Program-made: the position numbers and the translations under genes | The notes under the pieces: model-generated | What the model saw: only the letters and a program-made list of their open reading frames with translations | Database searches by the model: none | Told to the model about the DNA's origin: nothing | Shown: positions 1-23,613 of the stretch, in pieces | How positions within the stretch are numbered: the stretch's first letter is position 1 | Layout of the letters: every line of letters starts with the position of its first letter | DNA from: a virus | UHGV virus genome: UHGV-0175648 | Reading direction: 5' to 3' (one strand) | Length of the DNA stretch: 23,613 bases

Positions 1-990
1 TTATGTGGATGAAATGTGGATGCCTCCTTTTAACGGATTAAGTGAAATTGCATCCTGGAGGAAATCAGGAGCGAGGTGCGCATAGGTCATAGTTTGCTGG
101 ATCGTGGCGTGCCCCATAATTCGCTGGAGCGTAAGTATATTTCCTCCATTAATCATAAAGTGAGCAGCAAAGGTATGGCGTAGAACATGTACAGCCTGTC
201 CTTTTGGTAGGTCTGGCTTAACACTGCGAAGCACCTTGCGATATTCCTCATAATTGACGTCAAACAAAAGGCCGGATTTCTTTGTTTTGATCTCACTAAC
301 AACTTCATCAGAGACAGGAATAATTCGAACTTTTCCGTTTTTAGTTTTGTTAAACGTCACGCGATTATTGATGATGTGTTCCGCGCGTAGATTTTTCGCT
401 TCTCCCCATCTCGCCCCAGTACTGAGACAAAGTAGCGTAATCCGCCGGGCATCACCGCTTACTGCATCCAGCAATTTGGCGATTTCTTCCGTAGTGAGGT
501 ACGTCATTTCGGGTGATTTTCGTTTCAAAGAGGGGAGGGCGCGGAGTGGATTTTCTCCGTGAAATTCTCCGGCATTTGCCAGGAGTGTAAACATTCCTCC
601 GAGATCCGACTCATCACGCCGAACAGTAGACTCTTTTACTCCCAAAGATAAACGGGAGCTTCGATAAGCGGCCATGAAACGAGCATTAATCTGGCTAACC
701 CTTGGATCATTCATTTCTTTGATGATTTTTTTCAACCTGGTTAGAACGCCGTTAGCATATGGCTTATTGCGTCCACCCAATTCCCACCATAACGGAAGCA
801 GATCTGAGAGATGACGTTGCTCTGTTGGCTTTTCAAGCCATTCCTTATCGTGCATGTGGCTGAGAACATAACGCTCAAAGGCCACTGCATCTGCCTTTTT
901 CTTAAAAATCCGCTGAATCCGACGTCCACTTCGGCCACGCGGTCTAACATCCACTTTATACCGTCCACCATCGAGCGCTTTAATTGCCAT
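1..990 (-). CDS. int: Tyrosine recombinase, P2-type prophage integrase
   Basis: The ORF 1..1023 translation aligns along its length with P2 Int as I recall it (MAIKALDGGRYKVDVRP..., LCLSTGARWGEA, HVLRHTFAAHFMINGG, LQRIMGH, YAHLAPDFLQDAISLNPL). The start is placed at the internal ATG 988-990, which is preceded by GGAGGG about 7 nt upstream and matches the P2 Int N-terminus MAIK. The stop codon is bases 1-3. Confidence 0.93.
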   Translation of the reverse strand: MAIKALDGGRYKVDVRPRGRSGRRIQRIFKKKADAVAFERYVLSHMHDKEWLEKPTEQRHLSDLLPLWWELGGRNKPYANGVLTRLKKIIKEMNDPRVSQINARFMAAYRSSRLSLGVKESTVRRDESDLGGMFTLLANAGEFHGENPLRALPSLKRKSPEMTYLTTEEIAKLLDAVSGDARRITLLCLSTGARWGEAKNLRAEHIINNRVTFNKTKNGKVRIIPVSDEVVSEIKTKKSGLLFDVNYEEYRKVLRSVKPDLPKGQAVHVLRHTFAAHFMINGGNILTLQRIMGHATIQQTMTYAHLAPDFLQDAISLNPLKGGIHISST

Positions 991-1056
991 TGGCAAGCCC
1001 TCCGGTGAAACGAGGAAAGACATTTCCAGTTTGTAAAACGTAAGAATAATAAAGGG

Positions 1057-1359
1057 TTAACCAATTTTCCTTTCGGATGGGGGTAAGTCCGTTGGCTCTT
1101 GCCCATAGTGTGCGAGAGCCGGAGCTATCTGCCCGGATTCAGGCGCAATTTTTCCAGTCATAAACCACAACGCATATTTCTCAAATCTGGGGTTGTTTAG
1201 TATTTGCTCAATTACTTCAGCATTAGGGATAGTTTTACCGCTTTCATATCTCCACAGAGCATCACGGTTTAAACCAAGCATTTTTGCTGTATCCGGGAGG
1301 CTAGTAAGTCTCTCGCTTTCACGCATGATTTTTATGCGCTCTCCAATAGTCATACGCAT
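1057..1359 (-). CDS. C: P2 C-type immunity repressor (short HTH repressor)
   Basis: About 100 aa, similar to P2 C as recalled (…YESGKTIPNAEVIEQILNNPRFEKYALWFMTGKIAPESGQIAPALAHYGQ). It is divergent from the cox-like gene and adjacent to int. The ORF-track start at 1374 is TTG; the ATG at 1357-1359 has a GGAGA Shine-Dalgarno 8 nt upstream. Confidence 0.85.
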   Translation of the reverse strand: MRMTIGERIKIMRESERLTSLPDTAKMLGLNRDALWRYESGKTIPNAEVIEQILNNPRFEKYALWFMTGKIAPESGQIAPALAHYGQEPTDLPPSERKIG

Positions 1360-1454
1360 GTTGCAATTCTCCAACGTCTGTATTAATGTTTATACAAATG
1401 AGTTTGATTTGGGGCATCCGTCGCAAGAAATACCCCAAACAGGGAGATTATCAC
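1360..1454. promoter_or_regulatory. Divergent Pc/Pe lysis-lysogeny switch region (face-to-face promoters and operators expected)
   Basis: A 95 bp AT-rich spacer between the divergently transcribed C and cox-like genes. It contains sigma70-like hexamers (TTGCAA ... TATTAAT). The architecture is analogous to the P2 switch; promoters were not mapped. Confidence 0.5.
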
Positions 1455-1781
1455 ATGAATGAAGAACTATTGAGGGCATTGTTTAAGATCCCAGACCCCA
1501 TCACCGTCGATGAGTTTTCCCGCCGCACAGGTAAGACCGAATCAGCCGTAAGAAAGTTGGTAGAGCGTCGACTCATCCCTCTAACTACTGAGCGCGAGGT
1601 TTTAGGCGAGGAAGGGAGTTCGCGCCGTCTTCTCATCCTTTGGAATGAGTGGCTCGAAATGGTCTATGACGCAACGAAACAACTTCCTCCTGAGCGTAAA
1701 GATTGGCGCAATCACTGGCTTAAGAAAGCCAAGAAGCTGGCGGAAGATTTGGGATTAGGCTTTCTTAATTTTGCTGCATGA
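1455..1781 (+). CDS. cox: Cox/Apl-like excisionase-regulator (winged-helix DNA binding)
   Basis: First gene of the early rightward operon, in the position of P2 cox. The ATG at 1455 has AGGGAG 8 nt upstream. The N-terminal region (VDEFSRRTGKTESAVRKLVERRLIP) resembles the Cox/excisionase helix-turn-helix. It is longer than P2 Cox, so the assignment is by position plus weak similarity. Confidence 0.55.
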   Translation: MNEELLRALFKIPDPITVDEFSRRTGKTESAVRKLVERRLIPLTTEREVLGEEGSSRRLLILWNEWLEMVYDATKQLPPERKDWRNHWLKKAKKLAEDLGLGFLNFAA

Positions 1782-1799
1782 GATGCAGGGAGTTTTGAT

Positions 1800-2141
1800 A
1801 TGAAACAGCAACGTAATTCACGCTTTCGTAATGGTGCTGAACGCCACGCTAACCGTTTCGCTACCAGTGCATCGCGTAGCAACTCTCGCTACAGCCTGAG
1901 CGAAACACACGCAACGCCGGATGGCTACCCAGTAAAACAAATCGGCGAGCACGCCTGGTTGATTGAGAAAGCTGGAATCGTGGTCCACAAATGCCCACGC
2001 AACCCATTTACCGGAAACCGCATTTTTGCACTGAGCAACGGCGACAATCAGTTCGGGCAGGATTTCACATTATACGAAGCACTTCGCACGGTTGATCGTC
2101 TGCTTCGCGGGCAAAGTTTTATTAAACAGGCTGATTTATAA
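1800..2141 (+). CDS. Hypothetical early protein (113 aa)
   Basis: ORF with an AGGGAG ribosome-binding site. It lies in the early operon where P2 has orf78/B. No recognisable domain. Confidence 0.5.
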   Translation: MKQQRNSRFRNGAERHANRFATSASRSNSRYSLSETHATPDGYPVKQIGEHAWLIEKAGIVVHKCPRNPFTGNRIFALSNGDNQFGQDFTLYEALRTVDRLLRGQSFIKQADL

Positions 2142-2151
2142 CAGGTGCTTT

Positions 2152-2430
2152 ATGACCAAAGAGCATGCACAAGGTGTATTTATCCGTTTTATTGATTTTC
2201 GCGGTGAACTGTTATTACGCGCATCAGCCATTGACGGAGTTGTTCCATCCGAAAAAAACGCAGCTACTTACGTTTATCTGAACGGTACGCGCCTGACTGT
2301 GGAGCTTCCGTACCAGACCGTACGAGAAATCATTAGCGAAGCTGAAAAGGCACGTCAGGTTAATAGCGATGAACCCTATATCGAAATTATTTGTATGGAT
2401 TCAGAAGCTGAAATTCAGAAAGCAGATTAA
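2152..2430 (+). CDS. Hypothetical early protein (about 92 aa)
   Basis: ORF in the early operon. The start was chosen at the ATG at 2152 to avoid a 50-nt overlap with the upstream gene. Confidence 0.45.
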   Translation: MTKEHAQGVFIRFIDFRGELLLRASAIDGVVPSEKNAATYVYLNGTRLTVELPYQTVREIISEAEKARQVNSDEPYIEIICMDSEAEIQKAD

Positions 2431-2441
2431 AGGGCGTTGCG

Positions 2442-2684
2442 ATGGGCAAAGAATATAAAACTCTCATTAACAAAGCACTTGAGCGTTTTTATTTTCGCTT
2501 AAGTGCATCAGGCGCTCATGCTGAACGTGCAGCCCGTGACTCATTGACCAGGGCAATCCGGAGTTTGTATGACGTCGCTTTTTACGCTGATGATCTGGAT
2601 GCACTTAACGAACTTTCCGAGCTGATCTGTGCCGCAGAATGCGGGGAACATATTGAACCGTATAAGCTGGGGAATATCGCATGA
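2442..2684 (+). CDS. Hypothetical early protein (80 aa)
   Basis: ORF in the early operon, translationally coupled (ATGA) to the following small ORF. Confidence 0.45.
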   Translation: MGKEYKTLINKALERFYFRLSASGAHAERAARDSLTRAIRSLYDVAFYADDLDALNELSELICAAECGEHIEPYKLGNIA

Positions 2685-2794
2685 GTATATTTATCTCATG
2701 GCTTGTTCTGATTATTTCGGTGGCCTGCGCCATTGGAATTATGCGAATTATTCATTCAGTAAAAAAGATTGAACGTTTTTTCACTGGTGAATAA
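2681..2794 (+). CDS. Small hydrophobic peptide (37 aa, single predicted TM helix)
   Basis: Not in the ORF track; found by manual translation as MSIFISWLVLIISVACAIGIMRIIHSVKKIERFFTGE. It has a GGGGA Shine-Dalgarno 8 nt upstream and an ATGA overlap with the preceding stop. It lies in a visibly AT-rich patch. Confidence 0.35.
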   Translation: MSIFISWLVLIISVACAIGIMRIIHSVKKIERFFTGE

Positions 2795-2887
2795 CGATAC
2801 AAATAAAACATCAAATTAAATAAGAAAACGTGAAAACCATCCGTATTAACGGAGGTATTCGCACACGCAAATAACGGAGATACAAAA

Positions 2888-3298
2888 ATGCACGCAAAAG
2901 AAGAAGGTATCATCAGAGCACTGAAAGAAATTTCAAAGATTGAAAGCGAAGTAGCGAAAAAAGCCGTAGCAAATACTCATATAGACGTCGCTACCCACAC
3001 AATGATAGTCGCAAAAGTCACGGCAGAAGCCGCCAAAATCATCGAAGAACAGGGTGCGGAACTTACGCTTTTCAAAACTCAACCAGTCACCGGACTGGAT
3101 TTATCTAACACCGGACGCCTTATTTACACAATTGGCTCGGAGCTACAGCGATACACCATTATCGCCGGATTACAGGGCAAATACCTGATCACTCCTCACC
3201 CCATAAGGGAATCAGAAATTCTGACAAATCTCCGCCTGATAGATCGCTCTCAAGTTGCATTCATTGATGACGCACAGCACACCGTATTTAACGCATAG
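2888..3298 (+). CDS. Hypothetical protein (136 aa)
   Basis: ORF with a GGAGA ribosome-binding site (ACGGAGATACAAAAATG). No recognisable domain. Confidence 0.5.
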   Translation: MHAKEEGIIRALKEISKIESEVAKKAVANTHIDVATHTMIVAKVTAEAAKIIEEQGAELTLFKTQPVTGLDLSNTGRLIYTIGSELQRYTIIAGLQGKYLITPHPIRESEILTNLRLIDRSQVAFIDDAQHTVFNA

Positions 3299-3309
3299 GG
3301 TTATTGGAC

Positions 3310-3324
3310 AAAAAAAGGGGGGGG
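3310..3324. repeat. Homopolymeric A7-G8 tract overlapping the ribosome-binding site of the 3327 ORF
   Basis: Direct reading: ACAAAAAAAGGGGGGGGCAATG, with 7 A followed by 8 G and ending 2 nt before the ATG. Confidence 0.9.
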
Positions 3325-3326
3325 CA

Positions 3327-3530
3327 ATGGCAATTAAGCATTTTCCCGTCGTTCGCTTTACCTCCAGAGGGCGCGAATACGAGGTCGACGAACGCCTGAT
3401 TACCACTATCGACAAACATCGTTCGGAAAAGGATGCACACCACATCTACCTCACTGACGGCACTTACTTCTGCGCCACTAATGTGGCGCGGGTAAACCTT
3501 ATCCGACAGGTACAGGAGCATCGTAAATGA
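3327..3530 (+). CDS. Hypothetical protein (67 aa), first gene of the SPFH operon
   Basis: ATG directly downstream of the A7G8 tract. Its stop overlaps the start of the next gene (ATGA). Confidence 0.5.
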   Translation: MAIKHFPVVRFTSRGREYEVDERLITTIDKHRSEKDAHHIYLTDGTYFCATNVARVNLIRQVQEHRK

Positions 3531-3745
3531 GCAGAAAGCGAATCACACGCAGGCATCGCCGCACACACATGAATTCCTTACCGACGCTGAAAGAACTCAT
3601 TCAACACGAGATCGCTGATTTCTGCGCACCGCTGGGGTCGCCTGGCGAACCGGAAACGCCAGAAGCGATGCAGCGCGAACTCATGATGCGCATCGATAAC
3701 GTTTTTGACTTTTTCCTGAATAACAAAAGAGAGCAATCAACATGA
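3527..3745 (+). CDS. Hypothetical protein (72 aa, basic N-terminus)
   Basis: Translationally coupled on both sides (ATGA overlaps at 3527 and 3742). Confidence 0.5.
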   Translation: MSRKRITRRHRRTHMNSLPTLKELIQHEIADFCAPLGSPGEPETPEAMQRELMMRIDNVFDFFLNNKREQST

Positions 3746-3945
3746 ACAAAAAGACCTGGTTTCGCGCATATATGTGGGCGCTGGTATGCGTCCTCGTCTC
3801 TCTCATTCTGTATGCAGGACTACTCCCCCGAATGATTTCATCAGACAGCTCCTTCCTGGTATTGCTGGGCATTTTCATTGCCATGCTGTACCCGGCAGGC
3901 GTTGTTCGCCTTTTCAGTAAGTACATCAAGGAAATCAAACAATGA
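3742..3945 (+). CDS. Small inner-membrane protein with two predicted TM helices (67 aa)
   Basis: Two hydrophobic stretches (WALVCVLVSLILYAGLL and FLVLLGIFIAMLYPAGVV). It is translationally coupled to the downstream SPFH gene. Confidence 0.6.
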   Translation: MNKKTWFRAYMWALVCVLVSLILYAGLLPRMISSDSSFLVLLGIFIAMLYPAGVVRLFSKYIKEIKQ

Positions 3946-4772
3946 AGAAATTCAAACTCTTTCAGATTCTCCCGCTTTTTGCCGCCATCCTGCTGGTTGG
4001 CTGCGATCGCGTTGAGCCAGGTAATGTGGGCATCAAAGTCAACAAGCTGGGCGACGACAAAGGCGTTGGCGAAGTGGTTGGCGTTGGCCGCTACTGGACT
4101 GGCTGGAATACCGAGGTTTACATCTTCCCGACCTTCAAACAAATGAAGACCTACGATGACCCGTTCAGCTTCCAGATGAGTGACGGCACAACCATCGGCT
4201 ATCACATCGGCGTGGCCTACAAGGTCGATCCATCCAAAGTTACCACAGTGTTTCAGACCTACCGCAAAGGCGTGGATGACATTACCGACACTGACCTGCG
4301 CCAGAAGATCGCCGACGCACTCAACCGACTGGCCAGCAAAATGACCACAGATAAATTCATCGACGGTGGCAAGTCTGAACTGCTGGATTCAGCACTTAAA
4401 GATATTCAGGAAGAGATGACCCCCATCGGCATTCAGGTCATGAGCCTCTCTTATGTCGGTAAACCGGAATATCCGCCAACCGTTATCGACAGCATTAACG
4501 CCAAAGTCACGGCAAACCAGAAGACCCTGCAACGCGAACAGGAAGTCAAGCAACGCGAAGCAGAAGCCAACATGTTGCGCGCAGAAGCTGCCGGACAGGC
4601 TGATGCCATTCGCACAAAAGCCCAGGCTGAAGCCGACGCCATTCGTTTACGCGGTGAAGCTCTGCGCCAGAATCCCGGCGTTATGGAGCTGGAAGCAATC
4701 AACAAATGGAACGGCACGCTACCGCAATACATGACCAGCAATACCGCTGTTCCGTTTGTTCCGGTGAAGTAA
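3942..4772 (+). CDS. SPFH/band-7 (stomatin/prohibitin/HflK-C-like) lipoprotein, predicted inner-membrane retained
   Basis: Lipoprotein signal with lipobox LLVGC followed by Asp at +2 (CDRVEPG), which is an inner-membrane retention signal in E. coli. An SPFH-like core is followed by an Ala/Glu/Gln/Arg-rich coiled-coil tail (QREQEVKQREAEANMLRAEAAGQADAIRTKAQAEADAIRLRGEALRQ). The ribosome-binding site is AAGGAAA. Confidence 0.8.
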   Translation: MKKFKLFQILPLFAAILLVGCDRVEPGNVGIKVNKLGDDKGVGEVVGVGRYWTGWNTEVYIFPTFKQMKTYDDPFSFQMSDGTTIGYHIGVAYKVDPSKVTTVFQTYRKGVDDITDTDLRQKIADALNRLASKMTTDKFIDGGKSELLDSALKDIQEEMTPIGIQVMSLSYVGKPEYPPTVIDSINAKVTANQKTLQREQEVKQREAEANMLRAEAAGQADAIRTKAQAEADAIRLRGEALRQNPGVMELEAINKWNGTLPQYMTSNTAVPFVPVK

Positions 4773-4777
4773 TTAAA

Positions 4778-4803
4778 CCCGGCCAGTGAAAACCGCTGGC
4801 CGG
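4778..4803 (+). terminator. GC-rich stem-loop immediately downstream of the SPFH gene
   Basis: CCGGCCAG...CTGGCCGG inverted repeat with an 8 bp stem. A T-run (GGATTTTTT) follows after a short gap, so the terminator geometry is imperfect. Confidence 0.45.
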
Positions 4804-4934
4804 AGCAGTATCAGGATTTTTTAGTATGCCGTTCTCACAAAAAAACCGCTTGCCATGCCGCAATCAGTCAGGTTACATTTCCGCTGCACCTCATAAAACG
4901 GGTGCCGGGTTTCGCAGCCTGCTGACTACAAGAG

Positions 4935-4964
4935 CGCACAACCGCGCCAGCGGTTTTTTTGTGC
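4935..4964 (+). terminator. Rho-independent terminator-like hairpin with a T7 run
   Basis: CGCACAACCGCGCCAGCGGTTTTTTTGTGCG: the ACCGC/GCGGT stem is followed by seven T, and the outer arms CGCACAA/TTGTGCG are also complementary. Confidence 0.55.
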
Positions 4965-5139
4965 GTACTGTATTGCCACGTTTTTTTCGCGTCAGAATTA
5001 TGGCGGGGCGTACGGGGCCGACTTCGGTCGGGCCGGGATCTCTTGTAGCCGGTACTGCGAACCTCGTACGTCTCGCCACCCACAGTTTCGCAGCTCTGGA
5101 TGGTGAGTTTTCACAACTTACTACAAGAGGCCACATATC

Positions 5140-5370
5140 ATGGCAAACCGCAAACAGCACCGCACTATCGCGGAGCGTCGTCACATCCAGACTGAAATCA
5201 ACCGCAGACTTTCCCGCGCATTCCGCGTCGCTAAAATCATGCACATCAATATGCTGCATGAGCGTAGCTGCGAACTTTCAAACCTCTATTCATCCGCTGT
5301 TTTCAGCTATCTGGCGGATGATCTGCGCGAGCTTCAACAGCTCATCCAGCAGCAAAACAAACTCCATTAA
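5140..5370 (+). CDS. Hypothetical small basic protein (76 aa)
   Basis: ORF with an AAGAGG Shine-Dalgarno about 10 nt upstream. The N-terminus is Arg/Lys rich. No recognisable domain. Confidence 0.5.
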   Translation: MANRKQHRTIAERRHIQTEINRRLSRAFRVAKIMHINMLHERSCELSNLYSSAVFSYLADDLRELQQLIQQQNKLH

Positions 5371-5442
5371 TTCCTGTTCCGGGCCTTTCCTGCACCTTGC
5401 GGCGGGAGGCCTTCGCACATCTGTAACAAGAGGATTGCCGCA

Positions 5443-5808
5443 ATGATTCTCGCCAACGACTTTCTTGAATACCTGCTCAACACAGAACGTGATCTTGCCG
5501 CTCGCGTGCGTGATCGTTATGACATGTACCTGAAATCCCTGCCTGTACCGCAGCTCGCTGACGGAAAGATTGTTATTGATGGTCGCTACATGATTGACAG
5601 CCACGAGGGAAATTACAGGCTTTACCGCATTGAAGGTGGTACTCCGTCCGTTATTGGCATTTACCAGCGCCCATCCTCTGCAATCGTCGATGTGATTGCC
5701 GACAGCATCCGCATCACACATCGCCATGCCGACACAGAAGACACCGTGCTGGAAATTCAGCGGCTGGCTACAGTCTGCCGCGACACCCTGAATGGCATGA
5801 CGAAGTAA
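5443..5808 (+). CDS. Hypothetical protein (121 aa) immediately upstream of gene A
   Basis: ORF with an AAGAGGA Shine-Dalgarno 8 nt upstream. It occupies the position of P2 B/orf80-83; no P2 B-like sequence was recognised. Confidence 0.55.
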   Translation: MILANDFLEYLLNTERDLAARVRDRYDMYLKSLPVPQLADGKIVIDGRYMIDSHEGNYRLYRIEGGTPSVIGIYQRPSSAIVDVIADSIRITHRHADTEDTVLEIQRLATVCRDTLNGMTK

Positions 5809-5814
5809 ATCACT

Positions 5815-8637
5815 ATGACGGCAGAGTACATCAGGGACTGGCAACAACCGCGCCACGCAGTGGGGCGTGAAGGAACGGGGATCCCCGCTCCTGAATCCGC
5901 GCTTTCCTCCTGGCTGGATGCCTACCGGGCAGAGAACGAGCGCCGCCAGGAAATGGCTGATGCGGCGTTCTCCGCCACGCCGCTGGGCAACCTGATTAAT
6001 AAAAGCCTGGATGCACAGGAAAAACAGGACAAAACCATCACACTGGCAGGAGACGCCAGAAAACAGGCACGCGGCGCGGTGGATGAAGCCATGGCCTCGC
6101 TGCGCCTGCTGCCGTCCTATCTGCGCGATCCGCTTATTCGCCACCTCTCCTTCCTGCGCAAAAAACAGGAAGCCGATCGCCGGAAAGGCAAAAAGAGCTG
6201 GCAGGCTGAACGCTACGCGTGCGGAACCCTGCGCAAAATATTCGAACGTCTGGACCGCACCGACCACCACTGGCTGACACCGGCTTATCGCTCCCTTGCC
6301 GGACGCGAACGCCTGGATGATTTGCTTTACCTGCCGCAGCTCAACAAACACCAGATACAGACGCTGGCCACCATGACAGCGGCGATGTTCAGCAGCACCT
6401 TCGAAAAACTCTGCGATGGCTTTGGCGCGACTGATGGCGAGCTGACCATGGATGTAACGCTGAAGGCGTATCAGATGCTGGCCCGCATGGCGTTACACCT
6501 GCACGCCATGCCTCCGCATTATGACGCACTGACAACAGACAAAGACCGGAGGAACGAACCAGACACAGAACTGCTACCGGGCGCAATCCTTCGCCTGACC
6601 TGTGCGGAATGGTGGAAACGCAAACTGTGGCTGTTACGTTGCGAGTGGAGAGAAGAACAACTCCGCGCCGCCTGTCTGGTTTCCAGAAAAACATCGCCCT
6701 ATCTGAGCCAGGACGCGTTAAGCGAGTTTCGCGCACAGCGCGAGAAAACACGCGATTTCCTGAAAAGTTTCATGCTGGAAAATGAAGACGGGTTCACGAT
6801 TGATCTCGAGACGGTGTATTACGCGGGAGTAAGTAACCCGGTTCACCGTAAGGCAGAAATGATGGCCACCATGAAGGGACTGGAACTTCTGGCCGAAGCC
6901 CGTGGCGACAGAGCGGTGTTTCTGACCGTCACCTGCCCGTCAAAATACCACGCAACAACGGAGAACGGTCATCCGAACCCCAAATGGAACGGGGCCACCA
7001 TGCGCGACTCCAGCGATTACCTGGTTAACACGTTTTTTGCGGCGGTCCGCAAAAAACTGAACCGCGACGGCCTGCGCTGGTATGGCATCCGCACGGTGGA
7101 GCCTCACCATGACGGCACTGTGCACTGGCATATGATGGTCTTTGCACATCCGGACGAGATTGAAACCATCGTGTCCCACGTCTGCGATATTGCCATTCAG
7201 GAGGACCGCCACGAGCTGGGCGATGACATAACTCCGCGTTTTAAGGCGGAGTATGTCGACGGCTCAAAAGGCACACCAACCAGCTACATCGCCACCTACA
7301 TCGGAAAGAACCTGGACAGCCGCGCCGTGGATGGCATCGACCCGAAAACGGGCAAGCCACGCGTTGACCACGAAACCGGAAAATCAATGGCCGAGAGCGT
7401 GGAGCGCGCCATCGGTTGGGCACGCCTTCACCGGGTCCGCCAGTTCCAGTTCTTTGGCATCCCCTCCCGTCAGGTGTGGCGTGAACTCCGCCGCCTTGCC
7501 AGCCAGATGGCGCGCAACCCGGAAGGCCCGCAACGGCTGAAGGATGACGCAATGGATGCGGTACTCGCTGCCGCTGATGCCGGATGTTTTGCCACCTACA
7601 TAGAGAAACAGGGCGGCGTACTTGTTCCACGCAAAGACTACCTGATTCGTACCGCCTACGACCTCGCCGATGAGCTGAACGATTACGGCGAACAGAGCGT
7701 ACAGATTTACGGGATCTGGTCACCACTCATCGGGGAATCCTCCCGTGTGTGCACGCATCCGGATAACTGGAAGCTGGTAAGACGCAAACCGGAAGCGGAA
7801 GACAGCGCCCGCGAAAATGGTTTTGACCTTCAGGGCGGCCCTGCCGCCCCTTGGACTCGTGGCAATAACTGTCCCCGTGTACAGGAAACGAACAACAACG
7901 GGACAGAACAGCCGGAAGAACGGCCAGCACCGTGGCCGCAGCTCCCTGACGGCGTTGAAGTGAATGAATGGATGCGCTCACTGAAACGGCACGAACGCCG
8001 GGCGCTGATGCGTTCGCTGCGTGACAAACAGGCAAAAAACAGCAGTGATGAAATGCAGAGCTGGACACAGAGCCGCAAACAGCAGCGGCCTTTGCCTGAT
8101 AACCACGAATTACTCGCTAAAGAATGGCGGGAGTCTGCTGAATCTCTCGGCCTGCATATCGGTGAACAGCAGATGCAGCACCTGTTACGGGGCGGCAGTC
8201 TGTACGTTGACGGCAGCATCATTGCACCGCAGGGATTTGAAATTGTACGCAAACCGGATACCCGACCGGACAGCCGGATCACGCAGCTCTGGCAGCGCCT
8301 GAGCCGTAACCACGGCGTAAGCAGCACGGAGATCCGCCATAACCCGGTCGCCAGCTATCTGGAACAGCTGGGGGCATCAGACCCCGAAGCCGCCGCACGC
8401 CTGGCATCCACACTTCAGCAGGACCAGAACACCATGAAAACACCCGTTACCGTGCTTTCTGACATGCTGCGCGCCATCCGCGACGCAGAGCACGCACAGA
8501 GAATCAGTGAAACCACTGAACGCGCCCGCCGCAAAGCAGACCTGCTGCGGGGTGGCCTGACCAGTGGAAACAAAAAACAGACAGAAACGGGATTCACAAA
8601 TCCCGTAAATGAGCAAAAAACGCGCCGCGATATATGA
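5815..8637 (+). CDS. A: P2 gpA-family rolling-circle replication initiation endonuclease (940 aa)
   Basis: Contains the HUH-type metal-binding motif (EPHHDGTVHWHMMVF) and a catalytic tyrosine region (SYIATYIGKN) typical of P2/186 A proteins. It lies in the expected position after the early genes. The C-terminal roughly 300 aa is charged, low-complexity sequence. Confidence 0.92.
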   Translation: MTAEYIRDWQQPRHAVGREGTGIPAPESALSSWLDAYRAENERRQEMADAAFSATPLGNLINKSLDAQEKQDKTITLAGDARKQARGAVDEAMASLRLLPSYLRDPLIRHLSFLRKKQEADRRKGKKSWQAERYACGTLRKIFERLDRTDHHWLTPAYRSLAGRERLDDLLYLPQLNKHQIQTLATMTAAMFSSTFEKLCDGFGATDGELTMDVTLKAYQMLARMALHLHAMPPHYDALTTDKDRRNEPDTELLPGAILRLTCAEWWKRKLWLLRCEWREEQLRAACLVSRKTSPYLSQDALSEFRAQREKTRDFLKSFMLENEDGFTIDLETVYYAGVSNPVHRKAEMMATMKGLELLAEARGDRAVFLTVTCPSKYHATTENGHPNPKWNGATMRDSSDYLVNTFFAAVRKKLNRDGLRWYGIRTVEPHHDGTVHWHMMVFAHPDEIETIVSHVCDIAIQEDRHELGDDITPRFKAEYVDGSKGTPTSYIATYIGKNLDSRAVDGIDPKTGKPRVDHETGKSMAESVERAIGWARLHRVRQFQFFGIPSRQVWRELRRLASQMARNPEGPQRLKDDAMDAVLAAADAGCFATYIEKQGGVLVPRKDYLIRTAYDLADELNDYGEQSVQIYGIWSPLIGESSRVCTHPDNWKLVRRKPEAEDSARENGFDLQGGPAAPWTRGNNCPRVQETNNNGTEQPEERPAPWPQLPDGVEVNEWMRSLKRHERRALMRSLRDKQAKNSSDEMQSWTQSRKQQRPLPDNHELLAKEWRESAESLGLHIGEQQMQHLLRGGSLYVDGSIIAPQGFEIVRKPDTRPDSRITQLWQRLSRNHGVSSTEIRHNPVASYLEQLGASDPEAAARLASTLQQDQNTMKTPVTVLSDMLRAIRDAEHAQRISETTERARRKADLLRGGLTSGNKKQTETGFTNPVNEQKTRRDI

Positions 8638-8682
8638 AGCGCGCATAAAACAGGCAAAAACGGGATTTCAGAATCCCGTAAA
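8585..8682. promoter_or_regulatory. parC-like centromere/operator: two 25-bp direct repeats, each internally palindromic
   Basis: AAACGGGATTCACAAATCCCGTAAA at 8585-8609 and AAACGGGATTTCAGAATCCCGTAAA at 8658-8682, each containing ACGGGATT...AATCCCGT dyad symmetry. They sit immediately upstream of parM; the first lies inside the 3' end of gene A. Confidence 0.6.
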
Positions 8683-8713
8683 CGATTAATTAATCAACAT
8701 AAGGAAAAGCGAC

Positions 8714-9673
8714 ATGAAAATTTGTATCGATGACGGCTCCACCAACATCAAGCTGGCATGGACTGAGAACGGCGAACGCCGCAACGCCATCAGCCCGAAC
8801 AGCTTCAAGTCGGAATGGTCTGCGCCGTTCGGTGGCACGCAGCCCGCGAACTACATGCTTGATGGCGTGCGCTATGGTTTTGATCCGGTCAGCGATCGCT
8901 TTGTCCAGACGACCGACACGCAATACCAGTACAGCGATGTGAATGTCATTGCCATTCATCACGCGCTGGTCAAATCAGGCATCACACCACAGGAAGTGGA
9001 TGTGGTTGTCACCCTGCCACTGAGCGAGTATTTCGACACAAACGCACAGCCGGACATGGCCAACATCAACCGCAAAAAAGCAAACGTCATGCGCCCGGTG
9101 GCGTACCAGAACGGAAAAGCATTCACTATCCGTAACGTACGGGTTATGCCTGAATCCATTCCGGCTGGTTTTAAAGCACTGGCTGACATGAGTCCGTTTG
9201 AATCCCTGCTGATTGTGGATTTAGGCGGAACCACGCTGGATGTGGCAAAGGTTCAGGGGCAACTGGCAGGTATCAGCCAGGTGTTTTGCGATCCACACGT
9301 AGGCGTTTCTCTGATGGCCAATGCCGTACTGTCGGTGATGGCCACTAACGGTATGCGCACCAGTCACCACATCGCCAATACCATTATCGAACATCGCCAT
9401 GATGAAGCCTGGCTGCGCCAGCACATCCACAATGACGCGCATTACGCCAGCCTGATGGCGGTTATTCGTGAAAAGGAAGAAACACTGAAACAACGCGTGA
9501 TCCGCGCGCTGGCGGGTTTTTCGGGTTACGGGCGGGTGATGGTTGTCGGTGGCGGGGCGGAGATTGTGGCACCCGCTATCCGCGAAGCCTGCGGAGTTAA
9601 TGCGACTTTCATCGCGGACGGGGTGCCACAGTTTGCTCTGGTTAATGGGCTGTACGCAATGGACAAGGAGTAA
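8714..9673 (+). CDS. parM: ParM/StbA-family actin-like partition ATPase
   Basis: 319 aa with strong similarity along the whole length to plasmid R1 ParM / R100 StbA as I recall it (MKICIDDGSTNIKLAW..., YSDVNVIAIHHAL, VMPESIPAG, LIVDLGGTTLD, GVSLM, VVGGGAE, LVNGLY). The ribosome-binding site is AAGGA. Confidence 0.85.
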   Translation: MKICIDDGSTNIKLAWTENGERRNAISPNSFKSEWSAPFGGTQPANYMLDGVRYGFDPVSDRFVQTTDTQYQYSDVNVIAIHHALVKSGITPQEVDVVVTLPLSEYFDTNAQPDMANINRKKANVMRPVAYQNGKAFTIRNVRVMPESIPAGFKALADMSPFESLLIVDLGGTTLDVAKVQGQLAGISQVFCDPHVGVSLMANAVLSVMATNGMRTSHHIANTIIEHRHDEAWLRQHIHNDAHYASLMAVIREKEETLKQRVIRALAGFSGYGRVMVVGGGAEIVAPAIREACGVNATFIADGVPQFALVNGLYAMDKE

Positions 9674-9677
9674 ACCA

Positions 9678-9989
9678 ATGACGACACCAACCAGACGGAT
9701 AAGTTTCTATCTGAAGCCCGCCGCCGTCAAGAACGAAGGCGAAGCATGCGCCTGGCTGGACAGCCTTACACCAGAAGCCCGCAAAAGCGGCCAACGCGTG
9801 GCTTTTCTGGCCGGGCTGGCACTACTGAAAATGAATCCGGCAGAGGCTTACCGACTGGCTGCATGGGTTGATGATGAGGCGTTATCAGTGACACAAACCA
9901 GAACAGAACGCCCCGCGTCACAGCCAGTATCAGCCGCACAGATAACCAGTCAGATGGCCGGAAATATCCGGGCGTTATTTCCCGAATAA
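9678..9989 (+). CDS. parR: ParR/StbB-like centromere-binding adaptor (103 aa)
   Basis: Immediately downstream of parM with an AAGGAG ribosome-binding site. The N-terminus parallels R1 ParR (RRISFYLKPAAV...WLDSLTPEARKSGQRVAFLAGLAL versus RRTIAFKLNPDV...TLDSIPQGERSRLNRAALTAGLAL, from memory). Confidence 0.72.
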   Translation: MTTPTRRISFYLKPAAVKNEGEACAWLDSLTPEARKSGQRVAFLAGLALLKMNPAEAYRLAAWVDDEALSVTQTRTERPASQPVSAAQITSQMAGNIRALFPE

Positions 9990-9994
9990 CACAA

Positions 9995-10018
9995 CATCAG
10001 GGCGCATCCGCCCTGATG
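9995..10018 (+). terminator. Stem-loop after parR (10-bp stem CATCAGGGCG/CGCCCTGATG, 4-nt loop)
   Basis: Perfect inverted repeat read directly from the sequence. The downstream T-tract is weak, so it may be a partial terminator or an operator. Confidence 0.4.
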
Positions 10019-10052
10019 ACTTTAACCCGGGAGCATAAACAAGGGGGACACA

Positions 10053-10385
10053 ATGGAACACATTGACAGAGAAAAAGCGCAGCGACTGATTGAGCGGATG
10101 GAAGCGCTGGCGAAAGAAGAAAATGTCAACATCCAAAAAATAGCTGAATGTGGCCAGATAGTTCTTCGTCGTGAAAAAGATCTCAAACAACTGATGTCTG
10201 GCGAAACCAGCAAAACATGGACTTCAGGCGAGAAGACGGTTTATTGCAGTTTCTGCAATAAATCCCAGTACGAAGTCACAAAGGTGATTGCCGGACCGTC
10301 TGTTTACATCTGCAATGAGTGCGTGGATTTGTGCAATGAAATTATCAGGAGAGAAGTGACAGACAAAAAGGAAAAAAACGCATGA
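10053..10385 (+). CDS. Small protein with a C-terminal ClpX-type C4 zinc-binding domain (ZBD)
   Basis: Residues about 63-99 ([40 protein letters not shown]) are near-identical to the E. coli ClpX N-terminal zinc-binding domain as I recall it ([40 protein letters not shown]), with the same Cys spacing. The N-terminal 60 aa is unrelated and predicted helical. The ribosome-binding site is AAGGGGGA. Confidence 0.85.
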
Positions 10386-10696
10386 ACAGAAAACAAAAAC
10401 AAGAGTTGAAATACTTTTTACGTAAAGAAATTGCCAGGCTTGAAGATGCAGAATCACAATCATCAGAAATTCCGTTCGGAATGGATATCAACGACGCCCG
10501 TATGCTTCAGGCATACCGCATAGCTCAGGCTGCACTACAGGCAAAACCGTCAGATGGACTGGTTAGAGCAGTACATTTCTATGAACTGGTAAAACGTGAG
10601 AATCCCCCAGCCGAAACCGGAGCATGGAAAGACGCTGTTGACTGGGTGCTCAAAGAGGCTTGCCAGGCTGTAAACATTCGCATTAAAGGAGAGTGA
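10382..10696 (+). CDS. Hypothetical protein (104 aa), second gene of the ZBD operon
   Basis: Translationally coupled to the upstream gene (ATGA). No recognisable domain. Confidence 0.55.
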
Positions 10697-10697
10697 T

Positions 10698-11039
10698 ATG
10701 ACCACTATTACCAGAGAACAGGCACAGAAAATTATTGAAGCAGCCGATGAGGTTATTAGTGCGCTTGCCGGAACTAACGAGGATGTTCACCCTGGTAGCG
10801 ATAACATGCTACGTCTGTGGGATGACCTGAATGACCGTTACGCGCCGCCGGAAGTTGTGCGTGAGCTGGCACGGATTGCGCTGGCATCGCTGGAAGCAGA
10901 GCCAGTAGCATGGATGCATGTAAATAACGGCATCGGAATACCAGCAATAACAAGGAGTAAAGATGTTGCAGAGAGTTGGTTATCAAAAGGCTGGTATGTC
11001 CAACCCTTACATCTAGCCCAGCCTGCATCAAAGCTATAG
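10698..11039 (+). CDS. Hypothetical protein (113 aa), third gene of the ZBD operon
   Basis: Its start lies 1 nt after the upstream stop (TGATATG). It is followed by a terminator hairpin. Confidence 0.55.
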   Translation: MTTITREQAQKIIEAADEVISALAGTNEDVHPGSDNMLRLWDDLNDRYAPPEVVRELARIALASLEAEPVAWMHVNNGIGIPAITRSKDVAESWLSKGWYVQPLHLAQPASKL

Positions 11040-11050
11040 AAATGAGCCAA

Positions 11051-11077
11051 AACGCCCTCTTCCAGGGCGTTTATTTC
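11051..11077 (+). terminator. Rho-independent terminator closing the accessory operon
   Basis: AACGCCCT-CTTCC-AGGGCGTT hairpin followed by TATTTC. Confidence 0.55.
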
Positions 11078-11079
11078 AA

Positions 11080-11109
11080 TGCACAATAGTGCACAAATTT
11101 GCACAATTT
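11080..11109. repeat. Three direct TGCACAA repeats at 10-bp (one helical turn) spacing
   Basis: TGCACAAtagTGCACAAattTGCACAAttt read directly from the sequence. A fourth GTGCACAAAAAAA lies at about 11168. Confidence 0.8.
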
Positions 11110-11459
11110 TTTTGAACGACTTTTTACCCTTCCGGCCCGCATGGCGGCTGGATCCGTCAAGGATCCGTGCGTGCACAAAAAAACGCGCTTTTTCTGCGCG
11201 CAGGTGACGGGGGAACAGCCCGCGTTTCAGGGGGTAAATAGCATTCCCTGAACGATGTCGCAGAGACACAACAGAATGGCTGTATTTCTCACGCTGAGCG
11301 TGAAAAATACGTGAGGGATTCTGATTTGATGGGGTGAAAGGTAAGGCCGTCAAAATCGCACTGAGGCGGCGAAGAACATGCAGTCAACGCGGTGGGATTG
11401 CGTAAGAGTCTGACCGCCGATGATGGCAATAAGCAGAAAAGCGTCGTGAAATTATCTGA

Positions 11460-11500
11460 TTGATACAGGAGCTGGAGAGCCGGGGCATAAATTTTTTATG
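11460..11500. other. Candidate cos (cohesive end) region with a 13-bp-arm perfect palindrome
   Basis: Position is inferred: in P2 the Q stop lies a few tens of bp from the left cohesive end. GGAGAGCCGGGGCATAAAT (11464-11482) partially resembles the P2 cos 19-mer as I recall it (GGCGAGGCGGGGAAAGCAC). A perfect palindrome GCCGGGGCATAAA...TTTATGCCCCGGC spans 11469-11497. The exact cut sites were not determined. Confidence 0.35.
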
Positions 11501-11531
11501 CCCCGGCGAAGCAGCAGACAAGCGAAGCGCG

Positions 11532-12578
11532 TCAGGATGTGGGCTGGGTATCTAACAGTGCGTAAGGGTTAAAGCGGATCACCTCTTCGCCAAGCCAGTC
11601 ATTGATGTGCTTCATGGCCTCCATGACGGGCATCAGCTCGTTAATTGCGTAAACCCGCGCGGCCTTCTCCACATCACCAAACGCACTTTTTTCACCCGGC
11701 ATCGCCCCCATCAGTTGCGGCGGAACGCGGTGCGCAGCCAGCACATCATCACGGGATGCCGCCTTAACATTCATGAACTCATCCTTTGCGGTGATCTGCT
11801 GGAACGGCAAAATTTGCACCCCCTCTTTGCCCCCGTTGGGCGCATGAATGAGCACGTTTTTAAACGCACCGCCACCACGTGCACCCTGTAGCGTTTCTTT
11901 CAGGGAGTCCATGCTTTCGCGGTTTACCTGCGCTGCACCGATGTAGATGATGCACCCGGCGTGGGATCCGTTGTCGTAATACAGTTTTCTGAACATGTCC
12001 GCCGAATGAGACAGGCTGGCCGAGAGTAATGCGCCGAGATATTCCGGCATGCCGTAGATTTCCTGGTTAATGTCAGGATTCATCAGGTGGCACACTTTGC
12101 CAGGGCGAAACTGGAACGCATCCTTGCCATCCTGCACATACCACCATGATTCAAGATCGCTACCGCGTCGCATGTATTTTGCCAGGGCGTGCCGTAATTT
12201 AAGCGGTTCGCCGAGCATATTGCTTCGAAGCTCAAGGAATGCGTTACCGAACACAAACCAGTCCAGCGCCAGCGCCGAGAAATCCTGCCGGGAAAGCAGC
12301 GGGTGCGGGATGTAGCAACCGAGTAATACATTGCGCTTAAAGTAAAGCGCAGACTGATGCCAGGACGTTTGTCGGGCAGCTCTTGCCAGACCGTACCAGT
12401 CCACCGGGGTTTCATACCACCGCCCGTTATCAGCACAGTACATATTGTCCAGCAGGTCATGCCCGGTCAGGCGATAAGGACCATCAAATGTGAATGCACT
12501 GAGCGACGATTCTTTCCTGAGCGCATCAGCGAGATCAATGCGTGAACCCATGCGCACTTTTTTATTTTTTCTGCTCAT
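11532..12578 (-). CDS. Q: Portal (capsid portal vertex) protein
   Basis: 348 aa; the size, position and sequence are consistent with P2 gpQ. It is adjacent to and co-oriented with terminase large subunit P. Confidence 0.9.
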   Translation of the reverse strand: MSRKNKKVRMGSRIDLADALRKESSLSAFTFDGPYRLTGHDLLDNMYCADNGRWYETPVDWYGLARAARQTSWHQSALYFKRNVLLGCYIPHPLLSRQDFSALALDWFVFGNAFLELRSNMLGEPLKLRHALAKYMRRGSDLESWWYVQDGKDAFQFRPGKVCHLMNPDINQEIYGMPEYLGALLSASLSHSADMFRKLYYDNGSHAGCIIYIGAAQVNRESMDSLKETLQGARGGGAFKNVLIHAPNGGKEGVQILPFQQITAKDEFMNVKAASRDDVLAAHRVPPQLMGAMPGEKSAFGDVEKAARVYAINELMPVMEAMKHINDWLGEEVIRFNPYALLDTQPTS

Positions 12579-14329
12579 CAGAACTCCATAACCGTGAAAC
12601 GCTCGTTTTCTCCTTCGCCGCCAATCGGTTCGTTAATGACAGCAAGCATGGTCGCCCACGCAAGGTCGCCGTGGCTGATCCCCCTCGCGCGGTCCGTTTC
12701 GTAAGTGATAAAGCCGCCCGGTGTTTTCACCTTACGCACGGCGTTAAAGGCCGCGACCAGTTCGCGTTCGGCGCGATCGTATTCCCACCGCCCGGCACGC
12801 ATTATTTGCAGCATTTTCAGTACCAGCGACCGTTTTGATGACAGCGTGAAGGTGTACGGAATAGCAGCAGGGAAAAACCGTTTCACTATCTGATAAACAG
12901 CCTCCCCGTTCCCGCCCGTCACATCAATGCCGATGTGTTCCACGTTGTAGCGACACGTGAACTCTTCAATGACTCTGGCCTGTTCTTCAAACTCCAGCCC
13001 CTGAACGCGTCGCGTCTCCACCGTTCGAAAACGGCCACCAGGAACAGCCGGAGGAACCACCACGGACACAGCGCCGCTGTCGCCGTTGCCACTGCTGCCG
13101 TTTGCGTCATACCCAATCCATACCGGACGATTCCCCATCGGGCGGGGAGCAAAAGGTTTCCAGTCTTTCCAGTCGTCGTATCCGTCAACACCGCAGCCAA
13201 TCAGGATATTCAGGTTAAATGCCGATTCCCCTTCGCGGACAAACTCACACATATAGAGATTGAGGAACTCGTCTTCGGTGTTTTCATCACGAATTTCGTC
13301 GATATCGGTGTGTTTCCAGCCGTGTTTAACCACATCTTCCAGCGTGACAATTTGCCGCCACGTCCGGTCAGGGCAGATAAGCCCGTTATGCAGCGTTTTC
13401 CAGTCCACAGAAAAACGCTGGCGTTTATGCGAGGCCTTTTTCTCGTTCCAGCGGTCGCCGTTCCAGTAGGCGTATGCCTCGTGCGTTTCGGTGGATGGCG
13501 TGGAGAAGTAGGTGCGCCGCAGTCCGCTGAGGGTTGCCATAGCGCCAGCCACCTTGCGCAGTTCAGCAAAGCGACTGACCCAGAAGAATTCATCAAAATA
13601 AAAATTGCCCGTATAGGACTGTGCCGACGCAGCAGAAGTGCCGAGAAAATGCAGCTCTGCGCCGTTGGAGAGGATGATTTTATCGCCCCCTTTCAGCTCC
13701 ACATCAACTTCAGCCGCGGCCTTCTGAATAATGCTTTTAAACTGGAACGCCTGACGACGCGACGCAGACAAAAAAATCTGGTTACGCTGATAAGGTTGCA
13801 CCACATCGTCACGCAGCGCCATCAGCAGTGCTTCCTGTGCAAAATACCAGGTCGCCCCAATCTGTCGGGATTTCAGGATCATCCTGTTACGTATCCCGGC
13901 TTCCCTGCAAAGGGTCAGGGAGTCAAACCAGCCCCGCTGATGCCACTCCAGCCTGCTGATGATTTTTTCCCGCAGTGCGGCAATCTGTTCCGGCGTGAAA
14001 TGATTTTTGAGTTTTTTCGCCCGGCCTTTCTTTCCTGCGGCCATCACATCCGGCTGGCCATCATGCAGCTTTTTAAGCTGCCGTGTCAGCAGGTCTATTT
14101 CCTTGAAGTCACCGCCTGTTTTATTCTGTTTTTCAGTAAGCTGGATGAGGCGCGCATCAATGGATTGCGTGACACGCTGCACGGGTGGCGTTTCATCCCA
14201 CTGGTCGCGTTTTTTCCACGCATAAATCGTGTTCGGGTTTATTCCCATCAGACGTGATATTTCTGCGGGCGGATAACCCTGCCAGTAAAGTTGTCGCGCA
14301 CGCTGGCGCACAAAAGCGTCCTGAATCAT
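12578..14329 (-). CDS. P: Terminase large (ATPase) subunit
   Basis: 583 aa; the N-terminus (MIQDAFVRQRARQLYWQGYPPAEISRLMGINPNTIYAWKKRDQWDE) and size are typical of P2 gpP. It is divergent from O, as in P2. Confidence 0.92.
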   Translation of the reverse strand: MIQDAFVRQRARQLYWQGYPPAEISRLMGINPNTIYAWKKRDQWDETPPVQRVTQSIDARLIQLTEKQNKTGGDFKEIDLLTRQLKKLHDGQPDVMAAGKKGRAKKLKNHFTPEQIAALREKIISRLEWHQRGWFDSLTLCREAGIRNRMILKSRQIGATWYFAQEALLMALRDDVVQPYQRNQIFLSASRRQAFQFKSIIQKAAAEVDVELKGGDKIILSNGAELHFLGTSAASAQSYTGNFYFDEFFWVSRFAELRKVAGAMATLSGLRRTYFSTPSTETHEAYAYWNGDRWNEKKASHKRQRFSVDWKTLHNGLICPDRTWRQIVTLEDVVKHGWKHTDIDEIRDENTEDEFLNLYMCEFVREGESAFNLNILIGCGVDGYDDWKDWKPFAPRPMGNRPVWIGYDANGSSGNGDSGAVSVVVPPAVPGGRFRTVETRRVQGLEFEEQARVIEEFTCRYNVEHIGIDVTGGNGEAVYQIVKRFFPAAIPYTFTLSSKRSLVLKMLQIMRAGRWEYDRAERELVAAFNAVRKVKTPGGFITYETDRARGISHGDLAWATMLAVINEPIGGEGENERFTVMEF

Positions 14330-14483
14330 TGCTCCCCCTGAGTAATTACAGGAAGATTACCCGCGCGCGAAACCGTTCTCCTTAACCCCCTGTTCTGACT
14401 GTTTTCTTACAACAAAAGCCCTTTGTATCAGCCTGTTACGCTTTGCCATCATGACTGAAGAACCAGTCAGAGGGGCAAAAACT
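14330..14483. promoter_or_regulatory. Divergent late promoter region (P_P leftward, P_O rightward), expected Ogr-dependent
   Basis: Intergenic region between divergent P and O. It contains partial TGT...ACA dyad elements (TGTTCTGACTGTTTTCTTACAACA), but the spacing does not exactly fit the canonical TGT-N12-ACA, so this is assigned mainly by position. Confidence 0.45.
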
Positions 14484-15320
14484 ATGGCTAATGAAAAAAA
14501 GACATCCCGCAAAAAGTTTCGCGTGGCTGTCTCCGGTGTAACGGCAGACGGGCGCGAAATCAACGGCGACATGCTGAAAGCTGCCGCCACCAGTTATAAC
14601 CCGTCCGTTTATGGTGCACGTGTGAATATTGAGCACATCCTGTCACCACTCCCCGGTAGCGAGTTTTCCGCTATGGGCGATGTTGTGGGGTTGAGCACCG
14701 AAGACATAACCGATGGCCCGCTGGCAGGTCGCACGGCACTGTATGCCGAAATTGAGCCGACCGCTCGCATGATGTCCCTGCTTAACGATGGTAAAAAAAT
14801 TTACTCCAGTATTGAGCTGGAACCACAGTCAACCATCACGGGAGGCCCTTACCTGCGCGGGCTGGCAATGACCGACACCCCCGCCAGCCTGGGCACGGAA
14901 CGTCTGGCCTTTGCGGCACAACAACGTATGCAACTGATGACATTCAACTGTCAGCAGGGAGACGTGGCGATGTTTACCGCCGCTATGGAGTCAGAACTTA
15001 TCGAACTCACCGAACAACGTCAGGAAGAAGGCACCCAGTGGTTTAACCGCGTTATGGGGATTATTGGCCGTGGCCGCAAAGCGGATGACGCCAGTTTCTC
15101 CCGTATTCAGGAAGCGGTGGAAGGTGTCGCAACGTCACAGGCCGACATTATCGACCGTTTTAATGCGCTGGAAACCCGCCATCAGCAGGACAGCCAGAAA
15201 ATCACTTTACTGACCACAGAGCTGACAGCACTGAAGGAAAAACTGCGCACGCAGGACGGCGATCCGCAGAACCGGTTCACCGCAACGGGCGCAGCCTCCG
15301 ATCAACTGGCTGACTTCTGA
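14484..15320 (+). CDS. O: Capsid scaffolding protein
   Basis: Similar to P2 gpO (…GDMLKAAATSYNPSVYGARVNIEHI…, YLRGLAMTDTPASLGTE). The start is at the ATG at 14484 with an AGAGGGG Shine-Dalgarno. Confidence 0.9.
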   Translation: MANEKKTSRKKFRVAVSGVTADGREINGDMLKAAATSYNPSVYGARVNIEHILSPLPGSEFSAMGDVVGLSTEDITDGPLAGRTALYAEIEPTARMMSLLNDGKKIYSSIELEPQSTITGGPYLRGLAMTDTPASLGTERLAFAAQQRMQLMTFNCQQGDVAMFTAAMESELIELTEQRQEEGTQWFNRVMGIIGRGRKADDASFSRIQEAVEGVATSQADIIDRFNALETRHQQDSQKITLLTTELTALKEKLRTQDGDPQNRFTATGAASDQLADF

Positions 15321-15343
15321 TAAGACAAAGGAGCAAATTTTTT

Positions 15344-16396
15344 ATGAATCTGGTGATGTCAGATATTACCCGCAACAAGCTGGGTTGCTATATGGCGCAG
15401 CAGGCGTCGCTTAACAACATCCCGGTATCTGCACTGGTATCGCGATTTACCGTGGAACCCTCGGTGCAGCAGCGTTTTGAAAACGCAGTAAAGGAGAGCA
15501 CTGAATTTACAAAAAAAATTAACGTGTTCGGTGTGACCGACCAGAAAGGCGAAAAAATCCTCCTGGACACCACCGGGCCGATTGCGCGCACGAATACCAG
15601 TTATGACGGCACAAAACGCCGTAACCCGAATAACGTGGTTGATCTGAAAAACCGCAAATATCAGTGCGAACAGGTGAACTACGACACGTTTATTTCGTAT
15701 CCGCAGCTTGATGCCTGGGCGGCACACCCTGATTTTCAGTCACGCGTCAGCACACAGATTGCCCGGCAGGTGGCGCTTGACCGCATCATGATCGGTTTTA
15801 ACGGCACGTCTCACGCGGATGAGTCCAACTTCAGCACCAACAAGCTGCTTCAGGACGTTAACGTGGGATGGCTGGAGCACATCAGAACCGACGCCAGCGA
15901 GCGCGTAATGAATGACGTGACGCTGACCTCCCGCAACATGGACAACACCGTGGCGCACGCGGGTAAGTATGCGAACGCTGATGCACTGGTACAGGACGCG
16001 CGCTCATCCCTGCTGGATGAATGGCACAAGGAAGCTGACGACCTCGTGGTGATTATGGGGCGCAACCTGTTTAACTCGCTGCGTCTGCCCGTGCTGAACA
16101 GCATCAGCGGCCAGAATCCCAATGCGGAATTACTTGCCGGACAGCTCATCCTGTCATCGCGCGCCATTGGCGGGCTGGATGTATTCCTTGCGCCGTTCTT
16201 CCCGGATTCAACGATGCTGATCACCTCGTTCAATAACCTGTCGATTTACTGGCAGAAAGGAACAATGCGTCGCCTGATGAAAGACGAGCCGGAATACAAC
16301 CGCATCGCCACCTACCAGTCCATCAATGACGCTTATGTCGTTGAAGACTATGGCAAGTGCGCGATGGTCACTGGCCTGAAGTTCGCCGACAGCTAA
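15344..16396 (+). CDS. N: Major capsid protein
   Basis: 350 aa; matches P2 gpN along its length (FTVEPSV, KYQCEQVNYDTFISY, IMIGFNG, LQDVNVGWL, SIYWQ, YVVEDY). Confidence 0.93.
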   Translation: MNLVMSDITRNKLGCYMAQQASLNNIPVSALVSRFTVEPSVQQRFENAVKESTEFTKKINVFGVTDQKGEKILLDTTGPIARTNTSYDGTKRRNPNNVVDLKNRKYQCEQVNYDTFISYPQLDAWAAHPDFQSRVSTQIARQVALDRIMIGFNGTSHADESNFSTNKLLQDVNVGWLEHIRTDASERVMNDVTLTSRNMDNTVAHAGKYANADALVQDARSSLLDEWHKEADDLVVIMGRNLFNSLRLPVLNSISGQNPNAELLAGQLILSSRAIGGLDVFLAPFFPDSTMLITSFNNLSIYWQKGTMRRLMKDEPEYNRIATYQSINDAYVVEDYGKCAMVTGLKFADS

Positions 16397-16405
16397 TCAA
16401 CTCAC

Positions 16406-16424
16406 GGCGGGCATCATGCCCGCC
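16406..16424 (+). other. GC-rich stem-loop between N and M (8-bp stem, 3-nt loop)
   Basis: GGCGGGCA-TCA-TGCCCGCC read directly from the sequence, with no U-tract. It is a possible intra-operon attenuator or RNA processing/stability element. Confidence 0.35.
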
Positions 16425-16441
16425 TGTAACGGAGAGAAAAA

Positions 16442-17242
16442 ATGATTACTCCTGCACAGCAACACTGGCAGAACGTGATGGCACAGCGCGCAGGCCGGGC
16501 GAATGAAGGCGTGGACCACGCCGCGCGTACCGCGCATGAAGAGGTGCTGTATCGTCTGCGTCTGGCACAGGCCCGACTTAAGGGCGTACAGGCCAGAAGC
16601 GCGAAAGCCGCCATCAAAAAAGAGTTGTTGCCGGATTTTTCCGGCTGGATTGAGGGAACGCTGGAGGCTGACGGCGGGCAGCAGGATGAAGTGATTGCCA
16701 CGCTGATGGTGTGGGCGATTGACTGCGGCGATCTTCCGCTGGCGTTGCGTATTGGTGCGTATGTGGTCCGTCATAACCTCATTATGCCGGATAACTTTGG
16801 CCGTACTGCTGCCACGGTACTGACCGAAGAAATCTGTAATCCGGTACTGACGCAGGCCGGGACGGATGCCGACGCGGATTTGTCCGCCTTTATCGAACCA
16901 CTGGACACCCTCCGGGAGATTGTCACCGACCAGGACATGCCGGACGAAGTGCGCGCCAAATTATGCAAGGCGTGCGCCTTTGCCCGTCGTGGCCTGACCG
17001 ATGCGGACAGCATGGCCTCATCACTGAAGCTGCTGCGCGAAGCGATGCACCTGAACCCGAACGCAGGTGTGAAACGCGAGATTGCAACCCTTTCCCGCGC
17101 CCTGAAAAAAGCCGATTCCGCAGCCGCACCAGAAGATGCCAGCACACCGCAGGCGCAGGACGAAAGCAGCAAAAGTAAAAAGACAACGCGGAAGCCTGCA
17201 ACACGAAAAACCACCGCGACGCAGAAGGCGAAGCGCGGTTAA
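16442..17242 (+). CDS. M: Terminase small (endonuclease) subunit
   Basis: 266 aa in the P2 gpM position after N. The C-terminus is a basic tail (KKTTRKPATRKTTATQKAKRG). Confidence 0.88.
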   Translation: MITPAQQHWQNVMAQRAGRANEGVDHAARTAHEEVLYRLRLAQARLKGVQARSAKAAIKKELLPDFSGWIEGTLEADGGQQDEVIATLMVWAIDCGDLPLALRIGAYVVRHNLIMPDNFGRTAATVLTEEICNPVLTQAGTDADADLSAFIEPLDTLREIVTDQDMPDEVRAKLCKACAFARRGLTDADSMASSLKLLREAMHLNPNAGVKREIATLSRALKKADSAAAPEDASTPQAQDESSKSKKTTRKPATRKTTATQKAKRG

Positions 17243-17343
17243 CGACTGACCCCGTCAGCGGGCGGCGTGCGCGGTGTTCCGGTTTGACTCCGTGACCGTT
17301 TACACCGCGCACCCACCGCCCGATTTTTTCAGGAGTGAACCCC

Positions 17344-17838
17344 ATGAGTATGGTTGCCAGAACCAACCCCGGCCCCGCAGAGGACGACATCACCGATACC
17401 GATGATGGTGATACCCGTATTTCAGCGGGCGCATTCTGGCCGGATATTGTGCTGCGTGAGCTGCGTCTGGCGATACGACTGCCGGGCCGTGTGACCACCT
17501 CCCGCCTGCTGCATACCGCCACCGGGGCCGTGGCACACGTTACCCGCGAGCTGGAAGCGTGGCAGAAGGAACAGCAGGCGGCTGGCCATCAGACGCTGGC
17601 CGATGTTCCGGCACCCGTAATTAACGGAGAAAGCGTCAATCTCTGGCACTGGCGCAATGCCGTTTATACCGCCACACGCGCCCTGATTCTGGAGCGTTAC
17701 CGCGATGCGGACACAACGGATAAGGGCGACCGCCGGGCGGACGCACTGGATATACAGACATCGGATTTGTGGCGCGATGTGAGCTGGGCCATCTCTGACA
17801 TTCTGCGCCGCCCGCGAATTTTTGCGGAGCTGTGCTGA
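17344..17838 (+). CDS. L: Head completion/stabilisation protein
   Basis: Position and size fit P2 gpL. The start was chosen at the ATG at 17344, 8 nt after AGGAG; the ORF track begins at GTG 17335. Confidence 0.8.
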   Translation: MSMVARTNPGPAEDDITDTDDGDTRISAGAFWPDIVLRELRLAIRLPGRVTTSRLLHTATGAVAHVTRELEAWQKEQQAAGHQTLADVPAPVINGESVNLWHWRNAVYTATRALILERYRDADTTDKGDRRADALDIQTSDLWRDVSWAISDILRRPRIFAELC

Positions 17839-18038
17839 TGAAAGTGAAGGCACTGGAAGGCGACACCGTGGATTCGCTCTGTTTCCGGTACTACGGCACG
17901 ACGCAGGGCGTCACCGAAAAGGTGCTGGATGCCAACCCCGGACTCTGTCAGCAGGTATTTCTGGACGCCGGGCAGGACGTGGAGATGCCGGAGCCGGAGA
18001 AGAAGAAACGAGAAATGATTCAGTTGTGGGGGGAGTAG
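17832..18038 (+). CDS. X: Tail protein X (LysM-like)
   Basis: 68 aa beginning MKVKALEGDTVDSLCFRYYGTT..., characteristic of P2 gpX. It overlaps the L stop. Confidence 0.8.
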   Translation: MLMKVKALEGDTVDSLCFRYYGTTQGVTEKVLDANPGLCQQVFLDAGQDVEMPEPEKKKREMIQLWGE

Positions 18039-18040
18039 CA

Positions 18041-18364
18041 GTGAGCACCATTCAAACAGGGATCACAGAGCAGGTTATTGCGTGGCTCTTTGACCACCTG
18101 CCAACGGTGTATGCAGTAGGCGCGGCAGTCAGCATTTCCGCGCTGATGAGTCTTTATGACGGACGAACACTGGTTCAGACCGTAACGGGATCGCTGGCGT
18201 GCGGCGTTCTTGCCATGGCCGTGGCCGGGTCGTTGCGCTTCTTCGGGTTTCCTGAAGATGCCGTGACGTTTATCGGCGCATCAATCGGTTTTATGGGCGC
18301 AGAGAAAGCACGCGACAAGGTTATTGCGGCCTTTAATCGCAGGGTGAAGGAGAAGGACGAATGA
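18041..18364 (+). CDS. Y: Holin (class with multiple TM segments)
   Basis: About 107 aa from GTG 18041, preceded by GGGGGAG, with hydrophobic segments (VYAVGAAVSISALM, LACGVLAMAVAGSL) and a charged C-terminus. It lies directly upstream of the endolysin with an ATGA overlap. The start codon is uncertain. Confidence 0.6.
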   Translation: MSTIQTGITEQVIAWLFDHLPTVYAVGAAVSISALMSLYDGRTLVQTVTGSLACGVLAMAVAGSLRFFGFPEDAVTFIGASIGFMGAEKARDKVIAAFNRRVKEKDE

Positions 18365-18753
18365 GCAACACATTTAAATTCAGCAGCCGGAGCGAAAAGA
18401 ATTTGCAGGGCGTAAATCCTGATCTGGTGAAAGTGACCCGACGGGCACTGGAAATTTCGGAAGTGGATTTTGGTATCACAGAAGGGTTGCGCAGCCGTTA
18501 CCGCCAGAAGCAACTTGTGGCCACAGGTAAGAGCCAGACCATGAACAGCCGCCACCTTACGGGACATGCCGTGGATGTTGTGGCTTATATCGGTAGCCAG
18601 GTGTCATGGGAATGGCCGCTGTACGAAAAAATCGCAGCAGCATTCAGACAGGCCAGCCGGGAACTGAATATTCCGGTGGAATGGGGCGGCGACTGGAAGA
18701 CCCTGAAAGACGGACCGCATTTTCAGTTACCACACGGAGCCTATCCGGCATGA
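18361..18753 (+). CDS. Endolysin, peptidase M15-type (L-alanyl-D-glutamate endopeptidase-like)
   Basis: 130 aa with a SRHLTGHAVDV (H-x6-D) zinc-binding motif and a downstream His, typical of M15/VanY-like phage endolysins. It lies between the holin and the spanins. Confidence 0.8.
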   Translation: MSNTFKFSSRSEKNLQGVNPDLVKVTRRALEISEVDFGITEGLRSRYRQKQLVATGKSQTMNSRHLTGHAVDVVAYIGSQVSWEWPLYEKIAAAFRQASRELNIPVEWGGDWKTLKDGPHFQLPHGAYPA

Positions 18754-19157
18754 AGCTCTGGCCCACGCTGGGCGTCGCTTTCCTTCTGATTGCTGGATGG
18801 GGAACATCCATGCGTCTGTCGTGGTCGCTGGGCCGGGAGAACGCCAGAAACGAAGCGCAGGCCAGCACCCTGAAAAGTACCGCCGACACCCTGAATATTA
18901 TCAGCGCTGGGGTACAGGATATGCAGCAGGTGCTGGCGCAACTCCGCGTGGAAAATCAGCAACGCAATCAGGACGGAGAGGTAAGACGTGAACAGCTACG
19001 CAACGATATTGCAAAAGATGAATGCGCCCACGCTTTGCCTGACGCTCGTTTTACTGACAGGCTGCGCAGGCACGCAGAACGCGCCACGGCCAGCGCCGTC
19101 AGTCCGGCTTATACCGCAGACGCTGACCATACCGGTAACGCCTCCCCCCTTCCCTGA
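18750..19157 (+). CDS. lysB: i-spanin (Rz / LysB-like)
   Basis: An N-terminal TM segment (LWPTLGVAFLLIAGWG) followed by a charged coiled-coil periplasmic domain. It has an ATGA overlap with the endolysin stop. Confidence 0.7.
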   Translation: MKLWPTLGVAFLLIAGWGTSMRLSWSLGRENARNEAQASTLKSTADTLNIISAGVQDMQQVLAQLRVENQQRNQDGEVRREQLRNDIAKDECAHALPDARFTDRLRRHAERATASAVSPAYTADADHTGNASPLP

Positions 19158-19308
19158 TACTCCCACATGGGGAAATCTCGGTATATGGGGCGACCGCCTT
19201 CTGGATGCACTGGAAACCTGTAACGCGGATAAACGGGCCATTGAATTACTGGAACAGCGCAGGCTGCAACGACTGAACAACGAGGATAACAACCATGCTG
19301 AAAACTGA
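19018..19308 (+). CDS. lysC: o-spanin (Rz1 / LysC-like outer-membrane lipoprotein), overlapping lysB in another frame
   Basis: Lipoprotein signal with lipobox LLTGC and a proline-rich mature region (PRPAPSVRLIPQTLTIPVTPPPFPDTP). The start is embedded in the 3' part of lysB. The start codon is uncertain (ATG 19018 chosen). Confidence 0.55.
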   Translation: MNAPTLCLTLVLLTGCAGTQNAPRPAPSVRLIPQTLTIPVTPPPFPDTPTWGNLGIWGDRLLDALETCNADKRAIELLEQRRLQRLNNEDNNHAEN

Positions 19309-19762
19309 TTCCCTGCGTGAAGCCATGACCCGTTCATGCCGATGGTGTCAGGCCAACCCGGAAAAATTCACCATTTTCGTGGAGAGCGGCAACATTGAAA
19401 CGACCGGAGAAACCCCATCGTTTGTTTACCGCTATCAGATGGTGATGTTTGTCATGGATTACGCCGGGGAGCTGGATGACCTCACGCTGCCGCTGCTGGC
19501 GTGGTTATCCCAAAATCAGCCACAGTTGTTGCTCAACCCTGAGCGTAATCAGGACATCAAATTCTCCGCCGTTATCAATGACGATGACAGCGCCGATCTC
19601 CTGTTTACGCTCCCCTTGCGGGAACGCGTTCGCATCACGCGCAGCAGTCAGGGCACACCGCAGGCAGAACACCTGCCGGAGCCAAAACCCCGCCTGCCAT
19701 CTTCCGAAGGCGACTGGTCGCATGTATTCCAGGATGTGACGTGGGGTGAAAGCGATGGATAA
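19295..19762 (+). CDS. R: Tail completion protein R
   Basis: 155 aa, the same size and position as P2 gpR. Confidence 0.82.
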   Translation: MLKTDSLREAMTRSCRWCQANPEKFTIFVESGNIETTGETPSFVYRYQMVMFVMDYAGELDDLTLPLLAWLSQNQPQLLLNPERNQDIKFSAVINDDDSADLLFTLPLRERVRITRSSQGTPQAEHLPEPKPRLPSSEGDWSHVFQDVTWGESDG

Positions 19763-20390
19763 GGCATTCACCCGCGTGGATGAAACCTTTGAGGCCATCC
19801 GCGACAGCCTGAATCAGCAGGCCATCAATAACATCGCCAGAAAGCTGGCACAGGATTTACGTCGCGCCCAGCAGGCACGTATCCGGTCACAGAAAGCGCC
19901 GGACGGGACCGCATGGACACCACGCAGACGCCGCGTAACCCGGATACAGGAACGCATTCGCTTTATCTGGAATAACGAAGCACGCACGCTGAAAAACTGG
20001 CATCACGACACGGGGAAATACGGGCGAACCATCACCGGGTGGGATGAGGATAAAAACAACATCCGCACGTTTTACCGGGATGACATCGACCGCTTTCTGG
20101 AAATACGCACCCGGCGCATCAACCAGGACAGCACAAAGCGCGTCCCCATGTTCGTAAAACTGCGCACCGCCCGCTACCTGAAAGCCCGTGCGGATACTTC
20201 CGGTGTGACGGTGGGTTACAGCGGCGTGGCTGCACGTATTGCACGCGTTCATCAGTTCGGTGAGCGCGATCAGGTTGCGCCGGGCATTTTCACCGATTAC
20301 CCGGTACGTGAGCTGTTGGGCATCAGTCAGGCAGATGAACGCCTGATTTATAACACGGTGCTGGGTCGGATTGCGGAGGCTGTACGGTGA
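19755..20390 (+). CDS. S: Tail completion / virion morphogenesis protein S
   Basis: Position after R. It is about 211 aa, longer than P2 gpS as I recall it. The start was chosen at ATG 19755. Confidence 0.75.
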   Translation: MDKAFTRVDETFEAIRDSLNQQAINNIARKLAQDLRRAQQARIRSQKAPDGTAWTPRRRRVTRIQERIRFIWNNEARTLKNWHHDTGKYGRTITGWDEDKNNIRTFYRDDIDRFLEIRTRRINQDSTKRVPMFVKLRTARYLKARADTSGVTVGYSGVAARIARVHQFGERDQVAPGIFTDYPVRELLGISQADERLIYNTVLGRIAEAVR

Positions 20391-20968
20391 GCGCAGAACT
20401 CATGCGACTGCTGAGCAATATCATCCGCACCGGGATCATCTCTGAAGTTGATGAGAAGTCCTGGCGCGTGCGCGTTCGCAGCGGCGAACTGGAGACAGGC
20501 TGGTTGCGCTGGAACACCACGCGCGCGGGAGCCTTCAATGTGTGGCTGCCGCCATCACCAGGCGAACAGGTGGTAATTGCCTGCATTGGCGGCAACCCGG
20601 AAACCGCCATGATAATTGGCAGCCTGTGGAGTGATGCCAATCCGGCCCCCGGCAAAAGCCTGAAAGAAATCGTGATCAGCGCGCCGGACGGCGCGGTGTT
20701 CCGCTACGACGCGGACGCAGGCGCACTGAGCGCCAGCGGCATGAAAACGGCCACTTTACAGGCATCCGTCAGCGTGACACTGGACACGCCCGTCGTGGAA
20801 TGCACAAACCTTCTGAGAACGGCGACGCTTGACGTCACAAAAGGGGGAAAGATGAGCGGCAATATCACGCACAGCGGCGGCGATTTCACCTCAAACGGCA
20901 TTACCGTGCATACGCATAAACACGGTGGCGTGAAAGGTGGCAGCGATTCGACAGGAGGCCCGCAGTGA
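20387..20968 (+). CDS. V: Baseplate spike / central spike protein
   Basis: Matches P2 gpV as recalled (IRTGIISEVD, WLRWNTTRAG, GEQVVIACIGG, TLDTPVVECTN, KGGKMSGNITHSGG, VHTHKHGG). It has a GTG start overlapping the S stop. Confidence 0.88.
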   Translation: MSAELMRLLSNIIRTGIISEVDEKSWRVRVRSGELETGWLRWNTTRAGAFNVWLPPSPGEQVVIACIGGNPETAMIIGSLWSDANPAPGKSLKEIVISAPDGAVFRYDADAGALSASGMKTATLQASVSVTLDTPVVECTNLLRTATLDVTKGGKMSGNITHSGGDFTSNGITVHTHKHGGVKGGSDSTGGPQ

Positions 20969-21315
20969 CAACCCGCTACACAGGAATGAACCCGGACGGA
21001 ACGGGAAACCTGAACGATATGGAGCACCTGAAACAGTCAGTCAGGGACATCCTGACCACCCCACTGGCAAGCCGGGTTATGCGACGGGAATATGGCAGCC
21101 TTGTGCCTGATTTGATTGACGAACCCATGAATAACACCACGCGTCTGCAATGCATGAGTGCTGCCGTGATTGCGCTGACACGATGGGAACCCCGCATTGC
21201 CCTGGATGCCATCGACGTTGTCTGGAAAGCGCGAGGCCGCGCCGGGGTGACGCTGTCGGGCACTGTCATGCAGACCATGCAGAATGTTGAATTAACCATC
21301 ACGCTGAGGGAGTAA
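20965..21315 (+). CDS. W: Baseplate wedge protein W (gp25-like)
   Basis: 116 aa with an AGGAGG Shine-Dalgarno 6 nt before a GTG start. Position and size match P2 gpW. Confidence 0.85.
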   Translation: MTTRYTGMNPDGTGNLNDMEHLKQSVRDILTTPLASRVMRREYGSLVPDLIDEPMNNTTRLQCMSAAVIALTRWEPRIALDAIDVVWKARGRAGVTLSGTVMQTMQNVELTITLRE

Positions 21316-21318
21316 ATC

Positions 21319-22215
21319 ATGCCCGCCGTTGACCTTTCACAGTTACCGGACCCCGCCATCATCGCGGAGCCTGACTTTGAGGCAATTCTGGCTGACACAA
21401 AGGCCATGATGATTGCGGCTTATCCCGCCGAACAGCGTGAAGCCGTTTCCGCCGCGCTGGAGCTGGAATCGGAACCCCTTAACGTTATCGCTCAAACCAT
21501 GTCGTTTCGTGAAATGCTGTTACGCCAGCGGGTTAACGAGGGGGCACGCGCCTGCATGTTAAGCCACAGCGCCGGGACAGACCTGGACAACCTCGCGGGC
21601 AATATGAACACAAAACGCCTGGTTATCACTCCGGCAACGGATACCACCGACGCGGTGATGGAGAGCGACACCTCGCTGAGACTGCGGGCGCAGCGGGCGT
21701 ACGACGGCCTGAGTGTTGCTGGCCCGTCAGGTGCATACGAGTATTTTGCACGCAGCGCCAGCGGTCTGGTGCGTGATGCGCGGGCTATCAGTCCGTCTCC
21801 GGCAAATGTGACGGTTTCCATTCTGTCCACTGAAGGCGACGGCACAGCAACGGAGGCGTTGCTTAATACCGTTCGCGCCGTTCTGAATGCAGAGGACACC
21901 CGCCCGGTGGCCGACCGCCTGACCGTACAGAGCGCCAGAATCGTGACATGGCGGCTGAATGCAAAACTGTACTTTTACCCCGGCCCGGAATCCGAACCTA
22001 TTCTGGCTGCGGCGGAATCGTCGTTCAGGAAGTGGCTGGCTGAGCAGGGGCTTATCGGTCAGGACGTGGCGTTGTCCGCCATTGCTGCCGCACTGCATGT
22101 GCACGGTGTGCAACGCGTGGAGATAATCGAACCCACACAGAATATGGCCATCAGCGACATACAGGCGGCGCGCTGTGAGTCGTTCACCATCAGCGAAGGT
22201 GGGCGCAATGAGTAA
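21319..22215 (+). CDS. J: Baseplate protein J
   Basis: 298 aa; position and size match P2 gpJ. Confidence 0.88.
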   Translation: MPAVDLSQLPDPAIIAEPDFEAILADTKAMMIAAYPAEQREAVSAALELESEPLNVIAQTMSFREMLLRQRVNEGARACMLSHSAGTDLDNLAGNMNTKRLVITPATDTTDAVMESDTSLRLRAQRAYDGLSVAGPSGAYEYFARSASGLVRDARAISPSPANVTVSILSTEGDGTATEALLNTVRAVLNAEDTRPVADRLTVQSARIVTWRLNAKLYFYPGPESEPILAAAESSFRKWLAEQGLIGQDVALSAIAAALHVHGVQRVEIIEPTQNMAISDIQAARCESFTISEGGRNE

Positions 22216-22738
22216 TTCACTGTTACCACCATCAGCCAGCAGTTTCATGCGTTGTGCCGAAGCCGTCGGAACGCGCATTACAGACATCCCGGTAGACCTC
22301 AACACGCTGTGGTCGCCGGATACCTGCCCGGTGCATCTGCTGCCTTATCTCGCCTGGGCGTTTTCCGTTGACCGCTGGGATCGCAACTGGCCGGAAGAGA
22401 CAAAACGACAGGTGATTCGTGATGCATGGCTGATACACCGACACAAAGGGACCATCAGCGCACTGCGCAGGGCCATTGAGCCGCTGGGATACCTCATTCG
22501 CGTGTCTGAGTGGTGGGAGTTCGGCGGAGAACCGGGAACATTTACCGTTGAAGTCGGCACACTGGACAGTGGCGTGACGGAGGAAATGTATCTGGAAATG
22601 GAGCGGTTGATTGCTGATGCCCGTCCGGTCAGCCGCCACATGACAGGGCTGAATATCATTCAGGAAATTCCGGGGGATATTTTCGCAGCGGCGGCAACTT
22701 ATGACGGTGAAGTTATTACCATTTATCCGGACGATTAA
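22208..22738 (+). CDS. I: Baseplate / tail formation protein I
   Basis: 176 aa from ATG 22208; position and size match P2 gpI. Confidence 0.88.
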   Translation: MSNSLLPPSASSFMRCAEAVGTRITDIPVDLNTLWSPDTCPVHLLPYLAWAFSVDRWDRNWPEETKRQVIRDAWLIHRHKGTISALRRAIEPLGYLIRVSEWWEFGGEPGTFTVEVGTLDSGVTEEMYLEMERLIADARPVSRHMTGLNIIQEIPGDIFAAAATYDGEVITIYPDD

Positions 22739-22740
22739 GC

Positions 22741-23613
22741 ATGAGTACCACAACACGAAAATTTAAAACCGTTATCACCGATACAGGTGCCAAAAAATTA
22801 GCTCAGGCAGCCGCGCCAGATGGTAAGCCTGTTCGCCTGACTCATATGGCCGTGGGCGACGGTGGCGGCACGTTGCCCACACCAGACAGTAAGCAGACCC
22901 GTCTGGTGCATGAGGTGTGGCGACATACTGTTAATCGCGTCATCCTGGACGCAACACATCAGAACCGCATTATTGCGGAGCTGCTTATTCCTCCTGAAAC
23001 GGGCGGATTCTGGATCCGGGAAATTGGTGTGTTTGATGAGAACGGCGATTTGATCGCGGTGGGCAATACTGCCGAAAGTTACAAGCCAATCGTTGCCGAA
23101 GGGTCCGGACGCGCACAAACATTTCGCACCATTCTGACCGTATCCAGCACTGCCACCGTGGCGCTTACCGTGAATAACACCATGGTGATGGCCACAGTGG
23201 ATTACGTGGATGACAAACTGAAAGAGCATGAACAGTCACGACGTCACCCGGACGCCTCGCTGACCGCAAAAGGCTTTGTTCAACTCAGTAGCGCCACTAA
23301 CAGCGTGTCTGAAACGCAGGCTGCAACGCCGAAAGCGGTTAAGGCCGCGTATGATCTTGCTAACGGTAAATATACTGCGCAGGATGCCAGCACGACGCGA
23401 AAAGGCCTTGTCCAGCTCAGTAGCGCCACCAACAGCACGTCTGAAACGCAGGCTGCAACGCCGAAAGCAGTAAAGGCCGCGTATGATCTTGCTAACGCAA
23501 AATATACCGCTCAGGACGCCACGACAGCACAAAAAGGGATTGTCCAGCTCAGTAGTGCCACCAACAGCACGTCTGAAACACTGGCCGCGACATCGAAAGC
23601 GGTTAAGGCGGTA
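22741..23613 (+). CDS. H: Tail fibre protein H, N-terminal part (continues beyond the window)
   Basis: Frame-1 ORF open to the end of the window, found by manual translation and not in the ORF track. Its N-terminus resembles P2 gpH as recalled (KFKTVITDTGAKKLAQAA…, MAVGDGGG, HEVWRH, IAELLIPPE, ESYKP, DYVDDKLKEHEQSRRHPDASLTAKGF). Confidence 0.9.
   Translation, partial: MSTTTRKFKTVITDTGAKKLAQAAAPDGKPVRLTHMAVGDGGGTLPTPDSKQTRLVHEVWRHTVNRVILDATHQNRIIAELLIPPETGGFWIREIGVFDENGDLIAVGNTAESYKPIVAEGSGRAQTFRTILTVSSTATVALTVNNTMVMATVDYVDDKLKEHEQSRRHPDASLTAKGFVQLSSATNSVSETQAATPKAVKAAYDLANGKYTAQDASTTRKGLVQLSSATNSTSETQAATPKAVKAAYDLANAKYTAQDATTAQKGIVQLSSATNSTSETLAATSKAVKAV
23269..23613 (+). repeat. Tandem 132-bp (44-aa) coding repeats within tail fibre H
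   Basis: Three copies begin at 23269, 23401 and 23533, encoding KG[FLI]VQLSSATNS[VT]SET[QL]AAT[PS]KAVKAAYDLAN[GA]KYTAQDA.... The array continues beyond the window. Confidence 0.9.

Follow-up and report, generated by a model that had tools for sequence, protein, structure and literature searches.

A length-variable poly-A/poly-G tract in the place of a Shine-Dalgarno sequence in a P88-like Escherichia coli prophage

We describe here an A7G8 tract at the ribosome-binding site of p67, an early-operon gene of a P88-like Escherichia coli prophage. Our favored explanation, to which we assign a probability of about 0.6, is that the tract is a heritable, slippage-prone composite homopolymer that replaces the ordinary p67 Shine-Dalgarno sequence and spacer (AAGGAGG or AAGGGGG, followed by CGCA) and retunes translation on an evolutionary time scale. 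It is best described as having the look of a mutational tuning knob or hot spot, rather than that of a demonstrated stochastic on/off switch. In the mechanism we propose, the last two A residues and the first five G residues (AAGGGGG) would pair with the 16S rRNA tail 3'-UUCCUCC-5', and the leftover G residues together with the CA dinucleotide that follows would set the distance to the ATG. Slipped-strand mispairing during replication would add or remove G residues and, less often, A residues, so that lineages drift among G6 to G10. Several ribosome registers would be available on such a uniform run, giving initiation close to the ancestral level at G7 to G10 and some 10-20-fold lower at G6 or shorter; the G8 allele described here would lie on the plateau, with p67 retuned and, through coupling at ATGA overlaps, possibly p72, mem67 and SPFH as well. 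We infer both the size of the translational effect and the downstream coupling.

The window, by which we mean the whole 23,613-nt stretch that was analyzed, is a P88-like (Xuanwuvirus, P2-family) E. coli prophage that matches phage P88 over 88% of its length at 96.7% identity. The tract is situated inside a rightward early operon that runs from a Cox-family gene to the gpA replication endonuclease (5815-8637), and the features to which we refer are as follows.

1-1023, minus strand: integrase
1057-1374, minus strand: C-type repressor
2888-3298, plus strand: p136, the upstream early gene (phrog_9338), with its TAG stop 28 nt before the p67 ATG
3310-3316, plus strand: A7 run, the 5' part of the composite tract, the final two A residues of which (3315-3316) are those predicted to pair with UU of the 16S anti-Shine-Dalgarno sequence
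3317-3324, plus strand: G8 run, the hypervariable part, comprising a putative Shine-Dalgarno core GGGGG (against GGAGG, one G.U wobble) and three G residues of spacer
3325-3329, plus strand: CA spacer (3325-3326) and ATG start codon of p67 (3327-3329)
3327-3530, plus strand: p67, a conserved 67-aa early-operon protein (phrog_3459; 204-nt CDS)
3527-3745, plus strand: p72, with its ATG overlapping the p67 stop (ATGA, 3527-3530)
3742-3945, plus strand: mem67, a small membrane protein (phrog_1130), with an ATGA overlap with p72 (3742-3745)
3942-4772, plus strand: SPFH/Band-7 lipoprotein of 276 aa, with an ATGA overlap with mem67 (3942-3945)

The tract fills most of the p136/p67 intergenic gap, because the p136 TAG is only 28 nt from the p67 ATG. 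Scanning for promoters and terminators gave no candidate of either kind at or near the tract, and by analogy with P2 one would expect the genes around it to depend on the repressed early promoter for transcription and to stay silent in lysogens. Homologues of p67 occur only in Enterobacteriaceae, and p67, p72 and p136 have no Pfam, NCBIfam or PADLOC match. AlphaFold models p67 as a small all-beta domain (pLDDT 79), for which the fold matches are all non-significant (Sac7d/Sso7d-like proteins at E of at least 0.16, uncharacterised phage proteins at E of at least 0.0085). The SPFH protein matches Band_7 with E = 7.5e-31, resembles HflK/C only distantly and has no PADLOC defence-system match, and a literature search for SPFH proteins with prophages and phage defence found nothing. 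We also note that p72 resembles a deletion remnant, in that it matches Ead/Ea22-like proteins over its C-terminal two-thirds (phrog_4144, positions 34-99), and that PGAP annotates the p72-homologous stretch in relatives as an N-terminally truncated pseudogene.

The original prediction was that A7G8 at 3310-3324, 2 nt before the ATG at 3327, forms the ribosome-binding site of the gene that starts there. The position agrees exactly with the letters of the window, where the local sequence reads TAG GGTTATTGGAC AAAAAAA GGGGGGGG CA ATG GCA ATT AAG, with TTGGAC directly 5' of A7 and the allele at the p67 start being AAAAAAAGGGGGGGGCA-ATG. The assignment is likewise borne out by comparison with relatives. 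Phage P88 has AAGGAGGCGCA-ATG at the homologous p67 start, that is, a canonical AAGGAGG followed by CGCA-ATG, and the commonest allele in relatives with p136 is AAAGGGGGCGCA-ATG (93 of 150 collected loci). The position of the p67 start is conserved, as ATG or, in Citrobacter phage Shae_phiSM, as GTG, and the 204-nt CDS called by PGAP in E. coli genomes is the same one, with starts that map to 3327. The P88, common and window alleles thus share position, start codon and downstream gene, and all are complementary to the anti-Shine-Dalgarno sequence, although the window has four extra A residues and G8 in place of GGAGG or GGGGG plus CG, which makes its site 5 nt longer as well as mutationally unstable. 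AAGGGGG pairs with the 16S tail with one G.U wobble (modeled duplex energy -11.2 kcal/mol), and in the best register the aligned spacing to the ATG is 4 nt in the model. Tract lengths among the relatives are 13-18 nt and not multiples of three, so the tract is non-coding. Taken at the level of sequence, the Shine-Dalgarno and spacer assignment is supported, and the A7 run may double as an A-rich standby or enhancer stretch. A programmed frameshift on an A AAA AAG motif was considered and rejected, since the upstream ORF stops short of the tract by 12 nt and any fusion would be broken by tract lengths not divisible by three.

G8 is the only G/C run of seven or more in the 23.6-kb window. By itself it is statistically unremarkable, as a G/C run of eight or more arises in 35% of windows simulated from a first-order Markov model of the window; the composite A7G8 arose in none of 2,000 such simulations. 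The p136/p67 junction (3298-3327) is also the border of a mosaic module: many of the E. coli sequences that match the p136-p67 region do so from 3326 onward, directly before the p67 ATG, the spacer that precedes this p67 start in P88 is unrelated and 86 nt long, and the same p67 protein occurs behind differing p136 alleles with the tract either short or long.

The expanded tract marks a minority lineage, as judged from how seldom it occurs among homologous junctions. About 120 of these were recovered from IMG/VR and metagenome contigs by a pattern scan anchored in the flanks, with A3G5CG in 89, A3G5TG in 11, a few each of A3G6CG, A4G4CG, A4G5CG and A3G4CG, and long tracts in nine, such that the long tract accounts for about 8% of viral and metagenome loci. 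Two further hits, one in a Poribacteria MAG from the scan of genome contigs and one from the metagenome scan (L110), are chance matches. E. coli genomes were queried by 64-nt blastn seeded in the flanks, since BLAST's low-complexity filter masks the tract, and the p67 locus was found in 831 of 5,426 complete genomes; the 832 E. coli records with the locus comprise 19 with the long tract, 11 with an 11-nt form and about 800 with a 10-nt form. All four isolated phage genomes with the junction have the short form, and related prophages in general mostly have no long homopolymer at the orthologous position.

Within the long-tract lineage the tract is hypervariable. Pooling the scans with 14 fetched E. 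coli loci and two exact-protein look-ups gave 33 long-tract loci with 13 length alleles (A6-8, G6-10 and GAG-interrupted forms), and a further, independent allele lies outside these 13.

A7G8: 6 loci
A7GAG7: 6 loci
A7G7: 4 loci
A7G6: 3 loci
A8G7: 3 loci
A7G9: 2 loci
A8G6: 2 loci
A7GAG6: 2 loci
A7GAG8: 1 locus
A8G8: 1 locus
A8G9: 1 locus
A8G10: 1 locus (PEC41)
A6G9: 1 locus
A3G11CG, independent: 1 locus (L041)

The A run numbers six to eight residues in long-tract relatives and three or four in short-tract ones, and the G run extends from G6 to G10 among 32 long-tract relatives. Alleles differ inside each of four flanking haplotypes, and loci of the window haplotype, in which the p136 and p67 proteins are identical, carry A7G8 (six loci), A7G7 (four), A8G7 or A7G9. 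Where pairs of loci have no more than six differences per 1,200 flanking nt, the tract differs in 38 of 52 long-tract pairs compared with 8 of 86 short-tract pairs, and where the flanks are identical it differs in 4 of 9 and 0 of 20, respectively; one long-tract pair (L135 and L137) is identical over 2 kb of flank and yet carries A8G8 in one case and A8G9 in the other. The rate of tract change is about 600 times the per-site substitution rate for the long form and about 47 times for the short form, although these values are good to an order of magnitude only, as the pairs are non-independent. The earlier suggestion that G8 is prone to slippage is therefore well founded, in that A6-8/G6-10 combinations are found on near-identical flanks in related prophages, and it is in keeping with the behavior of E. 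coli, in which the indel rate climbs exponentially with run length and runs of eight G.C pairs are indel hot spots in mismatch-repair-defective lines (PMC8510543). From this length polymorphism we infer slippage as the mechanism of a heritable change in length, although simple slippage does not account for the step from A3 to A7.

The L041 allele (IMGVR_UViG_2547132488_000024, with the A3G11CG tract near 7394-7429 on the minus strand) is either an independent G expansion or an assembly error. Its flanks are 99.5-100% identical to those of the L135-L137 loci, which carry A8G8, A8G9 and A6G9, and its total length of 16 is that of A8G8, but simple slippage does not connect it with these alleles. 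Several entries among the p67 homologues (P0001, P0002, P0004, P0008, P0009, P0011 and P0014) are 84 or 88 aa long rather than 67, and it is likely that gene callers read back through the tract to an earlier start wherever the length of the tract keeps the frame open; in the window there is an in-frame TTG ORF start at 3255, upstream of p67. The tract would in this way be a cause of inconsistent gene calls, including N-terminally extended forms of p67.

The consequences of tract length for translation were estimated with a simplified and unvalidated initiation model of our own writing, which combines anti-Shine-Dalgarno duplex energy, a Salis-type spacing penalty and mRNA unfolding (ViennaRNA), and which admits contiguous helices only. 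Predicted initiation relative to the A3G5CG reference, set at 1.0, is as follows.

P88-type: 1.06
A7G8: 1.22
A7G7: 0.60
A7G9: 1.27
A7G10: 0.76
A7GAG7: 0.83
A7G6: 0.06
A8G6: 0.05
A7GAG6: 0.10

The model thus has a plateau from G7 to G10, within about two-fold of the ancestral site, that arises because a uniform G run offers the ribosome a choice of registers, and a threshold at G6 where initiation is about 10-20-fold lower. It had been proposed that slippage of the G run could switch the coupled operon on or off stochastically, but a one-base slip does not behave as such a switch in this crude model; from G8, a step to G7 or G9 should retune translation no more than two-fold with no switch-off, and the large drop, seen only at G6 or shorter, should need two deletions. 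The model also gives low initiation for the natural short alleles A4G4CG and A3G4CG, and it follows that either the model overstates the effect or the level of p67 is weakly constrained. Moreover, ribosomes that finish translating p136, whose stop lies 28 nt upstream, could reinitiate at p67 whatever the Shine-Dalgarno sequence, a route that the model ignores.

The nature of the locus nonetheless suggests an alternative that has to be considered, namely that it is a genuine contingency locus in which high-frequency, reversible slippage of the G run toggles p67 and the coupled mem67-SPFH module between high and low states, as a form of bet-hedging among lysogens or infected cells. The tract has a repeat length (G8 next to A7), an expression-relevant position and a polymorphism in excess of flanking divergence that are features of such loci. 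However, we regard this alternative as unlikely. Hypervariability among near-identical prophages speaks for it, but the tract is estimated to change no more than about 600 times as fast as a single site is substituted, and clonally related genomes share one match length, such that any switching is slow at the consensus level. If wild-type E. coli base-substitution rates apply, the tract would change at about 1e-7 per generation, orders of magnitude below classical phase variation, which proceeds at 1e-5 to 1e-2 per generation. Natural alleles do fall on both sides of the modeled threshold (seven loci of the G6 type against 25 of G7-G10), although the predicted low state is two deletions away from G8 and a one-base change has an effect of two-fold or less. 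The four genes overlap by ATGA and long tracts are associated with SPFH, with the independent G11 expansion in L041 also upstream of an SPFH gene, and yet four long-tract loci are without SPFH, there is no promoter-like site near the tract, and the early operon is expected, by analogy, to be silent in lysogens. A precedent is a 5'-UTR poly-G indel that alters translation, in espR of Mycobacterium tuberculosis (PMC11898584). A more elaborate form of this alternative is a true translational contingency locus in which slippage of the poly-G Shine-Dalgarno sequence changes the spacing to the AUG and stochastically sets how strongly the coupled small-protein/SPFH membrane module is expressed, which might serve superinfection exclusion or membrane remodelling, and selection would keep the long tract upstream of early operons that carry SPFH; we consider it slightly less probable again.

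The relationship of the tract to SPFH merits closer description, since the gene at 3327 was originally predicted to be the first of an SPFH operon. In the window p67, p72, mem67 and SPFH are indeed four same-strand genes with successive ATGA overlaps, and that part of the description stands, but p67 itself is a P2-type early-operon gene and most of the collected loci are without SPFH. No SPFH gene is found downstream of p67 in 76 of 100 short-tract and 5 of 28 long-tract loci, which have MarR/wHTH and other small genes instead, and in P88 two other genes lie between p67 and mem67-SPFH; the four genes are not a dedicated unit that is inherited together, as SPFH is absent downstream in most collected loci. 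Conversely, SPFH is present downstream in 23 of 28 long-tract and 24 of 100 short-tract loci (Fisher p = 3e-8, in a test that ignores shared ancestry and on a biased sample), and the association is specific to the compact p67-p72-mem67-SPFH layout. The association and the L041 expansion hint at selection rather than pure drift, and linkage is the simplest reading of the association. With regard to layout, we observe that SPFH starts 618 nt downstream of the tract in almost all long-tract loci (the compact arrangement), and that most short-tract SPFH loci have the P88 arrangement with wHTH and Ead genes, in which SPFH lies at +956 to +1015.

A much less probable explanation is that the length of the tract and its variation among relatives are homopolymer sequencing or assembly artefacts, an alternative that had been offered alongside the original prediction. 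G-rich homopolymers are error-prone on several sequencing platforms, and some of the outlier alleles are single (A8G10 in PEC41 and A3G11CG in L041), but the window allele is not a one-off error, as five other assemblies, which stem from different samples and pipelines, contain exactly A7G8 between the same flanks (L143, L149, L151, L152 and L153). A7GAG7 is likewise shared by six loci, five in E. coli genomes from Belgium, Japan, Tanzania and Malawi and one in an IMG/VR prophage contig, and sets of related strains (EC556/571/581, ETEC1732/1734, 639/455 and 2022S01-140/-18) give equal BLAST match length and identity. Control runs in the very same assemblies are essentially invariant, the T7 run at 4954 having length 7 in 125 of 126 loci and the A7 run at 4839 in 43 of 43.

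Equally improbable is a role other than ribosome binding, either within a promoter that would express the SPFH block in lysogens, for which TTGGAC (3304-3309) would be a -35-like element and the tract a 17-nt spacer but nothing resembling a -10 hexamer comes after it and the promoter scan is negative there, or as a regulatory RNA structure, for which the G run does pair with downstream U/C-rich codons in the minimum-free-energy fold but shuffled sequences fold just as stably as 3270-3370 (z = 0.55) and no Rfam family is present at the tract; the canonical Shine-Dalgarno sequence of P88 in the same place explains the sequence without either.

The known systems that come closest to the tract include the classical homopolymeric-tract contingency loci of Neisseria, Haemophilus, Bordetella, Campylobacter and Helicobacter. 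As in those systems, the locus has a G/C run of at least seven whose length differs between close strains and whose placement can affect expression. Classical runs lie inside an ORF, where they cause frameshifts, or in a promoter spacer, whereas here the run would be the Shine-Dalgarno sequence and spacer; the host is also a mismatch-repair-proficient E. coli, the genes belong to a prophage early operon, and tract length is predicted to act in a graded manner, with G6 as the threshold. Repeat-based contingency loci are generally considered scarce in E. coli. Gogol et al. (2007, PMC1891110) typed homopolymer tracts of Bordetella in a collection of strains as well as inside individual cultures. 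The espR indel noted above is similar in that a homopolymer in a 5' untranslated region changes length recurrently among isolates, and there the translation efficiency of espR is changed; the present run differs in that it would itself pair with the ribosome and set the spacing between the Shine-Dalgarno sequence and the AUG, with an effect that is predicted by a model. A literature search found no paper that describes the tract, and we suggest that the locus is best filed as a hypermutable 5'-leader homopolymer, unusual in being the Shine-Dalgarno sequence itself and in residing in an E. coli prophage.

As a prophage homopolymer located within a ribosome-binding site, with a mutation rate hundreds of times that of the neighboring sequence, the tract offers a natural system for studying how G-run length and Shine-Dalgarno-to-AUG spacing tune translation, and for asking whether phages diversify the expression of accessory membrane genes by means of such tracts. 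If the variation is neutral, the locus is an ordinary mutational hot spot. In practical terms, the site is a fast-evolving marker within P88-like prophages.

Two minor observations concern the region 3' of the SPFH gene. A full-length match to the Rfam family isrK (RF01394, the C4/IsrK type of prophage Hfq-binding antisense RNA) lies at 4886-4960 on the plus strand, with a score of 66.7 bits where the gathering score is 50 (E = 1.7e-13), just 3' of the SPFH gene and 5' of a 'derepression protein' gene, in a stretch that PGAP annotates in relatives as an 'ash family' pseudogene. The 3' end of the match coincides with a terminator-like hairpin (4940-4955) and T-run, and a weak match resembling the c4 a1/b1 target lies at 4873-4925. 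In addition, an intergenic T6 run at 4817-4822 is also length-polymorphic among relatives (T6, T7 and T8), unlike the other A/T runs that were checked.

What the first reader, a model, noticed from the sequence alone, without database searches (positions are those of the whole stretch)
3327..4772. Four-gene coupled operon encoding an inner-membrane SPFH (band-7) lipoprotein and a 2-TM partner in the early region
Four ORFs are linked by ATGA start/stop overlaps and end with a 276-aa lipoprotein that has Asp at +2 after the lipid-modified Cys (inner-membrane retention), an SPFH-like core and a long Ala/Glu/Arg coiled-coil tail. The preceding gene encodes a 67-aa two-helix membrane protein. SPFH proteins such as HflK/C scaffold and regulate the membrane protease FtsH, which controls the stability of phage lysogeny regulators in lambda. 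A prophage-encoded SPFH pair could modulate FtsH, alter membrane microdomains, or act as a membrane-based exclusion or abortive-infection module. P2 has no equivalent at this position to my knowledge.
Basis: partly seen in the sequence, partly recalled or inferred. Interest (0 to 1): 0.7.

Follow-up and report, generated by a model that had tools for sequence, protein, structure and literature searches.

The report
Phage SPFH lipoprotein with hairpin partner
A P2-like prophage carries a two-gene cassette, a tiny two-helix membrane protein plus a lipid-anchored SPFH scaffold protein, that also occurs in hundreds of other phages including coliphage N4 (gp19/gp20); it is extremely conserved but nobody knows what it does.

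Summary
Four + strand ORFs (3327-3530, 3527-3745, 3742-3945, 3942-4772) are joined by ATGA overlaps. The last encodes a 276-aa lipoprotein (lipobox LVGC, Asp at +2) with a real SPFH/Band-7 fold (Pfam E=7.5e-31; AF2 pLDDT 93; Foldseek hits to prohibitin, HflK/C, erlin and stomatin cage subunits, E~1e-13).

Only the last two genes form a unit. The 67-aa hairpin (PHROG 1130) precedes, or is naturally fused to, the SPFH lipoprotein (PHROG 200) in P2-, P1- and lambda-like prophages, in virulent phages (N4 gp19/gp20, PVP-SE1 116/118) and in prophages of distant phyla. The two upstream ORFs vary between sister prophages.

The mature SPFH protein is under extreme purifying selection (dN/dS 0.012-0.025 at dS 0.5-1.2). 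The cassette always lies in repressor-controlled early or replication operons and has no predicted promoter of its own, so it probably acts early in lytic growth.

Most likely it builds an HflK/C-like cage on the periplasmic face of the inner membrane, with the hairpin as its in-membrane subunit. The client is unknown; FtsH is the leading but untested candidate. It is not HflK/C, not an SPFH-NfeD pair, not a spanin and not a catalogued defence system. The genes are already annotated but uncharacterised. Interest is moderate.

The parts
3327..3530 (+). ORF1, 67 aa, unknown function. Translationally coupled neighbour, not part of the conserved module.
   Evidence: phrog_3459, full length, E=7.9e-45. 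Present in most P88-like prophages but absent next to the SPFH pair in other phage types.
3527..3745 (+). ORF2, 72 aa. Its C-terminal half resembles the C-terminus of the Ead/Ea22-like protein of P88. Variable neighbour, not part of the module.
   Evidence: phrog_4144, E=8.8e-28. DNA homology to P88 starts at window ~3617, inside this ORF. Most sister prophages have wHTH plus a 99/104-aa Ead/Ea22-like gene here instead.
3742..3945 (+). Hairpin partner: 67-aa membrane protein with two TM helices, predicted N-in/C-in, and a short conserved loop LLP-R-M-I-S-S-D-S (Pro29 and Ser33 nearly invariant).
   Evidence: phrog_1130, E=1.3e-22. 24 of 31 diverse partners hit phrog_1130. Alignment A3. No Pfam family and no NfeD. 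Always directly upstream of, or fused to, the SPFH gene.
3942..4004 (+). Lipoprotein signal peptide and lipobox (MKKFKLFQILPLFAAILLVG-C). The Cys21 codon is 4002-4004 and Asp22 is the +2 residue.
   Evidence: Read from the sequence. Cys21 is at least 90% conserved in 124 homologues. +2 is Asp in 104 of the 110 close relatives with a recognisable lipobox. Between phage types, nucleotide identity rises from about 40% to 83-90% exactly at this codon.
4005..4469 (+). SPFH1 (beta-rich, residues 21-95) and SPFH2 (alpha/beta, residues 97-176) domains of the mature lipoprotein.
   Evidence: Pfam Band_7, 108 bits. AF2 pLDDT 95-98 across this region. Foldseek hits to PHB1/2, HflK/C, erlin1/2 and stomatin.
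4476..4703 (+). Coiled-coil helices CC1 (residues 179-243) and CC2 (residues 245-254), the wall-forming part of SPFH cage protomers.
   Evidence: DSSP on the AF2 model. Full-length alignment to cage protomers.
4704..4772 (+). C-terminal tail K-W-N-G-T-L-P... with Trp256 invariant and Gly258 and Pro261 invariant or nearly so; then the stop codon.
   Evidence: Alignments A1 and A2. pLDDT is low in the monomer model, as expected for a segment that would fold only in an oligomer (inference).
4779..4804 (+). Perfect GC-rich hairpin just after the SPFH stop; marks the 3' end of the gene string. A T-run follows 11 nt later.
   Evidence: RNA fold of 4770-4970, z=-5.5. Sequence read.

Best explanation
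Genes 3742-3945 and 3942-4772 form a mobile two-gene phage module, PHROG 1130 plus PHROG 200. It is the same pair as P88 gp11/gp12 and as the genes that N4-like phage records label N4 gp19/gp20.

Shown:
- The large protein is a complete SPFH cage protomer (SPFH1, SPFH2, CC1, CC2, C-terminal tail) behind a lipoprotein signal peptide.
- The small protein is a TM hairpin with a conserved P-x-L-I-S loop. It is co-inherited with the SPFH gene across very distant phages and is sometimes fused to it.
- The mature SPFH protein is under extreme purifying selection, whereas the hairpin and the signal peptide keep little more than hydrophobicity and the loop motif.
- In every context examined the pair lies on the strand of early, replication or nucleotide-metabolism genes. 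In temperate phages these are repressor-controlled operons: P2-type Pe, lambda-type PL, and the P1 ban operon.

Inferred:
- After Sec export, lipidation and signal peptidase II cleavage, Asp+2 keeps the protein in the outer leaflet of the inner membrane.
- There it oligomerises, like HflK/C, prohibitin and erlin, into a closed cage over a patch of membrane on the periplasmic side.
- The hairpin supplies the integral-membrane element that the lipoprotein lacks, either nucleating the cage or sitting inside it.
- The module is made when the prophage is induced or a cell is newly infected, not in the resting lysogen. It changes the behaviour of a conserved inner-membrane host component during lytic growth.

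My best guess for that component is the FtsH-type membrane protease (about 0.3). It is universal in bacteria, and it or its mitochondrial m-AAA counterpart is the client of the two best-understood exoplasmic SPFH cages. A generic membrane-stabilising or entry-blocking role is about as likely.
For: - Fold and architecture: Pfam Band_7 E=7.5e-31. AF2 pLDDT 93 with the canonical domain order. The top 30 Foldseek PDB hits are all cage-forming SPFH subunits, E 1e-13 to 1e-9. The best PDB and NCBIfam sequence hits are HflK and HflC, though weak.
- Lipoprotein: lipobox Cys at least 90% conserved. Asp+2 in 104 of the 110 close relatives with a recognisable lipobox.
- Partner: adjacent in all 82 viral loci with upstream sequence. 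Found by a strict motif in 31 of 80 genomes from many phyla, and in more with a relaxed reading. Natural fusions, modelled as three consecutive helices before the SPFH domain. 24 of 31 partners fall in one PHROG family. One of the few losses is explained by an IS1 insertion.
- Selection: dN/dS 0.012-0.025 at dS 0.49-1.19 between the P2-like, P1-like and phiP27 copies, against 25-45% amino-acid identity for the hairpin.
- Timing: no sigma-70-like promoter in front of the pair here or in phiP27 or the P1-like phage. P2-type early operon. phiP27 leftward operon towards xis-int. C1-controlled ban operon slot in P1-like phages. Replication operons in Salmonella and Rhodopseudomonas prophages. Nucleotide-metabolism regions of large virulent phages. 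Just downstream of the RNAP2 gene in the N4-like phage Jura, bracketed by annotated terminators.
- Breadth: 418 of 50,697 phage records; 1,729 of 5,426 complete E. coli genomes.
Against: - No experiment of any kind exists for this family in the literature I could search.
- Oligomerisation, lipidation and membrane location are inferred, not shown.
- Asp+2 is not universal. A related enterobacterial subfamily has Cys-Glu-Arg, the N4-like copy has Cys-Tyr-Asp, and distant members mostly have Ser. Inner-membrane retention may therefore not hold for the whole family. The effect of Arg at +3 is unknown to me.
- A possibly related Pasteurella prophage SPFH protein was found in outer-membrane vesicles (PMC9872710).
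- Similarity to HflK/C is no greater than to prohibitin, erlin or stomatin, so nothing points specifically to FtsH.
- The promoter scans are simple consensus scans and cannot exclude weak or non-sigma-70 promoters.
- Bruynoghevirus copies have a different, single-TM upstream gene.
Confidence: 0.55

Rival explanations
1. Superinfection exclusion. The cage and hairpin on the periplasmic face of the inner membrane block DNA entry by secondary phages during lytic growth. Functional analogues would be T4 Imm/Sp, HK97 gp15 or the lipoprotein Ltp.
For: Early expression context. Periplasmic, inner-membrane-anchored topology. Known exclusion proteins include membrane lipoproteins and small TM proteins (my own knowledge). 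Presence in both virulent and temperate phages is compatible.
Against: Exclusion proteins are usually lineage-specific and fast-evolving. Here the mature protein is 96-97% identical, with dN/dS ~0.01-0.02, across P2-, P1- and lambda-like phages that use different entry routes. Homologues occur in phages of unrelated phyla. No PADLOC model matches the SPFH protein; the hairpin's only hit (PDC-M18B, E=0.0078) is weak.
Confidence: 0.2
2. The pair is a phage HflK/C analogue that tunes FtsH so as to control the stability of lysogeny regulators and hence the lysis-lysogeny decision.
For: Same membrane side as HflK/C. Weak best sequence hits to HflK and HflC. In lambdoid phages the pair sits in the PL-type operon. 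In phage lambda that operon carries the FtsH inhibitor cIII (my own knowledge).
Against: The cassette is common in strictly virulent phages that make no lysogeny decision. NCBIfam HflK and HflC cut-offs are missed by more than 100 bits. There is one SPFH gene, not a K/C pair, and no TM anchor. No FtsH-sensitive regulator is known to me for P2-type phages of this kind.
Confidence: 0.1
3. Lysogenic conversion or virulence factor. The lipoprotein is made in the lysogen, reaches the outer membrane or vesicles, and alters envelope properties or host immune recognition, as reported for the Pasteurella prophage protein PM0222.
For: PM0222 is a prophage-encoded HflK/C-like protein of 25-35 kDa. It was found in OMVs, signals through TLR1/2, and its deletion attenuates virulence (PMC9872710). 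The cassette is frequent in pathogenic E. coli and in Stx phages. PHROG 1130 is filed under 'moron, auxiliary metabolic gene and host takeover'.
Against: No own promoter is predicted, and the start codon overlaps the preceding early gene. Asp+2 argues for inner-membrane retention in E. coli. Virulent phages carry it too. I could not check that PM0222 belongs to this subfamily.
Confidence: 0.08
4. Lysis accessory. The pair acts as a spanin-like or holin-modulating element that sets lysis timing. It could, for example, contribute to the unexplained lysis inhibition of N4.
For: An inner-membrane protein plus a lipoprotein superficially resembles the i-spanin/o-spanin arrangement. N4 lysis inhibition is unsolved (PMC12642591), and N4-like phages carry the pair.
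Against: This prophage has its own holin, endolysin and Rz-like spanins at 17822-19308. The pair lies among early genes, not in the lysis cassette. Its PHROG families differ from those of spanins. The N4 lysis paper does not mention these genes.
Confidence: 0.07

Closest known systems
HflK/HflC-FtsH complex of E. coli (PDB 7vhp, 7vhq, 7wi3, 9cz2)
   Same: SPFH1-SPFH2-coiled-coil-tail protomer, with the SPFH domain on the periplasmic side of the inner membrane. It gives the best, though weak, sequence hits in PDB and NCBIfam and a Foldseek E~1e-13.
   Different: 17% identity. NCBIfam equivalog cut-offs are not reached. One gene rather than a K/C heteromer. A lipid anchor in place of an N-terminal TM helix. 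A dedicated 2-TM hairpin partner. Phage-borne. FtsH binding is untested.
QmcA-YbbJ and other SPFH-NfeD operon pairs (PDB 8z5g)
   Same: An SPFH scaffold gene paired and co-translated with a small membrane protein gene; a cage-type fold (rank 33).
   Different: The partner has no NfeD/OB-fold domain. According to the literature, QmcA faces the cytoplasm, whereas this protein is exported. The gene order here is partner first.
Prohibitin PHB1/2 and erlin1/2 cages (PDB 9o9z, 8rrh, 9vvj, 9o9u)
   Same: Top structural matches. Exoplasmic orientation relative to the cytosol. Cage-forming architecture.
   Different: Eukaryotic, TM-anchored, heteromeric; 15-17% identity.
P88 gp11/gp12, phiP27 L05 (plus its unannotated upstream ORF), N4 gp19/gp20, PVP-SE1 116/118
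   Same: True homologues of the same two-gene module: 99.6%, 91-96%, 62% and 48% amino-acid identity for the SPFH protein, and the same hairpin loop motif.
   Different: Different phage families and flanking genes. The +2 residue differs (Tyr in N4-like, Glu in PVP-SE1). PVP-SE1 has one small gene inserted between the two. None has been characterised.
Pasteurella multocida prophage protein PM0222 (PMC9872710)
   Same: A prophage-encoded 'HflK/C-like' SPFH protein of similar size. Its TLR1/2 signalling is consistent with a lipoprotein.
   Different: Reported in outer-membrane vesicles and as a virulence factor expressed by the lysogen.

Membership tests
SPFH / Band 7 superfamily | Band_7 domain above the Pfam gathering score | tested here: met
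   PF01145, 108 bits against a cut-off of 23.6, residues 23-209.
SPFH / Band 7 superfamily | SPFH1-SPFH2-CC1-CC2-C-terminal-tail fold of cage protomers | tested here: met
   AF2 pLDDT 93. Foldseek E 1e-13 to PHB, HflK/C, erlin and stomatin over 240-300 columns.
SPFH / Band 7 superfamily | Assembly into a closed ring or cage on a membrane | not testable with these tools
   Only monomer prediction was available; inferred from homologues.
HflK/HflC (FtsH modulators) | Score above the NCBIfam equivalog cut-offs for hflK or hflC | tested here: not met
   hflC 25.7 bits against 134.4; hflK 23.6 bits against 159.4.
HflK/HflC (FtsH modulators) | Two paralogous SPFH subunits, each with an N-terminal TM anchor | tested here: not met
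   A single SPFH gene with a lipoprotein signal peptide; the neighbour is a 67-aa hairpin.
HflK/HflC (FtsH modulators) | Physical complex with FtsH | not testable with these tools
   Needs pull-down or cryo-EM.
SPFH-NfeD operon | Partner protein carries an NfeD (OB-fold) domain | tested here: not met
   None of 31 partner sequences hits NfeD in Pfam at E<=0.1; only scattered weak TM-region hits appear.
Bacterial lipoprotein (Lgt/LspA substrate) | Signal peptide ending in a lipobox [LVI][ASTVI][GAS]C | tested here: met
   ...LLVG-C21. Cys is at least 90% conserved in the family.
Bacterial lipoprotein (Lgt/LspA substrate) | Actual lipidation and signal peptidase II cleavage | not testable with these tools
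   Needs palmitate labelling or globomycin.
Inner-membrane-retained lipoprotein (Lol avoidance, E. coli +2 rule) | Asp at position +2 | tested here: met
   Cys-Asp-Arg here, and Asp in 104 of the 110 close relatives with a recognisable lipobox. The strength of the signal with Arg at +3 is unknown to me, and related subfamilies have Glu or Tyr.
PHROG 200 + PHROG 1130 phage pair | Both proteins match the family HMMs and are adjacent | tested here: met
   phrog_200 E=1.5e-112; phrog_1130 E=1.3e-22. Adjacency shown.
Two-component spanin (Rz/Rz1) | Located in the lysis cassette and matching spanin families | tested here: not met
   Rz-like spanins are separate genes at 18606-19308. The pair lies in the early region and matches other PHROG families.
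Catalogued anti-phage defence systems (PADLOC-DB 2.0) | Match to a defence-protein model | tested here: not met
   No hit for the SPFH protein. The hairpin gives only E=0.0078 over 21 residues to PDC-M18B.
Serine protease (the annotation in Stx-phage records) | A protease domain | tested here: not met
   Only Band_7 was found. The label appears to be a legacy of 'membrane protease subunit' naming (inference).

The most novel reading that the evidence does not exclude
The hairpin plus lipoprotein-SPFH pair is a self-contained, phage-made membrane compartment. It would be a periplasmic cage that fences off patches of the inner membrane early in infection. It would be shared by virulent and temperate phages of many bacterial phyla. 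Its purpose would be either to capture a universal host membrane machine (FtsH or another quality-control or transport complex) or to shield the infected cell's membrane from incoming phage DNA or from membrane-attacking host defences. That would make it a general host-takeover or counter-defence device of a kind not yet described for phages.
Probability: 0.2. Interest if true: 0.8.

Novelty: new variant of a known kind. Interest (0 to 1): 0.45.

Why it matters
[quoted passage not shown] What the bacterial ones are for is still debated.

This is a compact version carried by phages: one lipid-anchored subunit plus one 60-70-residue hairpin. It is found in about 0.8% of sequenced phage genomes and in a third of complete E. 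coli genomes. It is held almost invariant at the protein level while its synonymous sites are close to saturation. Conservation of that kind in a gene usually filed as an accessory gene implies a demanding interaction with something conserved in the host.

The pair is present in genetically tractable phages (N4, P2-like, P1-like and Stx phages). Its function could therefore be tested directly, and the result would bear on how phages manipulate the inner membrane early in infection. The Stx-phage label 'serine protease' for this gene is not supported by any protease domain.

Tried and rejected
1. I guessed that the pair equals P1 plp/upl. This is wrong. Reference P1 carries a 125-aa Plp, Upl and TciABC in the slot where P1-like variants carry the pair. 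The P1 genome paper is not held in the library.
2. NfeD-type partner: no Pfam NfeD hit in 31 partner sequences. The RseC_MucC hit (E=0.032) is a weak TM-hairpin resemblance only.
3. Spanin role: rejected, because separate spanins are present.
4. Known defence system: nothing convincing in PADLOC. Literature searches for SPFH with phage defence or superinfection exclusion found nothing relevant.
5. I first read the jump in identity at the Cys codon as a recombination boundary. With dS ~0.5-1.2 in the mature part, the 40-60% nucleotide identity upstream is simply what weakly constrained sequence would show, so no recombination is needed.
6. The search for related loci with the 124-sequence alignment failed because no stretch was conserved enough. 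It was repeated with 12 sequences.
7. A single C-terminal 'fusion' of the hairpin (P0148) is topologically awkward and may be an assembly or gene-calling artefact. I did not rely on it.
8. Model coordinates are not exposed, so contacts between hairpin and SPFH in the fusion model could not be analysed.
9. Searches for N4 gp19/gp20 function and for a CRISPRi-ART screen of N4 found nothing.
Full report
**1. What is in the sequence**

The window is the left part of a P2-like prophage of the P88 type (Peduoviridae, Xuanwuvirus). It holds an integrase at 1-1023 (-), a C-type repressor at 1057-1374 (-), and then a long + strand string of early genes ending in the replication gene A at 5815-8637 (Pfam Phage_GPA, E=1.7e-129). 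Head, lysis and tail genes follow.

Inside the early string, four ORFs occupy 3327-3530, 3527-3745, 3742-3945 and 3942-4772. Each start codon overlaps the previous stop as ATGA. All four have phage homologues: phrog_3459, phrog_4144, phrog_1130 and phrog_200.

ATGA coupling is, however, the house style of this operon. The pair 2442-2684 / 2681-2794 shows it too, and P2 orf80-81-82-83-A overlap or abut in the same way. Coupling by itself does not define a four-gene functional unit.

**2. The 276-aa protein**

- The protein starts MKKFKLFQILPLFAAILLVG-C-DR, a textbook lipoprotein signal with Asp at +2.
- Pfam Band_7 matches residues 23-209 at 108 bits.
- An AlphaFold2 model built on 124 diverse homologues has mean pLDDT 93. 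It shows a signal helix, a beta-rich SPFH1 domain (residues 21-95), an alpha/beta SPFH2 domain (97-176), a 65-residue helix (179-243), a short second helix (245-254) and a flexible tail.
- In a Foldseek search of the PDB, the best 30 matches are all full-length subunits of SPFH cages: prohibitin 1/2, HflK and HflC, erlin 1/2, stomatin and flotillin. E-values run from 1e-13 to 1e-9 at 15-18% identity.
- By sequence alone the nearest solved protein is HflK (E=1e-4). The HflC and HflK NCBIfam models score far below their cut-offs.
- The protein is thus a genuine SPFH cage-type protomer but not an HflK/C orthologue.
- The 'serine protease' label on its homologues in Stx-phage records has no support, because no protease domain is present.

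**3. The 67-aa protein is a real partner; the two upstream ORFs are not**

- In 83 related viral and reference loci, every one with upstream sequence has a small two-TM ORF ending at the SPFH start codon. This includes phiP27, where that ORF is unannotated, and P1-like phages.
- A phmmer scan of 1.84 billion representative proteins found 224 family representatives at E<1e-30.
- About 20 of the best 150 carry the hairpin fused in-frame in front of the lipobox. Further clear fusions come from alphaproteobacterial prophages.
- An AF2 model of one fusion protein gives two confident helices (7-32 and 37-62; pLDDT 87-91), then the signal-like helix, then the SPFH body.
- Partners from Enterobacterales, Xanthomonadales, Burkholderiales, Leptospira, Bacteroidota, Dependentiae and others align around a loop motif P-x-L-I-S-(A/S)-x-(S/D), with Pro29 and Ser33 nearly invariant.
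- 24 of 31 such partners hit phrog_1130. None hits NfeD or any other Pfam family convincingly.
- Where the partner is missing in Shigella and E. coli loci, an IS1 element sits in its place.
- By contrast, the genes before the hairpin vary even among sister P88-like prophages. The common arrangement is 67 aa / wHTH / Ead-Ea22-like. The window has the rarer arrangement of 67 aa / 72 aa, in which the 72-aa protein shares only its C-terminal half with the Ead/Ea22-like protein.

**4. Distribution**

- tblastn finds the SPFH protein in 418 of 50,697 phage records.
- These are not only temperate phages (P88, Stx2 phages, phiP27, P1-like plasmid prophages). They also include lineages I know as strictly virulent:
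  - N4-like Schitoviridae, where the Jura record labels the pair by BLAST to N4 gp19 and gp20;
  - PVP-SE1-like Vequintavirinae, genes 116 and 118;
  - phiEa21-4-like, Bruynoghevirus, phiCbK-like, crAss-like and Lak phages.
- 1,729 of 5,426 complete E. coli genomes carry a match.
- SPFH ORFs in T4-like phages were listed as long ago as 2006, without a function (PMC1524935).
- Structure search also finds SPFH proteins in many other phages and in giant viruses.
- P2 itself has nothing equivalent between cox and A.

**5. Selection**

Between the P2-like, P1-like and phiP27 copies the mature protein is 96-97% identical, while the DNA is only 80-98% identical. Nei-Gojobori estimates give dN 0.012-0.018, dS 0.49-1.19 and dN/dS 0.012-0.025. 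The hairpin is only 25-45% identical and the signal peptide 32-65%. The switch falls exactly at the Cys codon. Because dS is near saturation, this pattern needs no recombination. It indicates very strong constraint on the exported domain and weak constraint (hydrophobicity plus the loop motif) on the membrane-embedded parts.

**6. When it is expressed (inferred)**

- No sigma-70-like promoter is predicted in front of the pair here, in phiP27 or in the P1-like phage.
- Here the pair lies in the Pe-type early operon.
- In phiP27 it lies in the leftward operon that runs to xis and int.
- In P1-like phages it lies between the tRNA genes of the C1-controlled ban operon, in the slot that holds plp-upl-tciABC in reference P1.
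- In Salmonella and Rhodopseudomonas prophages it lies between an ssDNA-binding protein gene and a DNA polymerase gene, or next to the beta-clamp gene.
- In large virulent phages it lies among nucleotide-metabolism genes.
- In the N4-like phage Jura it lies just downstream of the RNAP2 gene, as a two-gene unit bracketed by annotated terminators.
- The consistent reading is expression early in lytic growth, with repression in the lysogen.

**7. Mechanism**

*Shown:* a cage-type SPFH protomer with a lipoprotein signal; a co-evolving, sometimes fused TM hairpin; extreme conservation; an early-gene context.

*Inferred from established knowledge of lipoprotein sorting (the +2 rule) and of SPFH cages:*
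- The protein is exported, lipidated and kept in the outer leaflet of the inner membrane.
- It oligomerises into a closed cage on the periplasmic side. This is the same side as HflK/C, and it is topologically equivalent to prohibitin and erlin.
- The hairpin provides the in-membrane element that the lipoprotein lacks.

What the cage encloses or regulates is unknown. FtsH is the leading candidate. It is universal, which fits the very wide host range. It, or its mitochondrial m-AAA counterpart, is also the client of HflK/C and of prohibitin. Nothing in my data points to it specifically, so I put it at about 0.3.

*Caveats:*
- Asp+2 holds for the close relatives, but the PVP-SE1 and Salmonella-prophage subfamily has Glu, the N4-like copy has Tyr and distant members mostly have Ser.
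- A possibly related Pasteurella prophage protein was found in outer-membrane vesicles (PMC9872710).

**8. Rivals**

- Superinfection exclusion fits the place and the timing. It fits poorly with near-identity of the protein across phages that enter cells by different routes.
- Lysogenic conversion is disfavoured by the lack of an own promoter.
- A spanin role is excluded by the separate lysis cassette at 17822-19308.
- No catalogued defence model matches the SPFH protein, and the hairpin has only one weak hit.

**9. Verdict**

It is a two-gene module, not a four-gene one. It is already present and annotated ('SPFH domain-containing protein', 'lipoprotein', 'membrane protein') in many records, including N4-like, P88 and Stx phages. 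No functional study exists in the literature I could search.

Relative to known SPFH systems it is a variant: lipid-anchored, with a non-NfeD hairpin partner, and phage-borne. Interest is moderate. The combination of breadth, extreme conservation and tractable model phages makes it a good experimental target, but nothing here overturns expectations.

Noticed in passing
window 4886-4960 (+) and 4996-5083 (+), with ORF 5140-5370 (+): Two Rfam matches above gathering score lie directly downstream of the SPFH gene: isrK Hfq-binding sRNA (66.7 bits) and C4 antisense RNA (81.1 bits). A 76-aa homologue of the P88 'derepression protein' (phrog_3688) follows. Sigma-70-like hexamers at 4850-4879 end 7 nt before isrK, and isrK ends in a strong terminator at 4940-4962. 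This looks like a P1 c4/ant-type or Gifsy-1 isrK-type antirepressor control module inside a P2-like early region.
   Followed up: partly
window 4779-4804: A perfect GC-rich hairpin lies immediately after the SPFH stop codon, with the T-run displaced by about 11 nt. The whole 4770-4970 stretch folds far better than shuffles (z=-5.5). Its role is not determined; it could be a terminator, a processing site or part of the isrK precursor.
   Followed up: no
window 2681-2794 (+): A 37-aa hydrophobic ORF is ATGA-coupled to the DUF4754 gene at 2442-2684. It corresponds to the 'membrane protein' gp07 of P88.
   Followed up: no
L085 and L086 (Shigella flexneri and E. coli chromosomes), about 3600-4000: In these two loci the hairpin gene is missing. 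In L085 the stretch upstream of the SPFH gene carries an ORF on the opposite strand that resembles IS1 InsA (identified from memory), so at least there the partner was lost through IS insertion.
   Followed up: partly
L176 (phage P1 NC_005856, record 69348-71008) versus L003: The slot between trnT and trnI in the C1-controlled ban operon is variable. Reference P1 has plp, upl and tciABC there. P1-like phages such as Ro157c2YLVW have the hairpin plus SPFH pair instead.
   Followed up: yes
P0304, P0306, P0312, P0315, P0317, P0318, P0322 (alphaproteobacterial prophages; L165): In these natural fusions, a basic linker and a lipobox-bearing third helix follow the 2-TM hairpin, and no plausible internal start is present. 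If the fusion is processed by signal peptidase II, one polypeptide would yield a three-helix membrane peptide plus the lipoprotein.
   Followed up: partly
L175 (Pseudomonas virus Pa223), 2222-2440: In Bruynogheviruses the gene upstream of the SPFH lipoprotein encodes a different small protein with a single C-terminal TM segment and no P-x-L-I-S loop. The hairpin partner is therefore not universal.
   Followed up: no
Stx2 phage records LC5678xx, phiP27 AJ298298, RCS47 and others: The SPFH gene is annotated 'serine protease' or 'putative serine protease' in many records. Only a Band_7 domain is detectable.
   Followed up: yes

Follow-up and report, generated by a model that had tools for sequence, protein, structure and literature searches.

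A probable IsrK-C4 antisense-RNA immunity cassette upstream of an epsilon-like gene in a P2-like Escherichia coli prophage

The window analyzed here is a stretch of 23,613 bp from the virus genome UHGV-0175648, and the element that hosts it is a P2-like (P88, Xuanwuvirus) prophage of E. coli. The region between positions 4773 and 5139 separates an SPFH gene from a 76-aa ORF (5140–5370; features are on the + strand unless indicated otherwise), which is followed by a 121-aa ORF (5443–5808; phrog_3237) and, in the same transcription unit, by a P2-type replication gene A (5815–8637; Pfam Phage_GPA, E = 1.7e-129). A further open frame of 206 codons (4826–5446) spans most of the region and the whole 76-aa ORF. 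The window also encodes an HTH repressor (1057–1374, - strand) beside a cox-like gene. Two datasets were used for comparison, one consisting of 17 diverse phage loci (the window and 16 others) and one of 80 P88-like contigs.

A permissive Rfam scan of positions 4700–5250 returned matches to the families isrK, C4, and c4-a1b1 only, and to no riboswitch or other curated cis-regulatory family. The isrK match (RF01394) covers model positions 1–77 at 4886–4960 and reaches 66.7 bits with the Rfam covariance model (gathering score 50), and the C4 match (RF01695) is full-length (model positions 1–87 at 4996–5083) with 81.1 bits (gathering score 45). That the region encodes a small RNA had been mentioned as an alternative in the initial annotation, and this was borne out by two RNA genes that both pass the gathering scores of their families. 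The match to c4-a1b1 (RF03163; 4873–4925) was rejected at 20.5 bits versus a cutoff of 46.7; the a1/b1 function exists here, but in an RNA of the IsrK type. Each of the 16 comparison loci has isrK followed by C4 in the identical order, including P4, where the pair corresponds to seqA and CI, and the cassette is present in 1161 of 5426 complete E. coli genomes (about a fifth). The name “IsrK-C4 immunity system” is already found in the literature (PMC3632133). Two other candidates were discarded: ARAGORN found no tRNA or tmRNA across the window, the tRNA-like stem being part of C4, and for control by LexA the motif CTGT-N8-ACAG is absent near the cassette, with six near-matches in the window versus 7.1 expected.

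The IsrK-family RNA, which is the equivalent of P4 seqA, is composed of two hairpins (4886–4905 and 4906–4921), a single-stranded linker, and an intrinsic terminator ending in U7. In its helices 94% of the cells are paired, and six pairs show compensatory changes. The terminator (stem 4940–4955, seven T at 4954–4960) matches the intrinsic-terminator consensus in a terminator scan and thus is one of the “two terminators” that had been proposed for the region. The other, a GC-rich hairpin located just 3′ of the SPFH gene stop (4779–4803, stem 4779–4788/4794–4803), is a real structure (-21.1 kcal/mol, z -4.0) but was missing from the terminator scan of the + strand, and since it has no direct T-run (T6 follows 13 nt downstream) it is not a canonical terminator. 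This exact hairpin occurs in only 6 of the 80 P88-like loci and is part of the SPFH insert, outside the RNA cassette.

A sigma-70 promoter of IsrK is predicted at 4850–4879 (-35 TTGCCA at 4850–4855, 18-nt spacer, -10 TACATT at 4874–4879). Its hexamers keep a constant distance to the IsrK 5′ end in 17 of 17 loci compared, and it is the positional equivalent of P4 P_LE. A second promoter-like site (4973–5001), which uses the conserved AAUUAUGG at the 5′ edge of C4 as its -10, was rejected because a start at this site would truncate C4. The sequence CACAAAAAAACCGCT (4836–4850) is a perfect complement of 4949–4963 and could serve as an RNA anti-terminator for transcripts arriving from upstream, or as a UP element of the IsrK promoter. 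In the MFE fold of 4800–4985 the helix 4836–4850/4949–4963 is thermodynamically favored and displaces the IsrK terminator. This pairing is conserved among the P88-like loci, with one concerted indel (locus L063) and two uncompensated changes (L057 and L072). The A-run in 4836–4850 coincides with the position at which a UP element of the promoter is expected.

The C4-family antisense RNA, the equivalent of P4 CI, is closed by a stem of 17 bp (5001–5017/5062–5078) that encloses a UUCG hairpin (5018–5031), a hairpin with a 12-nt loop (5032–5053), and an 8-nt linker. The CUUCGG hairpin that had been recognized from the sequence alone was found at 5018–5031 and forms helix 2 of this RNA. The MFE fold of C4 (-47 kcal/mol, z -4.2) is identical to the consensus fold, all cells of its 27 pairs are paired (31–46% in slid controls), 13 of the 27 pairs have changed on both sides, and the covariation score was reached by none of 500 shuffles. 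After the stem follows a 3′ tail ACC, both C of which are invariant in 15 sequences. The tRNA-like acceptor stem and the 3′ CC tail render the sequence compatible with excision by RNase P; C4 of P1/P7 and CI of P4 are known substrates of this enzyme (PMC5499578), and in P1/P7 C4 blocks the ant/icd ribosome-binding site (PMC12197685).

Two sets of short boxes connect IsrK, C4, and the leader of the 76-aa ORF by three-way complementarity. The a boxes are the three copies of the motif CTACAAGAG that had been noted initially and that are located, one base off the original numbers, at 4926–4934 (+), 5040–5048 (inverted), and 5121–5129 (+). Box a1, the first copy, lies in the single-stranded IsrK linker, whereas its complement a′ (CTCTTGTAG), the inverted copy, occupies the loop of the third C4 hairpin. 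The third copy forms, together with the following G, box a2 (5121–5130), which overlaps, as had been recognized, the Shine-Dalgarno sequence AAGAGG of the 76-aa ORF, which is located at 5125–5130, 9 nt before the ATG at 5140. The whole window contains three matches to CTACAAGAG versus 0.09 expected, and none of 100 shuffles reached three. The second set, absent from the initial annotation, comprises b1 (TTCGCAG, 4911–4917) in the loop of IsrK hairpin 2, its complement b′ (CTGCGAA, 5055–5061) in the single-stranded C4 linker, and b2 (TTCGCAG, 5087–5093) in the leader of the mRNA, 4 nt downstream of the C4 match; b1 and b2 are contained in a direct repeat of GTTTCGCAGC at 4909–4918 and 5085–5094. 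Both antisense boxes are predicted to be exposed within C4, with unpaired probabilities of 0.83 (a′) and 0.98 (b′), and the calculated duplex energies amount to -17.4 kcal/mol for a′/a2 and -10.8 kcal/mol for the b′ duplex. These box energies were used because RNAcofold, which indicated a gain of 0.0 kcal/mol for C4 with the leader and of -3.3 kcal/mol with IsrK, cannot model loop–loop pairing without opening helices. The Shine-Dalgarno sequence has an unpaired probability of 0.16 in the leader alone; the leader itself thus partly sequesters it, and C4 may not be the sole control.

Across the 17 phages and the 80 P88-like contigs, the C4 loop and linker remain complementary to IsrK and to the downstream boxes while the box sequences vary. 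For the intermolecular pairing of a1/b1 with a′/b′, 95.4% of the cells are paired (63.9% after shuffling), 13 of 16 pairs carry compensatory changes, and the covariation is 0.845 versus 0.221 in shuffled data, with 0 of 500 shuffles as high. Since the MAFFT alignment of the leader was out of register, the column-wise pair count was replaced for a2 and b2 by a matrix of cognate versus non-cognate combinations. The Watson-Crick runs of a′/a2 measured 9.2 in cognate and 4.6 in non-cognate combinations, and the corresponding numbers of Watson-Crick pairs were 7.0 and 3.05 for b′/b2, and 6.8 and 2.46 for b′/b1. The downstream pairings (a′/a2 and b′/b2) are cognate-specific across 15–17 loci, and in all 17 loci a2 is situated directly 5′ of the ATG of the next ORF, at its ribosome-binding site. 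Compensatory changes across homologous prophages, named as a check in the initial annotation, thus were found in C4, in IsrK, and in the pairings between the RNAs.

Among the 80 P88-like contigs at least 12 a-types and 5 b-types occur, and cognate boxes change together. At least 12 a-types and at least five b-types are found among phages whose epsilon proteins are 87–100% identical. Natural variants of the a box are exemplified by CTACAAGAG in the window, CTACACAAG in 569R5, and CAACTACAG in P88; some box types also occur in lambdoid prophages, and the b-type of the window, CTGCGAA, is present in ASU11 and in Stx1/Stx2 phages. Box a′ combines a conserved, anti-SD-like 5′ part with a variable 3′ part that determines the specificity. 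As a1, a′, and a2 change in concert between phages, selection therefore acts on RNA pairing.

The gene following the cassette (5140–5370) is the proposed regulated target. Its product matches Pfam PF25738 (Derepression) with 30.1 bits (cutoff 27) and P4 epsilon with 30% identity over 66 aa (BLASTP, E = 2e-9), and the counterpart in the P88 record is labeled “derepression protein.” The protein is homologous to epsilon, the helper-derepression protein (antirepressor) of P4, and antirepressor activity is proposed for it by analogy. With regard to the antirepressor assignment, the Pfam score lies just 3 bits above the cutoff and the identity is 30%. NCBIfam contained no match for either of the two small ORFs (76 and 121 aa), and the 121-aa ORF, located between the epsilon-like gene and gene A, had no similarity to P4 orf151 (E = 0.16). 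Expression of gene A would depend on read-through of the cassette.

The 206-codon frame resembles the eta frame of P4. It begins with an ATG at 4826, 60 nt 5′ of the IsrK 5′ end and thus upstream of the IsrK transcription start, and continues across both RNA genes and the entire epsilon-like gene, which is read in another frame; its stop codon TGA and the start codon of the next ORF share the sequence ATGA (5443–5446). Of 79 loci, 75 have this frame open and 77 retain the ATGA end. Stop-creating variants number 3 in this frame versus 14 in each of the other two, and versus 7.2 expected, with 134 of 2000 simulations as low, so that selection on the frame is modestly supported statistically. The initial statement that the region lacks convincing coding capacity consequently has to be divided: an open and conserved frame exists, but its protein sequence is not conserved. 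By analogy with P4, translation of the frame is proposed to bring ribosomes across the cassette when transcripts originate from the early promoter.

On this basis it is probable (approximately 80%) that the region 4773–5139 is an IsrK-C4 antisense-RNA immunity (anti-immunity) cassette within the early operon of the P2-like prophage, and the matching boxes of IsrK and C4 most likely control the translation of the prophage antirepressor. The mode of action proposed here follows homologous systems, and the transcripts, their processing, and the activity of the promoter are predicted. Transcription would be initiated at approximately 4886 by the constitutive promoter at 4850–4879, and the intrinsic terminator would halt most transcripts, yielding an IsrK RNA of approximately 75 nt. 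Read-through transcripts would carry C4, which RNase P would excise as in the case of P1/P7 C4 and P4 CI. The a′ loop and the b′ linker of C4 would pair with a2 (5121–5130) and b2 (5087–5093), and this pairing over the Shine-Dalgarno sequence would block translation of the 76-aa epsilon-like antirepressor; polarity would then probably also block the expression of downstream genes from the IsrK promoter. Because IsrK bears the same boxes, it could act as a decoy and compete for C4, either in trans or in cis within the precursor, and the balance of IsrK and C4 would decide on antirepressor synthesis and prophage derepression. The IsrK of Gifsy-1 activates translation of downstream genes in trans (PMC4825925), which agrees with the earlier suggestion that the first motif copy functions as an anti-anti-SD. 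However, P4 seqA is needed for immunity (termination), whereas Gifsy-1 IsrK activates, and the sign of the IsrK effect in this prophage therefore is uncertain. Transcripts from the repressor-controlled early promoter would start upstream of the cassette and probably escape its control, because ribosomes would translate the 206-codon frame through IsrK, C4, and the target site. In P4, translation of eta prevents the termination of transcripts from the upstream promoter (PMC10111431).

An explanation that overlaps with antirepressor control, but differs in its key output by being directed at replication and immunity instead of an antirepressor gate, is that C4 acts as in P4 and mainly causes premature Rho-dependent termination of transcription from the internal promoter, leaving gene A and orf121 silent in the lysogen. 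The genes are arranged as in the left operon of P4 (promoter, seqA, CI, seqC, first translated gene, epsilon, replication gene), and no evident promoter precedes gene A, which has the same orientation, as in the P4 logic (PMC10111431, PMC4825925). Yet a2 overlaps the ribosome-binding site in every locus and the first gene is of the antirepressor type in nearly all lineages, which points to translation of this gene as the likely direct target, and no Rho-dependent terminator is identifiable by sequence; termination as the main output is therefore considered rather unlikely. A purely cis-acting leader switch that functions without free small RNAs, the inverted copy pairing alternately with the Shine-Dalgarno sequence or with the first copy, has a low probability. 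Folding of the read-through transcript (4886–5160), suggested in the initial annotation, did yield an MFE structure that pairs a1/b1 with a′/b′ in cis (-106 kcal/mol, z -3.9) and resembles structure A of the Gifsy-1 isrK-orf45 transcript (PMC4825925). Against such a switch, IsrK has its own predicted promoter and a strong intrinsic terminator, the C4 fold is very stable and closed with a tRNA-like end, RNase P releases its homologs in P1/P7 and P4, which are trans-acting, and in Gifsy-1 the short IsrK and a processed STnc1160 were detected as separate RNAs (PMC4825925). The original idea that the inverted copy sequesters the Shine-Dalgarno sequence thus is retained insofar as this copy lies in an exposed loop, is complementary to the copy at the Shine-Dalgarno sequence, and covaries with it. 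It does not represent a new cis attenuator, because the region contains two discrete known Rfam RNA genes, which in P1/P7 and P4 are processed and trans-acting.

Two further explanations deny the repeats a function in RNA pairing. It is highly improbable that the region encodes a real 206-aa protein (annotated as “Ash family” or transcriptional regulator) in which the repeats are incidental, even though the frame is widely open, is annotated as a CDS in 569R5 and P88_4B11, and has a weak Pfam match to Phage_ASH. This sub-threshold match coincides precisely with the residues that the two RNA genes encode, the amino-acid changes look neutral (11 synonymous versus 28 non-synonymous codons in comparison with Shae_phiSM), the epsilon homolog is overlapped in a different reading frame, and the covariation tracks RNA pairing and not codons. 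The least probable explanation, to which next to no weight is given, regards the repeats as iterons or operators bound by protein as DNA; it had been listed as an alternative from the outset and could draw on three copies of a 9-mer within 200 bp near a replication gene. However, covariation of the middle copy is always that of a reverse complement, and G-U pairs are tolerated on the + strand only whereas A-C are not, a strand-specific and RNA-like behavior. In addition, the copies are located in loops or linkers of structurally conserved RNAs, and no protein-binding family fits.

The IsrK-C4 type of cassette is already known (P4 seqA-CI, P1/P7 c4), while this member has no annotation in public records. 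Since the basic mechanism has been established by the work on P1/P7 and P4, the gain is one of annotation and comparative detail, without a new principle: a stretch that is blank in public records or contains hypothetical proteins can now be assigned two known RNA genes together with a probable antirepressor switch. For P88-type P2-like prophages, of which P88 was recovered after mitomycin C treatment, the cassette suggests a possible route of induction, and the module of epsilon and RNA immunity known from P4 is shared by helper-type phages. The box variants also form a large natural set of a/b specificities that could be used for tests of antisense specificity or heteroimmunity. The P88-like helper-type prophages share the RNA immunity system and the epsilon-type derepressor with the satellite P4, and their boxes are hypervariable and partly shared with lambdoid prophages. 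A speculative and quite unlikely extension is that helper phages and satellites fight their conflicts through the box code, and that the 206-codon frame serves only for the passage of ribosomes across the cassette. If this were true, the antirepressors of satellites or phages with matching boxes, whether these elements reside in the same host or newly arrive, could be silenced by a resident C4 and unleashed by a resident IsrK; prophage induction in polylysogens would then depend on RNA cross-talk, and the frame, which overlaps the whole epsilon gene in another reading frame, would represent a modified form of the eta device of P4.

Among known systems, P4 shares with the cassette the two Rfam families in the same order, a constitutive promoter (here predicted) at the 5′ end of IsrK/seqA, two pairs of boxes flanking the antisense RNA upstream and downstream, a long ORF that extends from upstream of the internal promoter through both RNAs (8168–8812 in P4), and an epsilon-family gene and a replication gene downstream. 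P4 is a satellite, whereas the element studied here constitutes a complete P2-like phage of the helper type. The target site is followed first by kil in P4 and by the epsilon homolog here, the replication gene encodes the alpha primase in P4 and P2 gpA here, and the spacer between the RNAs measures 107 nt in P4 versus 35 nt. Moreover, an eta-type ORF is in frame with the first downstream gene in P4 and in 6 of the 10 other non-P88-like phage loci having such an ORF, whereas in all P88-like phages the eta-like frame and the epsilon-like gene are read in different frames, and in the window it ends in the ATGA overlap.

As described for the immI locus of P1/P7, C4 boxes a′/b′ complement a2/b2 at the first ribosome-binding site of an antirepressor operon (PMC12197685), copies a1/b1 lie upstream, and the box sequence sets the specificity (PMC12197685, PMC7313666). 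The cassette differs by having a1/b1 within an IsrK-type RNA with its own terminator, consistent with the low score of the c4-a1b1 model (20.5 versus 46.7 bits), and by an epsilon-type antirepressor instead of icd/ant as target. The anti-immunity locus of N15/phiKO2 consists of a small processed RNA, icd, and antA/B/C; phiKO2 has matches to isrK, c4-a1b1, and C4 upstream of icd-like and antA-like genes and likewise carries cognate boxes, but its downstream genes differ and it lacks an eta-like frame that starts upstream of the promoter. The isrK-orf45 (STnc1160)-anrP locus of the Salmonella prophage Gifsy-1 is similar in the read-through of IsrK into a processed RNA and an antirepressor gene (PMC4825925). 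According to the positions given for it, the start of orf45 appears to be the AUG at the C4 5′ edge, in the eta-like frame (PMC4825925). Gifsy-1 is lambdoid, its antirepressor is AnrP, and Hfq binding by IsrK, like its activation of downstream translation in trans, has been shown only for this prophage (PMC4825925). The published model takes the C4-equivalent stretch as a small ORF, without pairing of an a′/b′ loop (PMC4825925), whereas the covariation observed here points to pairing of the C4 type.

The stretch between the SPFH gene and the open reading frame (ORF) at 5140 (4773-5139) contains two RNA genes on the plus strand, which matched the Rfam families isrK (RF01394; 4886-4960, 66.7 bits compared to a curated threshold of 50) and C4 antisense RNA (RF01695; 4996-5083, 81.1 bits compared to a curated threshold of 45). 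All defining features of both families that can be judged from the sequence were found. The sole addition from a permissive Rfam scan was a sub-threshold match to the c4-a1b1 model, which does not qualify as a member of that family, and no tRNA was found. A consensus promoter on the plus strand (4850-4879; TTGCCA, 18 nt, TACATT) has its predicted start at the IsrK 5' end. The -10 element of a second promoter-like site (4973-5001; TTGCCA, 17 nt, AATTAT) is the conserved AAUUAUGG at the 5' edge of C4, and its -35 element reads TCGCCA in P88 and in a related Citrobacter phage. This site is probably not functional because a start there would truncate C4; a dedicated C4 promoter at this position is the less likely reading.

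The cassette formed by the two RNA genes is located in a P2-like prophage of the P88 / Xuanwuvirus type with the gene order integrase, HTH repressor, cox, and, further downstream, SPFH gene, cassette, 76-aa ORF, 121-aa ORF, replication gene A, and late genes. The 76-aa ORF, labeled hypothetical in RefSeq, matched the Pfam family “Derepression protein” (30.1 bits compared to a cutoff of 27) and shares 30% identity over 66 aa (E = 2e-9) with P4 epsilon, which carries the label “helper derepression protein” in the P4 record. The C-terminal half of the epsilon-like protein (5200-5340) diverges fast among phages that are otherwise 84-95% identical, and 24 of the 76 codons differ non-synonymously from the Citrobacter phage; co-evolution with a cognate repressor is a possible reason. 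The 121-aa ORF (5443-5808, phrog_3237) is conserved and always located between the epsilon-like gene and gene A, with no function assigned. Just upstream of the cassette, 3742-4772 encodes a predicted membrane protein of 67 aa and an SPFH/Band 7 protein, which matches a PHROG family labeled lipoprotein. This pair is an apparent moron in the early operon and is absent from phages 569R5 and P88_4B11 and from the Citrobacter phage.

The initial annotation had described a threefold repeat whose inverted middle copy could sequester the ribosome-binding site of the downstream ORF. Indeed, the 23.6-kb window contains exactly three copies of CTACAAGAG, all within this stretch (4926-4934, plus strand; 5040-5048, reverse complement; 5121-5129, plus strand), whereas 0.09 copies are expected by chance and none of 100 shuffled sequences contained three. 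The third copy overlaps, as proposed, the Shine-Dalgarno (SD) sequence AAGAGG (5125-5130), 9 nt before the ATG at 5140, and the inverted copy forms the loop of C4 helix 3. A second repeat set had been overlooked: GTTTCGCAGC is directly repeated at 4909-4918 and 5085-5094, with the complement CTGCGAA at 5055-5061. Both structures recognized initially, the seven-T terminator (stem 4940-4955) and the CUUCGG hairpin (5018-5031), are present and represent IsrK's own terminator and helix 2 of C4, respectively. The GC hairpin at 4779-4803, apparently counted as the second terminator, is stable (-21.1 kcal/mol, z = -4.0) but lacks a directly following U-run, and it accompanies the SPFH gene insert, not the RNA cassette. 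Between the SPFH insert and the conserved cassette there is a further direct repeat (AAAACCGCTGGCC / AAAACCGCTTGCC; 4789-4801 and 4842-4854), whose first copy is part of the 4779-4803 hairpin and is also perfectly complementary, over 12 nt, to the IsrK terminator (4946-4957). The SPFH moron is present in only some P88-like phages, and the repeat may be its recombination scar.

For comparative analysis, 16 loci of annotated phages were used (P88, the P88-like E. coli phages vB_EcoM-569R5 and P88_4B11, the Citrobacter relative, P4, phiKO2, a Klebsiella phage, and eight mostly lambdoid or Stx-converting Escherichia and Salmonella phages). In all 16, C4 comes after isrK on one and the same strand, and the P4 matches correspond to the seqA region and the CI RNA. 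The C4 structure has 27 pairs that are 100% paired, 13 of them with compensatory change, compared to only 31-46% pairing in slid controls, and IsrK is 94% paired with six compensatory pairs. The loop box a' (5040-5048) and the linker box b' (5055-5061) of C4 pair with a1 (4926-4934) and b1 (4911-4917) of IsrK in 95.4% of cells (63.9% when shuffled), with compensatory change in 13 of 16 pairs and a covariation score of 0.845 as opposed to 0.221, which none of 500 shuffles reached. In every locus, box a2 (5121-5130 in the window) immediately precedes the start codon (ATG) of the following ORF and overlaps that ORF's SD. Box a' forms on average 9.2 Watson-Crick pairs with its own leader but 4.6 with leaders of other phages; the cognate and non-cognate values are 7.0 and 3.05 for b'/b2 and 6.8 and 2.46 for b'/b1. 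Since G-U pairs occur on the plus strand only, selection acts on the RNA.

The a-box differs even between near-identical phages (CTACAAGAG in the window, CTACACAAG in 569R5, CAACTACAG in P88, and CAACCAAAG in the Citrobacter phage). A set of 80 P88-like viral contigs contained at least 12 a-types and 5 b-types in various combinations, and exact reverse complements both upstream and downstream were found for a' in most types (71 of 79 contigs scored) and for b' in all 79. In the C4 fold the boxes are exposed, with unpaired probabilities of 0.83 (a') and 0.98 (b'). The duplex energies are -17.4 (a'-a2), -13.1 (a'-a1), -10.8 (b'-b2), and -15.7 kcal/mol (b'-b1), and the minimum free energy (MFE) structure of the read-through transcript pairs a1/b1 with a'/b' in cis. 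The mRNA leader alone (5094-5130) folds with SD/a2 mostly paired (unpaired probability 0.16), CUCU at 5094-5097 pairing with AGAG at 5126-5129 around an inner hairpin; this predicted fold could provide additional control of translation, or it could be remodeled by C4 or IsrK.

Just upstream of the -35 element, CACAAAAAAACCGCT (4836-4850) is a perfect 15-nt complement of the 3' half of the IsrK terminator (4949-4963), and in the MFE structure of 4800-4985 this long-range helix replaces the terminator. The element is conserved in P88-like loci, with a concerted one-base indel in one locus and uncompensated changes in two. It may be a promoter-dependent RNA anti-terminator; its A-run is also at the position of an UP element.

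A frame of 206 codons (4826-5446) spans IsrK, C4, and the entire epsilon-like gene, with which it is out of frame, and is annotated as a coding sequence (CDS) in some records. Its stop overlaps the start of the 121-aa ORF (ATGA), an arrangement suggestive of translational coupling. Its amino acid changes look neutral, and its sole Pfam signal is Phage_ASH (PF10554; 23 bits compared to a cutoff of 26), which at residues 17-101 (4874-5129) coincides exactly with the part encoded by the isrK and C4 genes. What Phage_ASH models may thus be, for the most part, these RNA genes in translation or eta-like read-through frames rather than a folded protein. The P4 ORF at 8168-8812 (-) belongs to this observation too. 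Its start is upstream of P_LE, it extends across seqA and CI, and its end is in frame with a 65-aa ORF whose product begins MATTLTPSH and which we take to be kil. This P4 ORF is eta, and several lambdoid loci also have an eta-like ORF, in frame with their antirepressor. The window's frame has the layout of an eta-type ORF but, unlike P4 eta, does not share the frame of the first gene downstream. In 75 of 79 P88-like loci, an ATG located before the IsrK 5' end begins an uninterrupted frame; in every upstream context examined, an ATG just precedes the conserved element, in the same frame in the majority of contexts. Stop-creating variants are depleted (3, compared to 14 in each of the other two frames and 7.2 expected at random). 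Translation of P4 eta takes place solely on transcripts from the late promoter upstream and prevents their termination (PMC10111431). Because the frame is kept open, stop-creating variants are depleted, and P4 eta provides a precedent, it is reasonably likely that this frame works in an eta-like manner, allowing transcripts from the early promoter to get past the cassette and reach gene A (5815-8637).

Public records place CDSs across both RNA genes, namely a minus-strand hypothetical protein in P88 (L001 5033-5221), a “transcriptional regulator” in P88_4B11 (L015/L016 850-1467), and Rha/Ant antirepressors stretched by about 600 nt upstream in lambdoid phages (L004 541-1692; L009 547-1704; L007 673-1695). 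Neither the 16 phage records nor that of E. coli in RefSeq annotate the RNAs in the stretches examined; in phiKO2, only a putative terminator is marked there. A search of 5426 complete E. coli genomes found 4836-5145 covered to at least 80% in 1161 of them. Some genomes contain two to four copies, four being the maximum, so that polylysogens harbor coexisting C4/IsrK sets whose box types are identical or different. P88 was recovered after mitomycin C treatment (PMC5285337), and no LexA box was found near the cassette.

The pairing initially proposed was essentially correct, and the system is a known one, the classic phage antisense immunity module. C4 of P1/P7 binds the antirepressor mRNA at the ribosome-binding region and sets heteroimmunity (PMC12197685; PMC7313666), and RNase P excises C4 and P4 CI from longer transcripts (PMC5499578). 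In Gifsy-1, part of the IsrK transcripts read through the terminator, with the stable processed RNA STnc1160 downstream, and short IsrK turns on translation of the antirepressor operon in trans (PMC4825925). Most likely, the cassette works in a similar way: the IsrK promoter would be constitutive with most transcripts ending as IsrK, read-through would yield processed C4, which would pair with b2 (5087-5093) and a2/SD to block translation of the putative epsilon-like antirepressor and, via polarity, probably also downstream expression, and IsrK, bearing the same boxes, would compete for C4. The sequence comparisons support the family assignments, the structures, the complementarity with its covariation, and the homology of the target gene, whereas processing, the sign of the IsrK effect, and antirepressor activity are inferred. 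The sign of the IsrK effect differs between P4 and Gifsy-1, and either could apply here. No description of the cassette in P2-like helper-type phages was found in the literature searched. Beyond the known module, two possibilities are of more interest: the hypervariable box code may mediate cross-talk between helper and satellite or between prophages, and the putative eta-like ORF is, unlike its P4 counterpart, out of frame.

Follow-up and report, generated by a model that had tools for sequence, protein, structure and literature searches.

The R1/R100 ParMRC system partitions theta-replicating low-copy plasmids, and its parC site is an A/C-rich region of approximately 160 bp in which ten 11-bp direct iterons surround a strong promoter with a visible TTGACA. 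[quoted passage not shown] SrpMRC of the SXT/R391 elements stabilises the excised form, a circle replicated in rolling-circle (relaxase) mode (Carraro et al. 2015, PMC4489591), and SrpMRC expression is confined to activated elements (PMC4489591). The Corynebacterium glutamicum prophage CGP3 encodes AlpC and AlpA; both are switched on early, and the circular phage DNA does not replicate efficiently without them (Donovan et al. 2015, PMC4446434). For P2-like phages, a passage of Rousset et al. (2022) mentions a putative partitioning system in about a fourth of them.

The window analysed here, a 23,613-nucleotide stretch of viral DNA (UHGV-0175648), contains a temperate, integrase-bearing prophage of the P88 type within the P2 family. 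It has a tyrosine integrase, a C-type repressor/Cox switch, a gpA rolling-circle replicase and the Q/P order, and its closest deposited phages are classified in the Peduoviridae (Xuanwuvirus). The genes follow the P2-family order of integrase, C-type repressor, Cox, gene A, parMR, portal Q and terminase P, so the parMR cassette occupies the A-to-Q interval, where P2 has tin/old. This gene order bears out the first-pass annotation, which had put an actin-type partition cassette directly after gene A at that position of an integrative P2-like prophage.

The same cassette lies between A and Q in P88, in phiSM of Citrobacter rodentium, in 520873 and PhiR44_2, and in CP-933T of E. coli O157:H7 EDL933. 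In P88 and 13 other Xuanwuvirus records, nucleotide identity to the window is 95-99% over the tail of gene A, both upstream palindromes, parM and parR. The differences are allelic only; the ParR linker varies, as does the cargo that follows parR on the right. The cassette lies beside A in P88 relatives and is present in 1,303 of 5,426 complete E. coli genomes (approximately 24%). It occurs in Escherichia, Citrobacter and Salmonella, and ParR homologues are also named from Cronobacter and Hafnia. The supposition that no described P2 family member carries such a cassette is contradicted by 14 annotated phage records and by Rousset et al. (2022). Existing annotations read "plasmid segregation protein ParM" and "plasmid partitioning/stability family protein", RefSeq and PHROGs already name the product (as ParM and partition protein, respectively), and the phiSM paper (PMC6456863) lists a cassette gene as a "fitness" gene; our literature search found no experimental or expression evidence for the cassette. 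The cassette is already known, and it appears to be near-fixed in the replication module of P88-like (Xuanwuvirus) phages. The present analysis adds its linkage to one gene A lineage, the purifying selection on parM, its chromosomal residence, the lack of a recognisable promoter or terminator between A and parM, and the finding that the palindrome arms vary as much as the bases around them. We put at roughly 0.5 the probability that this genuine type II (ParM/ParR) operon serves the gpA-replicated extrachromosomal circles of P88-like phages.

The parM gene (8714-9673, plus strand) encodes an actin-like partition ATPase of 319 amino acids. Its product matches the Pfam StbA_N (6.9e-82) and ParM C-terminal (2.5e-68) domains, with bit scores of 273.5 and 229.6 for PF06406 and PF21523 against cut-offs of 24.6 and 27.4. 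It aligns end to end with the R1 ParM structure PDB 1mwk (residues 2-316, E 1.1e-92), shares 47% identity with R1/R100 ParM over the full length (measured against R100), and matches PHROG 691, "partition protein". The nucleotide-binding motifs IDDGSTNIK, MPES, DLGGTT and GGGAE are intact in the alignment with R1 ParM, and the phosphate 1, catalytic Glu, phosphate 2 and adenosine motifs are all kept. E147 and D169 stand opposite E148 and D170 of R1 ParM, which have a role in hydrolysis. In all 21 pairs compared, dN/dS of parM is 0.02-0.19, and the gene is under strong purifying selection.

The parR gene (9678-9989, plus strand) begins 4 nucleotides after the parM stop codon and encodes an stbB-type adaptor of 103 amino acids. 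A mechanically called open reading frame from TTG 9543 was ruled out as parR, because homologues are 101-107 amino acids long and the start is ATG 9678. The protein matches Pfam PF10784 (Plasmid_stab_B; 1.7e-24, 85.8 bits against a cut-off of 25) and, over residues 1-103 of 103, PHROG 2515, and its N-terminus is 32% identical to that of R100 ParR over 62 amino acids. These matches support the initial call of a ParR-like adaptor, just as the Pfam domains, the 1mwk alignment and the R100 identity place the 319-residue protein in the ParM family and uphold its description as a ParM/StbA-like actin ATPase. An AlphaFold2 monomer model of ParR has a mean pLDDT of 55, and its N-terminus, where the ParR family would form a ribbon-helix-helix dimer, is a low-confidence helix. 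Judged from the alignments, ParR comprises a conserved N-terminal part that probably binds DNA, a hypervariable linker and a conserved C-terminal NI(R/Q)xxFP motif, of which N96, I97, F101 and P102 are invariant across 18 aligned alleles. The pattern K/R-N-[IVA]-x-x-[LF] also ends R100 ParR (KKNAMKLIN) and an IncFII plasmid ParR (RKNVQHLFP). The C-terminal segment of ParR binds ParM, according to the structure of R1 ParM with a ParR peptide, and the ParR of the window appears to have a conserved segment of this ParM-contacting type. ParR is strikingly polymorphic in its central part, where identities span 95% to 50%; the adjacent parM keeps 94-99% nucleotide identity.

The motif ACGGGATT-N4-AATCCCGT occurs twice in the region directly upstream of parM. 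Repeat unit 1 (8571..8612, no strand assigned) carries the palindrome ACGGGATTCACAAATCCCGT (8587-8606) within the gene A frame, and repeat unit 2 (8644..8685, likewise without strand) carries ACGGGATTTCAGAATCCCGT (8660-8679) in the 76-nucleotide spacer between A and parM. The units might be the two halves of a parC site, each bound by ParR. They are 42-nucleotide direct repeats with 81% identity, each containing a perfect 8-N4-8 palindrome, and the palindrome centres are 73 bp apart. With 3 mismatches allowed, the pattern occurs twice in the 23.6-kb window, against an expectation of 0.14, and none of 100 shuffles contained at least two occurrences. No extra half-sites were found near the palindromes, no other repeat family was found in 8400-10100, and helical phasing of AAAC motifs is not significant (P = 0.15). 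The first-pass annotation had reported two upstream palindromic repeats of 25 bp arranged like parC. Their number and place stand; their length is 20 bp, and copy 1 is inside gene A, which ends at 8637.

The parC-like arrangement itself holds in part. As in R1-type parC, repeated sites are present immediately upstream of parM, but in place of the R1-type array, with about ten direct iterons of 11 bp on both sides of the par promoter, the window has two palindromic sites. Across 12 relatives, 7 of 32 arm columns are variable compared with 28 of 131 flanking columns (Fisher p = 1), in a test to which low divergence gives little power, and the arm changes are not compensated. Because conservation is no higher in the arms than in the flanks, it is position and repetition that argue for parC. 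Alternatively, ParM and ParR could be a real pair while the palindromes act as RNA stem-loops (in processing, stability or translational control) or as leftward terminator-like hairpins, the true ParR site being elsewhere or partly overlapping. We consider this somewhat unlikely. On the minus strand, both palindromes do score as terminator-like hairpins with a T-run behind them. The RNA of 8560-8720 has a fold of -37 kcal/mol (z = -4.76 versus shuffles) in which the copies pair across the A stop codon, and copy 1, with a single mismatch in its arms, persists in a rare relative (L001) that lacks parMR; the arm data also fit such a role. However, two palindrome copies automatically produce strong folding, no minus-strand gene lies upstream to be terminated, and a separate terminator-like site at 11201-11183 belongs to the leftward Q-P operon. 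Moreover, the place of the palindromes directly upstream of parM is that of the ParR sites in R1/R100 and in SXT srpC, and 8400-10100 offers no other repeat family for that function.

Gene A (5815-8637, plus strand) encodes a replication protein of 940 amino acids that matches Pfam Phage_GPA over residues 179-503 (1.7e-129), and its dN/dS is 0.06-0.30. Its 3' end (8215..8637, plus strand) encodes a lineage-specific C-terminal tail of approximately 140 amino acids, defined by a break in homology: similarity to other P2-family A proteins ends near residue 800. The last 200 amino acids are found only in 14 phage records, all of which have parMR. In the E. coli genomes, 1,528 places have the A tail and 1,443 have parM, a co-occurrence of 94%. 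The arrangement A-parM-parR is constant in every phage relative examined, and the genes right of parR differ; in the window, as in P88, a ClpX zinc-finger open reading frame follows. By these comparisons, parMR goes with a single gene A lineage that has a C-terminal tail of its own, and the variable cargo is located right of parR. A perfect 10-bp inverted repeat, CATCAGGGCG/CGCCCTGATG (9995..10018, no strand assigned), begins 6 nucleotides past the parR stop codon. Homology in several relatives stops at about 9990-10015, and the inverted repeat delimits the conserved module on the right; it may also be a transcript end.

Broken copies of the cassette exist: ParM of phage 503458 was found in four pieces, ParR fragments and a frameshift variant (P0079) occur, and approximately 6% of loci with the A tail lack parM. 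The cassette might on this evidence be a decaying relic of past plasmid recombination with no current function. This is very improbable given the low dN/dS of parM, the intact catalytic motifs of ParM, the conserved N- and C-terminal motifs of ParR, and the retention of the cassette in 94% of loci over Escherichia, Citrobacter and Salmonella.

The interval that holds the cassette is described as a hotspot for anti-phage systems in a passage of PMC9122126, so parMR could be defence cargo that acts on other elements and not in segregation of the phage itself, for example through incompatibility at the centromere or by disturbing plasmids, phage-plasmids or superinfecting relatives. A polymorphic ParR centre beside a near-constant ParM is a pattern that can accompany conflict. 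We nevertheless regard such a role as quite improbable. Neither ParM nor ParR has a PADLOC-DB match at E 0.01 or better, and the cassette stays fixed with a single gene A lineage, unlike the swapped cargo that neighbours it. All ParR matches in PLSDB at E 1e-3 or better are copies of the same prophage, so no target with shared centromere specificity is visible there. In addition, ParR varies in its linker, and not in the DNA-binding N-terminus or the C-terminal motif.

Of the 1,443 parM places in the 5,426 complete E. coli genomes, 1,441 are chromosomal. The 72,556 plasmid records include a single phage-sized circle with a ParM of the window type. It is complete, P88-like, 34,461 bp long and without bacterial flanks, and its record describes it as a plasmid of E. 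coli Z1323PEC0009; the replicons of the other five matches range from 228 kb to 1.4 Mb. Lysogens that carry the phage as an extrachromosomal replicon do not emerge from these counts, which therefore make a stable plasmid-prophage lifestyle, one of the roles first proposed, unlikely. Rousset et al. (2022) suggest that such phages are stable low-copy plasmid prophages, instead of or in alternation with integration. The Z1323PEC0009 circle fits that suggestion, as do the 48% identity to ParM of the plasmid prophage D6, which is the nearest non-P2 ParM in deposited phages, and the hok/mok-type toxin locus that adjoins ogr in most P88-like phages. But a lone circular record could be an excised or induced genome closed by the assembler, and hok/mok loci are as common in integrative Stx phages. 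The integrase is kept, and rolling-circle gpA is the only replication protein found. With one phage-sized replicon for a phage present in approximately 24% of E. coli genomes, we judge plasmid maintenance improbable.

Of the roles suggested in the first-pass annotation, segregation of genomes that are replicating or excised has the best support, by analogy, and the most likely role of parMR would be segregation or positioning of a transient circular genome, as with SXT SrpMRC and CGP3 AlpAC. In the lysogen, the phage is integrated in the chromosome and does not need partition there. The target would instead be the circular genome that gene A replicates by the rolling-circle mode after infection or excision. 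No sigma-70-like promoter was found in the spacer between A and parM by a simple consensus test, which a weak or activator-dependent promoter could escape, and no plus-strand terminator-like site was found there either; parM and parR would therefore be co-transcribed with gene A by read-through. ParR might then bind the palindrome pair where A ends, and ParM filaments captured by ParR would push sister circles apart, so that replicating genomes spread, or reach both daughter cells, until packaging or re-integration. The centromere function of the palindromes, the time at which parMR is expressed and what the phage gains from it are inferred parts of this model.

Lytic replication of the P2 type produces monomer circles in large numbers, and it is not obvious what the phage would gain from pairwise pushing at such a copy number. 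A stronger proposal is that a ParMRC-type system is integral and necessary in the life cycle of an integrative rolling-circle tailed phage, either separating or positioning gpA circles or supporting, in alternation with integration, a heritable carrier or plasmid state, with a minimal two-palindrome centromere set in the end of the replicase gene and functional coupling to the A tail. This proposal is tentative and probably goes too far. If true, it would be, in the searchable literature, the first case of a type II segrosome shown to have a role in an integrative phage of Gram-negative hosts.

The locus resembles R1/R100 ParMRC in the order of repeats, parM and parR and in the identity of both proteins. 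In contrast to the iteron-flanked promoter of R1/R100 parC, the window has two 20-bp palindromes, one of them in the upstream gene, and no recognisable promoter, and the replicon is an integrative rolling-circle phage rather than a theta-replicating low-copy plasmid. StbA of D6, a P1-like prophage, is the sole other match of the window ParM among 50,697 phage records (48% identity), and its annotation reads "similar to phage P88 StbA protein". The D6 prophage persists as a plasmid, and its upstream region of approximately 270 bp is AT-rich with TCTCA-type repeats; a word-seeded protein search with the window ParR did not retrieve D6 StbB. CGP3 AlpC/AlpA/alpS resembles the window in having, within an integrated prophage, an actin-like protein, a DNA-binding adaptor and a site upstream of the operon. 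However, CGP3 is a different type of prophage in a Gram-positive host, and the Alp family is very distant from the ParM and ParR of the window. SrpMRC of SXT/R391, as a type II system in a normally integrated element, provides the closest functional analogy. SrpM is distant from R1 ParM and SrpR lacks recognisable ParR homology, whereas both proteins of the window belong to the R1 family. SXT/R391 is a conjugative element in which the function of SrpMRC has been shown, and the window represents a phage in which the function of parMR is a putative one.

The window covers the left two-thirds of a P2-family prophage. A tyrosine integrase gene (1-1023) and an HTH repressor gene (1057-1374), both on the minus strand, are followed by Cox (1386-1781), a run of early ORFs on the plus strand, and replication gene A (5815-8637; 940 aa; Phage_GPA 1.7e-129). 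Farther right, portal gene Q (11532-12578) and terminase gene P (12578-14329) lie on the minus strand and precede capsid and tail genes. Given this order, the two-gene parMR cassette (parM, 8714-9673 (+); parR, 9678-9989 (+)) occupies the A-to-Q interval, which is the place of tin/old in P2 and the site that the first-pass annotation had named. Upstream of gene A, the early rightward region includes a gene for a 276-aa SPFH/Band 7 family protein (3942-4772 (+); Pfam 7.5e-31; PHROG 200 'lipoprotein'), which is unusual for a P2-type early operon. A terminator-like hairpin with a T-run also scores well at 4940-4955 (+) (AACCGCGCCAGCGGTT TTTTTGTG), within a mechanically listed ORF for a 206-aa Ash-family protein (4826-5446). 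Either this ORF begins downstream of its listed start, or the early region comprises two transcription units.

Profile searches with the parM product (319 aa) found both Pfam halves of ParM (StbA_N 6.9e-82; ParM C-terminal domain 2.5e-68) and thus confirm the identity that had been assigned from a first reading. An alignment with the crystallised R1 ParM (1mwk; E 1.1e-92) spans the whole protein, and the phosphate-1 (IDDGSTNIK), MPES, phosphate-2 (DLGGTT), and GGGAE motifs are all kept in it. Its identity to R100 ParM is 47%, and to the closest plasmid ParMs 52-53%. The gene is under strong purifying selection (dN/dS 0.02-0.19), and the G+C content of parMR is like that of the rest of the phage.

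The parR gene starts at ATG 9678, 4 nt past the parM stop codon, and encodes 103 aa. The start at TTG 9543 in the mechanical ORF list was rejected; homologues comprise 101-107 aa and begin MTTPTRRISFYLKP. The predicted ParR-like adaptor is likewise borne out by a match to PF10784 (Plasmid_stab_B; 1.7e-24). Identity to R100 StbB/ParR is 32% over the N-terminal 62 residues, and the C-terminus, GNIRALFPE, resembles those of R100 ParR (KKNAMKLIN) and an IncFII plasmid ParR (RKNVQHLFPDDE). A search of PDB sequences returned no match at E 1 or better, and the AlphaFold2 monomer (pLDDT 55) is too poor for a ribbon-helix-helix check or a fold search. At E 1e-3 or better, the only plasmid ParR matches are copies of the same prophage. 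ParR alleles are highly polymorphic, with identities from 95% down to about 50%, and the adjoining ParM is 94-99% identical (DNA level). The variation is limited to a linker at residues 64-95 (9867-9962 (+)), and the N-terminal 63 residues and a C-terminal motif, NI(R/Q)xxFP, are conserved. Because matches in O157 and ST131 genomes end near position 9732, recombination breakpoints are placed in the first 20 or so codons of parR.

Both proteins match PHROGs families already named 'partition protein'. A role in competition between elements is an alternative to partition; in PADLOC scans for a defence role, neither ParM nor ParR gave a match.

The existence of the cassette is not new: it is common in P88-like phages and has been both annotated and noted before. 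The first-pass annotation had known of no P2 family member with it. However, 14 phage records on deposit contain the 1.7-kb region at 95-99% identity, among them P88, P884B11, phiSM (Citrobacter rodentium), 520873, 503458, Chuche, PhiR44_2, 569R5, and 705R2. Where classified, these relatives belong to Xuanwuvirus in the Peduoviridae. RefSeq already labels the products 'plasmid segregation protein ParM' and 'partition protein', Rousset et al. (2022) mention a putative partitioning system in about a fourth of P2-like phages, and in the phiSM paper (PMC6456863) the gene is given as a 'fitness' factor. Of 5426 complete E. coli genomes, 1303 (roughly a quarter) carry parM, including O157:H7 EDL933, EPEC E2348/69, and ST131; the EDL933 prophage has an IS3 insertion beside the cassette and a frameshifted tail gene. 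No functional study of the cassette was found in the literature searched. In a search for expression data, papers were found to name the EDL933 prophage CP-933T, and neither the parM nor the parR locus tag appears in the supplementary text covered. A 226-kb contig labelled Vagococcus sp. WN89Y (NZ_JBQPOM010000071.1) carries the same enterobacterial prophage cassette at 97% identity, and the Gram-positive assignment most likely reflects assembly contamination or mislabelling.

The cassette is tied to one lineage of gene A. Even the next nearest A proteins of the P2 family share only about 42% identity with the gene A protein, and their homology with it ends near residue 800. The remaining tail of about 140 aa (residues ~801-940; 8215-8637 (+)) is lineage specific and under purifying selection (dN/dS 0.06-0.30). 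The last 200 residues of the protein are found in only 14 phage records, all of which have parMR. E. coli genomes contain 1528 places with the A tail and 1443 with parM, a co-occurrence of 94%. The function of the gene A tail may be coupled to ParMR.

The A-parM-parR order is constant in every relative examined, and the genes to the right of parR vary: the window and P88 have a ClpX zinc-finger ORF there, phiSM has a gene for a membrane protein, EDL933 has IS3, and other relatives have other content. Therefore, the variable hotspot proper begins after parR. The linkage to the A tail and the constant order lead us to reject the idea that the cassette is freely exchanged hotspot cargo. One rare recombinant, in the chromosome of E. 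coli CUVET19-1704 (L001, 4001-4700), keeps the A tail and has a frameshifted ead/Ea22-like gene in the place of parMR, with the breakpoint just past the A stop codon; the upstream palindrome there is slightly degenerate (ACGGGACTCACGAATCCCGT). In the window, the first cargo gene is an ORF for 110 aa (10053-10385 (+)), also present as P88 gp19. Its sole recognisable part is zf-C4_ClpX (Pfam 5.8e-18), which matches the first ~50 residues of ClpX models; it has no AAA+ ATPase module and no PADLOC match. An isolated ClpX N-domain of this kind might compete with substrate recognition by host ClpX, or redirect it.

Two perfect 8-N4-8 palindromes, each ACGGGATT-N4-AATCCCGT, precede parM. Copy 1 (8587-8606) lies within the last 17 codons of gene A, and copy 2 (8660-8679) is in the 76-nt A-parM spacer. 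They are 73 bp apart, and each is within a 42-nt direct repeat. Even when three mismatches are allowed, the window has no further occurrence of the pattern (0.14 expected), and no extra half-sites were found nearby. The first-pass annotation had likened these repeats to parC, and their number and location upstream of parM are as it described. However, in 12 relatives the arms are as variable as their flanks (7/32 versus 28/131 columns; Fisher p = 1), and the arm changes show no compensation. Therefore, the palindromes are called a centromere by position and repetition only, and as a candidate parC they are plausible. They also differ from known examples: in R1/R100, short direct iterons surround a strong promoter and make up a parC of about 160 bp, and the nearest plasmid and D6 relatives have AT-rich, multi-repeat upstream regions. 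A test for helical phasing of AAAC motifs, which would have pointed to concealed iterons of the R1 type, gave no significant result (P = 0.15), and the idea was dropped after the statistic failed also on the R100 positive control. A genome-contig scan for joint changes in ParR and the palindromes gave only three loci, all at least 97% identical, and the ParR alleles found in the search for co-varying variants share an invariant DNA-binding N-terminus.

Alternatively, the palindromes may be something other than a centromere. Both score as minus-strand terminator-like hairpins, and RNA from 8560-8720 (+) has a predicted MFE of -37 kcal/mol (z = -4.76), with the copies able to pair across the A stop codon. 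Because the palindromes are near-identical, a transcript could form two local hairpins or a long-range duplex around this codon. This folding may be relevant to the expression of A and parM, or may simply follow from the sequence being repeated. A simple consensus scan of the A-parM interval found no sigma-70-like promoter and no plus-strand terminator; by eye, the spacer shows only hexamers that match at 2 to 4 of 6 positions.

An episomal, plasmid-prophage lifestyle had also been proposed. In complete E. coli genomes, 1441 of 1443 parM copies are chromosomal, and ParM at 98% identity or more occurs in six of 72,556 plasmid records, only one of which is phage sized. Because virtually all copies are chromosomal and phage-sized plasmid records are nearly absent, stable plasmid lysogeny is contradicted. 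A facultative plasmid state is an alternative, and the one phage-sized record bears on it. This 34,461-bp circle, pZ1323PEC0009-2 of E. coli Z1323PEC0009 (NZ_CP148288.1; loci L002 and L012), is a complete P88-like phage genome, made up of phage genes only and lacking bacterial flanks. The assembler may have closed a genome that had been excised or induced, or the phage may be genuinely episomal in this strain. A match to a 26.7-kb Shigella boydii 'plasmid' is uninformative, being a linear fragment of a degraded prophage. In most P88-like phages a Hok/Gef (MokW-like) toxin locus adjoins ogr (L012 1291-1431; outside the window), and L012 also carries a DNA methyltransferase with a Com-type regulator. 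The hok/mok locus is also widespread among integrative Stx (lambdoid) phages and was therefore rejected as a marker of plasmid-like life.

Since ParM and ParR are an orthodox pair, they are expected to work basically as already established for such systems. The adaptor ParR, bound to DNA repeats, would capture ATP-dependent ParM filaments, which would then push paired DNA molecules apart. Most likely, with a probability that we put at about one half, the DNA acted on would be the circles that gpA makes outside the chromosome once the phage has infected a cell or been excised. This reading draws on the linkage to the replicase gene, the lack of a recognisable promoter or terminator between A and parM, and the evidence of selection. 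An action on the circle, whether excised or infecting, would matter for prophage stability, spontaneous curing, and induction efficiency. Because the cassette is bound tightly to one lineage of gene A and its candidate centromere is very small, the system lends itself readily to testing.

The proposed role has two precedents that are backed by experiments. SrpMRC, whose expression is limited to activated SXT/R391 elements, stabilises their excised form, which replicates as a rolling circle (PMC4489591). In prophage CGP3, the AlpC/AlpA pair is induced early and is required for efficient replication of circular phage DNA (PMC4446434). That integrative elements keep partition systems for a short extrachromosomal phase has to date been demonstrated in SXT/R391 elements and in a single corynebacterial prophage. 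If the cassette does act on gpA-made circles, the principle would also hold for a group of enterobacterial phages that is very common.

Follow-up and report, generated by a model that had tools for sequence, protein, structure and literature searches.

In the window analysed here, the whole 23,613-nucleotide stretch of the virus genome UHGV-0175648, five co-directional open reading frames (ORFs) lie between the replication endonuclease gene A (5815-8637, + strand) and the portal gene Q (11532-12578, - strand). The 940-aa A protein matches Pfam Phage_GPA (1.7e-129) and is 31% identical to the A protein of P2; Q matches Pfam Phage_portal (4.4e-18) and phrog_68 (4.6e-153) and adjoins the terminase gene P (12578-14329, - strand), and the phage also has an integrase gene. 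The first ORF of the gap is parM (8714-9673, + strand), which encodes an actin-like segregation ATPase of 319 aa (Pfam StbA_N, 6.9e-82; ParM C-terminal domain, 2.5e-68) and matches structures of plasmid R1 ParM over the full length (E = 1.1e-92). It is followed by parR (9678-9989, + strand), for an adaptor/DNA-binding protein of 103 aa (Pfam Plasmid_stab_B, 1.7e-24; phrog_2515, 8.4e-58), with which a sequence search of solved structures gave no match at E ≤ 1. The other three genes, here called the ZBD cassette, encode a stand-alone ClpX zinc-finger (ZBD) protein of 110 aa (gene 4; 10053-10385, + strand; Pfam zf-C4_ClpX, 5.8e-18; phmmer, 8.7e-20 to 1OVX) and the products of gene 5 (104 aa; 10382-10696, + strand; phrog_26213 and phrog_660) and gene 6 (113 aa; 10698-11039, + strand; phrog_60, phrog_660 and phrog_3323). 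Genes 4 and 5 share an ATGA overlap and genes 5 and 6 are separated by a 1-nt gap; all three ORFs are intact, each with a ribosome-binding site.

The initial annotation had described five genes between A and Q, none of them resembling tin or old, and this was confirmed by the ORFs, by the family matches and by tblastn, in which P2 Tin, Old and Orf91 gave only a chance match (E = 2.1) against the whole window, located elsewhere in it. None of the five proteins had a match below E = 0.001 in PADLOC v2, and a weak partial match of gene 5 to PDC-M28C (E = 0.008, 13 bits) was judged unconvincing.

Upstream of parM, a 42-nt direct repeat (copies at 8571-8612 and 8644-8685, 73 bp apart) forms a candidate parC/operator (8571-8685), and each copy contains a 20-bp palindrome, ACGGGATT-N4-AATCCCGT, at 8587-8606 and 8660-8679, respectively. 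Two palindrome matches were observed against 0.14 expected, a number reached in none of 100 shuffles. The parMR-bearing loci examined have the palindromes, either exactly or altered at one to three bases; the two parMR-less loci on the same backbone lack them. They are a putative ParR operator/centromere.

A hairpin with a 10-bp stem (9995-10018; -22.9 kcal/mol, z = -4.65) marks the right end of the parMR module, in the 63-bp gap between parR and the ZBD gene; it has no U-run on the + strand, and its T-rich tail lies on the - strand. No sigma-70-like site was found in this gap by a crude consensus scan, which also missed any parMR promoter. Since the gap shows neither a promoter-like site nor a + strand U-run, read-through from parMR and a separate operon are equally likely, and the two operons initially proposed were not confirmed; the cassette may well be transcribed by read-through from parMR or from an early transcript, a reading with which the overlapping start and stop codons and the hairpin after gene 6 agree. 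After gene 6, a terminator-like hairpin with a U-run (11049-11077, + strand; -14.8 kcal/mol, z = -3.5) would end the rightward transcription unit. Further to the right, the conserved non-coding flank (11107-11531) is presumed to hold cos; a similarity search with the P2 cos core gave at best an 11-mer with a single mismatch (11363-11373), and the cohesive end, also placed here at first, was not confirmed. A perfect 13-bp inverted repeat (11479-11507) occupies the position of the P2 tQ terminator.

The A-Q hotspot and its two nested parts

The interval between A and Q is the published gpA-gpQ accessory hotspot, here carried by an integrative P88-like prophage (Xuanwuvirus, Peduoviridae). It was defined as a P2 hotspot by Rousset et al. 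2022 (Cell Host Microbe, PMC9122126), in whose Table S5B the commonest 'system' of the hotspot (#1) is Plasmid_stab_B|StbA, with 4,592 of 18,150 loci, and in whose Table S5A one row reads 'StbA + Plasmid_stab_B + zf-C4_ClpX + hypothetical x3'. To call the cargo non-canonical, as had been done, is therefore misleading: going by these two tables, ParMR is the single most frequent occupant in E. coli and the arrangement itself is listed. As the hotspot, the prevalence of ParMR and the arrangement are published, and P88 is in GenBank, the finding as originally stated adds nothing new. What it still offers is a finer map of the slot, in which the ParMR module is set apart from a hypervariable sub-slot, and two testable questions, one about ParMR and one about the ZBD protein.

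The layout A-parMR-(variable)-Q recurs at approximately 97% identity in P88, PhiR44_2, Shae_phiSM, Chuche, 520873 and ST131 prophages, and comparison of these and related loci resolves the slot into two nested, independently exchangeable parts. The first is the parMR module (approximately 8536-10015, + strand), in which the tail of A, the two palindromes, parM, parR and the 3' hairpin are exchanged together. Its left breakpoint is at approximately 8525-8536, where identity to parMR-less sister loci ends, and the last approximately 35 codons of A (from approximately 8536) belong to the swapped module as an alternative A tail; its right breakpoint is at 10015 (query position 1616), the point up to which P88-like phages bearing a different cargo match it. 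The second part is a hypervariable sub-slot (10016-11079, + strand) occupied here by the three-gene ZBD cassette (1.06 kb), with a G+C content of 0.436-0.494 compared to 0.55-0.59 in A. DNA identity resumes at a right border element (11080-11106), in which TGCACAA occurs three times at 10-bp spacing and which is kept in most P88-like loci whatever their cargo, parMR-less ones included.

At least six slot contents were found on flanks of approximately 97% identity. Sister loci contain parMR with the ZBD cassette, parMR with IetAS (IetA 3.6e-89, IetS 6.6e-41, in the sub-slot) or parMR alone, and those lacking parMR contain IetAS or a PD-Lambda-5-like methylase with an AAA ATPase; the candidate defence protein PDC-M04A occurs in the same sub-slot of sister phages, and in some the sub-slot is empty. 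The earlier proposal of a variable P2-family locus between A and Q/cos is thereby borne out, the cargo differing among phages with approximately 97%-identical A, Q and P, and because content varies on such flanks the five genes are not an invariable core at this junction. The view of the slot as a single five-gene cargo had to be given up, as ParMR is a semi-conserved module of P88/Xuanwuvirus and only 10016-11079 is hypervariable. The sharp, reusable borders at approximately 8536, 10015 and 11080 (the threefold TGCACAA) may aid the mining of P88-type prophages for cargo.

ParMR on an integrated phage

Judged from its sequence, ParMR is a type II ParMRC-like segregation module with an R1-type ParM. 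It was found in 1307 of 5426 complete E. coli genomes (approximately a quarter), almost always on the chromosome, which raises the question of what role a plasmid-type segregation machine plays on an integrated phage. Measured against carriage on an autonomous low-copy replicon, the module departs from ParMRC systems: nearly all its places are chromosomal, a circular 34.5-kb record being the exception. A search of genome contigs with ParM gave only three loci, in E. albertii, in Salmonella and in a probably contaminated 'Vagococcus' contig.

It was suggested by Rousset et al. that ParMR lets such phages persist as low-copy plasmids, an episomal lifestyle that the cassette would then support. 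ParM is indeed a bona fide R1-type protein, homologues of the ZBD protein occur in D6-like phage-plasmids as well, and a closed circular 'plasmid' record of 34,461 bp is one complete P88-like genome with int and parMR. However, this lone record may represent an excised replicative form, the phage carries an integrase, and of the 1455 places at which complete E. coli genomes have parMR, 1453 are on the chromosome and two on plasmids. In addition, P2-type A is a rolling-circle initiator and not a plasmid replicon, and one chromosome has two prophages bearing the same parMR allele. Taken together, these observations make a low-copy plasmid lifestyle quite improbable. The duplicated allele also led us to reject divergence of ParR alleles as a means of avoiding incompatibility in lysogens.

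Since the lysogen is integrated, ParMR probably does not serve lysogen maintenance. We infer instead that it would act on excised or newly injected circular phage DNA, where it could position or segregate replicating copies, or stabilise a transient episomal phase. The initial annotation had considered the genes of the slot candidates for defence, counter-defence or maintenance; the last of these stands for ParMR, which is of the maintenance/segregation type, and for a defence role of the ZBD cassette its location is the one pointer.

The ZBD protein and its neighbours

The ZBD protein consists of an N-terminal helical hairpin (residues 6-48), a flexible linker and the ZBD proper (residues 63-109). 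In the core of the latter 30 of 37 residues are identical to E. coli ClpX, all four Cys ligands are present, and the AF2 model (pLDDT 81.4) superimposes on 2DS5 with an rmsd of 0.7 Å. Even in divergent members of the family, the N-domains of which are 25-40% identical, 26-33 of the 37 ZBD residues are still those of ClpX. Matches to ClpX models are confined to positions 3-54 (50 bits against cut-offs of approximately 360-370), and the protein is not a ClpX, because it has no AAA+ module. The hydrophobic F16/I46 patch of the ClpX ZBD, which overlaps the lambda O site and is the region bound by SspB and RssB, is conserved in the phage protein.

These features suggest that the 110-aa protein mimics the ClpX N-domain or acts as its decoy; it would bind adaptors or substrates that dock there (SspB, RssB, lambda-O-type or MuA-type ligands) and, by capturing them, shift what ClpXP degrades. 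We tentatively propose that such a phage-borne decoy, as a class of host-protease modulator, would titrate N-domain ligands and reprogramme ClpXP while the phage develops or in the lysogenic state; separately, ParMRC may have been co-opted by an integrative rolling-circle phage for the handling of its replicating DNA. If so, possible effects of the decoy are stabilisation of a phage protein, a rise in sigma-S or a block to rival phages that depend on ClpX. The decoy could also be a general phage strategy, because free-standing ZBD genes turn up in unrelated temperate phages, namely in D6-like phage-plasmids and in Pseudomonas phage PP9W2, where a gene for the ZBD only (65 aa) lies among nin-type genes. 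On the other hand, the ZBD may be so close to ClpX because it was captured recently, and not because mimicry was selected for, and the zinc ribbon could be a mere dimerisation domain. Literature searches for phage ZBD proteins or such a decoy returned no relevant description, so that in the literature searched the idea has neither support nor contradiction; whether a free-standing ClpX zinc finger acts as a protease decoy is a testable question.

The two neighbours are shuffled small helical modules. Gene 5 encodes a mosaic of an N-module, a linker motif and a 47-aa C-module that is near-invariant across hundreds of proteins and is also found in the Ea22-like protein P0296. Its model is all-helical (pLDDT 71.6), and a Foldseek search of the PDB with it gave nothing significant; the best resemblance to a small protein, the phage anti-activator Aqs1, had E = 2.3 and was set aside. 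The occurrence of the gene 5 domain in virulent phages was considered as a pointer to a lytic role, but this was dropped, as the best match, in EC.W1-9, lies in an Ea22-type array; this phage also carries eae/ea22-annotated genes. Gene 6 comprises an N-module (residues 1-72), which is 86-100% identical to the N-termini of lambdoid DUF551/Eaa proteins, and a 41-aa tail; prophage proteins of 150-190 aa match 63-70% of the query at 86-100% identity. A Pfam scan of the products of genes 5 and 6 gave nothing at E ≤ 0.1 beyond two weak chance-level matches, and none of the three cassette proteins reaches Pfam Ead_Ea22 (PF13935) or DUF551 (PF04448). At the DNA level, the cassette has matches of 88-97% in lambdoid prophages, and full-length ZBD homologues occur inside Ea22/EaA/eae-annotated arrays of D6 and PhiR41_1, annotations that derive from the early 'ea' region of lambdoid phages. 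The cassette was thus probably assembled from a module pool common to lambdoid Ea22/Eaa-type arrays and D6-like phage-plasmids.

Genes 5 and 6, which in part look truncated, could be debris, or all three cassette genes could even be functionless products of recombination hitch-hiking in a recombination-prone slot. Gene 5 is without the middle module that every longer relative possesses, gene 6 ends at a module boundary without a C-module, its 113-aa protein is seldom found in exactly this form (11 sequences in the cluster), and the full cassette was found in only 33 of the 5426 complete E. coli genomes. Nevertheless, we regard this as very unlikely for the cassette as a whole: the reading frames and their ribosome-binding sites are intact, the C-module of gene 5 has hardly changed over hundreds of proteins, and the members of the ZBD family, from E. 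coli to Salmonella and D6, resemble one another from end to end (43-95% identity) and keep the Zn ligands without exception.

Another explanation is that the cassette is an anti-phage defence or exclusion system expressed by the prophage, in which, for example, the free ZBD would block ClpX-dependent steps of incoming phages such as disassembly of the Mu-type transpososome; recognition of MuA depends on the ClpX N-domain, as cited in PMC5415555. The hotspot position favours this reading, with IetAS and the candidate PDC-M04A in the same sub-slot of sister phages and the PD-Lambda-5-like pair in their wider slot, and several systems from the hotspot were validated by Rousset et al. 2022 (PMC9122126). 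However, PADLOC gave no match for the cassette, no separate promoter is predicted for it, and the cassette is read in the direction of the early genes, unlike P2 old and tin, which are transcribed in the opposite direction from their own leftward promoter. Its homologues, moreover, belong to Ea22/EaA-annotated arrays or, in PP9W2, stand beside nin-type genes, and its genes 5 and 6 are shuffled fragments. A defence function is therefore considered unlikely. The account we prefer, and with modest confidence think probable, is one in two parts: a published hotspot that holds a ParMRC-like module followed by a cassette transcribed by read-through and led by a decoy of the ClpX N-domain.

Comparison with known systems

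The locus shares with the gpA-gpQ (tin/old) hotspot of Rousset et al. its position between endonuclease and portal genes, adjoining the presumed cos, its variable content and the listed arrangement; it differs in that the slot is split here into two nested modules with defined breakpoints, and the ZBD cassette is absent from the systems those authors report testing (PMC9122126). The closest named relative is phage P88 (NC_026014, Xuanwuvirus P88), with 97.4% DNA identity over 90% of 8400-11600 and with A, parM, parR, the ZBD gene and a homologue of gene 5 in the same order; it lacks gene 6 and has two tiny ORFs in its place. The ZBD gene of P88 is mislabelled 'carboxylate--amine ligase' in GenBank.

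Plasmid R1 ParMRC is matched by the full-length ParM, the small adaptor gene downstream of it and the candidate parC repeats upstream of parM. The R1 replicon is a plasmid, whereas the module described here is on an integrative phage, and R1 parC has ten iterons; because there are only two palindromic sites, far fewer than that, they may be no more than an operator. A functional precedent for our reading of ParMR is provided by AlpC/AlpA of the Corynebacterium prophage CGP3, likewise an actin-like protein with a DNA-binding adaptor in an integrated prophage, with a reported role in viral DNA transport and replication (PMC4446434, PMC5539076); CGP3 is unrelated to P2-like phages.

With the N-domain of E. 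coli ClpX (PDB 1OVX, 2DS5-2DS8) the ZBD protein shares the core, the four Cys, the F16/I46 patch and the modelled fold, but it has in addition an N-terminal helical hairpin of 50 residues and is without the AAA+ module. Finally, the cassette resembles the 'ea' genes of lambdoid phages and P22 (ead/Ea22-like, Eaa, DUF551), which are short, translationally coupled ORFs whose N-, middle and C-modules can be exchanged and meet at conserved linkers of the IALASLEAEPVAW type, and in the phage-plasmids D6 and PhiR41_1 the ZBD gene directly follows an Ea22-like gene. In lambda and P22, ea/nin-type regions form early lytic operons. The lambdoid 'ea' genes belong to the early-left operon, whereas the three-gene mini-array described here lies in a P2-family hotspot.

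The A-to-Q interval of a P88-like prophage

The window is a P2-family prophage with its genes in prophage order: an integrase (1-1023, minus strand), an HTH repressor, Cox and early genes including an Ash-like protein and, in the early operon between cox and A, an SPFH/Band-7 protein (3942-4772, plus strand; Pfam 7.5e-31), then the replication endonuclease gene A (5815-8637), five co-directional ORFs, the portal gene Q (11532-12578) and terminase gene P, both on the minus strand, and the capsid and tail genes. As A is only 31% identical to A of P2 and approximately 180 residues longer, the phage is a distant P2 relative and not P2 itself. Region 8400-11600 is matched by Escherichia phage P88 (Xuanwuvirus, Peduoviridae) with 97.4% identity across 90% of its length, and also by many P88-like phages and prophages.

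The five ORFs reported in the initial annotation were confirmed by ORF, Pfam and tblastn analyses. They are parM (8714-9673; StbA_N, 6.9e-82; ParM C-terminal domain, 2.5e-68), parR (9678-9989; Plasmid_stab_B, 1.7e-24), a gene for a 110-aa protein with the ClpX C4 zinc finger (10053-10385; Pfam 5.8e-18), hereafter the ZBD (zinc-binding domain) gene, and genes 5 (10382-10696) and 6 (10698-11039), which encode small proteins with no Pfam match. None is similar to tin or old, the accessory genes of P2 at the corresponding position; counterparts of P2 Tin, Old and Orf91 were not detected anywhere in the window (tblastn, best E = 2.1), and no PADLOC defence model convincingly matched the five ORF products.

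We are highly confident that the interval is a published hotspot, here in a P88-like phage, with the module architecture described below. A survey of the gpA-gpQ interval across all E. coli genomes (Rousset et al. 2022, PMC9122126) counted 18,150 loci in 1,650 arrangements, with 169 curated systems. The view of the slot as a variable accessory locus was thus correct, but already published. Its cargo can hardly be called 'non-canonical', since in that survey ParMR is the most frequent occupant (Plasmid_stab_B|StbA, system #1, 4,592 occurrences, Table S5B), with a ParM nearly identical in sequence to that of the window.

Two nested modules and their borders

Phages with other cargo share approximately 95–97% identity with the window until position 10015 and regain it at about 11080. 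In the TUM2820 and 2014C-4587 prophages, whose A, Q and P are 97% identical to those of the window and which have no parMR, identity ends at approximately 8525-8536, within the final 35 or so codons of A. These breakpoints divide the region into backbone, a parMR module (approximately 8536-10015), a hypervariable sub-slot (10016-11079) and backbone again. The last approximately 35 codons of A (8536-8637) are exchanged along with the parMR module, which implies alternative, cargo-dependent A C-termini. The right border (11080-11106), the very point at which sister phages regain DNA identity, has three TGCACAA copies spaced by 10 bp; kept in most P88-like loci irrespective of cargo, parMR-less loci included, this may be a border element for protein binding or recombination, or a component of cos recognition.

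The ZBD cassette (ZBD gene, genes 5 and 6) accompanies parMR in the window, P88, UTI89, CREC-591 and PhiR44_2. On the same backbone parMR is also found with IetAS (PADLOC IetA, 3.6e-89; IetS, 6.6e-41), a DUF4760 pair, memP, the candidate defence protein PDC-M04A or an essentially empty sub-slot; IetAS, or a PD-Lambda-5-like methylase with an AAA ATPase, also occurs on this backbone without parMR. Of 5,426 E. coli genomes that are complete, 1,307 contain parMR (1,453 chromosomal versus 2 plasmid places), 72 the ZBD gene together with gene 5, and 33 the full three-gene cassette. The initial interpretation is partly supported, but was previously published and is too coarse.

The ParMR module

Plasmid R1 ParM structures align end to end with the window ParM (E = 1.1e-92). 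Upstream of parM, a 42-nt sequence is directly repeated (8571-8612 and 8644-8685), and both copies contain a 20-bp palindrome, ACGGGATT-N4-AATCCCGT, the first inside the coding end of A (two copies observed versus 0.14 expected; 0 of 100 shuffles reached two). Because both palindromes, exact or with 1–3 base changes, occur in the parMR-bearing loci examined and in none of the parMR-less ones, we assign them to the module as a candidate ParR operator/centromere; for a parC, two is a small number of sites. ParR falls into two allele classes in E. coli, with approximately 740 genomes matching the whole parMR query and approximately 560 matching only to about codon 18 of parR; the window ParR and the Rousset family representative have the N-terminal 18 residues and a C-terminal LFPE in common.

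Plasmid-type maintenance is one rival reading of the locus. A closed circle of 34,461 bp deposited as a plasmid (NZ_CP148288.1) holds an entire P88-like genome, with int, parMR and the full set of structural genes. It represents a true episomal prophage or else the replicative form after excision, and indicates that an episomal form can be abundant. The chromosome of E. coli O145 RM8843-C1 (NZ_CP035772.1), however, carries a pair of P88-like prophages (1229049-1230324 and 3012491-3016377) that share one parMR allele, which would be incompatible if inheritance needed partition. Together with the integrated lysogens and the presence of an integrase, this argues that partition is not what keeps the lysogen. 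The module would instead act on circular phage DNA following excision or infection, for which AlpC/AlpA of prophage CGP3 provide a precedent (PMC4446434, PMC5539076), and with moderate confidence we regard ParMR and the palindromes as a functional ParMRC acting on extrachromosomal phage DNA. A contig assigned to the Gram-positive 'Vagococcus sp.' (NZ_JBQPOM010000071.1) has a ParM 97% identical to that of the window, probably through enterobacterial DNA contaminating the assembly.

The ZBD cassette

In the AlphaFold model of the 110-aa protein (pLDDT 81.4), residues 6-48 form a helical hairpin, which a disordered linker joins to a zinc ribbon with a helix. Superposition of the ZBD part with the ZBD of E. 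coli ClpX gives 0.7 Å and 78% identity, and the two agree at 30 of 37 core positions, among them the four Cys, F16 and I46; the F16/I46 hydrophobic patch of ClpX coincides in part with the lambda O binding site and is the region where SspB and RssB bind (PMC7804408). Full-length homologues form a narrow family (E. coli, E. albertii, Salmonella and D6-like phage-plasmids), in which the N-domains have diverged to 25–40% identity, whereas every ZBD is still identical to ClpX at 26–33 of the 37 positions. In RefSeq the P88 gene (NC_026014, 3154-3486) is named 'carboxylate--amine ligase' ('carboxylate-amine ligase' in GenBank KP063541), a misannotation passed on to many protein records.

The neighbouring genes are mosaic, and recombination debris is another rival reading. 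The cassette has a G+C of 0.436–0.494 versus 0.55–0.59 in A, and segments of it are 88–97% DNA-identical to lambdoid prophages. Relatives of genes 5 and 6 run from an N-module through a "IALASLEAEPVAW" linker and a middle module to a C-module of 47 aa that is nearly invariant. The middle module has been lost from gene 5; gene 6 combines the most widespread N-module with a middle module but lacks a C-module, and one 170-aa lambdoid protein joins the gene 6 N-module to the gene 5 C-module. The gene 5 model is all-helical, with no significant match among solved structures.

The three cassette genes overlap or abut and are followed by a hairpin with a U-run 3' of gene 6. Since no sigma-70-like site was found ahead of the cassette, and the 63-bp gap between parR and the ZBD gene has a strong hairpin with no U-run on the plus strand, the cassette is no less likely to be transcribed together with parMR or the early genes than as the second operon proposed initially. 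A true defence system is a further rival, and the cargo of sister phages includes PADLOC-recognised systems; for the cassette itself, location, from which a defence, counter-defence or maintenance function had been read, is the sole pointer to defence. Our preferred reading, held with low to moderate confidence, is that the lead gene encodes a ClpX N-domain decoy, the single idea here that merits a bench test. Such a decoy would compete for N-domain ligands, altering ClpXP substrate choice, and would be expressed with early genes, not as a lysogen-expressed defence; it might shield a phage protein, raise sigma-S or exclude ClpX-dependent phages such as Mu, none of which we prefer.

An unrelated temperate phage, Pseudomonas phage PP9W2, encodes a 65-aa stand-alone ClpX zinc finger (2495-2692) in a nin-like region directly after its replication genes, suggesting repeated phage capture of this finger. 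The ZBD protein and gene 6 starts (10053-10094 and 10698-10739) have a common 14-residue motif, M..I.RE.AQ..IE (8/14 identical, 72% at the DNA level). In D6 and PhiR41_1 the ZBD gene is situated within Ea22/EaA/eae gene arrays, and the common start looks like a module start typical of such arrays. In contrast to the cassette, old and tin of P2 are leftward and have their own promoter beside cos.

Follow-up and report, generated by a model that had tools for sequence, protein, structure and literature searches.

A phage-encoded, free-standing ClpX-type zinc-binding domain in a P2-type cargo hotspot: a candidate decoy for ClpX N-domain ligands

Introduction

Phages are known to modulate host AAA+ proteases, with T4 PinA acting against Lon, lambda CIII against FtsH, and T7 Gp4.5 against Lon. 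None of these is known to copy a domain of a protease or to act on the N-domain of ClpX. RpoS, SOS proteins, cell-division proteins, antitoxins, lambda O, and MuA are all under the control of ClpXP, and much of its selection is made through the N-terminal zinc domain of ClpX. In work by Wojtyra et al. in 2003, the isolated zinc-binding domain (ZBD) reportedly inhibited the degradation of lambda O and MuA in trans. The ClpX N-domain dimerizes independently; FtsZ, MuA, and the adaptors require it, and the ssrA tag does not (PMC5415555). The lambda O site and the binding of SspB and RssB involve the same hydrophobic region of the ZBD, and when F16 and I46 (literature numbering) are mutated, trigger factor no longer enhances the degradation of lambda O (PMC7804408).

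In P2-like phages, cargo is carried in a hotspot between gpA and gpQ (Rousset et al. 2022; PMC9122126). It holds tin and old in P2, many defense systems map there, and partition systems, toxins, and other non-defense genes are found as well; Table S5 of the same paper lists gene content as 'StbA + Plasmid_stab_B + zf-C4_ClpX'. The window analyzed here, a stretch of 23,613 nucleotides, is a P88-like (P2-family) prophage of E. coli. It carries three small genes at this position, the first of which (gene 1) encodes a free-standing ClpX-type ZBD.

Results

Genes 1 to 3 lie in the gpA-gpQ cargo hotspot

The following features were identified, and genes 1 to 3 were located between gpA and gpQ.

5815..8637, + strand: replication endonuclease gpA, at the left edge of the P2-type cargo hotspot
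8714..9989, + strand: ParM/ParR type II partition module (ParM, 8714-9673; ParR/StbB-like, 9675-9989), directly upstream of gene 1
9995..10018, no strand assigned: GC-rich hairpin in the parR-gene 1 gap, with a perfect 10-bp stem (−18.4 kcal/mol; z = −6.6)
10053..10385, + strand: gene 1, 110 aa, ATG start, phrog_6797; helical hairpin, linker, and ClpX-type ZBD
10382..10696, + strand: gene 2, 104 aa; PHROG matches phrog_26213/660/250
10698..11039, + strand: gene 3, 113 aa; PHROG matches phrog_60/660; mosaic
11039..11077, + strand: terminator-like hairpin just 3′ of gene 3 (−14.8 kcal/mol; z = −3.4), followed by UUUAUUUC
11532..12578, − strand: portal protein gpQ, right border of the hotspot

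The GC contents of genes 1, 2, and 3 were 43%, 45%, and 49%, respectively, and that of the AT-rich patch was 41 to 45%, compared with 54% for the window and 55 to 58% for the neighboring genes. An earlier reading of this DNA, made from its sequence only, had proposed acquired phage cargo in an AT-richer patch, with tightly coupled genes that end in a terminator, and these claims were largely borne out. The hotspot position and base composition agree with acquired cargo, the stop codon of gene 1 overlaps the start codon of gene 2 (ATGA at 10382-10385), and a single base separates the stop of gene 2 from the start of gene 3 (TGAtATG). The terminator-like hairpin is present, while failing the stricter T-run rule of a consensus terminator scan.

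Upstream of gene 1, the GC-rich hairpin carries no U-tract on the + strand. Gene 1 follows parMR at a fixed distance of 66 nt in 39 of 41 viral contigs, the other two being cut or shifted. No σ70-like promoter was found in the 63-nt gap of the window, and thus transcription probably continues into gene 1 from parMR. Downstream of gene 3, a P2 cos query sequence gave no match within 11040-11531.

The gene 1 product carries a ClpX-type ZBD behind a family-specific N-domain

Three segments can be distinguished in the gene 1 product.

10053..10196, + strand: N-domain, residues 1-48; predicted helices at 6-22 and 27-48; dN/dS of ∼0.28
10197..10238, + strand: linker, residues 49-62; low model confidence, disordered; dN/dS of ∼0.72
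10239..10358, + strand: ZBD core, residues 63-102, with C65/C68/C87/C90; dN/dS of ∼0.30

Pfam zf-C4_ClpX (PF06689) matched residues 64 to 99 (E value, 5.8e−18; 64.9 bits against a cutoff of 27), and phmmer against the PDB identified the E. coli ClpX ZBD 1OVX (E value, 9e−20) and 2DS5 (E value, 3e−19). The cysteines C65, C68, C87, and C90 form a CxxC-x18-CxxC arrangement with the spacing found in ClpX, and all four were invariant in a 15-sequence alignment that included the ClpX N terminus. When the ZBD core was compared with residues 13 to 52 of E. coli ClpX (Met1 numbering), 31 of 40 positions were identical, and a wider comparison gave 32/47; judged by sequence, this likeness is far beyond chance. 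The sequence-only reading had described the two as nearly identical, a wording that proved a little generous, but the cysteine spacing and sequence similarity held on formal alignment.

An AlphaFold model of the gene 1 product, with a pLDDT of 83 to 91 in the ZBD, was superposed on 2DS5_A using Foldseek with an rmsd of 0.7 Å over 40 columns (78% identity; target-normalized TM of 0.88), and the crystal chains of 2DS5, 2DS6, 2DS7, and 2DS8 gave rmsd values of 0.6 to 1.0 Å at 74 to 79% identity. The modeled domain superposes on the solved ClpX ZBD, and Pfam, PDB, and AlphaFold agree with the original proposal, in which an unrelated helical N terminus precedes a free-standing ClpX-like ZBD. The ClpX residues F16 and I46 are kept in gene 1 as F67 and I97, of which F67 was invariant in the alignment and I97 was present in at least 90% of the aligned sequences, phage D6 having V instead. 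The ZBD helix keeps every one of its hydrophobic positions. Some natural gene 1 alleles carry Y85C (ClpX Y34, literature numbering). The ClpX model TIGR00382 scored 50 bits on gene 1 against a cutoff of 371 and aligned at profile positions 6 to 54 only; the predicted product lacks the AAA+ ATPase module and the ClpP-binding loops. In the protein search, several small 'standalone' ZBD matches were truncated clpX fragments.

AlphaFold placed a disordered stretch at residues 53 to 59, and the length of the linker differs between gene 1 homologues. No relatives of the N-domain outside the gene 1 family were found among 1.84 billion representative proteins. The search returned 11 matches, and those inspected (P0123 and P0126) share the architecture of gene 1; use of the N-domain as a reusable module in other proteins was rejected on these grounds. 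A 1,212-aa protein, P0124, had six matched stretches in the same search, probably a coiled-coil artifact.

Gene 1 is an old capture maintained by purifying selection

At the nucleotide level, gene 1 is 62% identical to E. coli clpX, the same codon is used at 12 of 32 conserved residues, and clpX was not found by gene 1 megablast in 5,426 genomes. Capture from clpX thus appears to be old, and a recent capture from host clpX, with which these scrambled synonymous sites do not agree, was rejected. The frame of gene 1 was intact in 49 sequences encoding 26 distinct proteins, and the dN/dS of ∼0.3 in both the N-domain and the ZBD indicates that gene 1 is maintained by purifying selection.

In every divergent family member compared, the ZBD was closer to E. 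coli ClpX (28 to 35 of 40 residues identical) than to the ZBD of the window (25 to 32 of 40), and the N-domain shared 11 to 27 of its 48 residues with the N-domain of the window. This ZBD pattern is as expected if each lineage had been held near the sequence of its host ClpX, but the star-like similarity could also reflect a ClpX that lies near the ancestral sequence.

Gene 1 is mobile, and its neighbors are interchangeable

Gene 1 was present in 112 of 5,426 complete E. coli genomes (about 2%), and the family was found in roughly a hundred phage-plasmids. A divergent homologue stands alone in Salmonella P2-like prophages, and in other E. coli prophages gene 1 has different neighbors. In P1/D6-like and ∼108-kb phage-plasmids, homologues lie within Ea22-type arrays, with ead/Ea22, Eaa, DUF551, and DUF4752 genes on either side. 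One divergent locus adjoins a Doc/antitoxin pair and a remnant of parR. Gene 1 is spread over three phage backbones and is mobile between them. No conserved partner gene accompanies it, which makes a universal host factor its likely target. A scan of species-representative genomes was dominated by ordinary clpX (locus L006 is clpP-clpX), and the context that it gave was uninformative.

The sequence-only reading had further proposed a three-gene accessory operon acting as a functional unit, and this part did not survive. Among the 41 related viral contigs, gene 1 was present in all, gene 2 in ∼26, and full gene 3 in none; a conserved three-gene system was rejected because the genes are not inherited together. 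All three were found only in the chromosome of E. coli CREC-591, with an extra ORF between them and a gene 3 equivalent that PGAP classes as a truncated pseudogene. At other loci, the downstream slots are filled by other, unrelated genes.

The 3′ part of gene 2 shares ∼90% nucleotide identity with unrelated coliphages, and the C-terminal half of gene 3 (residues 55 to 113) forms the end of other genes at the gene 1 locus, with part of gene 3 being Eaa/DUF551-like. Genes 2 and 3 match PHROG families 660, 60, and 250 and have nucleotide matches to genes annotated Eaa, Ea22, or PF04448; neither matched Pfam Ead_Ea22 or DUF551. The junction motif of the array was also identified in PhiR41_1. Genes 2 and 3 are interchangeable neighbors in an Ea22-type mosaic array and not partners of gene 1.

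Discussion

A candidate decoy for N-domain ligands of ClpX

Based on sequence and model comparisons, we tentatively propose, with a probability of roughly 0.45, that gene 1 is a single-gene, self-sufficient cargo and that its product is a free mimic of the ClpX ZBD serving as a selective decoy for N-domain ligands. The ZBD would fold and dimerize like the host domain and would present a ClpX-like hydrophobic pocket able to bind peptides that dock on ClpX. Putative ligands include the tails of adaptors (SspB and RssB, for example) as well as substrates that, like lambda O, MuA, and FtsZ, depend on the N-domain. Lacking an AAA+ ring, the product would keep these ligands from reaching ClpXP, and the outcome would be a selective, anti-adaptor-like inhibition of N-domain-dependent proteolysis and remodeling. 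Recognition of ssrA-type C-terminal degrons is independent of the N-domain (PMC5415555) and would stay unaffected; a free ZBD would therefore reach N-domain-dependent ligands only and not ClpXP generally. The family-specific N-domain probably adds oligomerization or a second contact, and the phage or lysogen may benefit.

Several observations temper this proposal. Within the 40-residue ZBD, the fold core, dimer interface, and pocket overlap, and conservation alone cannot separate ligand binding from folding or dimerizing. A pure decoy model also leaves the N-domain, although under equal constraint, without a role. The Y85C change in some natural alleles counts against the decoy reading, as does the lack of a match to known defense or anti-defense models: in PADLOC-DB, genes 1 and 3 had no match and gene 2 had a marginal one (E value, 0.008), and a known defense system was rejected since no match was credible.

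It is possible, though open to considerable doubt, that temperate enterobacterial phages and phage-plasmids spread a dedicated mimic of the ClpX docking domain and reprogram ClpXP by titrating SspB, RssB, UmuD-type tethers, or N-domain-dependent substrates. If so, the effects could extend to stress responses, SOS mutagenesis, the turnover of antitoxins, or the growth of rival phages that depend on ClpX, and gene 1 would be the first viral decoy to copy the substrate-selection domain of an AAA+ protease itself. It could represent a new route by which prophages alter host physiology or compete with other phages, and a simple natural tool to separate N-domain-dependent from N-domain-independent proteolysis. 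The decoy hypothesis is cheap to test, as ClpXP assays are well established. Should it fail, a gene family in which selection maintains a host-derived domain joined to a phage-only one would still call for an explanation.

Alternative explanations

A role unrelated to ClpXP, in which the ZBD is a zinc-stabilized dimerization or peptide-binding unit serving plasmid-like maintenance of the phage or early regulation, is the alternative that survives best, although we consider it unlikely. In the close E. coli family, gene 1 invariably comes immediately after parMR, and no promoter separates the two. Other homologues reside in phage-plasmids, one divergent locus lies beside the Doc/antitoxin pair and parR remnant, and no family member was seen in lambdoid phages. 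However, parMR is far more common (740 to 1,307 of the 5,426 E. coli genomes) than gene 1, and the homologues P0019 and P0016 occur without ParM and ParR, so gene 1 as an obligatory part of ParMR was rejected. A plain dimerization unit also need not stay 70 to 88% identical to ClpX while the N-domains fall to 23 to 56%.

Less likely again is an adaptor or hijacker, in which the N-domain would bind a phage or host protein and the ZBD would join the ClpX hexamer, for example through mixed dimers, so that cargo is delivered or remodeled. The fixed two-domain architecture, with comparable constraint on the two domains, and the flexible linker between them resemble the layout of tethering adaptors, and since the hydrophobic positions of the ZBD helix are all kept, mixed dimers are conceivable. 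The ClpX ZBD is described as forming very stable dimers, however, and exchange of subunits may be slow. At the loci compared, no candidate cargo was genetically linked, and the fast divergence of the N-domain between lineages speaks against its having a single conserved target in the host.

Superinfection exclusion is similarly improbable, whether through a decoy in the lysogen that blocks phages needing the ClpX N-domain (Mu-type) or through genes 1 to 3 as a new defense system. The AT-rich cargo patch does lie in a hotspot that carries tin, old, and many defense systems, and the published hotspot table holds this gene content (PMC9122126). Against this, the marginal gene 2 hit was the only PADLOC match, the hotspot also carries partition systems and toxins, the three genes are not inherited together, and phage-plasmid copies lie in ordinary Ea22-type early arrays and not in defense islands.

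That gene 1 is a functionless, decaying fragment of captured clpX, as its short match to only the first ∼50 residues of ClpX and the many truncated clpX fragments among database matches might suggest, is very improbable and is contradicted by the selection analysis, with the intact frame, the constraint on both domains, the fused specific N-domain, and the spread over three backbones all standing against it.

Comparison with known systems

The locus had been put forward as undescribed. The gene 1 family is in fact already cataloged, as 'ClpX C4-type zinc finger protein' in RefSeq, as phrog_6797, and in Table S5 of PMC9122126, but a literature search turned up no work on the function of a free ZBD encoded by a phage.

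Gene 1 shares its locus, variable-cargo behavior, and AT-richness with the gpA-gpQ cargo of P2-like phages, which includes tin, old, retrons, restriction enzymes, CmdTAC, and partition systems (PMC9122126; bioRxiv 10.1101/2024.02.24.581848). Unlike the defense cargo, it matches no known defense model and also occurs outside the hotspot, in early arrays of phage-plasmids. As in the Ead/Ea22/Eaa/DUF551 mosaic arrays of lambdoid phages and phage-plasmids, genes 1 to 3 are small and co-directional with overlapping stops and starts, and junction sequences (AAAGGAGAGTGA-N-ATGACCAC) and N-terminal starts are shared. The array differs in that genes 2 and 3 have no Pfam match to Ead_Ea22 or DUF551 and in that gene 1 alone among the members has a recognizable host-derived domain.

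The anti-adaptors IraP, IraM, and IraD block the delivery of RpoS to ClpXP by RssB (bioRxiv 10.1101/2023.01.07.523045). If the decoy reading is true, the outcome would be the same, a selective protection of adaptor-delivered substrates in which the protease is not poisoned. The Ira proteins have no sequence relationship to gene 1, and each contacts the adaptor by an unrelated fold of its own, whereas gene 1 would copy the docking domain of the protease. PinA, CIII, and Gp4.5 are, like the gene 1 product, small phage accessory proteins, and gene 1 would share their aim at proteolysis only if it is a decoy.

The closest relative is the ZBD of host ClpX, with which gene 1 shares the C4 spacing, 31/40 identity, a model fit of ∼0.7 Å, and the residues equivalent to F16 and I46. 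In ClpX, this domain lies N-terminal to the AAA+ ring, whereas in gene 1 it is C-terminal and ringless, is placed behind a phage-specific two-helix domain and linker, and is encoded by phages and phage-plasmids.

Layout of the prophage and its cargo site

The window was identified as a P88-type prophage of the P2 family (Peduoviridae, Xuanwuvirus), and an identical layout, at 96 to 99% identity, was found in phage P88 (NC_026014) and in many Escherichia coli chromosomes. The features relevant here are as follows.

1-1023, minus strand, integrase
after the integrase, CI-like repressor and Cox-like gene
5815-8637, replication endonuclease gpA
8714-9673, ParM
9675-9989, ParR/StbB-like protein
10053-10385, plus strand, gene 1 (110 aa)
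10382-10696, plus strand, gene 2 (104 aa)
10698-11039, plus strand, gene 3 (113 aa)
11532-12578, minus strand, portal gene, with terminase and capsid genes beyond

Genes 1 to 3 lie between the ParR/StbB-like gene and a gene-poor stretch of ∼490 bp that reaches to the portal gene and holds no convincing gene. The gpA-gpQ interval corresponds to the hotspot at which P2-like phages carry cos-proximal cargo, occupied in P2 by tin and old (PMC9122126), and in about one-quarter of these phages the site holds a putative partition system (Rousset et al., PMC9122126). Directly after the hairpin that follows gene 3, TGCACAA occurs three times as direct repeats in cos-proximal noncoding DNA (11081-11108; GCACAAtagTGCACAAatTTGCACAAttttttt); a P2 cos sequence gave no match in 11040-11531. 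Just upstream of parM, the end of gpA is bracketed by two 20-nt inverted repeats of nearly the same sequence, ACGGGATT..AATCCCGT (8587-8606 and 8660-8679), which may serve in ParR binding (as parC-like sites) or be related to an origin.

Two RNA matches exceeding the Rfam gathering score were identified on the plus strand of the early region, an isrK Hfq-binding RNA (4886-4960; 67 bits) and a C4 antisense RNA (4996-5083; 81 bits), both within a 206-aa ORF (4826-5446) that weakly matches the Ash family. By sequence, the pair looks like the immunity RNA module of P1/P7 type. The early operon also encodes a 276-aa SPFH/Band 7 protein (3942-4772, plus strand; Pfam E value, 7.5e−31), found again in a related prophage (L141).

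Gene 1 encodes a ClpX-type zinc-binding domain

Residues 64 to 99 of gene 1 matched Pfam zf-C4_ClpX (E value, 5.8e−18; 64.9 bits against a cutoff of 27), and its top PDB sequence matches were structures of the E. coli ClpX zinc-binding domain (ZBD), 1OVX (E value, 9e−20) and 2DS5 (E value, 3e−19). Cysteines 65, 68, 87, and 90 are spaced as in ClpX. Across the 40-residue core, 31 positions are identical to E. coli ClpX residues 13 to 52 (numbered from Met1), the nine changes from ClpX to gene 1 being L13V, G19N, H23Y, R26T, L28V, D38N, D46E, E50R, and I52V. The AlphaFold model (mean pLDDT, 80.5) places helices at residues 6 to 22 and 27 to 48 and a disordered segment at 53 to 59 ahead of the ZBD, which fits crystal structures 2DS5, 2DS6, 2DS7, and 2DS8 at 0.6 to 1.0 Å with 74 to 79% identity. 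The alignment and structure model proposed by the sequence-only reading thus bear out its ClpX-like C4 finger; its wording "nearly identical" holds for the cysteine spacing and is slightly generous at 31/40. The pocket residues F67 and I97 (ClpX F16 and I46) are conserved across the gene 1 family. Five natural alleles (L099 and L105-L108) carry Y85C (SVCICNEC for SVYICNEC) at the ZBD residue corresponding to ClpX Y34.

Genes 1 to 3 form a mosaic array

The stop codon of gene 1 overlaps the start of gene 2 (ATGA), and one base separates the gene 2 stop from the gene 3 start. GC content is 41 to 45% across genes 1 and 2 against 54% for the window, and a hairpin just 3′ of gene 3 (−14.8 kcal/mol) is followed by UUUAUUUC, although it fails the stricter rule of a consensus terminator scan. 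The coupling, the AT-richer patch, and a terminator-like hairpin, as described previously, were therefore all recovered; a co-adapted three-gene accessory operon was not. Gene 2 follows gene 1 in only ∼26 of 41 viral contigs, and in 6 of these the match covers its first 67 residues alone. Elsewhere the slot holds unrelated genes (e.g., a 196-aa plus 174-aa set or a 118-aa plus 87-aa set), which likewise overlap the gene 1 stop. A full-length gene 3 was observed in E. coli CREC-591 alone, set apart from gene 2 by an additional 69-aa ORF and labeled a truncated pseudogene by PGAP; outside this strain just the C-terminal half of gene 3 is found, forming the end of some other last gene, and in P88 its final eight residues are fused straight onto gene 2.

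The window array shares with the Ea22/ZBD junction of phage-plasmid PhiR41_1 both gene ends in IKGE and the junction AAAGGAGAGTGA-N-ATGACCAC; several genes of the window locus end in IKGE. The gene 2/gene 3 junction (10688-10705; AAAGGAGAGTGAtATGACCAC) is nearly identical to the PhiR41_1 Ea22/ZBD-gene junction (L144, 4960-5000; AAAGGAGAGTGAgATGACCAC). From their sequences, these junctions and ends look like recombination linkers between cassettes. The starts of gene 3 and of gene 1 homologues are also similar (MTTIT-REQAQ and MTTSHSAIT-QEKAF). For genes 2 and 3, the sole PHROG matches were to families without an assigned function; segments of them resemble genes that records of other coliphages annotate as Eaa, Ea22, or PF04448. 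Judged on sequence, the locus is a mosaic cassette array recombining at gene boundaries.

The 63 nt separating parR from gene 1 showed no σ70-like promoter; they contain a GC-rich hairpin with a perfect 10-bp stem (−18.4 kcal/mol; z = −6.6) lacking a U-tract. Gene 1 is probably transcribed by read-through from parMR, perhaps less strongly than parMR itself.

Distribution and annotation of the gene 1 family

Searching the N-domain (residues 1 to 58) against 1.84 billion representative proteins returned 11 matches, including one 1,212-aa protein with six matched stretches and two divergent proteins (P0123 and P0126) that likewise join the N-hairpin to a ZBD; the two domains therefore appear to travel as one fixed fusion. 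Relatives at 90 to 98% identity were present in 41 viral contigs. Gene 1 lies immediately 3′ of parM-parR in 39 of them, always at a distance of 66 nt; of the other two contigs, one is cut off just upstream of gene 1 and one has a 69-nt gap. The parMR module is far more common (740 to 1,307 of 5,426 E. coli genomes) than gene 1, which is therefore one among several alternative cargoes behind it.

Distant members (36 to 50% identical) occupy the same hotspot in other P2-like prophages, where ParM and ParR are absent. The Salmonella member stands alone, with an ogr-like gene after it on the opposite strand, and in another E. coli prophage the homologue precedes DUF7446 and Ead_Ea22 genes. A distant P2-like phage (L126, 4825-6372) carries a 36%-identical homologue beside a Doc-like toxin (phrog_577), near a putative upstream antitoxin and a parR remnant. 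Phd, the antitoxin of P1, is degraded by ClpXP, so this pairing may merit attention.

Full-length homologues (∼50% identical) were also found in P1-like phage-plasmid D6, the ∼108-kb phage-plasmids PhiR41_1 and CMS-2020a, and ∼95 nonmobilizable plasmids (87 to 113 kb) of Escherichia, Shigella, and Salmonella, within long arrays of ead/Ea22-like, Eaa, DUF551, DUF4752, and DUF4406 genes. In the ∼108-kb phage-plasmids, a UmuD-like S24 peptidase gene closes the array (L144, 8820-9209; L145, 6810-7199); UmuD tethers UmuD′ to ClpX via the N-domain. No full-length copy was found in lambdoid phages in a 50,697-record collection. L128, L131, and L134 encode further small ZBD proteins that are likewise free-standing but carry other additional domains, indicating that ZBD-only proteins arose more than once in phages. 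Full-length ClpX (∼425 to 434 aa) is encoded by six viral contigs of 24 to 87 kb (L129, L130, L132, L133, L135, and L136).

The three genes had been presented as a candidate for an undescribed module. The gene 1 family is named "ClpX C4-type zinc finger protein" in RefSeq, is phrog_6797 (function unassigned), and appears among hotspot contents as "StbA + Plasmid_stab_B + zf-C4_ClpX + hypothetical..." in Table S5 of PMC9122126; the word "ClpX" is absent from the main text of that paper and of its 2026 follow-up. Literature searches found no study addressing what a free phage ZBD does. Older records label gene 1 "carboxylate--amine ligase" (NC_026014 [P88] gp19; NC_050154 [D6] gp034), an annotation error propagated into many public entries.

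Age and selection

A recent pick-up of the ZBD from the host was ruled out. Gene 1 shares 62% nucleotide identity with E. coli clpX over 47 aligned codons and uses the same codon at 12 of 32 conserved residues; megablast with gene 1 matched 112 of 5,426 complete E. coli genomes, every match being a prophage copy and never clpX. Among 49 gene 1 sequences (29 distinct DNA sequences and 26 distinct proteins), nonsynonymous/synonymous ratios were ∼0.28 for the N-domain, ∼0.30 for the ZBD, and ∼0.72 for the linker; selection therefore maintains both folded parts. The ZBDs of divergent members are all closer to E. coli ClpX (28 to 35 of 40) than to the window ZBD (25 to 32 of 40), and their N-domains have drifted to 11 to 27 of 48. 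Each lineage's ZBD seems, from these comparisons, constrained to stay close to the sequence of the host domain, a pattern that fits mimicry.

Possible role of gene 1

The ClpX N-domain dimerizes by itself; ClpX needs it to recognize FtsZ, MuA, and adaptors, whereas the ssrA tag is recognized without it. Among the adaptors, RssB delivers RpoS and SspB delivers ssrA-tagged proteins (PMC5415555). Without the ZBD, λ O escapes degradation; mutation of F16 and I46 abolishes the stimulation of λ O degradation by trigger factor, and the F16/I46 pocket region overlaps the λ O binding site and belongs to the hydrophobic region described as binding SspB and RssB (PMC7804408). Our leading, still tentative reading (probability, roughly 45%) is that gene 1 is a selective decoy for ClpX N-domain ligands. 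As a free dimer, the ZBD would capture the tails of adaptors together with degrons that depend on the N-domain and so withhold them from ClpXP, an anti-adaptor-like outcome reached by domain mimicry. We infer each step, from ligand binding through altered proteolysis to phage benefit, from the resemblance of the ZBD. The lack of a conserved partner gene and the spread over three unrelated phage backbones point to a universal host target. Gene 1 could not be a general ClpXP inhibitor. CmdTAC, a defense system of the P2 hotspot, requires ClpX via a C-terminal Ala-Ala degron (bioRxiv 10.1101/2024.02.24.581848); since such degrons do not need the N-domain, it illustrates ClpX function beyond the reach of gene 1.

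A role in plasmid-like maintenance unrelated to ClpXP is unlikely: it would explain the association with parMR and phage-plasmids but not the members without ParM or ParR, nor the tight tracking of ClpX by the ZBD. Somewhat less probable still is an adaptor or hijacker, which would account for the constraint on the N-domain but has no genetically linked cargo. We doubt to a similar degree that gene 1 is defense or exclusion cargo, a reading that overlaps the decoy mechanism and suits the hotspot location but is supported by no defense model. A dead clpX fragment is contradicted by the selection analysis and is very improbable.

Gene 1 is less striking than the sequence-only reading held, because the operon framing fails and the case rests on resemblance; the decoy idea is nevertheless a sound, cheaply testable hypothesis on a well-conserved family. 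In kind, gene 1 would join the accessory proteins by which phages interfere with proteolysis in the host, and would do so by copying the protease's own docking domain.
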